A stretch of 64,000 nt of DNA, taken from contig MU004186.1 in NCBI GenBank assembly GCA_010093605.1, forward strand, positions 1,406,616 to 1,470,615, in the 5' to 3' direction. The position numbers and the translations under genes are program-made. Of this stretch, positions 1 through 64,000 are shown piece by piece (the first letter of the stretch is position 1; every line of letters begins with the position of its first letter). The notes under the pieces are model-generated. The model did no database searches. It was not told the origin of the DNA and saw nothing but the letters and a program-made list of their open reading frames with translations. The stretch is from Lophium mytilinum (lineage: Eukaryota).

Positions 1-1152
1 TTGCTGAATATCGATTCTCACCGGCCCTGGCCGCTCCTTCAAAGCACGTAACCTTGCGTCCTCGTGTTGGAAGCTGTAAGCGAGAGTGAGCTCTTCCTGT
101 TGACGGCGAAGAAGTTCCACGAAACTCCTAAAATCAGATAGAGGTAGTCTTTGCCGAGGACTGTTTAGGTTGTACTGGTGCCTTAGCAAGGCAATGCGAT
201 CTTGAAATTTGAAAACTTTCGGAAAAATAGACGCGGAGGTGAAATCCGTGGAATTGTAAGTCTGACAAATCTTTCTCTGGCTTTCGAGAGCATCAGCCAC
301 AGCGCAAATTACTCTCTCGTCAAGTTCCTTGTCCAGGACTAGGCCTTTCAAGGTGTCTGCTATCTTGGACAGTATTGCCTTCAAAGCCAAGCGGAACTCT
401 TCAGCGCATTCATCTTCGTCGGAGATGTCTGGTGGAGCTTGTTCCACGAGAGTTTGGATGGGGTGGTGTTCTACGTCCAGGAGCGTCGGTCGGGACGTAT
501 GCTGTGGAGATTCGGGCGGGCTTATAGTTGAGACAGAAGGCCGCCGCAGCGTCTGATGGATGTCCGCCTGGTCTATGCTTATGTCGTGAGGCACTGGCTC
601 ATGCTCTGAGGTGAGAGAGCTGGTGTGGGACATTTGTTCAACCTATATCTTCACTTTTAGTCATCGTAATGCGGAGAACGAAGCTTCTCAAAGGCATACC
701 TGGACGAGACTCTTGCCAGAGGCATTCACTCTTTTGGACGAGTGCCGCCGAGCTTCAGCGGTGCATGATTTTCGTTTTTGCAACTTGGTATTGCGGATCG
801 TGTTGAGCCTTGAGCTGGGCTTCGTCCTGCGGAGCGACTCAATATCAAGTTTGGCTTCAAACTTTCTGATATTGTGCGAGACTTGACATGCTAAAGACTG
901 CGGTAATGAAGAGTCCTCCGCAAAACCCAGTAGCTGAACGGCTTCCCAGGTCAAATCTTTTGGTTTTTGGCCGTAATGCTTTTGGGCCAAATCGTACCAC
1001 TTGCGCGTAAGTCCAGAAGTTGATCGGTCTTGGATAGTGAGAAAAGGGGCAACGCATTTCATACATGTGTTATAAAAGCTGATGCGGTTTTCAAGGCAGA
1101 AAAGCGCATATGAGATCAAGCAGACCTCGTCCTCGTGCTTCCATGGGGTCAT
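1..1152 (-). CDS. Hypothetical protein, 3'-partial (runs off window start); exon 1 ~699-1152, intron ~643-698, exon 2 open from 642 to 1
   Basis: ORF 688..1152 has a GTATGC donor near its end and a CTAA..ATAG acceptor. Manual translation of exon 2 (VEQMSHTSS...EEFRLALKAILSKIADTLKG...ELLRRQQEEL) has no stop down to position 1. Confidence 0.6.
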
Positions 1153-2246
1153 GATGGCTAAAAAGCGGGCTGAGCACGGCGAGCACGGACAAAAATCGCT
1201 GCGGGGACGGAGACAATATTCTAGGACAGCGACGAATCAATCGACTTGCGGAGATTTGCCTAGGCACGTAGAAGCAACTGCGGGAGCAGAGAGACTGACA
1301 CATAAATGCTAATCAAGAAATCAACATGCACGTCATCGCTGATCGGTAGGTCTAAGGGTTGAGTCAAAGGGGGAGGGAGGAAACGGAGGGGGAGATGTTT
1401 CCTGCAGGCCGTGATCCATAAGGAGAGCCTTCGGCAGGATGCAGCTGCGAGGCTGGAACCAGGCCACAGTGCAAACGCTGCAGACCTGTTGTTTGCTTTG
1501 TGCTGCATGAACTAAAAACAAAGGGGTAGCCCGGTGGCCCGTGTGTAAAATAGGCGGGGGTCTGAGTGATGCTCCTCGCACACCCGTCATCACTTCCCTG
1601 ACTTCCATGCATATGCGCCTCGAAATCACTCAGCTCTCGTCTATCCGGTACCCTGGCGCACAAACTGTCCTCTACACGGCTTTCACAGCCGACCAATGCT
1701 ATCGGTTGTGGCCCTTAGCATTCCGCGTTACACCAGACTCTGATACAATGTCTGCAATCAGACGCCGTCTATGCAGGCACACCGGGAAGTATCTAGAAGA
1801 CGAATCCTTCGCCGCATCATGGGAATTTTACTAGCGGCCCTTGCCGAAGGAAACCTGCACCTGGTATCAGTGTTTGGTGTACATGCCTATGCACATTCGT
1901 CGGCGGTCAGGCGGTCGATCAGTCGTCTGCAGTACGTATGTGTGTACGGTTGGCGTCCAGCTCTTTCATTAGGCCAATATCCGTCTAGTGGGACGAAACT
2001 CGAGCCCTGTAGGACGTGGACTAGGATGGGCGACTGCTCCCTAGTGCGCCTAACCACATACGTCGTTTCTGCTGTTCTTACAACTAAAGAGCAATCTGCA
2101 AAATCTCACACACTCGAACCTCACGACCCCGGCGAACTTCTTTGATCTCATTTTATCACGCCTTTCTCCCTGTTACGTCAGTTATCAAAGCAACCTTCAT
2201 TTACCAGCAGTTTGCTAGATCACGAGAGATACAGTTCTACGCGATT

Positions 2247-4931
2247 ATGCCAAACATCAAAAACTGCAAAAACCGACGGCGGACTTATGTGGAGGCCTCT
2301 CCCTCACCTTCGGATAGGGACGACTATGAATCATCTCGGCATTCCTGTGGTGTCAATGACCAAGCACCGATCGAATCCGAGAATGACTCTTTGACTCGTT
2401 CCCCCTCAAGAACAGTTTCTCAGAATGACGCTGAACTTGTTCCTCACGATATTGCCGGAGCCCAAGCTGCTGATCGCATTGGGTTCCTAGGTTTCGACTT
2501 TGGAACTACTACAACTGGAATTGCGTACGCCAATGCCAAAAGCGATGGCCCAGCTGTAAAACCAGTTGACGTGCGTTGCGTCACTGGTTGGTCAAATGCA
2601 GCTCGACCAGATTGGGAAATTTACAACAACACGCGGTATATACCCAGTGAATTCACATATCCATCGACTCCGCAACAGATGATCCGTCCTAAAGAGCTGG
2701 AAGTCAAGCTTGACATAGACAAACTGAAGTCCGGAGCAATGGAGTCTAATCCCGTCCCCTCTACTGGAAAGGTACGAGTTCATTCTTTTGATCGACCTTC
2801 TCTAACTCGTTAATCTAGATCAGCGTACAACAAGAGAGATTCACATACGGCTGGGAGTCAAGATCTGAGATGGGTACAGCGTACCGGCACCTACAATCGA
2901 ACACTATTAGTCTTCTGAAGCTGCGACTCCTGCCTGACCGGGAAACAAGGTCCTTGACGAAGAACCTCGAGGCCGTTATACGCCATCTCAAGGACATTAG
3001 GACTCTGCCGGATGTGGAAGATGCGGCTGATGAGCAATTTGTTAACGAGCAGATGCTTCAAGATTTCTTTCTTCCAGTATTCCGGCAGACAAAGGCACAC
3101 CTTCAAAGCGAGCATTGGTATCAGGAAGACATGCAATTCTACATTACGATGACATGGCCACCCATGTGTTCGGACGAAAGCAGAGAAGTTCTTGAGCGAG
3201 CGTGCAGGAACGTTGAGTCTGTAGTTCGGATTTCACGCCAGCCGTCCTTTGAGTTTGCTGCAGAGCCGGAGGCTGCAAAGGATTTCGTTCTAGCATCCAT
3301 GCGTTATGATGTCTCTCGTGGAGAATCCTTCGTTGTACTGGACTGTGGAGGCGGTACGGTTGATGCGCATACATTTACAAATCGGAACAATGCTCACAAG
3401 TCTGCGGGGATTCGAACAGCAGGCAAGTGTTGCGGAGCACGTTTTGTGAAAGAAACCGCACGTCGGATGCTTGTCAAAGAATTAAAGAGACGAAATTGGG
3501 AGAAAATAAACAAAGCTCTCGAAGATCTAGGTTCGAGTATCGAAGAGCAAATTGGTGCCGCGGCTGACCTTTTTGAGACAAATCTTCAAACTTGCTTTTC
3601 TGGGGTGGAGACTTGGCGACCGAAAATCCTCGGCATGAGTGAGCCGCCGATCGTTTTCGACGCGAATGATGTCTCCACATGTTTCCGCCGTAGTTTAGAG
3701 GGTACCGTTGAGGTCATGCATGATCAACTGGAGCAAGCGCGCAACGTTGGGCTTACCGTGAGAAAGATTATCATGACGGGTGGCTTCGGTCAATCACCTG
3801 CACTCCAGAAGCGGCTACAAGAAGAGCTCCGTCGGTTACAAAGGGACTTTGGGGATAGTATCGATCTAGTCTTCTTGGACACACACGAACCAAACTCCGA
3901 GAACACCGTGGCGTGCGGAGCCGTTCTTCGGGCTTCAAACGCACATGTCCGAAGACACTTCCAAAAAATGAATCATACCGACATCGACCAAGATCCTAAT
4001 GAGCGAATTGCTCGTTACTCTTATGGCGTTCTACGGCGGGAGATGTACCAACCCGGAAGGTATGTTGGCCATCGAAAATTTCCCAAGCAATATCTCAAGG
4101 ACTTCAAGAGTGATGTGAACGGTCGTATAGAGCTACAGACAATACTATGGCTCAAGCAAAAGGTCAGTCTAACCTTGAACTTTTGAGCTCAACCTTATAC
4201 TATCATAGGGTGATATCATGACGCCGGGTGTTTTCGCAGAGTTAGAATGCGCTCACGAACTCGACCCCTCAAGCACTTTCGTCTGCGAAGAGAAATTTTA
4301 CGCATCAGACGAGGTCATGACGAGTCACTTTGACGAAGATAGCAAGGAGAACAGAGGTACGGATTTATTAGTCCAAACTTCATCACACGCTCACACCAAC
4401 ATAGCTGCTCGACCTGTTTTGAACGGTCTTGAGGTCAACTTATCCTTCTTGAAAGACCAAGGACTTCGATTAGAGACCCAGGGCAGACCAAAGCCCGCTT
4501 ACGTAGTGTGTTTCCTGCTTCGCATTCTTTACGACGGAGAGAAACTGGATTTCTAGATATTTCCTAAAGTTAACGGCACTACTATTGCTATGCCTAACCC
4601 TTTCCCACGCCTACTAGTTGAATTTGGGTTAGCAGCCCACTTTTACGAACGGGAAATCCATCCCGAACAGGATATCCGCCTTGACCGAGAGATTGCAGCC
4701 GAACCTGAACAAGGTGTTCACCCTGAGTTAAGCATGCCTCCTGGAAGAGAGATCCATGACAGAAATATGGATAATCAGAATAGCGAAACACCCCCTTCAA
4801 GTGGCGTTACCAGAGAGCGTACTGGATCCGCTCTTCTTGGCAGAACAGGAGGGTCAATGGCTCGTTGTGCTAAGCGGACTGGGCCTAGATCTATATCAAG
4901 TCGGGGAAAGCGTAAGAGATTCGGAGCATGA
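2247..4931 (+). CDS. Hsp70-like (HSPA12-type, actin-like ATPase domain) protein; introns ~2772-2818, 4163-4208, probably 4357-4404; in-frame TAG at 4554-4556, so possibly a pseudogene or truncated allele
   Basis: Motifs GFDFGTTTTGIAY (phosphate-1), AEPEAA, VVLDCGGGTVD (phosphate-2), IIMTGGFGQSPAL (adenosine), VACGAVLRA, RIARYSYG. The exons join in frame across GT-AG introns. Confidence 0.8.
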
Positions 4932-7900
4932 CTTGTAAGATGTGCGTTCCGATCAATAACAACCAGTCGTCTATACCCCGTTGTTTGAATCATGTATTAG
5001 TCCACAAGTCAGTTCCATGTATTTATTGGCCAGATATATTCCTTTGCTGCCGCTCCGGATGCCCGCAATTCGTCAACTGGACTCATGACAATGCAGCGAG
5101 AGGAACTCAATCCACCTAAGGTAATATCGATTGCCATGTACACCATAGATGACCTTAGGATAGTAGCAAGTTCTTCAAATATACTGGTCTAGCTCTAAGT
5201 GGTCTTGATTCTTGAACTCGCGAAGTGCTCGTTTACAGACGAGATGCCACGCTCACGGTTAGATTGCCAATACGAAGGCTGCTAAAATGTCGGATTTGGT
5301 CCTAACAAGACACTGTCACCATCTCTAGAAATTTCCTTGGCCACAGGATGTGCAAAGGGGCTGTATGGTGCATAACCTACCAGAATTATATCCCTGCAAG
5401 AGTGGCATGCTAGATACAACACGGGGAGCTCCCCGAATTGTACTACATGATCCTCGAGCAGTCTTCCGTGTCGAATCTGAGAAAGCGGCACACGAAAGAC
5501 CATGGTCGATCTGCCAGTTCCCGCTGTTGTCAGCCGGACTTTACGAGTTGGGCTGGTGGCTACTCACCGCTAGTTTTCAGGCTTTGCCGTCTCACGCAAT
5601 ACGAACTCGTCTGGGTTCTTTCCAACAGACGGCACTTTCCCGTGGGCTGTGATGAGAAGCACAACCTGCAGACGTGGTTCTTGTAGATGCCGCATGACGG
5701 AGACTTTCTTTAGCCCTTAGACGCATACTATAATTAGCGTACCAAGTGTTCACTGTCTTCCAATGGCTTTCAATCTCTGGCAAAGCTGCTTGAAACCAAT
5801 AGGCTCGATCTCATGGAATTTCTGTGTCGTGTCTTGCGGGAAGCCACCTGCAGATATTCCACAGAATGCGTCTAGGGGCCGTAAGCCTCCAGCTGCAAAG
5901 GCAACTCCGGCCAAGAAAGTCTCTTTTCTTCTTCCAGTACCCTTACAGCCACCTGCACGCTAAACGAAACACACTCCGCAGGCTGTAGTCACCCTGAATT
6001 GGGTGCGACACGCTCGGCTCTCAATCTGCAAGCCACGGCGCTAGTTTCTCGTTTGGGCCGTCCATTTGTGACAGGTCGAATCTGATGCAATCGGGACACC
6101 TACTATTATTATCTTAACACGAGCCTACGAGGACCTTGTGAGAGTCACAAATCATTACTCATGCTGTTCGTTTCAATGTCCGGGCAATAGATAGCTGCAA
6201 TTAAGCTCGTGGTCACATTAATCACTGCTTCACCAGTGGCCTGAGCCCTCAGCAACGCTAACGTGCCAGGTTAAAGACTGTGGAGACTCTGTGCTCCACT
6301 GCAGGAGCTGCGTAGTCAACCGGGATTTTTCGGAGACTGCTGCTGTTTGTCTGATTTGTGTGATCGAGCGCCGCAAGTCGCCTACGCAAGTTAGATGAAG
6401 CGTGTTGGGAGATATGCTATGGGCAACGGGTATGTGCAGCGACTCGGCACTATCAGGTTACAGTCATGCATTGACTCCACCCACCCAGATGTTCAATGGT
6501 AATCTGTTGAGCGCCACCCGCATCCGCGCCCGGACGGGAAGTGGAGCTTTCCAGGACGCTAGATAGGTAGGCAGTGGATGTGATGGTGACTTCTGATATT
6601 CCATAGTATCACCAACAACGCACGTTCAATTCTACTCTACGAATCATAAACGCTGCGAGCAAGTCTGGACCGCCGGTGAAGGGCTGTAAAGTGGGCCCTC
6701 CTAGCACCGCTGTGCTCTGTTCGTCATGGCCCGGAAGAGGCTTCGGGAACACACCTCCTATTCCAGCAATCTCTAGCGGATCTTTTGCTCCAGCATGCAC
6801 AGAGCCACTTCGGTCAGCAACAACTCCCCCGCCCACAGACAATTTTATTGACCAGTCGTCTTTTGTTGTTGCAGTGATGGAACAGGACTGGAGCGACTTG
6901 AACTGGAGCTGGATGGAGGGCCTCGGAAAAAGCACTGGACTCGATTGAATTTCTATTTGAACCGCATGAGTTTGAGGTTATGGATGGTCTTGGAGCTCTA
7001 ATGGTTTATAGTTCCGTGTATATATATAGTAGGAAGAGGTGGTGTTTTAATACCTGTGAGGCTCGGAGGTCCGCATTTCTCAGCCTCTTATTGGCCTGCT
7101 AGATCTAATCTGATTGCCATCTGTCTCGGAACTAGATCTTGACAGAGCTATACGACACAGTCACTCTATCTTATAATGCAGCCTTTCCGTTTTGCAACTG
7201 ATATTCTATTGTTTGCATCATATCGTGTCTGTCTGCTTGGCATTCAAGTGAGGCATTGATCAAGACTGCCACGCGTCTTCCTACATTAGGCAATTATCTA
7301 ACTGTTTTAGGTAATCCACCTGGCCTGTTTAGGTAATTCGTATGGCGTCAACCTTACAAAGGTACCATGGAGCTCCACAGAGGTTTCTGGTGGACCGTGG
7401 GGATTTGAGGCCTCATCTAGTCCACTCCAATCCAGTCCTATAACTGTGTTATTGCCTTGGGCGAGTAACTAATCATTTCTCTTTATTGCTCGTGCGGCCC
7501 TCAGAGCTAGTGTGCAAAACACCCGAGTCCCAATGCCATGCAGAAGTATCATGATGATAACATGACGAGGAATGATCAAGTTGTTTGCATGTGAAAGGTC
7601 ACCCAGCTATGCTACGTGAGAATACTTTGAGCGGGGCAGTGTGTAGCATTATAGAGCGAATTATTTAAATATTAGCAATAGTAGTCATATCAACGCTCAG
7701 TTCCATTTGCAATTGCAAACAAGTAGACGTCATTTTGTAGGTAATCGATGTTTATACTTGATGTCCCGAACTCGGACGTCAAACTAGCGAAAAGGGACGG
7801 CAAAGACCGACAAAGGGAAGAACGCATCAAGATACACAAAGTCAATCATCGAAACTGACCACTTCTATAATGAAACATCGTGAAACATTCACGAGAAAAT

Positions 7901-8538
7901 CTTCAGACTTCAAGTCTCCAGCCTTTCTCGGCTTTTTCTAGAATTTCTCCAGAACCACCCCGATAGTACTTGCCATGAGCTTTCGGGTAATGGAAGTTCG
8001 AGCATAGTCAGAGAATTTTCTTCTTACCCGCCCAGTACCCGTAGAGCACGTCCAACATGATTTCGCTATCAGCGCCCTCTCCAAGAAAACCGGTAGAGAT
8101 AGCTGTACAGCGCTCCACTAGCTCCTAGAACTTGCAAGTCTGTGGTATAGTGACATAGCGGCAGCAGGATGTTCAAGATGTTTCGCTGTCGAGTTTTGTG
8201 AGCGAGAAGGGATTCAAACGTTGATATGTGCTTTCGGGTTGCGTTTTTAGTTTTGGGATGACTCGCAAAAAGGTATGCGATTATTGATGCACGAGACAGT
8301 TACAAGTAGAAATATAAGTTGCATGGAGATTTGATGTATTGGCAGATACTTATATCTCTGAAGTACCATTCATATTGCAATCCCATGGAGGCCATAGCTA
8401 CCGTCATATGAGAGGCGGAGACCACCCGCAGACCCCAATTGCCACTGCCGTTGCCGTCATAGCATTCCCCGAAACCGGAAATGCAAGCCCTCTGCCGACA
8501 GAAGACTGCCAGATTCAAGCCCGCAACTCCTACCCCAC

Positions 8539-9062
8539 TTAGCCCCCGAAATTGATCGAGAGAGTGGAGTTGTCGCAAAGGAAGAGTGCCGCACCCACTA
8601 CATCCACAAGTCAGTAACCACCTACATACAAAATTCACTCCAAGACATCGCCGCTCAATCCAGTTCAATTCACTTACACGCAAATTGATCGTCATTCCCC
8701 CCACACTGGCTGCTGATGAACTCCCTGAACCAGTCCTCACACTTCGCTGCCGTGAGGTAGTTGTCCTTGCCCATGATGCACTGGTTGCCGACGAACACTT
8801 GCGCCATGACGTTGCCCTCGGAGCCGCGGGAGTTGGCGAATGGGCCCTTGAGCGGCGTGCAGGTCGTGATGGCGGCACAAGCTTTGGAGATGGCGGACTT
8901 AGCCTGGGTCATGGGGACTTTGTTGTACCAGCAGTTGAGGCGGGTGGCGTAGTTGTACTTGAAGCACCCGTCCGGGTCTTCGCGGGGCTCCTTTGCTAGA
9001 GGGGAGGCGAGGGAGGTGATTGCAAGTGCCATGAAAGCGCTGGTAAGGGCGAGGAAGCGCAT
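8539..9062 (-). CDS. Small secreted cysteine-rich protein (effector candidate), ~147 aa, 8 Cys; intron 8598-8677
   Basis: Signal peptide MRFLALTSAFMALAITSLASP. GTAAGT donor, CTGAC branch and TAG acceptor add exon 2 (LGAALFLCDNSTLSINFGG*). Confidence 0.8.
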
Positions 9063-9569
9063 TGTGGACGTTGGTAGGTGGGTGATTGTGTGTAGTTTGG
9101 GGGATTTTTGCCGTGGAGGATGAAGTGGAGGGGGAGGATGTGGGTGGTTGAGGAGCTTATGTAATAAGGTTGAAGAGGTTGAGAAGGGTGACGTGGGTGA
9201 GACGTAGGTGAGGTAAAAGGGCGTGCAGAGTTTTTCATAGAAGGTTAGGTGTGGCAGCTCCGAACGGCCAGCCCACCCGGAAGTGAAGGTGGTCAGGAAT
9301 GGAAAGAGCGACTACATCACTAGAGTTACTGACGTTAAGACATCCTCTAAAATTCATTTGCTGAGATGAAGGAAGATAGAGACACTGAGATGAATCTTTG
9401 GATAAAGTGAAATGCGCCTCGTCGTACCAAATTCAAATCTTCATGCCACATGGTACCTTGCATGACAGAGGCTCCGTGTGAGGTGACCTAACTCTCGTGA
9501 CTCGTGGACTAAGTACACTTACTTTGGATATATGATTCACATTACATATGGTTACAATTCGTCAGTACG

Positions 9570-10882
<1,313 letters not shown>

Positions 10883-11150
10883 GGTGTTGCTGGAAGAAAG
10901 AGACAGGCGCTCAGGACATGGTGGAGATGAATTGACGGCGCTGAGGTCCGGCCGGCTTTCGTAGTGTAAGCGCCTTCGCAGGGATCGTGAGTGGTGACGA
11001 CGTTGCGGGCTGGAATGCAGGGCCGAGCTTCGGCTGGACCACGTGACTACGTGACGGAAAGCGCGATTGATGCCTAGCGACGCCTCCACTCCATCCCCGC
11101 CAACGTCAACCCGCTCTCCTCTACACTCCCACCTCTCAGCCAACAGCCCA
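10883..11150. promoter_or_regulatory. Compact bidirectional promoter for hemH/ku70 with an E-box-like tandem CACGTGACTACGTGAC (~11040-11055)
   Basis: 268 bp between the divergent ATGs. The CACGTG motif is seen directly; its function is inferred. Confidence 0.5.
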
Positions 11151-13497
11151 ATGGCAGAGCCAACTGACGAAAAGCGCCGGCACGGCGAAGAAGAGGAGGA
11201 CGATGACGAGGAAGAAGCCGACGACTCGGGCTACAAGACCGTCAAAGACGCGGTGCTATTCGCGATTGATGTCAGCGACTCCATGCTCAAGCGCCCACCT
11301 CCTTCAGACGACAAGAAAGCAGATCGCGACTCTCCGACGTCTGCCGCGCTGAAATGCGCGTACCAATTGATGCAGCAGCGCATCATCTCTCACCCAAAAG
11401 ACATGATGGGCATTCTGCTGTTCGGCACACAGGATACGAAGTTCGACGAGGTCAATTCTGGCGACCAGTCCTATCCCCACTGCTACCTCATATCAGATCT
11501 GGATGTTCCGGAAGCAAGCGATGTCAAGCGATTGCGAAGTCTAGTTGAGGATGAAGAGGAGGCAGCAAAACTCTTGGTGCCGGCCAAGCAGGACGTCACT
11601 ATGGCAAACCTCCTCTTCTGCGCGAATCAGATATTCACCACAAAGGCACCCAACTTCTCGTCCAGGAGGTTGTTTCTCGTCACAGACAATGACAATCCTG
11701 CGGCTGACAAGGGGGCGAAGGACAATGCTATCACCCGAGCGCGAGACCTATACGACCTAGGCGTCATAATTGAGCTGTTCCCAATCTCAAAGCCAGGAGT
11801 GGGCTTTGATCGAGCCAAGTTCTACGATGTAGGATATAAGCAGACCCAATTCCTTTCGTGTACTAATCGTCCTAGGACCTCGTCTACAGTGCATCTCCGT
11901 CAGACCCAGACGCACCCGCCCCAGTATCTTCCGCAACAAAAGTCTCGTCCAGTGGAGACGGCATAAGCCTGCTTCAATCCCTCATTTCGTCAATCAACTC
12001 CAAAGCTGCTCCTCGTCGCGCTTTGTTCAGTCTTCCACTAGAATTAGGACCGGACCTCCGCATCGGTGTCAAAGGCTATGTGATAATCAAACGGCAAGCG
12101 GCTGTAAAGTCTTGCTACGTCTGGATGGGTGGAGAGGATGGCGAGAAAAAGCAGCTTGCTGTTGTCAACACAACGCCAATGACCGACGACAGCGCCAGGG
12201 CCGTGGAAAAGGTGGATCTCGTGAAAGCATATACATTTGGAGGCGAAGCCGTCACTTTTCCCCCTGAACAGATGAAATTGATACGGCAATGCTTCGGGGA
12301 TCCCACCATTCGTATCATTGGCTTCAAGCCAATCTCCATGCTTCCAATATGGGCAAATACTAAGACTCCAACCTTCATTTATCCTTCGGAAGCCGATTTC
12401 ATTGGTTCTACCCGCGTCTTCTCAGCACTCCAACAAACGCTACTGAAGGATAAGAAAATGGCGCTGGTGTGGTATATCGCTCGGAAGAACGCTGGGCCTG
12501 TGATTGCCGCTCTCGTGCCGGGGGTTGAGAGGCTAGGTGAAGGAGGCGAGCAGGTCATGCCTCCTGGTATGTGGCTCATCCCTCTACCATTCGCGGACGA
12601 TATTCGGGACTACCCGGATATCTCACTAGTGAAAACGACCGACGATTTGACGGACTTGATGAGGAACGTTGTGCAACAGCTACAACTACCGAAAGCAATA
12701 TATGATCCGTCACGATACCCGAATCCTGGTAAGTATTTGGTCAGCGGCCTATGCTCGTCGAGGCAGATTTTGACTGTAGGCATTAGGACTGCAATGGTTC
12801 TACCGAATTCTCCAAGCTCTAGCTCTGGAAGAAGACATGCCCGAGAAACTAGAGGACAAGACTTTGCCCAAATACCGGCAAATCGATAAGGTAAGCATTA
12901 CACCTTCAATTTGTTTCTTTCGTCCATCGGCATTTTGTCATCCACCAAAACTCCAATTGTCGATGCCCTGAGCACGGACGACCTCAAATTCACGATTGGG
13001 CATGGTCACGTGTCAGTCACGTGCTCTTCACTCCTCCTCTGAACCACCACGAAGAGTACTTCGAGCATTGCTAACAACATTTTTTCTAGCGCTCTGGCGA
13101 GTTTGTCGTCGAATGGGGCCAAGCCCTGGAAAATGAGCATGCACTACGCTTGCAGAACAGATCCAACGCTGCCGCGCTAAAACGTGAATCCGCCACAGAC
13201 AAGTTATCTGGCCCGTTACCAAAGCGAATCAAGACTGAGCGTGGGGCGACACCCGCTGGAGGAGAAGATGAGGCGATCTCTGATGAGATGATGCTAGTAT
13301 ACCACAAAAAAGGGACAGTGACAAAGGTAGGCAGATGCACATTTATCCTGCGTGATTCCTGGTGCTAACAAGTTGAGCAGCTCACGATGGATAAGTTAAA
13401 GAGATATTTGAGTTCCAAGGGCCTCGAAACTAAGGGCAAGAAGGCAGATCTTGTGCAGAGGGCAGAGGAGTACGTAGCAGAGAAAATGGACTCGTAG
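11151..13497 (+). CDS. ku70: Ku70 (NHEJ end-binding subunit) with C-terminal SAP domain; 4 introns (~11829-11876, ~12729-12788, 12891-13089, ~13327-13380)
   Basis: [15 protein letters not shown] vWA start, [60 protein letters not shown] and a SAP-like [25 protein letters not shown]. Confidence 0.97.
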
Positions 13498-13650
13498 GTC
13501 CAGACAACGACTACGCAAAAAGAAGCAAGTTCATTACGGTGTTTTCGATCTATTGAGCTCGTGCTAATCAAAGATTACTTTTGTGATTACGGAGATAACC
13601 CGTGGGCCTCCTACGCACACCACTCCCTCCACCATCCTCACTCACATATA

Positions 13651-14767
13651 TCATCCAAACAATCCACCGAGCGCGCTAACCCTCTCCTCTGAAATACCGA
13701 ATCCCTCAACTGCCACACCATCAAAATACCCACTAAACCACGCAAACGTATCCGCAATCGTATTCGCCGGCGTCGGATCCGTCAACAGCGCCGTCTCCCC
13801 GGATTTCCACGGCGACCGCACATCCAAACTCAACTTCTTCCCGGGCACATCAATCCGATAACTCGAATAATACGTGATATTAGACAACTCGCTGACCCAT
13901 GGATCCGCCGGGTGCACACCACCCACCACGGGGTAGACCTCATGATGCCCGTCCGGGTACGCAATCGTCGCCAGGGACGCCTGGTTGTACTCGCTGACGG
14001 GATTCGTGATGGTCGCCTGGATCTTGACGCCGTTGTTCAGCAGGATCACGTAGGCGTGCCAGCCGCCGGCGGCGTAGGACGGGCCCCACTGCATGTCGAA
14101 CCATGCCTGGCTTTGCTCGGGGACGATGTCGACGGTTTCGTTGGCGAAGTTCACGAGCGTGCCGGTTACGTAGGTTTCCGGGTAGTCGTAGGCGTAGGCG
14201 TAGCCGGTGCCCCAGATGTAGGCGCCCACGCCGGCTTGGTACAAATTAGGGCCTTTGGGTACGTAGGTTAGGTTGAAGCGCGCGGATTCTTGGGTGCTGG
14301 TGACGTAGAGCTCGGAGATTTGGTCGTCGGAGCGCGCGCCGGTGGTTAGGATGGGGGTGGAGCCGTAGAGCTTGGTGTTGGAGAGCTGGCCGTCGTAGTG
14401 CCAGGAGCCGCCGAAGATGTGGCCGTTGGTGATGTCGGTGTAGGAGATGGAGGTGATCTGGCCCGTGGGGCCGGCGTTGGCGGTCGTGGTGACGATGCAG
14501 TAGTCGTTGCCGTCCGAGGCGTGGAGGAAGTTGGCGAACCAGTAAGACTTGATGCCCGTGGTGTTGAAGGCGATTACATTGGTGACGTTGGGGGCGCCTA
14601 CGGTGCTCTGGGGTGGGGGTTAGTAGTAGGGATGGTGAGGCTACGGGAGAGGGACCTACAGAGTACTGGTAGTCGAGGGGGCTGCGGTCTTGTGCGGTTC
14701 GGAGGAATGCTAGGGAGGGAGTGATGAGGAGCGCTAAGGCCGAGAACAGGGACGTTATTGGAGCCAT
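13651..14767 (-). CDS. Secreted kievitone-hydratase-like / AttH-CrtC lipocalin-fold protein; intron 14608-14659
   Basis: Signal peptide. The spliced frame gives SYWFANFLHASDGNDY...YDYPETYVTGTL...SQAWFDMQWG...ADTFAWFSG...GFGISE, and the W(F/Y)DxQW motif is typical of this family. Confidence 0.7.
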
Positions 14768-16474
14768 GGTGAGATGAAAGCTAGCTCCACGGTTTGAAGA
14801 CCCTGTACTTTTGCTTGCATAGCTTGGAGAGTCAATTCAAAAGGTACATGCCTTCTCTTTTATATTCTTCTTTGTAATTACTCCTCTTCGTCTACATGCT
14901 TACCGGCTATGCGGATATGATGTCGAGCATTATTGCACCATCCAGCTTGGCACACGACAATGCCAGGAAACTAGCTCTGTCGTGCATGCATCTTAGTCTG
15001 ACTACGACGAACAACAATGCAATTGATACTCGTCATCCAAAGGCATTCCCCTTATATACAAGAGCAGCCCTCCATCAGCTCGTGAACGCGCGGTTCTTAT
15101 GCACCAATGCACAAAAGTCAAAACCCTCAACCCCCTTCCCACTAACACAACAAACACCAAACACTTCCCGTCAAGTGGTTTCCAGCGGCTAGGCCCTGCA
15201 TCTCCCAAGCCCTACCCCTGCGCCCTTCCCCTGCCACTGCTTCCACATCCAGGCAAGCGCTCCCGCTGCAACAAGAATTTCGCCCGGTTCCTCGCCACCC
15301 GGGGTAGGGCGATCGCGGCTCGCCAGTGGCGCCGCACAAAGGCGGGGAAACTCTGGGGATTGAAGCTGTGCCTTGAAGCCGGTCATCGGTAGCCCGGATC
15401 TACTCTTACCCGGGCTTATAGCGTGCTCTTATAGGCGGATTAGCTGATGTGACTGGGGAGGGGAAGGGCGTCGGGATTTAGGAGGAATTGTGCTGTGCAT
15501 AAGGGAGGGGTGAAAGTTGTGACGAGGGGGTTGAGTGGGTTGAGTGGGTTGAATAATCTTCTTAGTGTGGATGGGCGGGTTTTGGGGTGATTGGTGTTTT
15601 GGCGTGACTTTGTAGGGGTATTGATGATAGGATTCTTAGTTATTGGGTGCAATGTGAGAGATTGCGGTGCTTGAAGGCTTTACAGTCTACCTCATGGTAT
15701 GCGCTATGGCGCCAAGGGTTTTTCCTTCGGGAGATCTCACGGCCTCGGGGGGTAACGCACGGGTAAATATTGGTGAGATATTGGGTTCTGCACTCCACAC
15801 TTTTCCATGCGCACCAAGAGTTTCCTTTACAGGCGGATATATGTAAAGTGTGTTTCTGCGCTTCGCTGGCTTTGCACCAAGGGTTTCTCTATTTTGAGTT
15901 TGCCGACATCCCCGCTCACGGGGCGTGTCTTCTCCCCCTTCGTTCTATCTTTCGACAAAAGATCCGCGCCAAGTCCAATCTAACTATTTAGATTGGGGTA
16001 GGTTGGTTTAGTTAGATGACGGTCACGTGGTCTAGTAGTTGCTCTAAGCTCTTTCGCTCCAACCCCTAGCATGCTGTCATATCATTGAGAGCGATATATA
16101 CCCATTAACCCCAAGACTTGCTCGCCTTGTATTCGCCAGCCTCACTTTCGTCTGACATATCTAGTAGGCTATCGCTGTTTTAAAGCGTTTTCGTCCTCAG
16201 GTTGAATCTCCATTTCTAGCGAACTATCGCTATAGTCGCACGATATATTTGAAGAAATCTTGTGTTGGGCCTGTGCTGGTTGCTCTATGTCCAAGTTGCC
16301 GGCCAGTAACGTATGCGAACCTCCAAGGTCGGCCCCTCAATGGGATTGGTAAAGAAGTACTAACGGTAAGAAGGGACTTGGTCTAGCTGAAGCAGATGGT
16401 CAGCTGTCTAATTGAGTGGGCGTGGGCTGAGGGCGGAGAGAAAAATATGCGAAGCTGTTCCCCTCCGGATGAGG

Positions 16475-16510
16475 TTAGCGCTAATAGTCAAAATTGACTA
16501 TTAGCGCTAA
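16475..16510. repeat. Perfect 17-bp inverted repeat (hairpin) with a 2-nt loop
   Basis: TTAGCGCTAATAGTCAA-AA-TTGACTATTAGCGCTAA, extended imperfectly by ATGAGG/CCTCAT. Confidence 0.9.
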
Positions 16511-16719
16511 GCCCTCATTCGTCTTAGCGTACTTGGGGGTCACTCAATCAACCGCGACCTCCAGATGATCCTCATCGTACCCGTTTCATGATGCGTCCTA
16601 TCTGATTCACTACTCGTATTTTCCGTTTTGCAAAACTGAGGGACGTATCCGCCAGATTTATATGATGACGCGACGACCTGTAAGAAGACAGAAGACGTAG
16701 ACCACGTATTGGATGATCG

Positions 16720-16975
16720 AATGTAGTGTATCCAGCGCTCAAGCTCTTGTAGACCAAATACAGCATCTGAGGCGCCATATGGACGAAGTCAGCATGTCGT
16801 CGGAGGAATTCGAAAACCTATGGTAGCAGCACATGGAAGAGTGAGTGTCTTGCCCCTGATGAGTGGATTCCAGGTTTCCGCCTCTCCGCTGGCATGGAGT
16901 ACTTGGACGCAAGGCGACGTAATGCGTGAAAGAATACATGCCATGTTCGTGCCGCAAGGGGGTTCGTGTCCTCGG
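16720..16975 (-). pseudogene. Highly degenerate fragment of an EST1/EBS1/SMG6-7-like gene (copy A)
   Basis: Across frames: LRHEH.., LRRLASKYSMPAERRKPGIHS, HRFSNSSDDMLT..MAPQMLYLVY. These are colinear with the better copy at 17.8-18.4 kb. Confidence 0.7.
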
Positions 16976-17099
16976 TGGGACTGATCATGCGAAGTACGTG
17001 GTCATAAGGTTGCGTACTCGGATATCTCACTGTTTATGCGCCGCTCTTGCTCCCTTGATGCCACTATGCGGAGGACCTCAGCCATTGAGTTGCCCGGCA

Positions 17100-17395
17100 G
17101 GCAATAGGTAGCCAGATTCTTACTGCGACGACGTTTATTACTGCGACGATGTTTACATCAGGTCTATGATTTGAAAAAACTATCGGGGCACCCCATACAG
17201 TGCCAACCGAGTGCGCATGTAGATGAGCAGTGCGCCATGAATCAAGTCAACGATTTCCGCAGCAGGGGTTGAGACGGTAGGAACAAGTTGTGATGCTTCT
17301 GCAGCTTCTCGTGTTTGGAGCCGAGTTTTGATCGGCTCTTTATGTGATCCTGGCCATGGGGGTTTACGGCTGTTGGATGAAAAAGCACGCCCCGC
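17100..17395 (-). pseudogene. Probable protein-kinase C-lobe relic; its 17101-17262 part is repeated at 47281-47427
   Basis: Minus strand reads GVLF..RKPPWPGS...AAEIVDLIHGALLIYMRTRL, resembling kinase subdomains IX-XI. The DNA-level similarity to 47281-47427 is obvious by eye. Confidence 0.4.
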
Positions 17396-17789
17396 CTAAG
17401 ATTAGGGGGACCGGAAAATAAGCGACATTATATACTCCAACAACGGCGACGGCCCAATGCTCACTTGAAGTATTAGGTCTGCCTTACATGCTTTAGGAGT
17501 ACAGATCGCGAGCAACCCATAAGGTGTAGAGGAGTTCTTGTAGCCAGTAGCATCCTTAGTCCACCTGGTATCACGCTGGGCACGTGACTGTAGTCCAGAA
17601 CCGACTCCTAGCGCTCATGAAAGGAAGTGTATGACGCACTAGAACGTCCAAGAATAGGGTCAATCAAAGTAAGAATTGACTCCCGAGCGCTCATGAAAGG
17701 AACACAAAGGAGAGAACGAGGATAGTAGTATAGCTGCTGAAGCGCGTTTGGGCGAGCGAGGATTGCGAAATGATGATATAGGCGACCAA

Positions 17790-18370
17790 CATAAAAGCGT
17801 TTTTTAGCGGCTTTCCTGTACCAGAAGCGAGTGACGCCTGCCCACGTCTTTCAATCAGGCAGTTCCTCGTCCTCAATGATCACGCAGTTCCTCGTCCTCA
17901 ATGGCCATGCGGTACCGACCAAGATCTCCTAGACACTCGATCCAGGTGTCTCAAATGTGGGTACGGTGTCGTAGAGCAAAGACATCATCTATTAGGCCAG
18001 ATAGATGAACGCTAGCATGTAGTCTAGCGACTCTGGCAGCCGGCGTCGTAGCAACTCCAGAAAAGAGTGAATACCGTGCTTCCACATCCGCGCAGGCATT
18101 GAGTACTTAGATGCAAGACCCCGTAGTGCGGGAGAGGCCGAAGGGTGCTGACTGGCGAGAAAAAAGTCATGATGCTCATGCAATATGGTCCTATGTAGAG
18201 CCATTAATGCCTGCCAGCGGTTATTGGCCAGCTTAGGCAGAACCTTGAGCCCGATCAACGTGAATGCATCCGGTCTCGACCATGGTCAGGCCGGCGTATA
18301 TAGACTTGACCTCTGAAGCTAGCTGTTCCTGGGATATCGGGCGTGCATCGGGCTGTGGGATGAGATCTGG
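17790..18370 (-). pseudogene. EST1/EBS1-like (SMG5-7 family DNA/RNA-binding domain) pseudogene, N-terminal conserved block (copy B)
   Basis: QPDARPISQEQLASEVKSIYAGLTMVE, WQALMALHRTILHEHHDFFLASQHPSASPALRGLASKYSMPARMWKHGIHSFLELLR, then TAA TAG, MMSLLYDTVPTFE, a frameshift, TWIECLGDLGRYRMAIED and TWAGVTRFWY. Confidence 0.9.
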
Positions 18371-18749
18371 TACCAATCCTCGCTTGACGTATCTGGTGTG
18401 CCTCATGGTGCCTCCGAATTCCAGGGTACAAGCGCCTTTGGTGGCATCGTGAGGCCTAGTCCGTAAAAGATGCAGGTCTTTGGAATGAAATGGGGAGCGC
18501 AGGCAGAAATCCGTCCTATCCTAAATTCGGGGCAGCGTGGGAAGGAATCCGTCCAATGGCCCGTGAATGGATTGACGGCCGGATATTGCCCACGCTGGGA
18601 ATGGGCCTTCGCAATTAGTAGCCCTCTTATTCCGCCTGGTGTCTAAACAGGCGCACGTGACTGTAATTCAGACGGTAGGATGTCGGATCCAGCAGGCAGC
18701 TTCTTTGACTGCAGAGGTGATTGAAATTTTCCGAATGGATCCCACGTAT

Positions 18750-19100
18750 GTGCCGAGTTACGACTCCACACCTGCCCACGTATAAGGTCTTCCTCGGGAA
18801 GAGGCACGGCTGCCCACGTATAAGGTATTCCTCAGGAAGAGGCACCTGTCATATCCTTTGCGGGCAAGAGATCGTTCTTCACGAGCAACTCGAGCCTTTA
18901 GGACTTCGAAAACGTATTGGAAATCGAGCCTTTAGGACTTCGAAAACGTATTGAGAATCGAGCCTTTAGGACTTCGAAAACGCATTGAAAAAAGGTGACG
19001 AGTCCGTCCCCAGGAGTTCTGGCGTTGTCGGCGAGGGCCGAGACGTATGGAAAGGTGAAAGAGTACAAGAAGGACGTGAACATGCGGAAGAACATTCTTA
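18750..19100 (-). pseudogene. EST1/EBS1-like C-terminal fragment (piece C), frameshifted, with internal tandem duplications
   Basis: NVLPHVHVLLV, GLVTFF-NAFSKS and PLPEEYLIRGQ / LIRGQVWSR match the remembered C-terminal motifs of this fungal family. Confidence 0.7.
18890..18991. repeat. 34-bp tandem repeat x3
   Basis: Unit TCGAGCCTTTAGGACTTCGAAAACGTATTGGAAA with minor variants. Confidence 0.95.
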
Positions 19101-19182
19101 TCCCCTCCCCGATCTTAAGCCTGTAAATATACGTTAGATGAGTTGTATGTACTAGGACGGAATTGACAGAAGAGAGTACCGT

Positions 19183-19567
19183 TCATGTCGCTTCTCTCCA
19201 TCGCTCAACGGTAATTTCCGTGTAGTATCGACATCTCTCTAGATTCAGGTTTGGAGGAAAAATAGATTGCGCGGCTCGTCGTCCAGCAAGTGCGGGCGTT
19301 TGAGCCTCGCGAGAAGCGTTCGCTGCGGGTCTTCGAGAAAGTGTCAGCACGCGAGTTTACAAAAGGAAGCAGAACTTACTCATAGAAAGGGAGCGTATAG
19401 TCATTGTCTTGGGAGTGTCTAGAGAGACGCTGACGACGAGCTTCTCTCCAAGCAAGAATACCGAAGACAAGACAGCCCACGCCGATGATAGACGCGAGGA
19501 CGACTCCCGCGATATTAATATTGTCGCCGCGGGACTGCGCCTGCAGTGGTCTCGAGGGATCGGACAT
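19183..19567 (-). CDS. Small single-pass membrane protein (~111 aa); intron 19331-19379
   Basis: MSDPSRP...NIAGVVLASIIGVGCLVFGILAW REARRQRLSR (TM plus basic cluster). Canonical GTAAGT...CTGAC...AAG intron with in-frame exon 2. Confidence 0.55.
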
Positions 19568-20882
19568 GACTGGCTGCAACAAAAAATTTGGGCTTGGAAG
19601 ACGACTGGTGGTTGGTCAGTTCGCTGACGTAGTGGCGTCGGGAGTGGGTGCCTGCTGAGCACAATCGGACCCGGGGTTACTCATGCTTTTGAATGTTCTT
19701 GTGCCCGTGTGCACCAAGGCGAACTGTATGTGATGCGAACCATCCAAGGATATGAGAAGGCAACCGGTCCGTTAAGACACCGACCACACTAAAATATCCT
19801 CGGGAGCTGACGGCTGGTCAGAAATACGAGCATGCAACGAATTAAAAGCTATTAGATGCCGGTGAAAAAGGCAAACCACGCACCTTCATAGCTCGCTAGA
19901 AGGCGGCCGACAGCCCAGAAGGCGGGGCACACGAGTGTGATAAATGTAAACGCAGGCAACCACATCTCGGAATGCCCAATCCGGCATGATACACCTGCTT
20001 TGCATGCCTGACGGACTGACGACTGCTCTGACGTTCTCGGTTCGCAGCGATTGTGTCGCTGCTGCGCCATCCCGCGCCTCAATGTGATGCATGTTTTCTA
20101 TGCAGGCAAGGCTCCCGGAGTGATCCAAGGCGCTCCAAAGCTGGCGACATTGCGTTTGGCGGATGCCTGGCATCAAAGGGATGAGCAGTGGCTTGGATCC
20201 ACACCGTTTCCGATACTATGATCCCCAGTGAGAGGCATGAAAGTGATATTATACGCCCTCGTGAGTATTTAGCATCGAATAATGGCTCTAGGTAGCCTCA
20301 TCGAACGGAGGACACCGGGAACGTCATACTGGGTCTTAATAACTGACAAGCGCAAGAGACTAGTTGATCAAACGAATCCATATCTCCTCTATCTTTCCTA
20401 AATCAGCTGCGAAAGATAGCAGGCGGGAGGAGGACACAGGGCTGATTTCCGAGTATGCCATCAAGTGCAATGCAAGTGGCACCCGGGTGGCCTTCGGCAA
20501 CCGCCTCTGATCATGCATCCTTGATGAGACGCGTCCTCGGGCCTGATGCACAGCGCACAGTGTACGAACATTACCACATTTCATAAGCGTAAAAACTTCG
20601 ACAATATGTCCAGCACCGGCGCGCAGCTGATACCGCTGCCGAGCCCAAAGGAGGAGCTGCCTGCCTAAATAACAGATGTCTGGAAAATGCATTTTCTCAG
20701 AAGTGACATTCAAGCGTCAGCTGAATCGCATCGCAATGTATCTAATCCATGAATACGCTTTAGGCGTTGATTGCGGTGCGTTGAGACACCGTAAAGCGAG
20801 CTTTCTGACAGTGATGAGAGACTTTCTCACGCGCCGCCGCAGGGTCGCGGCTAAATTGGCGCCGGCGGGGCTTGCGTCGTGC

Positions 20883-21010
20883 TGCCTCGAGCGAGAGGAA
20901 CGAACGAAAGTCCAGCCTTACGATTAGTAAAATGAGAATTACACGAGTTGCCTCGAGTGAGACGTACGAACGGAAGTCTAGCCTTGTGGTTAGTAACATG
21001 AGAATTACAC
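20883..21010. repeat. ~66-bp imperfect tandem repeat x2
   Basis: TGCCTCGAG(C/T)GAGA..ACGAACG.AAGTC.AGCCTT...TTAGTAA.ATGAGAATTACAC occurs twice. Confidence 0.85.
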
Positions 21011-21229
21011 AGCATTTCTAGCCTGGTAGAAAGAGGAGCGTTTCCACCCTTGAAGGGCATCGGGTGAAAGATCCTAGCCTTGTGGAGCAGGTCACTAGCC
21101 TTGCGCTTGATGAACGCAATACCTCAAAGCTTTGATAGACATAAGCAGATGCCTAGATAGTTTAGAAGAGGCGACTCATTCGCCAAAGCTTCCATCGTTT
21201 ATTGAAGTCCAGATAATTGAAAAGACATA

Positions 21230-21455
21230 CAGTACTAAGCCATAAATTTTGGCACACGGATACCACTTTTGAGTGTCGCTTTTGGCAGCTGGACGCCACT
21301 GCCAGGGGCGGCCCCATCGCGAGGACATATCTCGGTCAAGAGGAAGCTCAGATCACGCGGTCCAAAACCTGACATGACGCTTGCGTTGTAATCTCCCCAC
21401 GGGAGCACTCCTGGCAGTGGCAACCGAGTGTGCTGCGACTGTAAGCTGGTGCCCG
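21230..21455 (+). mobile_element. Degenerate copy of the CAGT-TIR MITE family
   Basis: TA|CAGTACTAAGCCATAAATTTTGGCACAC left end. The interior is weakly similar to the other copies and the right TIR is eroded. Confidence 0.6.
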
Positions 21456-21855
21456 AAAACGGGGCCGGCATCCTCTATTCAATGCTGACCTAGATACCTT
21501 GGCTCTTTCTTAGGTGTTTCAAGGTCGTTCAGGCGGTTCTACCGTGTTCCTTGCTCTGATTGTTCTGCGCTCCTGTAAACGGTCTAGTGCCGGTCTGAAC
21601 ACCATCCAGCCATCTGAGTTACAGTCACGTGTGACTGCTTGGACACCAATCGGCTTGAACAATGCAATTTGCGACTCTTTCGATTCTCCTAGGATAACAG
21701 CACCTGCTATAGCATAAGTAGAGCGCTTCTTCTCTTCATCCGACTCTTTCTTCCATTACTCATGATATGATATACACCCGAGACCAACAGCCGGGCGCCG
21801 GGGACGTGGGGAGCAACCCTACGTAATATGCAGACAAGAAGAGAAGCAAGGAAAA

Positions 21856-23199
21856 TTAAATATAGGACACTTTCACTCCCATCCCTACCGTCCTCCGCAC
21901 TTTTTCCCACGCAGCCCGCAATATCCGCTGCACCCGCTCTCTCAGATCTCTCCGCCCAAAGGCGAGAGCAAATGCAAGGATGAAAAGGAGAGTCCGCAGA
22001 AACGCCATCGGATTTTGCGTCATCGACTGGGCCGTCTTGAGTATGAGCGTTTGCATGGCAGCCATGAGATTCGAGGCACGTTTGTATAGCCCTGGCGGTG
22101 GACTAATCGCCTTCTTGGCGGGCCGGGAGGCCTTTGACGATGTAGATGGTTGAGGTCGATGCGAGGGACTAGATTTTTTGTAGCCGTCATCTGAGCTGCG
22201 CGGCTGTCTCCGATTCTCCTCTTCCCGCTTCCTGCGCTCGTCCTCTTCACGCGTTTGCTCTGTACGTCGGACCTCGGCCTCTTTCCGCCGCTGCTCGAGC
22301 TGCTCAGCTTGTTGTTGGCGGAGCATCGCCTCGCGGGCTTCTGTCTCGTCTGCTTCTTCACGCAGGGAGTGTAGTGCTAGAAGGAAGGCCTCTTTGCGCT
22401 CGTCGTCGAGCACTTCGCTCATGCTGATGAATTCCCGTGCGTAGTCCCATTCTGCGTTTCGGGGGAGGACGTGTAGGGTGTAGAGTTCAAGTAGCTTGAG
22501 ACGAGAGTTGAGATCACGCGGCGTGCTAGTTCCAGTTGGTGTGTGGGAGGGCCGGCGTTGCAGTGATGAGGCGATGTGGGAGGATATGTCAAAGGTCGGG
22601 TGTGCCGAGGCCGATAGATAGGTTTCGAGGCGTTGTTGGGTGAGTTTTTGAGAAGGCGAGTGTGTGAGGAGGAGGGTTGCTCTGTTCTCTTAGTTAGCGA
22701 GATCGATTTAGGGTCATCAAAGAGGGACTTGCAGGTTTATTACTACTTCAGCGTCGACATCACCCTCGTTTCCAGCATACCCGTCGCGAACAACCTCCTC
22801 CCACACGCTCCCATCACGACATTTTGACACTAGCGCTTTCCACCTCGTGCTTCCAAAGGCGTGTTTGCCCTCCTCAGCCCCAAGCTCGATGACAGAATTG
22901 AGAAACGTGAGATAGAAACTCCAGACTTTGATTCGCGTGCCCCGCGAGGCGGCCGCTACTGGGGCGTAGTTGGGTACTTCGCCGTTCTGTTCGCCATTGA
23001 CGTATTCGTTCTCTGGTGCAGAAATTACCGGCTCAATTGTCGAGAGGGCTTCAGGGAGGCGGCGCGTCAGGAACAGCTGGGCGGCCTGCCGGTAGGCCTT
23101 TGCGATTTGTGATGACTGTTGACGGCTGGAGGAAAGCGAGGAGACGGAGGACGATAGCATGCGCGAGGTCGCTAGCGAGTCGTCGTAGGACATGGCCAT
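21856..23199 (-). CDS. PEX26: Peroxin Pex26 (tail-anchored peroxisomal membrane protein); GC-AG intron 22682-22732
   Basis: YRQAAQLFLTRRLPEALS, RIKVWSFYLTFLN, LELYTLHVLPRNAEWDYAREF and a C-terminal TM followed by KVRRTVGMGVKVSYI. Confidence 0.9.
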
Positions 23200-24090
23200 G
23201 GCGAGGGAGGTTACTGGGCGCGCAGAAGGGGGATTGAGCAGTCCATGGCGGCCGTGAGCTAGGAGGGTCGTGTTTTGTCGAGGTTGAGGAATGCCTGCGC
23301 TACCTCGGCTCTGTCACCTGCTTGTCGTGTTTCGACCAATTCGACCAAGGGATCTCCAACCCGGCTATTCTGCAGATTCCGCTATACCGCATTGAGCGCA
23401 GTCTCCGTTGTCATCTCCCGATGATGCTCACATCGAACTGCATCTCAGACAAGCAATGATATATATAGTAATTCTGACTTGAACCCTTTTTCTACCCAGG
23501 TAGCTGCCAGGTCTGGTCTTTGCACTTGCCTTGCCCATCTAAGACGTTCCAGCGGGAAAGTCAGCCCCTCCCTTCCTCAATGCACGGAGAATACCTTTCT
23601 TTGATCCTTCCAGAACACTCGTCTATCGAGGAAACGCATTATTCTAATAGCATTGGGCATTTTGAGGTACGTCACGTCATACCAGTAAAATATTTACTAT
23701 CGAGAAAATGCGTACTTCCGATTGACGGCGCGTGAGGCGCCTCACAAGACTTCCAAAACTTAAAACAAGGCGCAGACAAGTCCTTTCACCACCCAAAACC
23801 TTGGCTGAGGCCCTCCAGACGACGCCATCACGGATTGTCGTGTTTGCAATTGTCAAACGCTGCGCTAGCTTGTCAAGCACTCTAAGCAACAAACGAGACC
23901 TCTTGTCTCAGCTCCGTCACGTTCACCTTACCTTCGATCGTTTTTGCAACATCCTCCATCACTCCAACCTCAAAGCGAGAACCTTCTATCACTAAGGAAA
24001 GACGTCTTAGTGCGCCATGCCGCCACAAATCCTCGCGGCAAGCCTTTAAACTCATCCACAGACCTCCAGCCTAAGGGATCAAGATCAACC

Positions 24091-26189
24091 ATGGAGATCG
24101 ACCGCACCTCGTTTCCGCATCACCTCCTAGGTGTCCTAAACGCCATTTCCGAGTCACACTTCGTATCTATTGATCTCGAGTTCTCCGGTATATGCGCTAA
24201 ACCGCCAAAATCGCGGAAGCATACGCTCGAAGAACGCTACCAAGAGACCAAAGAGGCCGCCGAGAAGTTCCAAATATTGCAAGTTGGCATCACTTGCGTT
24301 CAACAGGACTACCATGACGAGACCTATGTCCTTCGGCCTTACAACTTCAATATCAGCCCTTTGCTTGACGATCAACTCGACCAATGGGGCCTTGAACGAA
24401 ATTTCGCTTTCCAAAGCGGCGCATGCCAATTTTTACTCAGCCACGGCTTCAAAATGGATCTCCCATTTACCAAAGGAGTTCCTTATCTTTCACGCGATGA
24501 GACCAAGCTTGCGAAGCAGCTAGCTTACGCCAAGCTTGACAAGGCAAGCATAGCGGACATTGTGTTGAAAGATAACGAAGTTCAGGCCATTGCGTTCATG
24601 GGTAACGTCCGGGAGGCAATCTCCCAGTGGAAAAAGAATGAAATGCGGGGCCGCCTCTACATTACCTCGACCGTAGGCCAGAAGTATTTCAATTCTGACG
24701 AGCCTGCTTCAATCAGCAATTTCGAGAAAAGGCTGGTTCATCAGCTCGTCCGCGCAGAATTTCCGGATCTGAACACTATCAGCAGACCTGACCGCATTCT
24801 AGTCGTACCGCTAGACGCGGAGAGGGAGGCAAACCACAGACGGATGCGCAAAAAGAACATCAAGAAAGATATCGACCATCGAGTTGGCTTTCGTTGGGTT
24901 GTCGAGGCCTTAGTTGGGGGCAATCTCGAGCGGCTGGATCCTATATACCTCGCTCAGAGTGCAGCCGGATATTCCGAATTCGTCGACTTGAGGGGCATCA
25001 AAGATCGATTGTATCACGCAAACGACATACTGAAGCGGAAACCACGTGTTCTGGTTGGGCACAATATGTTCACTGACCTGGTTTATTTCTACCAGGCTTT
25101 TATCGGCGAATTACCAGATACGGCCGACGAGTTCCAGAAGGCGATACACAAACTCTTCCCTATCATCGTCGACACGAAGTACATAGCAACTCACAACTGT
25201 GGGGATATCAGTCCATTCTCATCCCTGGAGCAGATTGAAGAGAAGGTTCGCCTACAGCGGCTACCCGATATACGTAAGTTCTAGCATCCTTCCTAGCACG
25301 CTGCCTCGTCAAGATCTGTGTACCCTTTCCTGCCACTGTCATTGGGGCCTCAACACGCTCCAAGTAACCCTAGAACGCAACGTTCTGAACGCTTCCAAAG
25401 CTTGTCGGGCTGCCCCAGACATTAGGAGAGGGGTGTAAAAGGACCGACGACAATAAGATCTAATGCTAACGCTTCCTAGAAATCCATCAGGATCATACGA
25501 AGTATGTGCAGGGCACAGATTCTTTTCACGAAGCCGGCTACGACAGCTTGCTCACGGCAAACATCATGATTCGTCTTTCGGCTAAATTGGAATCGGAGGG
25601 TAAGTATATCGAGGAAACAGTCCTCTCCGAAGACGAATGGTTCGAAGCGCCTGAGGACCTTACCGGAGGGGTTGCTCTGAATGTCGACGATGGCCCTAGT
25701 CCGGAAAAGGAATCGTTGCATGGCTTCACAGCTGATCTGAACCCAGCCAATAGCACGTTCAGCGCATTGAACTCGCTTGCGCCCCCGTTCAGGCCTCAAA
25801 ATGCATCTGGCACGGAGAAGACTAGCAAGAAAGGTGATACTGGGAAGCTGAAAGGGAAGGCTGCGAGCCGCTTTGCGATGGCGACGAAGTTCGATCAGCT
25901 CAGGATTGAAGAGGAGGCAGAGTTGTCGTCAGACTCCTCTTTGACCCAGGCGCAGACGACGCACCCTGTGGATGAATGGGGAAATCATCCCGACGATGGC
26001 TCTCCTTCGCAGGCTTGGGACTTCAACGAGCCAGCGCAACCGCACGAAGGTCCGTATGCATTGCCAGAAGCCGAGAAGAAGGCGCCGATGGTGGTGATGC
26101 CGCAGTTTGGATCAGACTTCTGGAGAGTCTACGGGAATAAGCTGCGAGTGTTTGGCACCGAGGAGGGAATTTTGGAGTTGACCGGTTGA
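24091..26189 (+). CDS. CAF1-family poly(A)-specific ribonuclease (PARN-like) with R3H-like insert; 206-nt intron 25274-25479
   Basis: FVSIDLEFSGI, FQILQVGIT, VLVGHNMFTDL, IVDTKY and FHEAGYDSLLT (DEDD residues). The exons join in frame (QIHQDHTKY). Confidence 0.92.
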
Positions 26190-26797
26190 AGGATGAGCAA
26201 GGCTGGCAGGGATGGCGATTTTCAGCGCCCCATCGAGCTTGGTACAGCCGTAGTGCGATCAGGGTTACAGTTCCTTCATCAAAGCGGGCGCTCTGGAGGA
26301 TAGAATTTTCACTCAGGAAATCACCTGCACTCTGCAATTAACTAGAAATATGGAAGCGGCTATGTATAGCCTAGCAAACGTGATATGTTTAGCTGATACT
26401 GCACACTCTCCTCGATTTCAATACACTGTCGAACTCCATTCACTGTACAAATCCTAGAAAATGGCGTGCAAGACGCCTTACCTCCGCACCATTCCCGGAC
26501 CGGGATCGATCAGCCCACACGTCAGCGCTACCCTTTAGCAACCTGGGGCCCCGCGTGCCGCTCTACACCAAACCCATCGCGCCCTCGGCACGCTTAGCAC
26601 CGAGTCGCCCATCATCCAACACCACGGATCGGCCTTTGTTCGCTCTAGGAAAGGATATGCCGTGCGTGACATTCCCAGGCTTACGGAGGTAGGTTGTATA
26701 TAACCCACCACCCGCCTCGCGCGCTCCCCGCACGCACCCAGCTGGAGCAATCTTCACCCTCCGCCTGTCGCTTTCCCACTGCGCGACAACCGCAGCT

Positions 26798-27634
26798 ATG
26801 GGCCTCTTCACCATCCCGCCCCAGCCTATCAAAAGACTCCAAGGCGACCCGCGCTGGGCGAATGCGTCGGCGTTCGCGAGCTATGCGCCGGTAGTCGTGT
26901 TAACGTTGCTATTCTTAAGCATCATCCAAATCATACTCGGCGCGATATGGATGGCGAATCTAAAATCGCTGAATTTGTACGTTTCCTGGACCCTTCTTTT
27001 CCCTCTCCACGACGACCCCACAAACCCCGCAACTTTATCTCGACTCCAACCCGCCCTACCTTATTCCGACCTCCGGACTACCATAGTGCACCAATGCTAA
27101 TGGGTTATGTGATGTAGCCCCCTCATCCTCCAACCCCTCATCGTCCCCTGCCTCTCCTTCTTCAACACCGTCCCCAGCGCCCAGCTGCACCTCTACTCGC
27201 GCGCCAACTCCCCCATGACCGCCTTCTGCCTCTCCACTATCCTCTGCCTATTTTACCTCGTCGCCGCCCTCATCAACCTCGCTGTCTGCTCCCCAGCCAC
27301 CGCATCGCTGCCCGCGCTATGCCCTGCGGGGACTATCCATAAGAAGGGCGCGCCACCGGGGACCCGCGATAACTCCGGGCCGCATATCAGCGAGGGGTAC
27401 TGGGATGCGACAGTCGCGCTGTGGTTGATAAGCGCGGTGGGGTACGGGATTGCGGCGGGGATGGCGTTTACGGTGCGGCTTCGGATGAAGGGGCGGGAGA
27501 GGGAGGGGAGGAAGGTTGGGAAGACGAGGCAGGTTGTGCAGGCGGAGGTGGAGCTGGAGGGGCTGAGTGCGGAGGAGGTGGAAAGGAGAAACGAGAAGGC
27601 GAGGGAGAGGTGGCAGAAGCTTTCGGCTGGTTAA
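26798..27634 (+). CDS. Hypothetical multi-pass membrane protein; intron 26977-27117
   Basis: 3-4 hydrophobic segments, a GTACGT...GCTAAT...TAG intron joining in frame, and a charged C-terminal tail. Confidence 0.65.
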
Positions 27635-28893
27635 GAGGACTAAGGATGCTGGAGGACGAATTTATGGCGGTGGATAAGCGGCGGTGGATGAGCGGGACAT
27701 CTCGCGGGCGGTGAAGAAGACAGGGTGCCAGATCTCACGCCGAAAGACCTTTTTGGCCATTGGTATTATGGACGTCAGACGCGTTCCGGTGAGAACACAT
27801 CTGCAACTACTAGCAATGCACGTCGCATTATTGAGTACTTATTAAGAGCTTCTTGAAGATCGAACTTGTTCCCTTCTCGTCATTGTGTTACCAAGGTAGT
27901 AGATAACGCTTTCCTTCGCATCTATCTCAATACCATCTAAGACTCTCCACCCATCCTTTTGACAAACCCTCTCCCTTGAATATGCTCAGCATTTCGTTTA
28001 GATACAGCTGCAGGAGCCTCACGCAGGTGCAAGTGCGATGTCGTCGCTCTGACCTTTCGGAATAGACCTACAGCTTCGACGGATCGAGTAGACGACGCGC
28101 TCTCCTCTCGTCTTTTCTAGTGCGCACATCCCCAGTCCCTCGAGAGTCCGGTTGATACCAGAAGAGAACATGTCCACCAGCGGTCCGACAGCATCACCGT
28201 TAGTACATCCAATTAACCAGGTGCTCATCCAATCAGCTATAGGTGCATATGTCACCCACTCAAAACAGCAGACGATGGTTACTTCTAGTAACGTCTTGTG
28301 GCCTTACTACGAGTGTGTTCAGTGGCCCCTGCAGATGCGGGGAGGCCTCAGTGATGCCGCCGGGAGTAGAGTGCAGCTAATTGGTGGTAGGCATCCGGTT
28401 TCACGGCCTACTCAGAAGGCTGGGCAATAAATTTTGTCGTTATGTTGTGGCACAACAACGACGCTGAGGCTGCCAAGCTTCAGCTTGAAAAACAGTGTAG
28501 TCAGCTAGGTATGATCTCCGCAAGTCTGGCATTTAGTACAGGTGTAGGTCTTTCCCGCGTTGGATACTTATCTATATCAATTTGGAGTCAGCCCTGATCC
28601 ATGAACACTTGTTCCCTCTATTGCATGTTTCAAGTTTTTACCCAGTCACGCTCACAGCTCTGCGATCCAGTGGACACATCTTTTGGTTGGCTGGCAGTAT
28701 TATCATCCCTAGCAGGTGACCACGCTGGGTACGACCATAGCTCATGTCCTAGCCCGATCAACCTTGACCAGCGCAGGTACACAGAATACACAAAGTGCGA
28801 CTGAGCGCACACCTGCCACCTTGATAATGCCGCTCCCTTCACTAATAGCTTCGGTAGCTTTCTCGACAACCTCCACAAGTCAACTCTTTCGTC

Positions 28894-31800
28894 ATGGCTC
28901 CTACAACGACCTCCATTTCGACCTCCATGCTGATGGCTACAGCTTCCTATCCCCCTACAGCGCCACCGACGCCCTCGTCAAGCTTCGACGGCGATGAATT
29001 CTCAAATAACCTCTTTAGCGATCTCGCTCCGCTACTCACCCTCTTCGGCGAACAGGTCACAAAACAGTTTTTAAGCTTGTCGATGGGGTGGGCTGATAAC
29101 ATACTGCTGGCCATGGGCCCCTTGGGTATCATCACGACCGTAGTGAGCGCAATTCGTGTAGGGGGCAAAAGAGGGCTCAAGACCTTGGTCGGAAGGTTGG
29201 CCACCAACTTTGCACCGTCTTTGGATTGACATGGCCTTGTGCCGGTTAACTTCTACCATATAGCAGGGCTAATAGGCCGCAGGGCGCGCGAAAGCATTTC
29301 CGCTGCCGAAGCAGAACTGCTCTCCTCTACTTCAGCTGATGTTTGCGAGGTCTGGAGTGGCCAAGAGGTCGTCCGCCAATACGGAGTCCCTGATACAAAA
29401 GAGATGATCATTGTGCTGGATTATGACACGTCTCGCGTCCTCGGTCTTGTGGACGCTTGTTCAAAGAAATATCTTCGCGAAGCCCCCAACCAGATTGTGA
29501 AAGACATGCAGACTTACTCCAGCGTAGCCCTCTCTGAACTAGCGAACGGCGCTCCAAACATCACGTTAAATATCCGTGGATCCACCGTTTCGAAATATGA
29601 GCTCTGGTTCTATACCGCGCTTGGAATTGTCTGTCAAACGGTAGCGCTGGTTATTCCTGCACTCGGCACATACTACTGGAATTGGCCAAAGGGTGACTTT
29701 CCCGCCCCTTCCTATGGATATCCCTGTTATGCCATAGGGTCTGGTCTCATTATCGCGGGCCTGGTCTTCTGCTCGCATATCATCGAGGCCTCGACAAGCG
29801 AACAAGACTTCATTCGGAACAAACCCGAACCGACAATGCAGGTGCTGCGGCTTCAAAGGGCATGTACTGTTAGCGATCAACACTTTGGGTCGTACGCGAT
29901 TTTTAACGCGCCTGGGGACGTGTGTCTTAGGACTTCGAGGCTGAACAACCATAGAAAAGGGTTAGTCTGCCTACTTCTGAGTTTCCATATTTCCCCGATT
30001 AGTTCGATGTTCACCATGCTGCCACTTGCAAATCTACCAGATCGTAGTGATTCTGTCTCGCATATATCATTGTGTGCGCCTATTTTACTCTAACATCTCA
30101 CAGCACAACCGCGGCAATATCTTCTATGATGACTATTGCTGGATTCATTTGCCAATTCGTAGGACTTCGAGCGCTCCATTGGTCTGCTACAATCATCCTG
30201 CTCGGCGCGACTCTAGTAACGACGTGGGCCCGAATGTCTGCACGTCGCGGCTTACTGTTGGAGCCTTTGTGTCTTCCTCTTCCGGAGGGCCAGGAAGTAC
30301 CTTGGCTCGCTCTATTCATCAGTCGACATCTTCACCTAACTAGCCAGCAAGCCACAGGTGCGTTTCAATCGGCGACACAAATCAGAGATGACGCGACTCC
30401 TACCAGAAACGAATGGGAAATCGTGACCGGAGGCTATCAAGCCAATTTTAAGAAAAGTCTTGCCCGCTATGCCATTGCCTACAACGCCCGCAACGCCCGC
30501 AGCGCCTACCAAGGCTGCAGTGATCTTAACGAAGCTATTCCACCTGGTGTAAACCCTAGTGCGGACGTCGTTGCAGCTTGCTCAAGGAGCAACATGGCTA
30601 CTAATCTTGTAAACGATAAGGAAGCTATAACGCTCTCGGTCAGCATGGCCTCCGACATCTCTAAGTTGATGCCTATACCTAAAGGCTCTGATAATCACGT
30701 TTACCAGCTGTCGTTAGCCATAGAGACAGTTACCAACTTAGTAGCTGGACCTGGGCTCGATTTGACAGCTGGCCCATTTACGTGCTTCTGTTGGCGGCAT
30801 CGTGCAAGTCACAAATCAACACAATCTGGGCGATCAGTGAACGGACCATCGGGCTCTCCTGCTAGTACACAACATACAAAGATTCTCTATGCGCCATATT
30901 CATTTGTAGTGAGCAGGAATCTCTACAGCAACAACTGGAAAAGTGACGAGACATGCTTACGCTCAGTATGTTCTCTCTGGACACACAGTTTGATGTCACG
31001 TCGAAGACTGTATGATCAAGAATACATGCCATCTCTGGCTACCCTACAACGGCGTGGGGGCACTCACCCAGAACAGGGATACCTTAGAGTCGTCGGCTCT
31101 AGTTACGGCCTAGAGTCGCTTGACAAGCTACGTTCAACGCTGACAGCTTGGACCGGGGTGATCCTTAGTAGAGTTACTAAGCCTGACGGCGATTGCGGGT
31201 GCTTGCCCGCTCCCACGGCAGGATATTTTTCTAGGCCAACAATACCTCATGTCTGGCCGGTGTTCGGACTTCCGCTTTCTTCTATGTGGGATGACCTCGA
31301 TGCTGGTTGTTTAGTCGTTCCCGCAAACAAAGACACTGCGGACCTGGATACCAGAACGGATTTGCACAATTCTCTACCGTACATGGAAGGAGACCTGCAA
31401 TTCGAGAGTGGCAACGAGCTGTTTTCCGAACTGGCCTTCGCATCTACCAACTCGATAGAGACAGAGTGTGCAGTGGAACTATTCGCAAGCTTCTTCCTGG
31501 AACTAGCCTCTAATATCCATCGCATTGACGGCACAACCGCTATTATCGACAATCCTGTTGTCGGGGAGGGTATTCGGGAAGGGCACAAAATATGGCAGAA
31601 TTCTGAGATAGACTCCATTGTCAAGGTAATGATGACGAGCGCCCCGGTTCTCTTTCCAACGGAGTACGCCGCCAAAATTACGATCATTCCAGCTCTAGCC
31701 CGCCACAATCTCCTTCCAACCGAGTTGTCGAATTCGAAGAAAACTGCTGGCGAATCACCTTCAGCAGCTGCCTCGCACGCCTCGGATCAGTCTATTGTGG

Positions 31801-31964
31801 AAATCCCCTCGAGTCCCGGGGAAGGAGATGGGGTTGGTGATAGCAGCGAACCCCCCTCGGCTGCTTCGCGCGCCTCGAGCCAACCAGCTGCGGACTTGCT
31901 CTCGGGTTCAATCGAAGGCGCTGAGGCTGTTGATAGCAGACCAGGTAGTGCGGCTGATATTTAA
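28894..31964 (+). CDS. Large fungal membrane protein of the 'FSNNLFSDLAPLLTLFGEQ' family (usually ankyrin-associated); introns near 29196-29283 and 29962-30103; start uncertain
   Basis: DEFSNNLFSDLAPLLTLFGEQVTKQFLS...MGPLGIITTVVSAIRVGG...GRARE...AEAELLSSTS.DVCEVW, APNITLN and GFICQFVGLRALHWSAT. Confidence 0.75.
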
Positions 31965-32743
31965 CGCTCTATACATTCGTTCTGAGTATGCGTTGTTAGA
32001 GCCTCCACTCGCGTACTAGATTTGGCTGAGCTAGGAAGGTACTTGTATCTATTTGATCATCTTGCCATCAGCAAAGTTGTACGATAAACTAGGAAAATTC
32101 AACTCCGTCAACACACTCATACTGCACTTTCCTTCCTGTACAATAGTTTAGCCAGGAGACCTACTAGCTATAAAGTTGCGGTCTTCACCACCTACTGCTC
32201 TACACAAGCGCTAAGCTGAAGGTAGAATCTGGCAGCACAGGGGAAGAATAGTGGACGTTGCTATTGGAAGGGCTTCTTTTGCCATGTCAAATCTGTAAGT
32301 CTAATCTGCGGGGTTAGGAATGTGACATCGTGTTGTTGAAATCTTGCACCTGCGTGAGGCGCCCGGAGCCGTGTCGTGCACCCCAAAATGAAGGAAAAAG
32401 AATGTAGATTGTAGACGGGTTGTCAAAAGGATCTTGATAGCGCGGAGGGACACCTGCATCATTGGAGCCCAATTGGTCAGCAGAGGCATGGGGTGCTAGC
32501 TTGGTGCGGGGATCAACACGACTCCGAGGACGCCGTCAGTTCTACAACTCTTCCGCTTCCCGTCCGGAGACAATGCCATTAAGTATCCGAGCGACACAAC
32601 AGAGTATGACAACGTAACACTTAGCTTTAGCGACTACTAACATGATATACTACATAATGAACGCGTCAATACTCTACCCTTTGCCTGCTTCTTCAAGTAT
32701 CGTCAAAAGCTAGCCTTAGTATCACATCCACAGCAACAGTGAC

Positions 32744-33654
32744 ATGTCCACAAACACTGTCTATCTGATTTCGGGCGCTAATAGAGGTTTGCAGCAGCCA
32801 AAGCCTAGGAAGTCTATTCTTGCGGCGCGTTCTAACATTCACAGGCATCGGACGGGGGCTCACTGCGGAATACCTCTCCCGAGACAATAACACTGTCGTT
32901 GCTGCCGTCCGCGATCCTTCTCATGAAACCTCCAAAAGCCTCTCGTCTCTCCCAAAGGGCAAAGAAAGCGCCCTTGTCGTCGTGAAAATCGACAGCTTAT
33001 CCCACAGCGACCCAAAAGCCGCCATCGCGACGCTCCCAGAGCACTCAATCTCCCACATTGACGTCCTCATTGCGAACGCCGGCGTCCTAGAGGTCAAACG
33101 CGTGACGGACATCACCGTAGAAGAGTACCGCTACCACCAGGATGTGAACACCATCGGCCCGTTGCTCCTTTTCCAGGCGGCATGGGATTTGCTCCAGAAA
33201 GCTCCGCAGCCGAAGTTCGTCGTAGTGGCGTCCCAGCTGGGGAGTGTTGCGGTAGGGCCCAAGGCAGCGCTGGCGTCGGGCTGCTATGGCGCGTCGAAGG
33301 CTTCGATTAATTATCTCCTACGGAAGCTGCATTTTGAGAATCCGGGATTGATTGCGCTGCCGATATGCCCTGGGTGAGTAGGCAGAGATTCAGTATAAAC
33401 TGTTCTTTTGGGTTAACAGCGTCATGTTGTAGGATGACCCAGACAGATATGGGCGCACATGTTGCACAAGCTATGGGTCGGGAGAAAGCGACAGTGACTC
33501 TGGAGGACAGTGTCAAAGGGGTGGTTCAGGAGGTAAGTGAAGATGCTTAAGTGAACGTAGCAGATTACTGAAAGAATACCGGCAGATTGATAACGCAACT
33601 CGAACTCCTGACGGTCGATTCGCATCTTATCAGCACGTGGACCTACCTTGGTAA
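32744..33654 (+). CDS. Short-chain dehydrogenase/reductase (Nor-1/CsgA-like); 3 introns
   Basis: VYLISGANRGIGRG, IDVLIANAG, catalytic YGASKAS and PG.TQTDMG. Confidence 0.92.
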
Positions 33655-33799
33655 CGGCTCAGTGGCAGTATAGGTTCGTGCTATTGAGATCGCCTAATCT
33701 ATTTCACGTCCTTGCTATTCCTTTCATCAGTGGTGCTACTGGTCCAGGTGTAAAACTGCAGCAAGCGAGGAGATTTAGGGATGTGGAGAGCATTGTGTA

Positions 33800-34029
33800 C
33801 AGTACTACGCCATAACTCTGGGCGTACAGACTGATTGCCGTTCAGGTCCAATTTGCTTACTTGACACCACCGAGAGGGGTCGCTTAACCAACTAACAGAC
33901 AGTGAGTTGCGTAGCAGTCTGATTTGCACTGCCTGGAACTTGACATCACGGCTAGAGGCGATTATAGTCCTAGAAGGGGTACCCCAAGTAGTTGCGAAGC
34001 AGTGTGCCCAGACTTTTGGCCCGTCACTG
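33800..34029 (+). mobile_element. 230-bp MITE, Tc1/mariner-type, imperfect ~28-bp TIRs, TA target-site duplication
   Basis: TA|CAGTACTACGCCATAACTCTGGGCGTAC ... GTGTGCCCAGACTTTTGGCCCGTCACTG|TA. Confidence 0.8.
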
Positions 34030-34557
34030 TATATCGAACTGGAAGCATCGTGGTCTTTGCACCATTAGATTTTGAACACCTTCGGTAATGGAAAAGACGA
34101 ACCACGTATCTAATCGTGTGAGACATTGGGAGGCATACTGCAAGCCAATCAACACTAGCCTCGAATCCACGGATACTCCTTGCGGGATGTCACACTCGTG
34201 CACCTCATTTTGAGCTCCGGAGGCATTACATCGGCAAAGCGATTTTAAGCACTGCTTAGGAGGACCACAGTGGTGTTGCTAGGATAGCAACTGTATACTT
34301 AACTATCTCTTGTTCAGGGCCTCGTGACCTACAACTCTGATATCCGTCAATTTCGTAGATATATCGCTCCGACTCGTCTCACTATGGCGAAGATTCGGAG
34401 ATGCAAACATAATTTAGCAGGACTCCAGCTCTTCGAACGGCCCCAGTATCTTTCATGTCTTCGGAAAGCATTGGCGCTGCAGTGTATTCATCACTTGCTC
34501 CAGCATCAGACAATGTAACTAATGACGACCTTCCATCGACAGTCACCTACCGGGTCC

Positions 34558-34785
34558 ATGTCTGCCGGAAACTCGAATGTTCAGACCTTACTATTTGACA
34601 TCCTGACAGTTCTTTTCGCCGCTGCATCACTCCTAGTTGCGTATTTGCGCTTCAGTCACGGCCGCAGGGCCCAGAGACCAGTCTCCGAGAACACGGATAT
34701 TGAAGTGGGCGAGCTGGCAGGCCATACGTGGTGCCCACGTAGGTTCGCCATATGTCTCGAGCGATCGTATGTTAACAGGCTGTAG
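34558..34785 (+). CDS. Possible small single-TM protein or upstream exon (structure uncertain)
   Basis: MSAGNSNVQTLLFDILTVLFAAASLLVAYLRFSHGRRAQR (TM plus basic residues), with a plausible intron downstream. Confidence 0.35.
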   Translation: MSAGNSNVQTLLFDILTVLFAAASLLVAYLRFSHGRRAQRPVSENTDIEVGELAGHTWCPRRFAICLERSYVNRL

Positions 34786-34791
34786 ACACCT

Positions 34792-35687
34792 ATGACACGA
34801 ACATCCCATCCCGACGGGCCTACCACAGAACCTTCTACAAAAAAGCTATTCAAACAAATCGAAACAAGCAAAGAGAAGGAAAGTAAGCCCCAGAAGTTCA
34901 AGTCGAGGAAGGGTATCAATCAAGATGCACCCATCTCCCTAGAACTAGGTTCCGCAGCCATCAAGATAAGTTCGTTCCCTCCATCCCCCAAACATTCATC
35001 AACACTAACATTCCCACAAAAGCCCCCAAACCCGCGGCTACCACCCTTTCCAAAGCCTTTAAGGCACTGACACTGGATTCCAACATGCATCCCCTCCCCA
35101 AATCCCTGACCATTGCCCTCGCCAGCCGCTTCACTCTAAATCAAATCGCCCAATTCCATTCAGACGCCCAACTCGCGTTCAGCCACCCACTCCCCTACTT
35201 CTTCGCCGGCTCTTTCATCTTCCCCGCCGCCCTGCGCGCCGTCACGCACGGACGCATCCTCCGCCAAGTCGCGGAAAGCATGACGCCCGCCGTGGTGCGC
35301 AGCTTTAAGCGCCACGCTGTACGTGGTATGTCGTGGCCGGCGATGCTGCCCTCCACCAGCCCCGAAGACGCAGTGGAGGGGATGCTGGTGTTCGGGATGC
35401 TGGACTCGCAGCGGAAGGCGCTTCATGCGTTTCAGGGAAGCATGTTTGATCTTCGGCGGGTGAAGGTAGAGGTGGAGCTGGTGGGGGGCGGGGTGGTGGA
35501 GTGTGAAGCAGGGATTTATGTGTGGAATCGGGGAGAGGGATCTCTAGTGACGACGGAGGAGCGAGAGTGGGGCATTGGGGATCTGATGGGAAGTGAGTGG
35601 TTTGCGAAGGTTATTGCTGGGACGGTAGAGGAGGAGCGGTTGCTGGGGCTAGAGGAAGTGGATGGCACGAGAGATGTCTCAATGTGA
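34792..35687 (+). CDS. AIG2-like / gamma-glutamylcyclotransferase-fold protein; core 35085-35687, probable upstream exon via intron ~34949-35022
   Basis: PYFFAGSFIFP, MTPAVVRSFKRHAVRGMSWPAML, VEGMLVFG, FDLRRVKVEV and AGIYVWN. Confidence 0.75.
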
Positions 35688-35839
35688 CGCTGATCTAGTT
35701 GCAGGAACTGACATCACCGTTCTTTGGAGGTGTCCTGCCCGGTCTCGTCGATTTCCGTCTTATCGAGAGGTATGAAATATGCCAACGGGCTATAGGTAGA
35801 AACTGGATCTTTTATACGACTCTGTGACAAAACAGTGTA

Positions 35840-36025
35840 CAGTACTAGGCCATAAGTCTGGGCACACGTATATCATCACTGCTCGGCTCCGATTTCGCTC
35901 AAAGGACACCAGTGAGAGGGGTTGCCCGCCTAGTCGACTGCTAATGAGTCAAGGAGTAGCCTGATTTGCACTGCTTGGAATTTGACAACGCGCCTAGACT
36001 TTCGAAACCCATGGGAGTACCGCCT
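35840..36025 (+). mobile_element. MITE family copy, right end truncated or eroded
   Basis: TA|CAGTACTAGGCCATAAGTCTGGGCACAC. The interior (GACACCAGTGAGAGGGG..CTGATTTGCACTGCTTGGAATTTGACA) matches the 33800 and 48714 copies. Confidence 0.75.
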
Positions 36026-36049
36026 CCATGCCTCCAGAACTGCCCATTA

Positions 36050-36676
36050 TTACGAGGCGACTTTGCCAAACAACAATTCATGGAAAGCGCTGGGCAGTGA
36101 GCTTCCTACTGGCCAACCAGTAACAAACAGCTGAATCCTTGAGTTCTTAGCGAAAGGTGCGCTCTTCCACTTTTCTTCTGGGCTGTAGTAGGACAGCCGA
36201 CTGATGTCCATGGTCAAAGACTTCGTTTCTTTGGGGAGCTGGCTGATTGGCTCGTTCCAAAGAGCCAGAAAGATTGTCACTGGCTCTTCATCCCAGCTCT
36301 GATCTCGTGGGTTCAACGTTTTGATGGGTGCAAAAGATGCAATTCCCTCCTTTTCTGTAAGTGCCCAGAATTCTCCATCGCCGAGAATTCGAATGCCTAC
36401 ATGGCGCGGTAAAGTAGGGAACATGTGGCATTTTTCGTCCTTGGATGACAATAGCGCAAAGAGGGTGTCTGGAGTGGTCGAGTAAACGACTATTCCTTCG
36501 CATATAACCTCAAGGATTTCCTGTCGCAAATAACGGCAGGTTCGGAGCAAAGGGACCGACGTGTGATGGCACTGTCCAGCATCGTCGATCTTGAGTGAGA
36601 AACTATGTGGAAGAGCGAGACGGATGACTTCGTCACGTATTTCCCTGAGAAGCTGGCCAAGTCGATCAAGTGGCAT
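36050..36676 (-). CDS. Hypothetical protein with an F-box-like fungal N-terminus
   Basis: 208-aa ORF with an LLREIRDEVIRLAL...LLRTCRYLRQE pattern. Confidence 0.55.
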   Translation of the reverse strand: MPLDRLGQLLREIRDEVIRLALPHSFSLKIDDAGQCHHTSVPLLRTCRYLRQEILEVICEGIVVYSTTPDTLFALLSSKDEKCHMFPTLPRHVGIRILGDGEFWALTEKEGIASFAPIKTLNPRDQSWDEEPVTIFLALWNEPISQLPKETKSLTMDISRLSYYSPEEKWKSAPFAKNSRIQLFVTGWPVGSSLPSAFHELLFGKVAS

Positions 36677-37826
36677 TGCGTGGTTTGCGGGTAAAGTCTC
36701 CGGACTTGATCATAGTCGAGAAAGCATTTCGTCTAGATGGATGTATAGAGGCACGTCGTGTAAGGGAGTCGGAAAAACTGGCATGGCGCCTTGGACGCAC
36801 AGGATCCACCGAATGAATCAGTCACTGCATGCACGTGATAGTTCTTGACTCGAGCGACCTTACGCTATGCCGAAGCCATCTATCCGTTTTCGCAAGTCTA
36901 TCTGGAGTCTATCAATATCACTTTGCAGGCCGGCTTGTATGATAACTTCATTTGGAATTACTCGGACACATTCGTGCAAATAAATCACTCACCTTTCTTC
37001 ATCTGACTTTTCGCCTTTATCAGAGTTACAAGACTCCCCGGAGCTAAGAAGAGACATTTGCGGTCTACCGAAAGCTCTGCCCAAACTGTTTAATCCACAT
37101 TAGTCCCCTACGAAGATTGACTCAGCCACAATTGGCGGAACGACGTCTATCGCGCATCGCATGAGGGGAATCCGGCCTTGAATAAGCTTTCTGTAGCATG
37201 CAAGAATCGTCAAGCTTCAAGATAGGAAGCATATTTCGAAAAGCGAGCAAATCAAAAGAGCCCGGGACGCTGTCTTACGGAGATCCCGTCCGGAACGCTG
37301 GTTTCCGATCCAGGACCCTAGGACTGGGATCAATCCGAGCCGGTAACGCACAAGTGTGGGGACCCCACGTTGTCTTCCCCAAGATGCCGTGGGCCATTCC
37401 GAGTACGGTTACTCTTCTCCATGGTGCCCGGTTGTTGGCGCCCAACTAACAAGGCCTTACAACGCCTTCTATATCTACCTTCAGTCTGGACTGGTGTAGA
37501 CATTTCAAGCTCGTATGTTCATGAATCGAGGATTCTGGCGTCTCAGCTCTCATTGGCCCGGAAGGCCACGGCCTCCTGAAGTCAGAGTACATGTGCCCCA
37601 GCTCTATCACACACTCGGCCTCGTGGCGTTGGATATTCCGCCCAAATGAGGCAAAAGCCGAGAGCCAAACCCGTGAGCATGCGGCACAGTCCAACAGTCA
37701 TGATAGAAACAGTCACGGCGATTCTCGGTATCAGTTCGTGGCGGCCGAGACGACGAGATACATAGGGTCGTCTCCCCTGAATTTGGGACGCCGTTGTGTA
37801 AATTCAGATCAATCACGGGACCGAAA

Positions 37827-39908
37827 ATGGCAGACCTCCATGACAAGGAGATGGGTGTGCACGAGAAGGACACGACCCATCACATCGAAAACTTCGAGAC
37901 CGCGGAGGAGCAGAATGCCTACGCAGTCAAAGGCGACGACTCCGATGGACACATTCCGATGACCCCCAGGCGCTTCATTGCTATGGTCTCTCTCTTGATG
38001 TCCTATGTCGGTGAGTCTTCTCCAGCATGTCGTGTAACGGTGGTGATGTACTAAGACTACTAGGGGCCAATCTTCCCCTCTTCTTCATTTCTGGATCCTT
38101 GACCTTCCTCCAGGCATCCATCAAGAATCCACAGACACAAGGCTGGTCAACGACATCCTATGGTGTAGCTTTAGCTGCCGTGACCCCATTTTCGGGCTAT
38201 CTCCAGGACTTGATCGGCAGACGATATGTCGTCCTTTTAGGCTCCCTTCTGATCTGCATCGGTCTAGCAGTTATTGGCTCCTCCCACCGTTTCCTGCAGT
38301 TAATTTTTGGCTGCGTTATCACCGGCATAGGAGCAGGTATCACTGAGATCACGTCTACCGCAGGGTATGTATCCTCCGGACATTCACTCGGCACCCGGCA
38401 AAACGGAGGCGAGATTAGGCGAGATATTTGACTAACCTATTTGGACTAGACTCGCTGAAGTAGTCTCGGTAAAGCATCGTGGATACACCCTTGCTCTGCT
38501 CTATGCCTTCATTCTCCCATTCGCGCCGTATGTCCTTTATGCGCAATTGCTTGGAGAGCATGCCACATGGCGGTGGTCCATATGGCTGGCGTTGATCTAT
38601 AATGCTGTTGCGCTGGCTGGGCTTGCCTTCTCTTACTTCCCCAGATCTCACCTCCGCGCTGAGGGAGTACGACGCCGAGATCTTGCTAGGGAGGTCGACT
38701 TCTTTGGAGGGTTCTTGTCGACCGCGGGCATCGTTCTCTTGTATGGCCACCCTGCGCACTTTGACAATTCCCTCAGAATGACACTGATCTTTTCATCGTA
38801 GTCTCGTCGGCCTCCAAAGTGGTGGCACTATTTGGCCTTGGAAAAATGGCAAGGTCATTGCACCCATGGTAGTTGGTCTCGTCCTGATCTTTGCCTTCAT
38901 CATCTGGGAGTGGAAGGGCGCAAAGTACCCTATGGTGCCGCCAGCTATATTCAAAGGCCAGCGAATCGTCGGTGCCTGTATGGTGACCGCCTTTGTGGTC
39001 GGTATGAAGTAAGTGTCCAACGGGACATCTTTCTTGGGATTCCAGGACTAATACAACGTAGTCTCTACGCAGTCCTAAACTTCATGCCCCTCATGTTCGC
39101 CACCGTATACGATCCTGACCCAATGCATGTTGGCTTGAAGGCTCTAGCTTTTGGCTTCGGTCAGACAGTTGGCGCAACAGTCATGAACGTGCTCATGTCG
39201 GTATTCAAGAACCACCAACGGGAGAACCTTCTGAGCTCCTGCTTCATCATGAGTACGCGGTCCTCTCTAGACCCCATATCCCTTGCTGGCCGCTAACATC
39301 CCCACTCTCAGCCGTCTTCATCGCCGCCCTCGCAGCCGTGACCCCCGACAACGCCAAAACTGTCATCGCTCTCACCGCCCTCGCCGGCTGGGGCGTCGGC
39401 GGCATCATCGCGCCCATCGCGACCGTCGCACTCTCCGCAACACCCGACTCCTTCCTCGCAACCGTGATCTCGCTCATCAACGCCCTCAAATTCCTCGGCG
39501 GCTCCATCGGCTATAGCATCTACTACGCCATCTTCTCCGGCAAGCTCAAGGTCAAGCTACCCGCGACCGTCGCCGCCTACGCCATCCAAGCCGGCCTACC
39601 TCTCACCTCGGTCGAGGGTTTCGTTGGCATATTCTTGACAGACCCGACCAAGTTGGCGACTACGCCGATTCCGGGCCTGACGCCGGCGGTGATTGCGGCG
39701 GCTTCGAGCGGGCTGCGGTGGGCGTACGCGGATAGCGTGAAGTTTGTATGGTATACCACGATTCCGTTTGGGGTTATTTGCATTGGCGCGGTGCTGGTGA
39801 TGGGGAATACGAGGAAGTATCAGACGAATAGGGTTGCTGCTGTAAGTATATTCTTTTTTGGTGCTTACCTAGGACATTCTTACTAATATGTCGCAGGCTC
39901 TGGAGTAG
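37827..39908 (+). CDS. MFS efflux transporter, TRI12 (trichothecene pump)-like family; ~6 introns
   Basis: GYLQDLIGRRYV, AEVVSVKHRG, ATWRWSIW, DFFGGFLS, WEWKGAKYPMVP, GGSIGYSIYYAIF and AYADSVKFVWYTTIPFG. Confidence 0.9.
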
Positions 39909-42219
39909 ACGAAATCGAATGACAGACGCGAGATGGCAATGATAGATTGACCGCATCACTGCATCGAGACTCTCTCGTCGACTCGTTGTAGCAGCTGAGC
40001 TTTGTTGAAGGTCGCTGATATAGATTGCCTTTGTCGGAAAATCGTACTATATTGTAGTCTGAATGTACATACCTTCATTATGACTCTTCCTGCAAAAGTC
40101 GGACTTCCACTCCTGCTCCATTGTGCTACCATGAAGTGCACCCCATTACCTCTGGTTCCACGAGCGAGTGCCCAGAGTTGAGACTCGAAGTCCTCGCCCT
40201 GGCAATGGAGGACATTGGGTGTCTCTGGGCCGACAATGCGAGGAATTTCGTTTATTCTCACAGCCCTGAGTACCTCAACATCAACCGCGAACGCTTCGCA
40301 CTTAAACCACACACACTCTGAATCACGGCCTCAGGTTTCAGCAGTATCGTCAGTCCTAGAAGCCTGCATTGAAACATTGAAGGGTTTGATCATTTACCAC
40401 ATTTGCTGAATCGTGGGGTCCGGGCAATTTCCGCATCTCGTCTCCCTAAAATACTTACAAAGCCAGAACAGTACTTCGGATTCGCTCTGCCTTGGAAGTC
40501 AGGATGATCGGAAGCTTCATACACCACAAGGTCCAATACGGATACGGTCAATACTTCGCTGATCCTGAGGCTGCAACGCCCTTTTTGCCCTACAACACAA
40601 CCCCTGCACCTTATCATATGCACCCCACGCATCCAGACCAGGGTTGAAAGTCGAGTTCGTGCACAGACCCTCGTTTAAAGCTATTCTGGGGGATGTGGCT
40701 TTTTCGGCACCCACGCACCCAACCTCCTCGCCGTGGAGACCTGAAACGCCGCCGCCCGCTCGCCTCACGCAGGCGGCGAGACAAAACGGTCCAAGAAATG
40801 CGGGCTGGCGATGATTCGGGTGACGACGGCATGCCGATTTCGTGAAGTGCGGGATTGAGTTGGGCTCGAGCGGCTGAAGTGAGGGATGCGCCGTGGGGGA
40901 GGGAGCTGGGAACGCGTAAGTTCTCTCAACCGTACGGTTCTAAAGTAGGATTTTGACGATTTGGGGATTCTTTCGTGACTTGTTCATACGCTCGGGTGTG
41001 AAGGTGAGTCGGAACTGACTTACTGCAGAGGCTGAATGCGCCGTCACCGACTTCAACTCCCACGTCGTGAGAGCGGCGCGGGATGACGAGGTCGGAGAAG
41101 GTAGCGGGACCCTCAAGCACGAAATACATCCGGAACAAAAATAGCCAAGTCGTAGTTCGGGTACATCTGACAGCTCCCGCCGGCGACCACATTTGGGTGA
41201 CCGGATAGTCTGGCGAACTCGAAACGTCGATCGCTGGCTTGCGTCCACGGAAGTCTGAGATCGAACTTCACGGCGCCAAATCCTATAGGCCAATGCGACG
41301 ACTGCCGTGCGGGTGCAGAGGCATCCCGCACTGGTTACACCTGAAGTGGGTAAGTTATGCGGGCCAGCGGGCCAGCGCTGTCCGCTCCAGCGCTGAGGCA
41401 TGCCGCCTACAGCGGGCGCATGCGTCTGGGATGAAGGGGCGCGGTGTGCCCGCAGACGACGTAGGGCGACACTAAGGAAACAGGTCACATGACCGTGGTT
41501 CTGAAACACTCCGAGACCGCCGCTCCCCCAATCCGCTCGCCATGCTGATGGTCCAACCAGGCGGAAGCCCAATAGCGAGATGTACATGAGGTCCCTTTTC
41601 TTGCCGCCCTCCTAAGGTCGCCGCCCCTCTCGTTGGCGGCCCAATGGTCGTCAGCATACCATTTTTACGTTGGCCTTAGGATTCCAGTGTCGCCGTCTCG
41701 TGGGGATGTTGTGAGAGAGACGCATGTGACGCCTGCGGATGCGAAGTGGTGCGTTGTTCAGTGATAATGGGAGTGTTTGCCTTCTTTGCTAGTTGTTTTA
41801 TAATGTGTTGTTGAGGTCCCGGCGAGCGATTGAACGTCTCTCCCATTGCACACTTCAAATTCTTGCGTCTTTTCGTTGTGCTCGCCTGCTTCTCCAACCC
41901 ACTCTCCAAACGTCGCTTCCGTTCATTGCTGCTTGCTGCTTGCTACTAGTTGTGCAAGTCGAAACGTTGGACTGGATCTCCATTCTCATTTGCTTTCTTC
42001 TTGAATCAACCCCATGGGTCTTCGCGTAGATATGCAGTACTGCGGACAGTACCAATATGTCTCGTAGGTCTCATCCACTCTCTGTAACCGGCGTGGACAT
42101 TCTGCTGATTTTCTTCGCACAGGTATGATCCTATTTCTCAAGTCGCATCAATCAAACGAGCCACCAATCCTCCCACAACAGCACTCAAAGCCTCAGAGCC
42201 GTCTAGCAAAAGGGGAGCT

Positions 42220-42468
42220 ATGTTTTCCGAGCAAAATCGAGTACCGTTCAGCGCTCAGAACTTGCGCGTCCACGAGGACCGATCATCGGTAGACCCGGTG
42301 GAAGAAATTGAAACCACCGCCAAGCGACTTGAACGCGCTGCGAAAGATTTAGGATTTGACATGCCGACTAATTGGCGGGCCGGCGGACTGGATGGCTATG
42401 GGCAGCTTCCGCTAGATCGGTGGCTCGGAGGATCAGATGGTGTTCCTAATTATTCAGGAAGGACCTGA
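42220..42468 (+). CDS. Possible small hypothetical protein (82 aa)
   Basis: ATG-initiated ORF with protein-like composition; no motif recognised. Confidence 0.3.
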   Translation: MFSEQNRVPFSAQNLRVHEDRSSVDPVEEIETTAKRLERAAKDLGFDMPTNWRAGGLDGYGQLPLDRWLGGSDGVPNYSGRT

Positions 42469-42703
42469 AATGAACCATAATTTGACATTGGGCTGCGCAA
42501 GTGGTGGCCAAAATTTTGAAAAGTCTCCGGGATTTGGCGTTAAGAAGGGGCGTCCTAATGATATGTTGGAGATTGGCCTGGCAAAGGTGGATAAGTCGTG
42601 AAGGAGAGACGAAGAACCGGCTGATTTAGAGTGCGCGGGCGCCAACTCGGGGATCGGTGCGGTGTTTATGTAGCGGCTGCTCGTAATAATATGGCTTTCT
42701 TTC

Positions 42704-44146
42704 TTACCATTCAGGTTTGTCACTTCCCAGCGGCTTGGGCATGATATCCCAGCCCACATTCACTCCTTCAATTACCGCCGAATGTTTCACCGCTTTCAGC
42801 GACCCAAATCCGCTTTCCCGCGTTTCCAAATACTCTTCAACTTCTCCGGGGCTCGAATAGTCAGTGCACTCGAACCCTGTTCTTCCGGGATCTTGCCCCA
42901 AGCTCCTGAGGTACTTCCCAACGCTCGCTAACGATACGTCAACCTCGTAGATGCCGTCTCCGGTTTCACGTTTGTACAAGGCAGCCATGATACCTGTAGC
43001 AAGAAGATATCCACCGGCGTGGTCCAGAGCTTGGCAAGGTGTTGGTCGAGCCAGCTCCCCGCTGCCATAGTGCTCCGCCTCAGAGACGTTCATGCCAGAG
43101 CATGTTTGCACGAGGGAGTCGAACCCTCGGTAGTAGGCCCATGGGCCGTCGGGTCCATATGCCGACATGTTACCTATCACTATGTTCGGATTGATGGCGA
43201 TGATGTCTGCGGTCGAGAGGCCATGGGATGCAAGGCTACCAGGTCTGTACCCTTGGAGGAACACATCTGCCGTGCGGAGCAGGTCGACCAGCTTGGCCTT
43301 CTCTTTTGGGTTGTTCATGTCGAGTTGAACGGTCCGTTTCCCTCGTCCAAGGTCACGGTCTAGGGCGGGAAGATCGGGGAGATTGGGCGAAGTTACCCAT
43401 ATCACGTCGGCACCGTGTGCCGCGAGAGTTTTTCCTGCTAGTGGCGCTGCAATCACTCTGCTCATCTCCACTACGCGTAAGCCGCGAAGGCATTTGTCGG
43501 CTCCTGCCCTAGACGATATGAATTCTGGGGCAGCGCTGGATAGCCTCTTCAAGGTGACTGGAAATTCGGATATCGCTTTAGCCTGTGGTGATATATCCCA
43601 TTGCTTGTACGATCGAAGTGCGGAGATTACAAGTCCCTTCTCAGCCCCCTCTTTCTCCAGATCAGTTGATTTCCACTTCAGAGTCTGACTTGATACATCG
43701 CTCTTTGAGGCAGTCGGAGGCAACCCCAAGAGCTTCAATGCGCCTTCACGATGTTTGGGAAAGTTGTCATGAATCCGGACGTACCCGTCCGACGTCTTGT
43801 GAAGGCCGCCAATGGGTCCCCACGGAGAGGGCATAGGCTTCCCATCTAACAAATAGAGGCGTTCCGATTTGAATTCGATAACTGCATGAGTTAAGGGGAC
43901 TGTGACCTTGGGTACTGCTGACTGTTGGCGATTCGAGTAGACAAGCGCGGCTGTCAGGGCAGATAGTCCTATAGCACTTTGGGCAAGATGCCCAATCTTG
44001 AAGGAAGACGGCAATCCGAGTCCATGACCCTCTAGTGAGAGAGACTTGAGAGCATGTTCAGGTAATTGAAGGCCGTTCCATATGTAAGACACAGTGTCCT
44101 TCGCGAGGAAGGCTTCTCTGTTTGGAACAAGGCTTGCACTCTCCAT
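42704..44146 (-). CDS. CoA-transferase family III (CaiB/BaiF)
   Basis: LRGLRVVEMSRVIAAPLAGKTLAAHGADVI, GRGKRTVQLD, ADVFLQGYRPG, RGFDSLVQ and QALDH. Confidence 0.95.
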   Translation of the reverse strand: MESASLVPNREAFLAKDTVSYIWNGLQLPEHALKSLSLEGHGLGLPSSFKIGHLAQSAIGLSALTAALVYSNRQQSAVPKVTVPLTHAVIEFKSERLYLLDGKPMPSPWGPIGGLHKTSDGYVRIHDNFPKHREGALKLLGLPPTASKSDVSSQTLKWKSTDLEKEGAEKGLVISALRSYKQWDISPQAKAISEFPVTLKRLSSAAPEFISSRAGADKCLRGLRVVEMSRVIAAPLAGKTLAAHGADVIWVTSPNLPDLPALDRDLGRGKRTVQLDMNNPKEKAKLVDLLRTADVFLQGYRPGSLASHGLSTADIIAINPNIVIGNMSAYGPDGPWAYYRGFDSLVQTCSGMNVSEAEHYGSGELARPTPCQALDHAGGYLLATGIMAALYKRETGDGIYEVDVSLASVGKYLRSLGQDPGRTGFECTDYSSPGEVEEYLETRESGFGSLKAVKHSAVIEGVNVGWDIMPKPLGSDKPEW

Positions 44147-44666
44147 AAGGCTGTCTCGTTTAGGATGCTTCGACGGACATTCTTATGATTAAACTAACTG
44201 CGTGTACTGTTTCGTTACCAAGGAGCTGGGTAGACTTTCGGGCTATATGATGAGTGTGGAGGATTGAGGGCCTGTAACGAATGAATTGCAAATGTCTAAC
44301 TAGAGCCTTCTGCGAACTCTGAACAAGGACTTTGCCACGGCAGCACTGGGCCATCCGACGAGTGAACGGATTGTAGGTGTGAGATGATGAAGGGTCTGCG
44401 CCGATGCATGCCGCCTCGTCTCCTTGATTCCGGCTAGTTCAACGCTATACTTAAACTAGGCTTAGTATATATTATGTAAGCTTTGTTAATCTTACCTGTG
44501 TCGCCTTGACGCGGCTCAACCTCACACACCTGCACAGTATTTGGTGTGCCCTAACGTCCTATCATAGGCGTCATGCACAACGGCGGCGGAAGTCTCCCAA
44601 GGTAGACCTGACCCGTAGGGTTGCGAGTCGTCCTCTGGGATCATATATATAGGACCCCGCAAAGTT

Positions 44667-46886
44667 CTATACGACTGTGAAAGACGCCTCCTGGGCTTGC
44701 CGAAACCACCGCAAATACCTGCTGAATCTATCTCCGCGTACCGTCTTTGTAAAGAGGCCAAGTCTCGAAAACGTACCTCCCGGTAACGAACGCAATGCCA
44801 GTCCAAAGAGGGTAGGATATAGCCCACTCTCGCTAGGAAAACTACGGTAACCAAATAGCACAAGACGAGCTTCAATGCCGGTTGTCGGGTCTTCCAAGAA
44901 ATCAGTCTCCAATGCATCTGGACTAAATCTGATGGCAGTGCTTTTCAAACCCGAGGAGGTCTGGTTGAGATCCCACTCTTCATCCGAAAAATCGACGCCA
45001 GCAGCTACGAGCGTGTCGGCCGACCCAAAAATGCCTTCTCGATACCAGATGGCATGCTGTGCAACACCTCGGAGCACTAGTTCTCCTGATTCGACCGCGC
45101 CATAAGGCGAGTTCTCGTCAAGAAGTGATACTTGGCAACCTTGGACTTGAACCTCGAAGTGGAAGTCCTTCAAGTCTGTGGACGCTCCCCACTGCGGGTC
45201 GTACTTCACACGTCCAGCAATTGCTGCCCATGACCAGCTCGGAGCCGATACTTGGTCCTGTGGTGGTCTTGGCGTCAGAGAGTCGTGATAAATATTCGGA
45301 TTTGACCAAAGCAAGCAGGCAGGCATTGCCGATCTCCAAAGGCCCGCGAGGTACTCTTGAATGAGAAAGCGTCCAAAAGACTCCGCCAGTCCCGCTATAG
45401 CAGGGAGTTTATCTGACGGAAAACTCAGCGTTCTGGCCGAGAATCCTGCTGTAATTTTCATCCAGTTCTCAAGAATATCCTGCTGTGAGCACTGTCCGGT
45501 GATGAGTCTGGAAATGAGGTGAGGATCAAGCCCAAAAGAGCCATACGCGTTGTCCAACGCCTGGCTGCTCCAGCCGTCACCGGAAACAAAGCCCTGATCC
45601 GTCCGGCAGTTCCACTGTGTCCGAAGAGACCCGAAATCGAGAACACGATTTGATAGCACTCGCTCTTGGAAGGTCCATCCTCGCAAGTCCAAGGGCTCGG
45701 TGGCCTCAGACGTCAATGGAACCAGTGTCAATGAACCGTACTGACCATCTGCGCACTGGCAAAGGAGCGAGAAGACCAGCCCAGGAAGGTTAGAGCCGAG
45801 GGCTTGCCTTTCGTCTAGGAATCCATCCCAAGCAGTCTTAGCCCGGGAAGCCGCAATTGTTACTGCTGCACTTCCGTAAATCCTACGCATCTGAGCTATC
45901 TCGTTCGACTGATCCTCATTGTCGTTTTGGACTATGCATAAGGAGTCGATCCATATATACGCCAAACCAAGTTGCTCCGTGATGTAAAGGGCATCTTGAA
46001 GAGTCTGTGGCAGGCGTGCAAGCGCAATTTCCTCCTTGTACCGAGAGATTGTTTCGGTAGTAGTCTTGAAAATTTGATCGCCACCCCAGCAATAAGATAG
46101 GGCAGCGTAGTCCTCAACTTCACCTTGCGGCGGTTCACAAAGCCGATAAGTGGCAATGCTCCCGTGGCGAAGAACTTGAATTAGCCTAGTTGGCATGAAT
46201 CTATCAGCACTTAGGCGCTGGCAAGTATCATGGCTCTCCAAACATGTTTGCAGCCAGCTTTTTGCTGTGCTCAGCACGGAAGGTGATCCAGGAGTTGGGT
46301 TAACGGGTTGGTTGTCAAGTGTTCGTACTGCTGGATTATCTACCAAAGCTACCGTGAGCACGGAAATGTCGATTAACTGAGTTAGGGAAAACGGACCTGA
46401 GGCAGTCAACATAGTGTAAACATTGTCACCGCGTTCTTCGGTTTCTTCCCCCAAAAGGTTCTCCCATCGCAGCAAGTCAAGGTCTAAGATACCAAGTTCT
46501 AGACTATACGGGGTTGTTATGTTTGCGCCAATAGCAAAATTTGATGGCAGATACTCGTCTAGTTCCAGACAAGTTATTATGCGACGAGAAAGGGAACAGC
46601 CGTCCCGCGAGTATTGCTTTAGCTCATCTACGCTGGCGGCCCAAAACGAGATCCCTTCTGTGACTCGATAAAACTCTTCGTGCGACTCTTCCAGCTTCGC
46701 AGACCGGAAATTATACCCAAATATCTTGGTTGCTAGATCTTCTTGGCTTTTATTCGGTTGCAGCCAAATCGGCTTGTCGTTGCGAATTGGCCCAGGCTCG
46801 TCGTAAAGATAAATCATAAAGCGGCGGCAATGCTCGCATGAATGTGCGGGCGAAACACCTAGTGGCTGACGGCTTGTTTCTGGCAT
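44667..46886 (-). CDS. HET-domain (heterokaryon incompatibility, TOL-like) protein; probable in-frame intron ~46342-46398
   Basis: PTRLIQV, YAALSYCWGG, LPQTLQDA, YIWIDSLCIVQ, MRRIYGSA, RGWTFQERVLS, DKLPAIAGLA, YLAGLW and APSWSWAA. Confidence 0.93.
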   Translation of the reverse strand: MPETSRQPLGVSPAHSCEHCRRFMIYLYDEPGPIRNDKPIWLQPNKSQEDLATKIFGYNFRSAKLEESHEEFYRVTEGISFWAASVDELKQYSRDGCSLSRRIITCLELDEYLPSNFAIGANITTPYSLELGILDLDLLRWENLLGEETEERGDNVYTMLTASGPFSLTQLIDISVLTVALVDNPAVRTLDNQPVNPTPGSPSVLSTAKSWLQTCLESHDTCQRLSADRFMPTRLIQVLRHGSIATYRLCEPPQGEVEDYAALSYCWGGDQIFKTTTETISRYKEEIALARLPQTLQDALYITEQLGLAYIWIDSLCIVQNDNEDQSNEIAQMRRIYGSAAVTIAASRAKTAWDGFLDERQALGSNLPGLVFSLLCQCADGQYGSLTLVPLTSEATEPLDLRGWTFQERVLSNRVLDFGSLRTQWNCRTDQGFVSGDGWSSQALDNAYGSFGLDPHLISRLITGQCSQQDILENWMKITAGFSARTLSFPSDKLPAIAGLAESFGRFLIQEYLAGLWRSAMPACLLWSNPNIYHDSLTPRPPQDQVSAPSWSWAAIAGRVKYDPQWGASTDLKDFHFEVQVQGCQVSLLDENSPYGAVESGELVLRGVAQHAIWYREGIFGSADTLVAAGVDFSDEEWDLNQTSSGLKSTAIRFSPDALETDFLEDPTTGIEARLVLFGYRSFPSESGLYPTLFGLALRSLPGGTFSRLGLFTKTVRGDRFSRYLRWFRQAQEASFTVV

Positions 46887-47280
46887 GGTGTAGAAGTATG
46901 CAGAGTTGACCGATGCTTCGATGAGTGCAGGTACTTACGCCGGCGGAGGAGATTATACCCCAACGCAAGTTCCAGGGAAAACCCTCTCCGAAAATGGACG
47001 TTTGTAATGCCGTTTCGTGGGGGCCTTTTCCCGCCATGCCAAGAGCACAGCGCTGGCAGGCTGGTACGACCTCTAGAATATTTCAGCCTGGAACCCCGCT
47101 CTTAGAAAACATGTGCTGTTCTTCTATAGAATCTACCGTGGAATGCTCCTTCATATGCTACATTAGCCTATTCCTCTCGATTCCTTATTCTACCGCCCAT
47201 TAATAGGCAAGTATTGGATCTGGGCTTATCCCCTGCTTGATCATTGCGGGTAGTTCTATGCTGCGCACTCCAGAGTTATC

Positions 47281-47427
47281 GCCAATAGGTAGCCAGATTT
47301 CTACTGCGACGATATTGACATCACGTCTATGATTTTGAAAGACCATGGGGGGACCCCATGCAGTGCCAGCCTAGTGCGCATATCGATGAGCAGTACGCTA
47401 CGAATCAAGTCAACGATTTCTGCAGCA
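47281..47427 (-). repeat. Dispersed diverged copy of 17101-17262 (kinase-like relic)
   Basis: CAATAGGTAGCCAGATT..TACTGCGACGAT..GTCTATGATTT..CAGTGCCA..GTGCGCAT..GATGAGCAGT..GAATCAAGTCAACGATTTC is shared by both copies. Confidence 0.85.
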
Positions 47428-47803
47428 CGTGAATCATATTGCGCGCGATTTATGTTTGCTCGCTTCACACCAGTTGAGGAGTGGCCCCGCTCGCCGCTAG
47501 CTTTTCAGTCAAAGAGTAGTCTGATTTCCACTACTTCGACCTTTACATGGCGCTGCCGACACTGTTCTTTTACCATGCACTCGCACGCCCTGGTTCCACT
47601 CCTTCTGCGTGCGCCGCTCCCGTGTAAGCTCATGTATACACTACTGCACGAGCCCTAGTGTCGCAGGGGTTTTGCTGTGCCGCATACGCCAAGCCTGCAT
47701 AGCTCCGCGAAGCTTGCATCTGCCAAAGAGTTCAACTTACGTTTTATCCACTTCATTACCTACATAGCGCCTCAGCAAAATCATCTCAGGAGCACTCTCA
47801 AGG

Positions 47804-48693
47804 ATGACAACCGACCGCGAGAAGATACAAAAATTCGGTCAGCTCCTTCGGGAGTCCAAATATGTCCTCGCCTTACTGGGCGCTGGGCTGTCGGCCTCGT
47901 CTGGCGTACCAACATTTAGCGGCGTGGGAGCGAGCTGGAGGGGAATAGAAGCAAAGACGCTGGCGACAAGGGACGCATTTGCGAAAGATGCTCGACTAGT
48001 TTCTGAGTACTACAGGGAAAGGCAGCAGACAGTGGTGGCTGCAGCTCCGAACAGAGGCCATGTAGCGCTTGCGGAGCTTGCTAAGGCAAAACCGGGGTTT
48101 CTTGCCATCACCCAAAATATCGATGGTGCGTCCGTTCCCAAGCTTCAGAACAGCCATTGTCTGACAGTTTGGCTTTAGATTTGTCGCAAAGAGCCGGTCA
48201 TCCACCTGCACAACTTGCTTGTCTCCATGGATCGTTATTTGCCACGAAGTGTTTCGATGAGGACTGTTCGTTTTTCGAGCCGTATGGTCTCAGACTGACG
48301 CAGGCCGACGTACAATCCATCCCTTACCCGCCGGGTTGTCCAGTTTGCGGTTCATCCTTCCTGCGTCCTGGAGTGGTATTGTTCGGAGAACTACTACCTG
48401 AAGCTACATTGGACTACATAGATGCCTGGATTGATATGGTTCCAACCATAGATGTCATGCTCGTTGTTGGCACGACAGCGAACCTCTCTCGGAGCGCGGA
48501 GTTTATTGATATAGCAAGGGAGAAGGGCGCAATCATTGCTCACTTCGACCTTGCCACACATGAGGACTTACAGGAACCTGAAGATTTGATATTCCCGGGA
48601 GACGCTGCGGAGACTCTACCTGCGGTCATTGGAGAAGCACTGGCCTTCATGAGCATAAAACCAGATTCAACTGGCGGTCCCAGCTCCTCCTAA
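47804..48693 (+). CDS. Sir2-family NAD-dependent deacylase (class III, SIRT5/CobB-like); intron ~48126-48178
   Basis: LLGAGLSASSGVPTF, TQNIDDL, LHGSL, Zn-binding Cys pairs, LRPGVVLFGE and VVGTT. Confidence 0.9.
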
Positions 48694-48713
48694 GCTATTC
48701 ACATATGCAACTA

Positions 48714-48940
48714 CAGTTACAGGCCACAAGTCTGGGCACACTAGCTCGACACCGCATGGGGTTCCCCCACAGGATTTCGAAGATCCAAGGGTGATGTCGA
48801 GGTTCAAGCAGTGCAGATTGGACTACCTCTTGACTAATTGGCTTCTCAACAGCCAGGGTACCCCCGACAGTGGTGTCGAGTGAGTAAGTTGGAGCCAAGC
48901 TGTAATGAGTCTATGTGCCCAGACTTGTGGCTTAGTACTG
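48714..48940 (-). mobile_element. 227-bp MITE, best-preserved copy, TA TSD
   Basis: TA|CAGTTACAGGCCACAAGTCTGGGCACA ... TGTGCCCAGACTTGTGGCTTAGTACTG|TA. The reverse complement of the interior matches the 35840 copy. Confidence 0.85.
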
Positions 48941-49092
48941 TAATTCAGTTGCTCCACTTAAGCAAGTAATGGAGTGCATTTGCGCGGGAATATTGCTGAG
49001 CGAGAGCTACTATTGCAGACGGGACTTCTTTTTTAGCGAGCAAACCTTTTTACCAGAGCTTCATAGCTTTATGGAGATATTGAACACGAGAT

Positions 49093-50560
49093 CTAGTTGT
49101 TCTTCGCGTTCATTTCACCAGCTGGAATGTAGATAAGCGTGTTGAAATCCGAGTCCGAATCAAAGACCGTGTAGCCATCATCCGGAGAGCCGCTGATGCT
49201 TCTGTCACCGTATTGCCTGAACGCCATTATTAGAAGCCATCATCAACAACGATTACGTTCAATACATACCAATACATCTGGCCAGCTGTAGCGGAGTTCT
49301 TGACCGCACTATTCCAGGTCGGATACACCGAATCACGAGAACTAGCACTGTTCAGGCCATATTCCTATGATCAATTAGTCTTACGCGAAGATTCTGTTTT
49401 CGAACCCGGATCCTTACCTCCATAATCACTGGTTTCCCATATTTCGTGGCAGAAGCGGCATGATCTGTAATCCACTTGCTTCCCATGCCCGACGCATCAG
49501 AGTATCCCCAACCCGTTGGGTAGAGATGGTAAGTACCAAAGTCCAGCGTAGAGACCTGCAGATTCTGATCGAAATCAATGCCGTCGCTACCCGAGTAGAC
49601 GTAGCTGTTTGCATTGTTGTTGTAGAATCCTTCGTCACCTAAGCTGACAAGATGGTTGCCATCGATGGATTTGATGTATGCGCTAAAGCTCAGGTTAGTA
49701 ACTGCGTAGGAATATTCCCAGAAGTTCGTTACCTCATTTCGGACGCCCAGTTAGTGATAGTCCAAGTATTGCAAGAGCTAGATGCGGAAAGGCCGCTGCC
49801 ACCTCCATTTGCGCATCGGCATTCGTTGCAAAGCTCCCAAGCCATGATTGCGGAAGAGGCCTGGCTCATGTCAGCGTATATGGTTGTGTTCGATACTTCT
49901 TCCACTCACCTTGTACCGAGAGACAACAGCATTGACATATTTCTTGTAGGCAGTCTTTGCTGTGTCCCAGGTATAGAATTGATCATGATAGCTGCCTCCG
50001 AGCTGCTTGACGTACACATCCATTCCACCATAATCTCCCCAGTTGTTGACCAAGGTGATAATCAGCTTCACGCCAGCGTCCGAGGCAGCTTGAACAACGG
50101 TGTCCATATGCCCGAGTCCGTTGCTTCCATAATTTACGGTGCCAATTTGACCGCTCCAGCTCTGGTAATATATACCACTTGGTGAAGTCACATCATTGAA
50201 TCCCCACTAAAATTGAATTAGCTGGTTTAGATTGGTCGATTGTAGTTTAGTTGCATACCACTCTGCAAACCATCAAACCCTTGCTTGCCATAGTTTTGAA
50301 AGCTGTTTGGATGTCGCCTGCATTCTGAAGTTCAAGTCAGCCGTTTATTATACTATTCAGTCAGCGGAGGTTCCTACATCGTGGAATGAGAGCCAATAAG
50401 CATTGGTGCCGAAGAAATAGAAGTTCTTGCCATCAAGCGCGAAGTGAGTCCCCGATCGCTGTACAAACCCGGAAGCGCGAGGACTCAGATCAGTAGGCGC
50501 GGCTGTAACCGTGCCCGCAAGAGCTACAAAGCTTGAAAATAATAAAGTTGAGACCCTCAT
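49093..50560 (-). CDS. Secreted GH5 (subfamily 7-like) endo-1,4-beta-mannanase, many short introns
   Basis: Signal peptide, FYFFGTNAYWL, LVNNWGDYGGMDVYV, AWELCNECRC (acid/base E), LGDEGFY, DFGTYHLYP, KPVIMEEYG (nucleophile) and DGYTVF. Confidence 0.93.
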
Positions 50561-52241
50561 AGCGAAAATGTCTGTTGCGATACCATAGTTCTGGCGGTAG
50601 TTGACCGGTACATATATCATAGACACCTGAGTCGACAAGGAAGGAGAATTTGAGTGGAGATCTCATGACCAACTGTAGATTGACCCTGGGCTTCTATCAA
50701 AGTAAACCTCATTCCGGACTGAAGGAAGCGGGTATTTGTAAGAGAAAGGGAGAGCATGGGCCATGATTGGACCGAACCTACTCATAAGTATGATCATACT
50801 AGAAGAAAGCTCCTACGCGAAGGTAGAGGAAAAAGTAGTACACAACTCCCACCAATCTACGTAGAGGGGGTCCGACGCTCTCGGCCCGGAGGAGGACCTC
50901 CGCGTAGAAACAACCTATATGACATCAAAGTAAGAGTCTCATCAACTTGCCGAGGCAAATTCAGATCGTTTACATGCTAATCACCATCTCGGGGCGGTGC
51001 AAATATAGATTGAGGATCTCCACAAACTGTTAAATATAGCCTAATGTCCCCTTGAACTGCGGGGCGGGAGCAGGCAGAGTCTCTATCATCCAATGAATGC
51101 GACAAAGTGACTTGTATCCATCGCAGGGCGACGGGTAAAGGTGAAATGATGATAGTGCTACACAAGTAAGCCCCTTAAGGAGATTTTCCAACAACTCCGT
51201 AACGACCATGACTTTGCACCTTGGGAGGGCTTCAGACCCCATTCTTCGGTGCGACAGGAGTCGAACAGTGTTCTATTACAGCATCTAGGTCTAGGATAGT
51301 GTATATTGATACAACGGGATGTTGTGAGAGTCGTCAGTGAAAAGTGGAGAGGTTGTGGAGGTTATGCGCTAAGCCGAATAGGGCGGAGTCTTTTTTCGCT
51401 AAAACTGTCTACAACGCGTAAACTTTATCTACACTTCCATCGCGGCCTACCTCGTACGTCCACCCTCCCCTCCATTACGAAATTAAACCGACCCTACGTA
51501 GTTTTCGTCTCTGATAGGAGTCTGTAGAAAACATATGCCTGACTGATCAAGCGCTACTGCCAGCATCACCTGTCGCGTACCTAGCTCTTCGCCAAACAAC
51601 ACCACCACCAACCTTCAAACTTACTAGGGCGCCAGAACACCATTGTGTCATAGAGTGTGGGCACTGTAGAGGGTCTAGCGCGATAGGGGACTTTGCCCGA
51701 CGTGTTTGTGCAGATCAGACTACCCGTGTCTTTCGCTCCTGGACTGTCACCATTGCTGTCACTCCTTACAAGCTCGACACTGTTGATCGCGAGTCCAGAA
51801 GCGCTGTTCCAAGGCCTTGGCAGGTAGGTGCTAGTAACACGCAATCGCTGAAACCCTTCTCAAATACCACCGTCGTTCGACCGCCTACCGATTGAGTTTT
51901 TCGATCCGCTGAGAAAGACTCTCGGACCATACGCGCCTTGTACTTGGAGACTTTCCGTTCATCCACCATCTTTTTACCAGGTTCTGGTACTCATGCACTG
52001 ATCCCTTGTCATCGCAGCATTCACTGATCCTACTCTGCGTGTGATATTAGCCAGCTCTCCTCTTACTTTCATTCACGGTCCACAGCCCGACTGCCATTGG
52101 GGCTTTTACAACAACCACACATGCTCTTCCACTACTTCTAGTCAGCAAGTCACTCTACTGGAGAAGCTATATCAACGGCAATTGAATCAACGGACGGCTG
52201 ACAAAGGCTTTTCATTTCTCACCAACCCACAACCACCCACC

Positions 52242-53657
52242 ATGGCTTCCGACAGCAGCCACACTCTTTCAGGAGACTCACCACCAACTCAGACCCCCCC
52301 GTCGTCCAAAGAAAGCCACAAAGCCCGGATCACCCCCCGAAAAATTGGCATTGAGAGTCCGCGAGGCCAAAAGCGCACATCGAGTGGCGTGTACAAGGGA
52401 TTCCTCACTCGGAAAGGCTCTGCCGCTGATCCGCATCTCACCCACTCCACCACCGATACCACCCATCATACACAGATTGAAAAGTACGAGACTCCTCACG
52501 CCGGACATGGTCTGAGGGCAGCCCAGCCCATGCCTCGTGGGACTTGCATCTTCTCCGAGTCCGCGATAGTCAGCCACCCGTGGACCGAGGACGGCGAGGA
52601 GTACTACACAACACCGGTACTGGAGCAATGCTTCAAACTCAGCGAGGCGAAGCAACAGGAGATCATCAGCTTACAAAACGTCGCCAAACCCGACACGTTT
52701 GACGAATGGCTTCCTTGGATCAGATCACTCTGGTGGAGGTTGGAAGAAGCAGAGAACGACATCCCCCAATCTCTCGCAAACAACCTTCCAGACGTCTTAA
52801 AGATGCCATTATCCGCCTGGCCCAAGAAACTGCGTCTCCAGAACGAGCTTGCTCAAGCAGTGCGCGCCTACAACCTCATCTGCGCTTGGGAAACACATAA
52901 CCGGAAGATCACCAACGTCCATAACCCGAAGAAGTTCCATTATGGTCTTTTTCTTAATACCGCCCGCTTGAATCACTCTTGCATACCGAACGCCAGAATC
53001 AGCTACTGCGAATCCCGTGGCATGATGACCGCGTACGCATTGTCTGACATCAAGGCTGGGGAGGAGCTTACAATCTCCTACCTCGAAGATGAGAGGACCG
53101 CAGATCTGCAGAACACCACGATCTTCATGAAGCGGGACGAGCGTCAAGCACAACTGAAACAGAAATGGGAGTTTGAATGCACTTGTCATGTATGCAAAAA
53201 CGCCGAGGTTTCCGCAGCGTGGGATGACCGCGTAACGGCGATGAAACCAATCCGAGCCTTCTTCAGCAAGATCGACGCCCCCTGGGCTCCGTTCTGGAAG
53301 TTTGCCCGCCTCAAGGAGCTGGGTAGGGCGGTCGAGGAGGGCATGAAGCTTCTACGTATGGTGGAGAAGCAGGGGCCGAAGAATATCGAGGTGGCGAGAA
53401 TGTAAGTGCCCAATGGCTCTTTATTGGTAATAGCTTAGCTAAACTGACATGTTCATAGTCGTGAAACGCTTGCTCGGCTAAACAGCATGATGGGTCGTGA
53501 TCCAGCCGCTATCCTATGCGCCAGAATCTCCTTGGAGGTAGCGGGCGCCGTTATGGGGAAGGATCATCAACGGTACGACCAGGCCCGATGCCTGGTCTGG
53601 GAGGTTGAGAGCGAAGAGTCGCAATGGGAGAGAGATACGCGACGCCGTTTGGAATAA
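52242..53657 (+). CDS. SET-domain lysine methyltransferase (Set5/SMYD-like); intron ~53402-53458
   Basis: GHGLRAAQPMPRGTCIFSE, GLFLNTARLNHSCIPNA, DIKAGEELTISY and post-SET WEFECTCHVC. Confidence 0.88.
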
Positions 53658-54410
53658 CCCGGTGGCGGTATCGGAGGATGAAGGCCACTTGGCACTCCAT
53701 CTTGATTGGATCGGTCTGGCACGTGGTCGTCTATGAGTCTATCCTGGACTGGCGTTTGCTACGTGACGCGCTGGCTGTACTCGTACTGGATCTCGCATGG
53801 GTACACTCTCGAGCTCTGTCCAAGTCAGCGTTTGGACGTTTATGCTTTGGATTGGTGGAACGACGGTGAGTCTGATATTCAAGCCTTGGGTGACTTGATT
53901 CTCTGCCTGTAATACTAAACGCAAAACAAGCTTGCGCAACAAGCGAGAGGAGTCAAAATCCGCACTGAGGGAATAGGAGGTGTCATGCAGAAAACATGAA
54001 GTGACAGTAGTCCTCGACACTAGAGCCAACGATCAATGCCTGTGGTATAGTCCCAGGACATAGATTTGCACGTCTCACCAATATCGAACCCCTGCTTCCC
54101 TCCATTCACATGCCGTGCCACCCTAAGAAGCACTCGTGGGTTAAAGCTGATTCACTCTATCAGGGACTTTGAAATCAAATCTACGTTACTGAAGATGTAT
54201 TGCAGCACTTCAAACAACTGGCAAGTGGTCAATGCATCGTATGAGGTCGTCACAATACAAATCACGTGTCGGCAAATACAGTAATCTAGCAAGACCGCTA
54301 GCAATCAATTTAGCATAAAGCTGCTGTACACAGTTCTCTCGAGACCATTGATAAGTAGAAAGTTTAATGGTTCCTCCCTCCAAAACACTACTGTCCTCTG
54401 ACACCCCGTT

Positions 54411-55586
54411 CTACCAACCATACTTCCCTCCTGCCTCTTTCTTGTTCCGCCTCCCCGCCGCGAAATGCTCCTCCAAGGCATCCTTCTGCGTACTTGCCGT
54501 ATTCACTAAACTCTTCAGACTGTTCTTCCCCGTTCCAGCAATCGACTTCAGCGCGTGGTGCTGCACCGTCTCGCCGGCTTGGCGCAGCTGCTCATTATGC
54601 GCATATTCGGCGTCTGTGTTGAAATTTGTGATATTCAGGGACGAAAGATCGCCATTCTTGGCTGCGTTCCGGCCGAGGAGTTGACGTAGTTCATGGGGTG
54701 AGAGATTGAGATCGGCTGCTACGGTCGACACAGTTTGGGGGGTATTTGTGGATGGGACAGGTTCCGAGAAGGCGGGATCTGGAATTTCAACTTCGTCGGT
54801 GGGTTCGGGGACGTGCAGGAGGGGAGTGTATTCGCCTTTGCTCGATGGTTCTCCTAGCTCCGGTGCGTCGGCTGGGGCCATAGAGAAGAGGGAGACCTTG
54901 GGCTTTGGCGCTGGTTTCTGCGTTGTTGTTGGTGTGGCTGGCGATCCCGCCGATGGTTTTACTGTGGGAGCCTTTTTGAGCGCAGCACTCGACACGCCGG
55001 CGGGCAGCACTTTTTTCTTCTTTTTGTTGGCTACGGAGAGCGGTCTGAACATCATGGGCTTCCCGACTGGCTTGATCTCCGGCTCCTGGGATTTCGGCTT
55101 CGCTGGTGCGATGCCTGGTGTGATGGTTCCAGCTGAAGCCGTACTGCCGTCTTCCTCTTCTGCGCCATAATCGGGTACTTCTACAGGCTCTCGACTGAAG
55201 CCGGGTGCTGCACCTGTCCGAAGATTGACACCGGAGCCAAGACCCTTGCCCAGTCGTTTTGTGCCCGGTGCCGATTCAGATGCGCTGCCTGCTGGAGCCG
55301 CCGTCTTTTTTGGGGCCGGTAGCATGCTGTTGAATGCGCTGAACGCTCCGCCACCAGTGCGGGCCTTCTTTGCTGGAGGTGCATCGGCTTCGATGTCGTC
55401 CTTGGGTCTGCTTGGGTTGGAGGGCGTTGGGAGGTTTAGCTTGATCTTGTTAGGGTTTGCGCGGTCGACGACCTTTTGGAAGGCGGGTTTCGATGAGAGG
55501 GAGGCTTTCGCAGCGGGTTTGGGCTTTGGAGGGGCGGGAGTGTCATTATCGGAGCCCTCAGAGTCAGAATATGCGACTAAATTCAT
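54411..55586 (-). CDS. PRCC-family protein (mitotic checkpoint regulator, MAD2B-interacting)
   Basis: MNLVAYSDSE start, Pro/Lys-rich middle, and C-terminal GKNSLKSLV...QKDALEEHFAAGRRNKKEAGGKYGW. Confidence 0.9.
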   Translation of the reverse strand: MNLVAYSDSEGSDNDTPAPPKPKPAAKASLSSKPAFQKVVDRANPNKIKLNLPTPSNPSRPKDDIEADAPPAKKARTGGGAFSAFNSMLPAPKKTAAPAGSASESAPGTKRLGKGLGSGVNLRTGAAPGFSREPVEVPDYGAEEEDGSTASAGTITPGIAPAKPKSQEPEIKPVGKPMMFRPLSVANKKKKKVLPAGVSSAALKKAPTVKPSAGSPATPTTTQKPAPKPKVSLFSMAPADAPELGEPSSKGEYTPLLHVPEPTDEVEIPDPAFSEPVPSTNTPQTVSTVAADLNLSPHELRQLLGRNAAKNGDLSSLNITNFNTDAEYAHNEQLRQAGETVQHHALKSIAGTGKNSLKSLVNTASTQKDALEEHFAAGRRNKKEAGGKYGW

Positions 55587-55813
55587 CGCTGCTGTTGTGT
55601 TATGCGGGTTTTTGTTGTGGTGGTGAAGTTTGAAGGTTGTTGAAAGTGCAACTCCAAAATGACGATGTCCAAGGGTCTCACCACGCGCCGATCCCCAGCA
55701 TCAACAGGTACCTACCCTCCACTCCTCACCTACACCCACTTCCAGCTGGCCTGGACGGCCCCAATGTTTTCGAGCAGCTATACAGCATAAGAGTATGTCC
55801 CTACTACCTCATT

Positions 55814-58463
55814 ATGTCTCTCCTACAGAACGAAGAGTAAGCCCCGTCTCTCCTCCGCCGCGTCTCCGCGCTGACCAGCCTCCAGCTTCGTCCTCTACCA
55901 GCTGCGCACAGCATACCTATCTTGCATCAAAGATGGCGTTGGTGAGCGCCTCATTACCGTCGACTCTACTGTCCTTAACAACCCGGCTTTTCGCGCCGCT
56001 GGCTGGGTCCCCAATGCCGCCGACATTCGACGCACCTATTCACCACCAATTCCCACTGCTATCACTTCCGACTACTTCCAGGCACCCCGCTCGGCCGGTC
56101 TGAAAGAGGGTTTTGGCGAAGATGATGAGGAGGGGGGTATGGTGACGGGAGGGGGGAGCAATGATACTGTGGGCCCTGCGCTGAATACCTCCAAGAGGAG
56201 GCGGCGGAAGGAGCAGATGGATGAGGATGATAGCAGTGATCTCAGCGACGAGAGCGACGATGATGCAGATGCTACGAGGTACGTAAAGGTCGTCCAGTAG
56301 TATATAGAATGTTCTAACGAGACTAGACCTGCCAACCAGATCAAGTTCACCAAGATGCCGTTGCGGACACGAGCTGGGTCTTCGCCCATACGCGGCTCTC
56401 ATCTACACAATACTCTCCTTTCAGGATCCAATACCCAGGACGGTCCGTCTTTGATGATTACATCGCCCTCCAGACCTCCCGATAGCCGGTTGCGACGAGG
56501 GTCCCTAGGGGCAATTGAGACGATCAAGGAGCGTGCAAGGCGAGACACTGTTACGAGCAGCGAGATGTCATCCGAGAATGAATTAGATCCAGTACTATTT
56601 CAAAGAAAGAAACTCAATCCCCACCGGGCGGCGAAAGCGAGCCAACTGCTCTCGGAGCGGATCCAAGAGGACGACCGCGAAGGCGATGCTCATTTGGACG
56701 ACCGTGATCAAGGAAACGAGTCTGACGATAGCACTTTGTCATCTGAGTTTGCTGGTACCGCGGACACGAACTCCATATTGGGAGATGTTGGGAATCCAAT
56801 GGATTCATCACCTCGTACCAACATGTCGACCATACCACCACCCATCACTCCCTTCAATGCCTCTCCAAAGAAAATCAGACAGGCTGCTCCCATGCTTCAA
56901 GCACTACCACCACCGCGCCCCATCAGCGTACTCCAGCCTGTCAGTGCACTCACTTTAGCTCTAAAAGCAAAGGACAAAAAGCCCGAGGATCCCCTGCAGC
57001 GATTTGCGACGCTGTCTGGCAAGGGCGATCCAAATCCCTTGTACATCAGAATTTATGCCCCATTCTCTTCAAAACCAAACAAACCTTTCGAGGTGCTTTT
57101 AAGGAAAACGCTGGACGACAATACTAAGGTTACTGTTTCCGAAGCTATTGGCCTTGCTCTGTACCGTTACAACGAGGAAAAGCTGGAGCCGCCCCTGCCT
57201 CCACAGAAACAAAACGTCAATCGTTGGGTGTTCCGCATGTACGAAGATGATGAAGTTGACATGGAATTTCCAGCACTCGCAAGGACGAAAGAAGTGACAG
57301 ATTTTGCTTCCAACAACAGCCGGGGCATGCGAGCCCGGTCGCGCGAGAAGCCCTGGGACGAATTTGCACTGGTGGAAGCAAACGAGCGCGAGTTCGCGGA
57401 CAACGAGAAGCTCACTCCACGATATAGTAAAGAAGCCGCTGCTGCTACTGAGGCTCCATCGAAAGCTGACCCCTTCACCACATCTACTACTGGTCCCAAC
57501 GGCAGAAGACCATCAATGTCAGGCCCAGCTGTTCCACCAAAGCCACCACCTGCGCCAGCCCGTTCATTCCGTAACCCCATCACGGGTCCATTATTTGCCC
57601 CTTCCAATATCCGGAAAGACAGCACAAACCTCCTCGATGCACCGGCAGTGACAACGTCTCATGCTACTCCCCGCACTGGGGCACCCAAAACCATCGCCGT
57701 CCACTTCACAGACGACAACTTCCAAACCCGCCACATGGCCATCCCTTGTACGACCGACACCTACATCGCCGAAGTCTTCGACCGCGTTTGCCACGAGCTC
57801 CGCGTCGACAAAGCCCTCTACGTCCTCAAAGTCTCCGGCACCGCCACCGTCGCACCCGCCGACCGTACCGTCGAAGCCCTCGGCTCCCGCACCGACCTCG
57901 ACCTCGCCCGCCGCCGCTTTATCGGCGACGGCGCCTACGGTCTCTCGGGCTCCCCTGGCTCAGAGTCTCCCAACGCGCCCCTCCTCATCAACACGCCCGG
58001 CGGCGTCACCAAAAAAGGTCACAAGAAAGCCGCACCCGTAGCAAGCAGCCTCATGCACCCCCTCTCTCAAAACCGCACTCCGGACGCCTTCCTCGCCGCA
58101 AACGCAAATTACCGCCGCTACGCCGTCACGCGCAAGCAGCCCATGTCCTTCTCGTCCTCCTCGGCGCGGATCCTCGCGTTGGATGGGGAGTACATGCACA
58201 TCATGCCGGGCGAGTCAACAAACAACCCGCACACGAAGCACATCATCGAGGGCGCGGGGGGCAAGACGACGACGGTGCATTTCAGCAGCGTGGTCGGGAG
58301 TAAAGTGTCGCGGCGGCATCCTCGGATGTTCAGGGTGGTGGTGTTCAAGGAGCGAGAAACGAAGCGTTATGACTTTGAGGCGCAAGGGGGCGCGCAGGAG
58401 GCGCGGGAGATTGTAGAGGAGATTCGGAGAGGGGTGGAGAGGTTTCAGGAGGGGGTGTTGTAA
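55814..58463 (+). CDS. sin1: TORC2 subunit Sin1/Avo1; introns ~55837-55886 and ~56278-56325
   Basis: Spliced N-terminus MSLLQNEDFVLYQLRTAYLSCIKDGVGERLI. CRIM region (FATLSGKG, VSEAIGLALYRY, DDEVDMEFPALAR) and PH region (RILALDGEYMHIMP, KRYDFEA). Confidence 0.93.
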
Positions 58464-58870
58464 GGCAGTTGGAGTGAGGTAGGATTGTGGGATGGTGGGG
58501 TGTTTATGCGTGCTATCTATCTCATGGGCAGGATCTGGGTTGATGTGGGATGGCTTTGGGCGGGGATTGGCGTTTGTGAAGGGGATGCTGTGATGGACTG
58601 GGACCACGGCCGCCGCATGTGGTGTACTGAGTATATTTGGGAGCGTTAAGGCGCCTATTGGTAAACGGACATGGGCGAGGAGTGGGGAATGCGCTGACTA
58701 CAAACAATGAAGAAAACTTGATGCCTTCCGAGTATCAATTCATTGAATCTCTAGCCTATCAAAAGTCTGTTAGACTTTCTGCTGTGGAAAAGGAACAGAC
58801 GGCACGGCACATCCAGGAGACACATCACGTGATACTCATGTACCCTTCAAATCGAGATGCCGTTGTGACC

Positions 58871-59298
58871 AGCGTATATACACGCTCAACTTGACACGCT
58901 ATTTTCACCTTACGTGCTCGAGTGCATCAAGCTACGCCTATTGACCTAAAGTATGGGCCCGTCGGCGCCTGGAAACTCGATTTTACACCCGCTAGGCATG
59001 TACCTATTACGCGGATGGGTCTACCGTCTTGACTGAGACTATACAGAAGCCCCCTTTGGCACGCTAGTAGACTCCCCTATACCAATGCTCGCAATAGAAC
59101 GTCCGAAATCGGCATCTCAAGCGCTGACGGCTGCCGACAGACCCACACATCAGCTCGCGAGGGCCCGGGTGGCCTGATACGCTTAATCGTGTAAGGTTGA
59201 GATAGCGCGCCAAGAGTGGCTTCTGTATAACCTCAGCCAATACTAGGGTAAGACAGGATATCTACCAGCATGCAACAAGGTGGGCGTATGTATACGCT
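58871..59298. repeat. Nested imperfect inverted repeats (fold-back / MITE-like)
   Basis: 59031-59066 pairs with 59203-59238 (~36 bp) and 58871-58888 pairs with 59281-59298. Confidence 0.7.
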
Positions 59299-59549
59299 TA
59301 GTGAATACGGCAGGATTCGCACGACTCAAAAACCAAGGAATAGAAACATTTGCACACAACCCGCACGCATCTCTGTCGATGTGGATTATCATTAATTCTA
59401 AAGGATCGTCCTAGCTATACCCAGCTCTCCCCACATTCCTAACTCATTAAAAGGATCGGATAGGTCACAGCCATGCCAGGCTTCGCTATGCTTTGAAAAA
59501 TACAGGTGTTTTTTTAAAGTCCGAAAAAGATTTTACGCGTGCCGGGTTC

Positions 59550-60040
59550 TTAGTTAATACCGCAGCTCTTGACGTCAGCAACAACGGCCGTCGCATCGAT
59601 GCGGCCGAGTTGCACGGCTTGGCCGTTCGTCAGGTCATTCAGCGCGGCTTCGGCGATGTTCCAGCCCGAGGCTGCGTGGTCGATGGCGAGGACGTAGATG
59701 GTTTTGCCAGTGGCGGCATAGGTGAGGGCGTAGCACGCGCCGCACTGGGGGGAGACAGTTAGTGGGTGTTTATGCATCTGGGGGTTAAGGGTAGGGTAGA
59801 GCGTACTTGAGCCGAGTTCCACCCTGCGATGCCGTCGAAGCCGCCGACGTTGGGGAAGTTGGGGATGTCGTCTTGGATCTTCCAGCCGTACTTGGTCTCG
59901 AGGCCGTTGCTGCCGTCGGAGCAGGACACGACGTTTAGGGACCGCGAGCCGTCGTCGTAGCCGGTGTCGTAGGAGACTGTGACGGCCGAGGCGGAGAGGG
60001 CGAGGGCGGCGAGGGTGGAGAGGGTGGTGGTGAATTTCAT
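59550..60040 (-). CDS. Cerato-platanin family secreted protein (SnodProt1/Sm1/Epl1-like); intron 59745-59806
   Basis: VSYDTGYDDGSRSLNVVSCSDGSNGL, IAGWNSAQCGACY, IYVLAID, ALNDLTNGQAVQLGRIDA and a C-terminal CG. Confidence 0.97.
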
Positions 60041-61990
60041 GGTGGTGGTTGGGATGTTTTAGGCGTTGGATGTAGAGGTGTGGTATGAGATTGAGATTGC
60101 TGAGACTGAGATTGAGATTGTGTGATGGAATGGAATGCTGTATGAACTGATGAGGGGCACAACAACAGGGACAGCCTCAATCATTTATACACAAAAGAGC
60201 CACTATGACCTACCGAGACCTACTAAGACCTTCCAAGACCTGCCATCTGCTCTACGTACGAACCCCTCCGTTCTCGTGCCTATACGATGCAGCTACCCGG
60301 CCATCCGTCGTGTCTCTCCCAGCACAGCGGCGCGGGTTGCACTCGCTCTCGCGACTCCACCAGGCACACCCTTCAATCACAACGGCCGCTGGACGGACGG
60401 TGAGCCGAGCAAGGCTGAGTGCTATAGCACCAGGCCCGCTTTTGGTGATCTGGCAGCCGGGATGCGGCTCTTCTCGCGCATCATTGCCCTTTTCCCCACC
60501 ACCCTAACCGCATTACGCCGGGCAGCTAGCAGCTTTTACGAGAGCGGACGTCATGTGTCGAGGCGACGCTGACAAGGTGTGAGTGTGGCGAGTACGCAGA
60601 GCGAGACCCGCGTGCAGTTGGCAGTGTCAGTGCACGGCAGTCAGGCAGTGGTGAGAGGGGTGATGGTGGGAGGTGGTGCTTGGGGTGGTAATGCTATATT
60701 TAGAGCTTTCAGGGACCCAGTAGGATGCCGAGGGGTAGGGCCGATGTAAATTCCCCGAGCTGCGATGTAACCGCCGACCGCGCTGGGCGAGGTATTGGGT
60801 AAGATGGTTCTGCTATACGCGTGCACGGTTTTATATTGGGTGCGTTGTTATAGGCAAAGAGCAGCGGCGGCGAGTTGAATCGGGTTGCTGAGTCTGCTTT
60901 TGGTCAAGCGGCTAGTAATACTGCTCGTTCTATAGCCTCACCTGCTTCTTCCAAGCCCTTCTTTCCCTCCCAGCGCTATTTTTGATCACGGCAGATGCCG
61001 CACGACGGACTCTATCGATTCTTACGTATATGAAAACCTAGGAAGGGGTGACATCTGCAGATGCTGGGCAAGATGGAGTTGTCAGTCTCTTGAAGGTTGA
61101 AACTTGTCGTCCTTGGCTGCGAACGACTTCGCTCAAACCCGCTCATCTTTCTTCTCAAACCCGCGCATTCGTGGCATATAAGTATTCGCGAGTCCCCTGC
61201 ATGCTCACCTTGTTTGTTTCTGTCCAGCACTATTGTTTTTGAACTCACCACGTTGTGCCGTTGCGTAAGTCAGTGCCGCCGACCCTTTTGCGCCGAAAAG
61301 AACACTTCACCACCCATTCCCCTCGGCCGCCGTCTCTACAGCAGAGACAAAACGCGGAGACAGCCCCCGGCGCCAGGCACGCCGGCCAAAGCTTGAGCAA
61401 AACCTTCCTCTGACGCTGGGGGCCGAGCCAGGCAGTGTCTCCAAAACTCAGGGGGGCCGCCTGACACACGTCTCGCAGCCCCGCGATACACCAACCCCGT
61501 TTCACCCCCTTCCAACAAACATCTAGACTGCACTCTAGCTAATGGCAGCCCGGCTATCACGACCCAGAGAGAGCGTCCCCGCCACGCAGTCGACACAGGA
61601 GCTCTCGCTTCCCGAGCGGTGATGGTGGCTGAATTCAGGCGCTGAGGCCGCTCGCCGCCAATCAGAATGCTCAGGAAGCCCGCCCATCCGAGGCGCAAAG
61701 CGGTTACACAGACGTCCTCACACTCCCACCGTCTCGTACCTGTTTCTGCCATGGCGCGCAACCTCCGTGCATATTTGTAGTATGGCTCGTTGAAGCGTCG
61801 AAGTTTCGTGGCTGGGTTTGTATAAAGAGTGAGGGCCAGCTCCATTAGACTCGACACTATCAACTCAGGCAGGCCCAAGCATTTTTCCATTCAAATCAAT
61901 AAATACATCACATATACCCCCTTCTTTCTATTAATACCTATTCATTCACGAGCAAGTCTCTTTTTCCCCACAGCCAAAACAACCATCACC

Positions 61991-62663
61991 ATGCATTTCT
62001 CAACCCTCTTCACCACCGCCGTCCTGGCCTCCACCTCCCTAGCTGCGGACTTCGCCGTCAAGGTCTCCAACATGAACGGCGACCTCGCCTTCACGCCCAA
62101 CAACACCAAAGCCGCCCAAGGCGATACCGTCACCTTCCACTACTACCCCGCCGACCACTCCGTCGCCCAGGGCACCTTCGCAAAGCCCTGTGAGCCCAAA
62201 GCCAACGGCTTCTGGTCCGGCTTCGTGCCCGTCGCCAGCGGCGTGAGCCCCACCACCTTTGTGGTCACCGTGAATGACACCAAGCCCATCTGGTTCTACT
62301 GCACCAAGGCGAACCATTGCCAGAAGGGCATGGCGGGCGCCATAAACGCACCGTACGTGTTAAATGTGCTCGCCTCGAATGTTGCCCTAGCTAATTTAAA
62401 TCAGTGATACCGGCAACACCACTGATGCTTACATCGCCGCCTCCGAAAAGGCGGCGTCGAACGTCACCCCGCAGAATGTGGCGATCGGCTTCGGCGGCAA
62501 GCTGGCGAACAGCACCAGCGCGTCTGGCTCGCCGACTGCCGCGTCGGGCACGGCGACGGGCACTGGCGCCGCGCAGTCGGCGACTGGTACTGGTGCGGCG
62601 TCGGCGGTGGGGCTATCGAAGGGCTTGGGGCTTGCTGCGCTTTTGGGCTTCTTGGTTGTGTAA
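61991..62663 (+). CDS. Extracellular Ser/Thr-rich cupredoxin, probably GPI-anchored; intron 62353-62404
   Basis: Signal peptide, GDTVTFHYYPADHSVAQG.F.KPC, PIWFYCTKANHCQKGMAGAINAP, an S/T/A/G linker and a hydrophobic C-terminus. TATAAA at 61821. Confidence 0.93.
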
Positions 62664-63000
62664 ACTTCCGTATACTATGACTCTTGGAAATCAGGTCTAT
62701 GTGAAAAGGAAAGGCGAGGAGTCGAAGAGGATGGAAGAGTATGAAGGCATACGCAAGACTGGATACGACCCTATAGGAACATGCAAGGCGTTTTTCGGGA
62801 TAGCATGCCGCGACGACTGAGGGCGAGATCACCCAGTCGTGCGTGTGCGGTTTGTACATGTACAAAAGATTTGTGTTTGTATCTAGATCTTGGAATGAAA
62901 ATATCTGAACTCTTTTACACTATACATCTAGTCTGCTTCCTATGTCACCTGTGACGGATGTGATTGCTCATTAAATTATAACCAGGACTGTTCTAGCATT

Positions 63001-63153
63001 CAGTCACGTGCTTCCCAGATTCTGCAAAAGTCCAAGAATTCGGCGATTGTCCAAGATTGTTGCTCCTCATTTCTCTACGCAAAATTTCGTATGGAGACAA
63101 TTTCAACCCTGAGTTTTGATAAACGTCTCGTGGGAATCTGGAAAGCGTGACTG
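63001..63153. repeat. 153-bp segment bounded by ~20-bp imperfect inverted repeats starting CAGT
   Basis: CAGTCACGTGCTTCCCAGATTC ... GAATCTGGAAAGCGTGACTG. Confidence 0.55.
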
Positions 63154-64000
63154 GCCCAGATATCACGTGCCTTGGACGTCACTCGTAGACTTTGATGTAT
63201 GCAGAGTACTCCGGCACCTATATATGCGAACATGTTAATTACAGGAGCATATAGGCCTTCATTGCAGTATTTTCAAACCACTTCTGTCATCGTTTGGTAC
63301 CTCAGCAATGGAAAATGCCTGAAGCGGTCAATATACGGGGTTTGGAGCTCTTGCACTTGTGGAGTAGTATAGTCTATTTAGATGCGAGCGTACATGCATG
63401 CGTGCGAGGATATATACTGATGTAATGTCTACGGCATCCCTATCGACTAGGCGGAGTTAAAAAGAAGTAGGATTAAAGACATGGGTATCGAACACGGGGA
63501 ATAGAGCAGAGGGGTATAAAAAAGGCAGGAATGGAATGTCCGAGTCGGAAAGTGTAAAGAAAGAACCGGAAGGCTACCCACAGTTCAATAAACCAAAAGC
63601 CCAACGCAATAGATAAGGGAATTAGTCGAGCACTCCGGACCGAGCATAATAAGTGGTGAAGTGTCTGCTTCTGAAAAGGTCAGTGTTACTGTCGTCAAGC
63701 GTCACGGGAGATTATTACGGTAACACCTACCAGATAACTCACCCCTCGCACCCACATCTCGAGGCTAGCTATATATCGCTTCGCGTGATGCAAGCCACTC
63801 TTGGTACTCTTGATCCTGAATGTACCCGTCCACCAGAGTTTTCACGACCTCCGTGTTCTGGGTGCCGAACGCCAATTGCAGCTCAAACTTGCGGCCATAC
63901 GTAGTACCGTCGACCATCCATCGGAGTGCATTGATTTGGGGCTGAGTAAGGCTGTCCACGCAGAAGAGGAAGGGCTCGTTATCAGAGATAAGCATTCCCG

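Follow-up and report, generated by a model that had tools for sequence, protein, structure and literature searches.

Relics of an SMG6/EST1-like gene downstream of a micro-gene in the Dothideomycete Lophium mytilinum

Anatomy of the relic and its parent gene

The window analysed here, a 64,000-nt stretch of Lophium mytilinum DNA (C6:1,406,616-1,470,615 of a 43.4-Mb, 49-contig assembly, which was searched as a whole), harbored a gene relic flanked by a lipocalin-like gene, whose Pfam matches are weak and fall below the cut-off, and by a gene that the sequence-only reading had called PEX26, a name not confirmed by Pfam. The closest named proteins belong to Mytilinidion resinicola (98% over 300 aa) and to L. 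mytilinum itself, which places the host among the Mytilinidiaceae. Sensitive alignment against the intact parent gene revealed 12 EST1 blocks at E<0.01 in window positions 16162-19105, all of them (12/12) in gene sense on the minus strand, with a main block of bit score 820 (E 4e-236), far beyond chance. The features are given below in minus-strand order, with parent coordinates in the numbering of the extracted locus L037.

19183-19567, minus strand: host gene, a two-exon ORF for a 111-aa single-pass membrane micro-protein; intron 19331-19379, with its splice joint in an RNA contig
19121-19179, minus strand: GT-AG intron that begins 4 nt beyond the stop codon of the host gene and is followed by an exon starting on block A
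18764-19105, minus strand: copy A, a C-terminal EST1 piece (parent 6848-7092), with 34-bp (x3) and 38-bp (x2) tandem duplications; neutral decay 0.10
18603-18732, minus strand: piece B1 of copy B, N-terminal low-complexity region (parent 5141-5271); neutral decay 0.17
18372-18402, minus strand: piece B1' of copy B (parent 5432-5462), separated from B2 by a 191-nt deletion
17627-18370, minus strand: piece B2 of copy B, TPR/14-3-3-like region (parent 5654-6399); neutral decay 0.05, strong synonymous excess
17519-17626, minus strand: B/C junction, a repeat of parent 6324-6354 followed by piece C1 (parent 5201-5284); recurs on contig C9
17279-17494, minus strand: remnants of copy C interrupted by a solo LTR (parent 5421-5493; 5865-5889 is a weak match)
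17371-17442, plus strand: 72-bp TG...CA solo LTR of a 522-541-bp TRIM, with 5-bp target-site duplication (TSD) ACGGC
16939-17264, no strand assigned: 326-bp insert, MITE-like core and flanks, 78% identical to C6:1489229-1489536
16637-16932, minus strand: decayed TPR piece of copy C (parent 5911-6085) running directly into the first part of the following exon (7274-7379)
16316-16636, no strand assigned: ~320-bp insert containing a perfect 17-bp inverted repeat at 16475-16510
16162-16315, minus strand: end of copy C (parent 7387-7543)
15428-15760, minus strand: GT-AG intron, removed in an RNA contig extending onward from copy C

The parent gene is intact on the same contig at ~870,700-874,200, about 550 kb from the relic. 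Its protein (P0125) carries EST1_DNA_bind (PF10373, E 8e-13) and PIN (PF13638, E 4e-7) domains in Pfam, by which the gene is classified as SMG6/EST1-like. As a DNA query against the genome, the parent returned 14 matches, namely itself, 10 window pieces, two on C9 and one on C12, and with its protein as query, intact and more distant paralogues on C12 and C8 were recovered as well as a third, more decayed C9 piece; these copy counts are lower bounds, as both searches score best candidates only.

Three partial copies were thus recognised along the minus strand, in the reading order A-B-C and each colinear internally. Identity to the parent varied by block from 75 to 94%, with frequent mismatches, and disabling stops and frameshifts were present in the relic copies. 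The lesions of B2 comprise a 23-nt deletion, a double stop, a 1-nt deletion, and a 25-bp duplication, and tandem duplications of 25, 34 (x3), 38, and 18 bp occur in the relic. No relic block spans a parent intron, C4 begins 2 nt before an exon start without the preceding exon end, and neither the zinc-finger exons nor the PIN exons of the parent were found in the relic.

Minus-strand pieces of one EST1 family, with a C-terminal block upstream of an N-terminal one, a second and more decayed N-terminal copy, and no intact gene or transposase, had been described from the letters of the window. Alignment to the parent bears out the pieces, their order (18764-19105 before 17627-18370) and the more decayed copy (at 16740-16932), and ORF inspection agrees on the absence of an intact EST1 gene and of a transposase ORF. 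The further description as a non-colinear mosaic stands as regards the order; inside, however, each of A, B, and C is colinear, and the relic is larger than had been described. Three colinear partial copies in one orientation explain the apparently scrambled order, which we read as a head-to-tail array after deletions that crossed its junctions.

For the joins themselves, an inverted-repeat test at the breakpoints covered six valid junctions. A quasi-palindrome of the parent underlies both ends of the B1'/B2 deletion (13/15 inverted repeat; P=0.0007 relative to 1430 breakpoint pairs drawn at random), and the relic agrees with the inverted arm at both differing positions, suggesting that B1' and B2 were joined via a template switch. 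A 7-nt direct match was detected at the A/B1 junction (P=0.06) and a 9-nt match at the C2'/C3' junction (P=0.004), neither join being clean, and no convincing microhomology was observed at the three other junctions. In addition, the 200 nt between B1 and B1' aligned to the parent no better than shuffles.

Unequal decay and the origin of the copies

The relic is not the only one of its kind in the genome: three further EST1 pieces were found on contig C9, including C9a, an isolated 340-bp piece, and C9b, which has both the internal duplication of B2 and the B/C junction, the latter diverged from the window version. The private changes of C9b are neutral (P=0.19 each), and with the same duplication and junction this indicates that a dead mosaic was copied between contigs. 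By its sequence, C9b is a secondary copy of an already dead mosaic rather than a transposon sister, and the direction of copying would most simply be from the window to C9.

We partitioned the differences from the parent into a neutral component and a synonymous-only component; the expected values were matched to the type of substitution. Neutral changes per site, which alignment-based detection biases downward, were estimated at 0.051 (0.030-0.075) for B2, 0.039 for C9a, 0.096 for both A and C9b, 0.174 for B1, and 0.192 (0.155-0.233) for C. Over the same 128 parent sites, 4 non-synonymous differences were counted in B2 vs 18 in copy C (P=0.003). The multi-age character proposed for the mosaic therefore holds at least as time since death, with 0.05 in B2 vs 0.19 in C.

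For sequences dead on arrival, synonymous-only change is expected to be about equal to neutral decay. In B2, 55 of the 81 differences from the parent are synonymous, with 23.4 expected, and synonymous-only change is 0.214 vs 0.051 neutral, an excess of 0.164 (0.092-0.242); C9a likewise shows a synonymous-only value of 0.229 and an excess of 0.190 with an interval excluding zero, and no significant excess was found in A, B1, and C. Moreover, the changes private to B2 (15 synonymous vs 6.3 expected, P=6e-5) and those private to C9a (13 vs 6.6 expected, P=0.003) show this bias, and evolution of the parent itself therefore cannot account for the excess. In a comparison of the parent, B2, and C9a, the synonymous changes are spread almost as a star (15, 15, and 13, respectively), and all three lineages appear to have evolved under selection. 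Given that B2 and C9a differ from the parent mostly synonymously, each privately, the donors of B2 and of the C9a piece would be functional paralogues or deeply diverged alleles. Column conservation does not predict where the non-synonymous changes of B2 and C9a fall (P=0.24 each), a result that does not separate these models. At 17 residues resolved between the parent and Mytilinidion resinicola, the relic equals M. resinicola in 9 and the parent in 8, with 4 more matching neither, suggesting that the donors date near or before the split from that species. Differences from the parent that are common to B and C were seen at 2/67 sites in B1/C1 and 0/72 in B2/C3a.

Relics of two other genes served as controls. 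All 11 of 11 MSH6 segments had neutral values of 0.10-0.23 and synonymous-only values of 0.04-0.31, near the dead-on-arrival pattern overall, with scatter. The RBM39 segments were mixed, one with 14/15 changes synonymous, two leaning likewise (P 0.06-0.09), and the rest near neutral; the RBM39 relics of the genome keep introns, and a young RBM39 fragment shows synonymous and intron divergence near 0.11 with almost no non-synonymous change. Such one-gene relics cluster in few regions, MSH6 on C21, RBM39 on C1 and C16, and EST1 on C6 and C9.

Considering the relatives of the parent, paralogues without PIN are present on C8 and C12, the start of B2 coincides with the start of the C8 paralogue homology, and seven named species have two entries each among the best 120 protein matches. 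In the protein tree, B2 falls within a Mytilinidiaceae clade (support 100/99) without a resolved place, and the second copies of other species stand mostly in open forks. The second M. resinicola copy, P0050, was considered as an orthologue of the relic and found unsupported, as P0050 and the micro-gene orthologue are on different contigs and P0050 matches the relic worse than the parent does. The Est1/Ebs1/SMG5-6-7 family is prone to independent expansions, including those of SMG7 paralogues, according to the available portion of PMC6232500; the domain pair of the parent (EST1_DNA_bind and PIN) and the PIN-less paralogues are in keeping with that family, whereas the window copies are without an intact frame.

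The explanation we consider best, with a probability of about 0.55, is an old, dead head-to-tail cluster of partial SMG6/EST1-like duplicates, of which the B2 part persisted as a PIN-less paralogue before death. At least three partial DNA copies would have arisen head-to-tail at about the split from M. resinicola, after which the cluster would have been trimmed through deletions across its junctions, duplications by slippage, and one or more template switches, placing a C-terminal remnant before N-terminal ones. Copy C and the N-terminal part of B would have been decaying from the start, and the B2 part would have been under purifying selection for most of its history, as a short-lived PIN-less paralogue with a later death. 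Thereafter, part of the mosaic would have been copied to C9, and the TRIM LTR and repeat DNA would have been inserted; today the relic would be passively transcribed in sense downstream of the micro-gene, without a function of its own.

On the side of this cluster are the 12/12 blocks of one orientation in three colinear runs, the tandem duplications, the intact parent, the MSH6 relics (near dead-on-arrival, unlike B2), the PIN-less paralogues on C8 and C12, the inverted-repeat ends of B1'/B2, the C9b copy, the 9 vs 8 siding of residues, and the paired entries in seven species. Several observations count against it: the synonymous excess of C9a calls for a second lost functional donor, the bias of the RBM39 fragment implies that the effect is not specific to EST1, and the differences common to B and C are too few to establish a founder copy for both. 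On the same side, neither a start codon nor a promoter of a former B2 gene was identified, and the neutral estimates are biased downward.

The main rival to the tandem-cluster reading is repeated homology-seeded capture, which we regard as a substantially less probable but serious account. An old EST1 relic would act as a landing pad, with breaks repaired from the intact gene and younger in-register tracts, e.g., B2, left behind; the donors would be deeply diverged alleles of other individuals, and the young pieces would be dead on arrival yet synonymously diverged. Such capture agrees with the colinear but unequally decayed B1 (0.17) and B2 (0.05), the near-star of parent, B2, and C9a, the young RBM39 fragment, and the concentration of one-gene relics in few regions, and it accounts for C9a and the RBM39 case without lost genes. 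It would, however, require very high allelic divergence (pairwise dS ~0.3 after removing decay), the public runs containing a single genotype; moreover, the MSH6 relics show little excess, and residues that are equally M. resinicola-like and parent-like point to old donors. Repeated capture by an unrecognised mobile or recombination process had already been proposed for this locus: the several copies, their different decay, and an origin by recombination or repair stand, but an unrecognised mobile element is not supported, as no shared termini, TSD, or cargo were found around the EST1 pieces.

A more speculative and still somewhat less probable extension is that homology-seeded copying is unusually active, a landed fragment importing in-register tracts again and again from diverged alleles or short-lived paralogues and the finished mosaics being passed on. 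If so, gene-specific fragment archives (EST1, MSH6, RBM39) could feed new chimeric or PIN-less SMG6-like genes. Should captured diverged alleles be the source of the synonymous excess, the relics would preserve lost haplotypes like fossils, and they would offer a testable example of how repair builds up gene fragments in a fungus with RIP.

Returning to the tandem-cluster reading, the locus seems mostly ordinary gene debris and would fit the fragmented pseudogenes hosted in UTRs that are catalogued for Fusarium graminearum, where 71 of 162 pseudogenes are fragmented, 68 are hosted in 3' UTRs, and break-repair copying is invoked (available portion of PMC12311193). As there, a partial, non-retroposed-looking copy far from its parent appears to overlap the downstream transcribed region of a functional gene; compared with that portion of the catalogue, the present case has three tandem partial copies with unequal decay, a secondary mosaic copy, and a synonymous excess that points to once-functional or diverged donors. 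No paper on the relic locus was found in the literature search, and what is new here is the tandem arrangement, the secondary copy made from a relic, the micro-gene as host, and the excess of synonymous change. As debris the relic is minor; it appears to document how SMG6/EST1-like paralogues arise and die in Dothideomycetes, and it shows copying from relic to relic.

Transcription, inserted elements, and the pheromone question

The micro-protein of the host gene is identical to its M. resinicola orthologue P0122 (locus tag BDZ99DRAFT_571672) in 98 of 111 residues, with the same length and stop, and its first exon, compared with 1.84 billion representatives, had no other convincing homologue, two weak repetitive matches aside. 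Synteny was checked through 73 metagenome PEX26 loci, where PARN lay upstream in 32/73, and KU70, lipocalin, HEM15, the micro-gene, and EST1 in 0/73 (0/20 among those with >=5 kb downstream), so that no insertion boundaries were obtained.

Splicing was observed in run X3, which is taken as an RNA run solely from its splice joints, no region-bearing run being on record as RNA; the joints at 19331-19379, 19121-19179, and 15428-15760 are all GT-AG on the minus strand and are absent from the DNA runs. X3 contigs cover 15761-17399, 17668-18028, and 18284-19830, with no cover in the bin 20120-20450. One of them leads from 19830 through the micro-gene, A, and B1 into B2 (18284), and the other contigs are separate. 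The relic thus appears to lie in the downstream transcribed region of the micro-gene, in sense only; it is probably transcribed passively as the micro-gene 3' UTR, and one continuous transcript probably reaches down to 15.2 kb. A fusion of the micro-gene to block A, which is in frame after two stops, was also considered and rejected, as translation of the M. resinicola orthologue ends at that very residue of the micro-protein.

It is improbable that the relic is kept as a regulatory RNA, whether as a source of small RNAs against the parent or as an intron-bearing 3' UTR for NMD control of the micro-gene. The RNA contigs and the three minus-strand introns, two of which follow the host stop codon, would suit such a role, but the EST1 blocks are sense-only, so no hairpin is predicted, mismatches to the parent are frequent at 75-91% identity, the sequence is decaying freely, an Rfam search of the relic returned 0 matches, and the contigs do not prove one transcript.

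Several later insertions were characterised within copy C. The solo LTR is 97-99% identical to many genomic copies; its TRIM family is two-LTR and non-coding in the paired copies, 4/4 of those examined measuring 522-541 bp, and TSDs were clear in 3/4 paired and 3/3 solo copies. The insert at 16939-17264 belongs to a dispersed non-coding repeat with a core of TA-bounded inverted termini (22/30 matching in copy L013, 12/30 in the 21.2-kb copy), and with both flanks in common with C6:1,489,229-1,489,536 it looks copied from another locus, not transposed. A kinase relic had been suspected here: six ORFs over 16923-17427 gave 0 kinase Pfam matches at E<=1, HRD, DFG, and glycine-loop motifs were absent in the six frames of 16900-17620, and the supposed kinase is this MITE-bearing insert, the remainder being further EST1 sequence and the solo LTR. 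TRIMs, solo LTRs, and Tc1-mariner MITEs of Dothideomycetes are described for Cochliobolus heterostrophus (available portion of PMC4112212), and the TG...CA LTRs with 5-bp TSD and the small TIR element bounded by TA resemble them; in contrast with the elements in that portion, those of the relic are later passengers rather than its vehicle, and a 72-bp LTR is short.

That a mobile element (Pack-TIR, Helitron, or Starship-like) captured and spread the pieces is slightly more improbable still than a regulatory role, although transposable-element remnants lie inside the relic, part of the mosaic was copied to C9, and the 17-bp hairpin is near the distal end. The window and 56 kb of C9 have only EST1-derived sequence in common (4/4 blastn hits), no shared termini, TSD, or cargo surround the EST1 pieces, whose junction flanks are unrelated, and no transposase, helicase, or tyrosine recombinase ORF was found in 14.9-21.9 kb. 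Furthermore, the solo LTR has its own TSD within copy C and therefore came later, and the hairpin insert (16316-16636) has no other genomic copy among the matches listed.

The sequence-only reading had also named ebs1-like genes as conserved neighbours of the a-factor-type pheromone gene in Sordariomycetes and Leotiomycetes and had raised cryptic pheromone copies, which we consider very improbable. According to the available portion of Schmoll et al. 2010 (PMC3068285), the neighbours of the a-type pheromone gene in Sordariomycetes are EBP2, cyanate lyase, and a MYND gene; EBS1 is unmentioned there, and neither 'ebs' nor 'est1' appears in its main text or in those of two further papers, probably by Wilson (PMC10569646 and PMC10182648). 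No literature link between ebs1 and the a-factor pheromone was found, with subscription papers outside the scope. The neighbour named in the sequence-only reading would be a slip from EBP2 to EBS1, and correcting this confusion of names is useful because it could otherwise mislead pheromone searches. Compared with the locus in that portion of PMC3068285, only a similar gene name is alike, whereas here cyanate lyase, EBP2, and MYND genes were not seen (EBP2 is on contig C18), no pheromone-like CAAX ORF occurs, and the host is a Dothideomycete. One strict CAAX ORF was observed in 14800-21800, against 0.48 expected among unspliced ORFs (P=0.41, 200 first-order resamplings); it encodes 19 aa at 15142-15201, outside the relic, and would be the single point in favour of the pheromone reading. 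Scans of unspliced ORFs in ~40 kb surrounding the parent, and likewise in 56 kb of C9, gave two CAAX-type ORFs each, which are longer and none of which is pheromone-like.

Two studies contributed the three public runs in which the region is present. Both DNA runs have contigs that traverse the A/B (18284-23400) and B/C (17413-17694) junctions without a single difference, and the A/B junction is also traversed by a contig from the other study; the relic fragments are real and correctly assembled. Mis-assembly is scarcely credible: short repeats occur in the region, no single contig spans the whole stretch, and the DNA runs may be the assembly's own source, but against this stand the exact junction crossings, pieces 9-25% different from the parent, and the recurrence of the B/C junction, diverged, on C9. 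Outside the relic, one inverted EST1 piece of 30 bp lies at 21604-21633.

Transcribed sequence around the EST1 relic

Two features lie beside the relic of decayed EST1/SMG6-like copies, and a third is a further small piece of EST1 origin:

19183-19567 (-), spliced gene encoding a single-pass membrane protein of 111 aa
20978-21230 (-), spliced intron within the PEX26-like gene's long 3' UTR
21604-21633, 30-bp EST1-derived piece in reverse orientation, within the same 3' UTR

The membrane protein was found only here and in Mytilinidion resinicola, and its weak Pfam match to EACC1 (E 0.055) falls below the cut-off. The 3' UTR intron is a possible NMD-sensitising feature. The 30-bp piece, being reversed within this UTR, is antisense to the parent, the intact EST1 gene.

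Repeat families and a hairpin insert

Two repeat families were represented in the window:

17371-17442; also L074, L075, L076 and L077, TRIM family of 522-541 bp with 72-bp LTRs
21228-21433, 35840-36010, 47284-47531 and 48725-48940; also L038:8080-8296, MITE-like family of 215-230 bp

The TRIM family, with numerous solo LTRs at 97-99% identity, is young. The MITE-like family is old and abundant, with inverted ends bounded by TA and copies frequently in tandem; one copy seems to lie within an intron of an AAA ATPase gene. In addition, a perfect 17-bp inverted repeat was located at 16475-16510 (RNA fold, -27.9 kcal/mol), and the insert around it had no second copy among the matches listed.

EST1 paralogues and other gene families

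The parent and the Lepidopterella protein carry a PIN domain, whereas most Pleosporales orthologues (set P0005-P0120) are about 790 aa long and have no precomputed one. A PIN-less EST1 paralogue was found on another contig (L042:2246-5602, C8), immediately followed by an aspartyl-protease ORF. Truncated paralogues of other Dothideomycetes (P0050, the second M. resinicola copy; P0068; P0082) end near the motif at which block A, the C-terminal relic piece, begins, and bear hydrophobic tails as judged by eye; these may be gene-model artefacts.

Among the RBM39 control relics, 14 of the 15 coding differences in fragment L191 (C16:1350204-1350680) were synonymous, with intron differences of 7/64; the fragment could belong to a functional chimeric gene, or it may have been copied from a diverged allele. 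Furthermore, a putative Argonaute-family expansion is represented by 13 Piwi-domain matches on a single contig (C1, L103-L114), some containing stops and several grouped at 829-839 kb.
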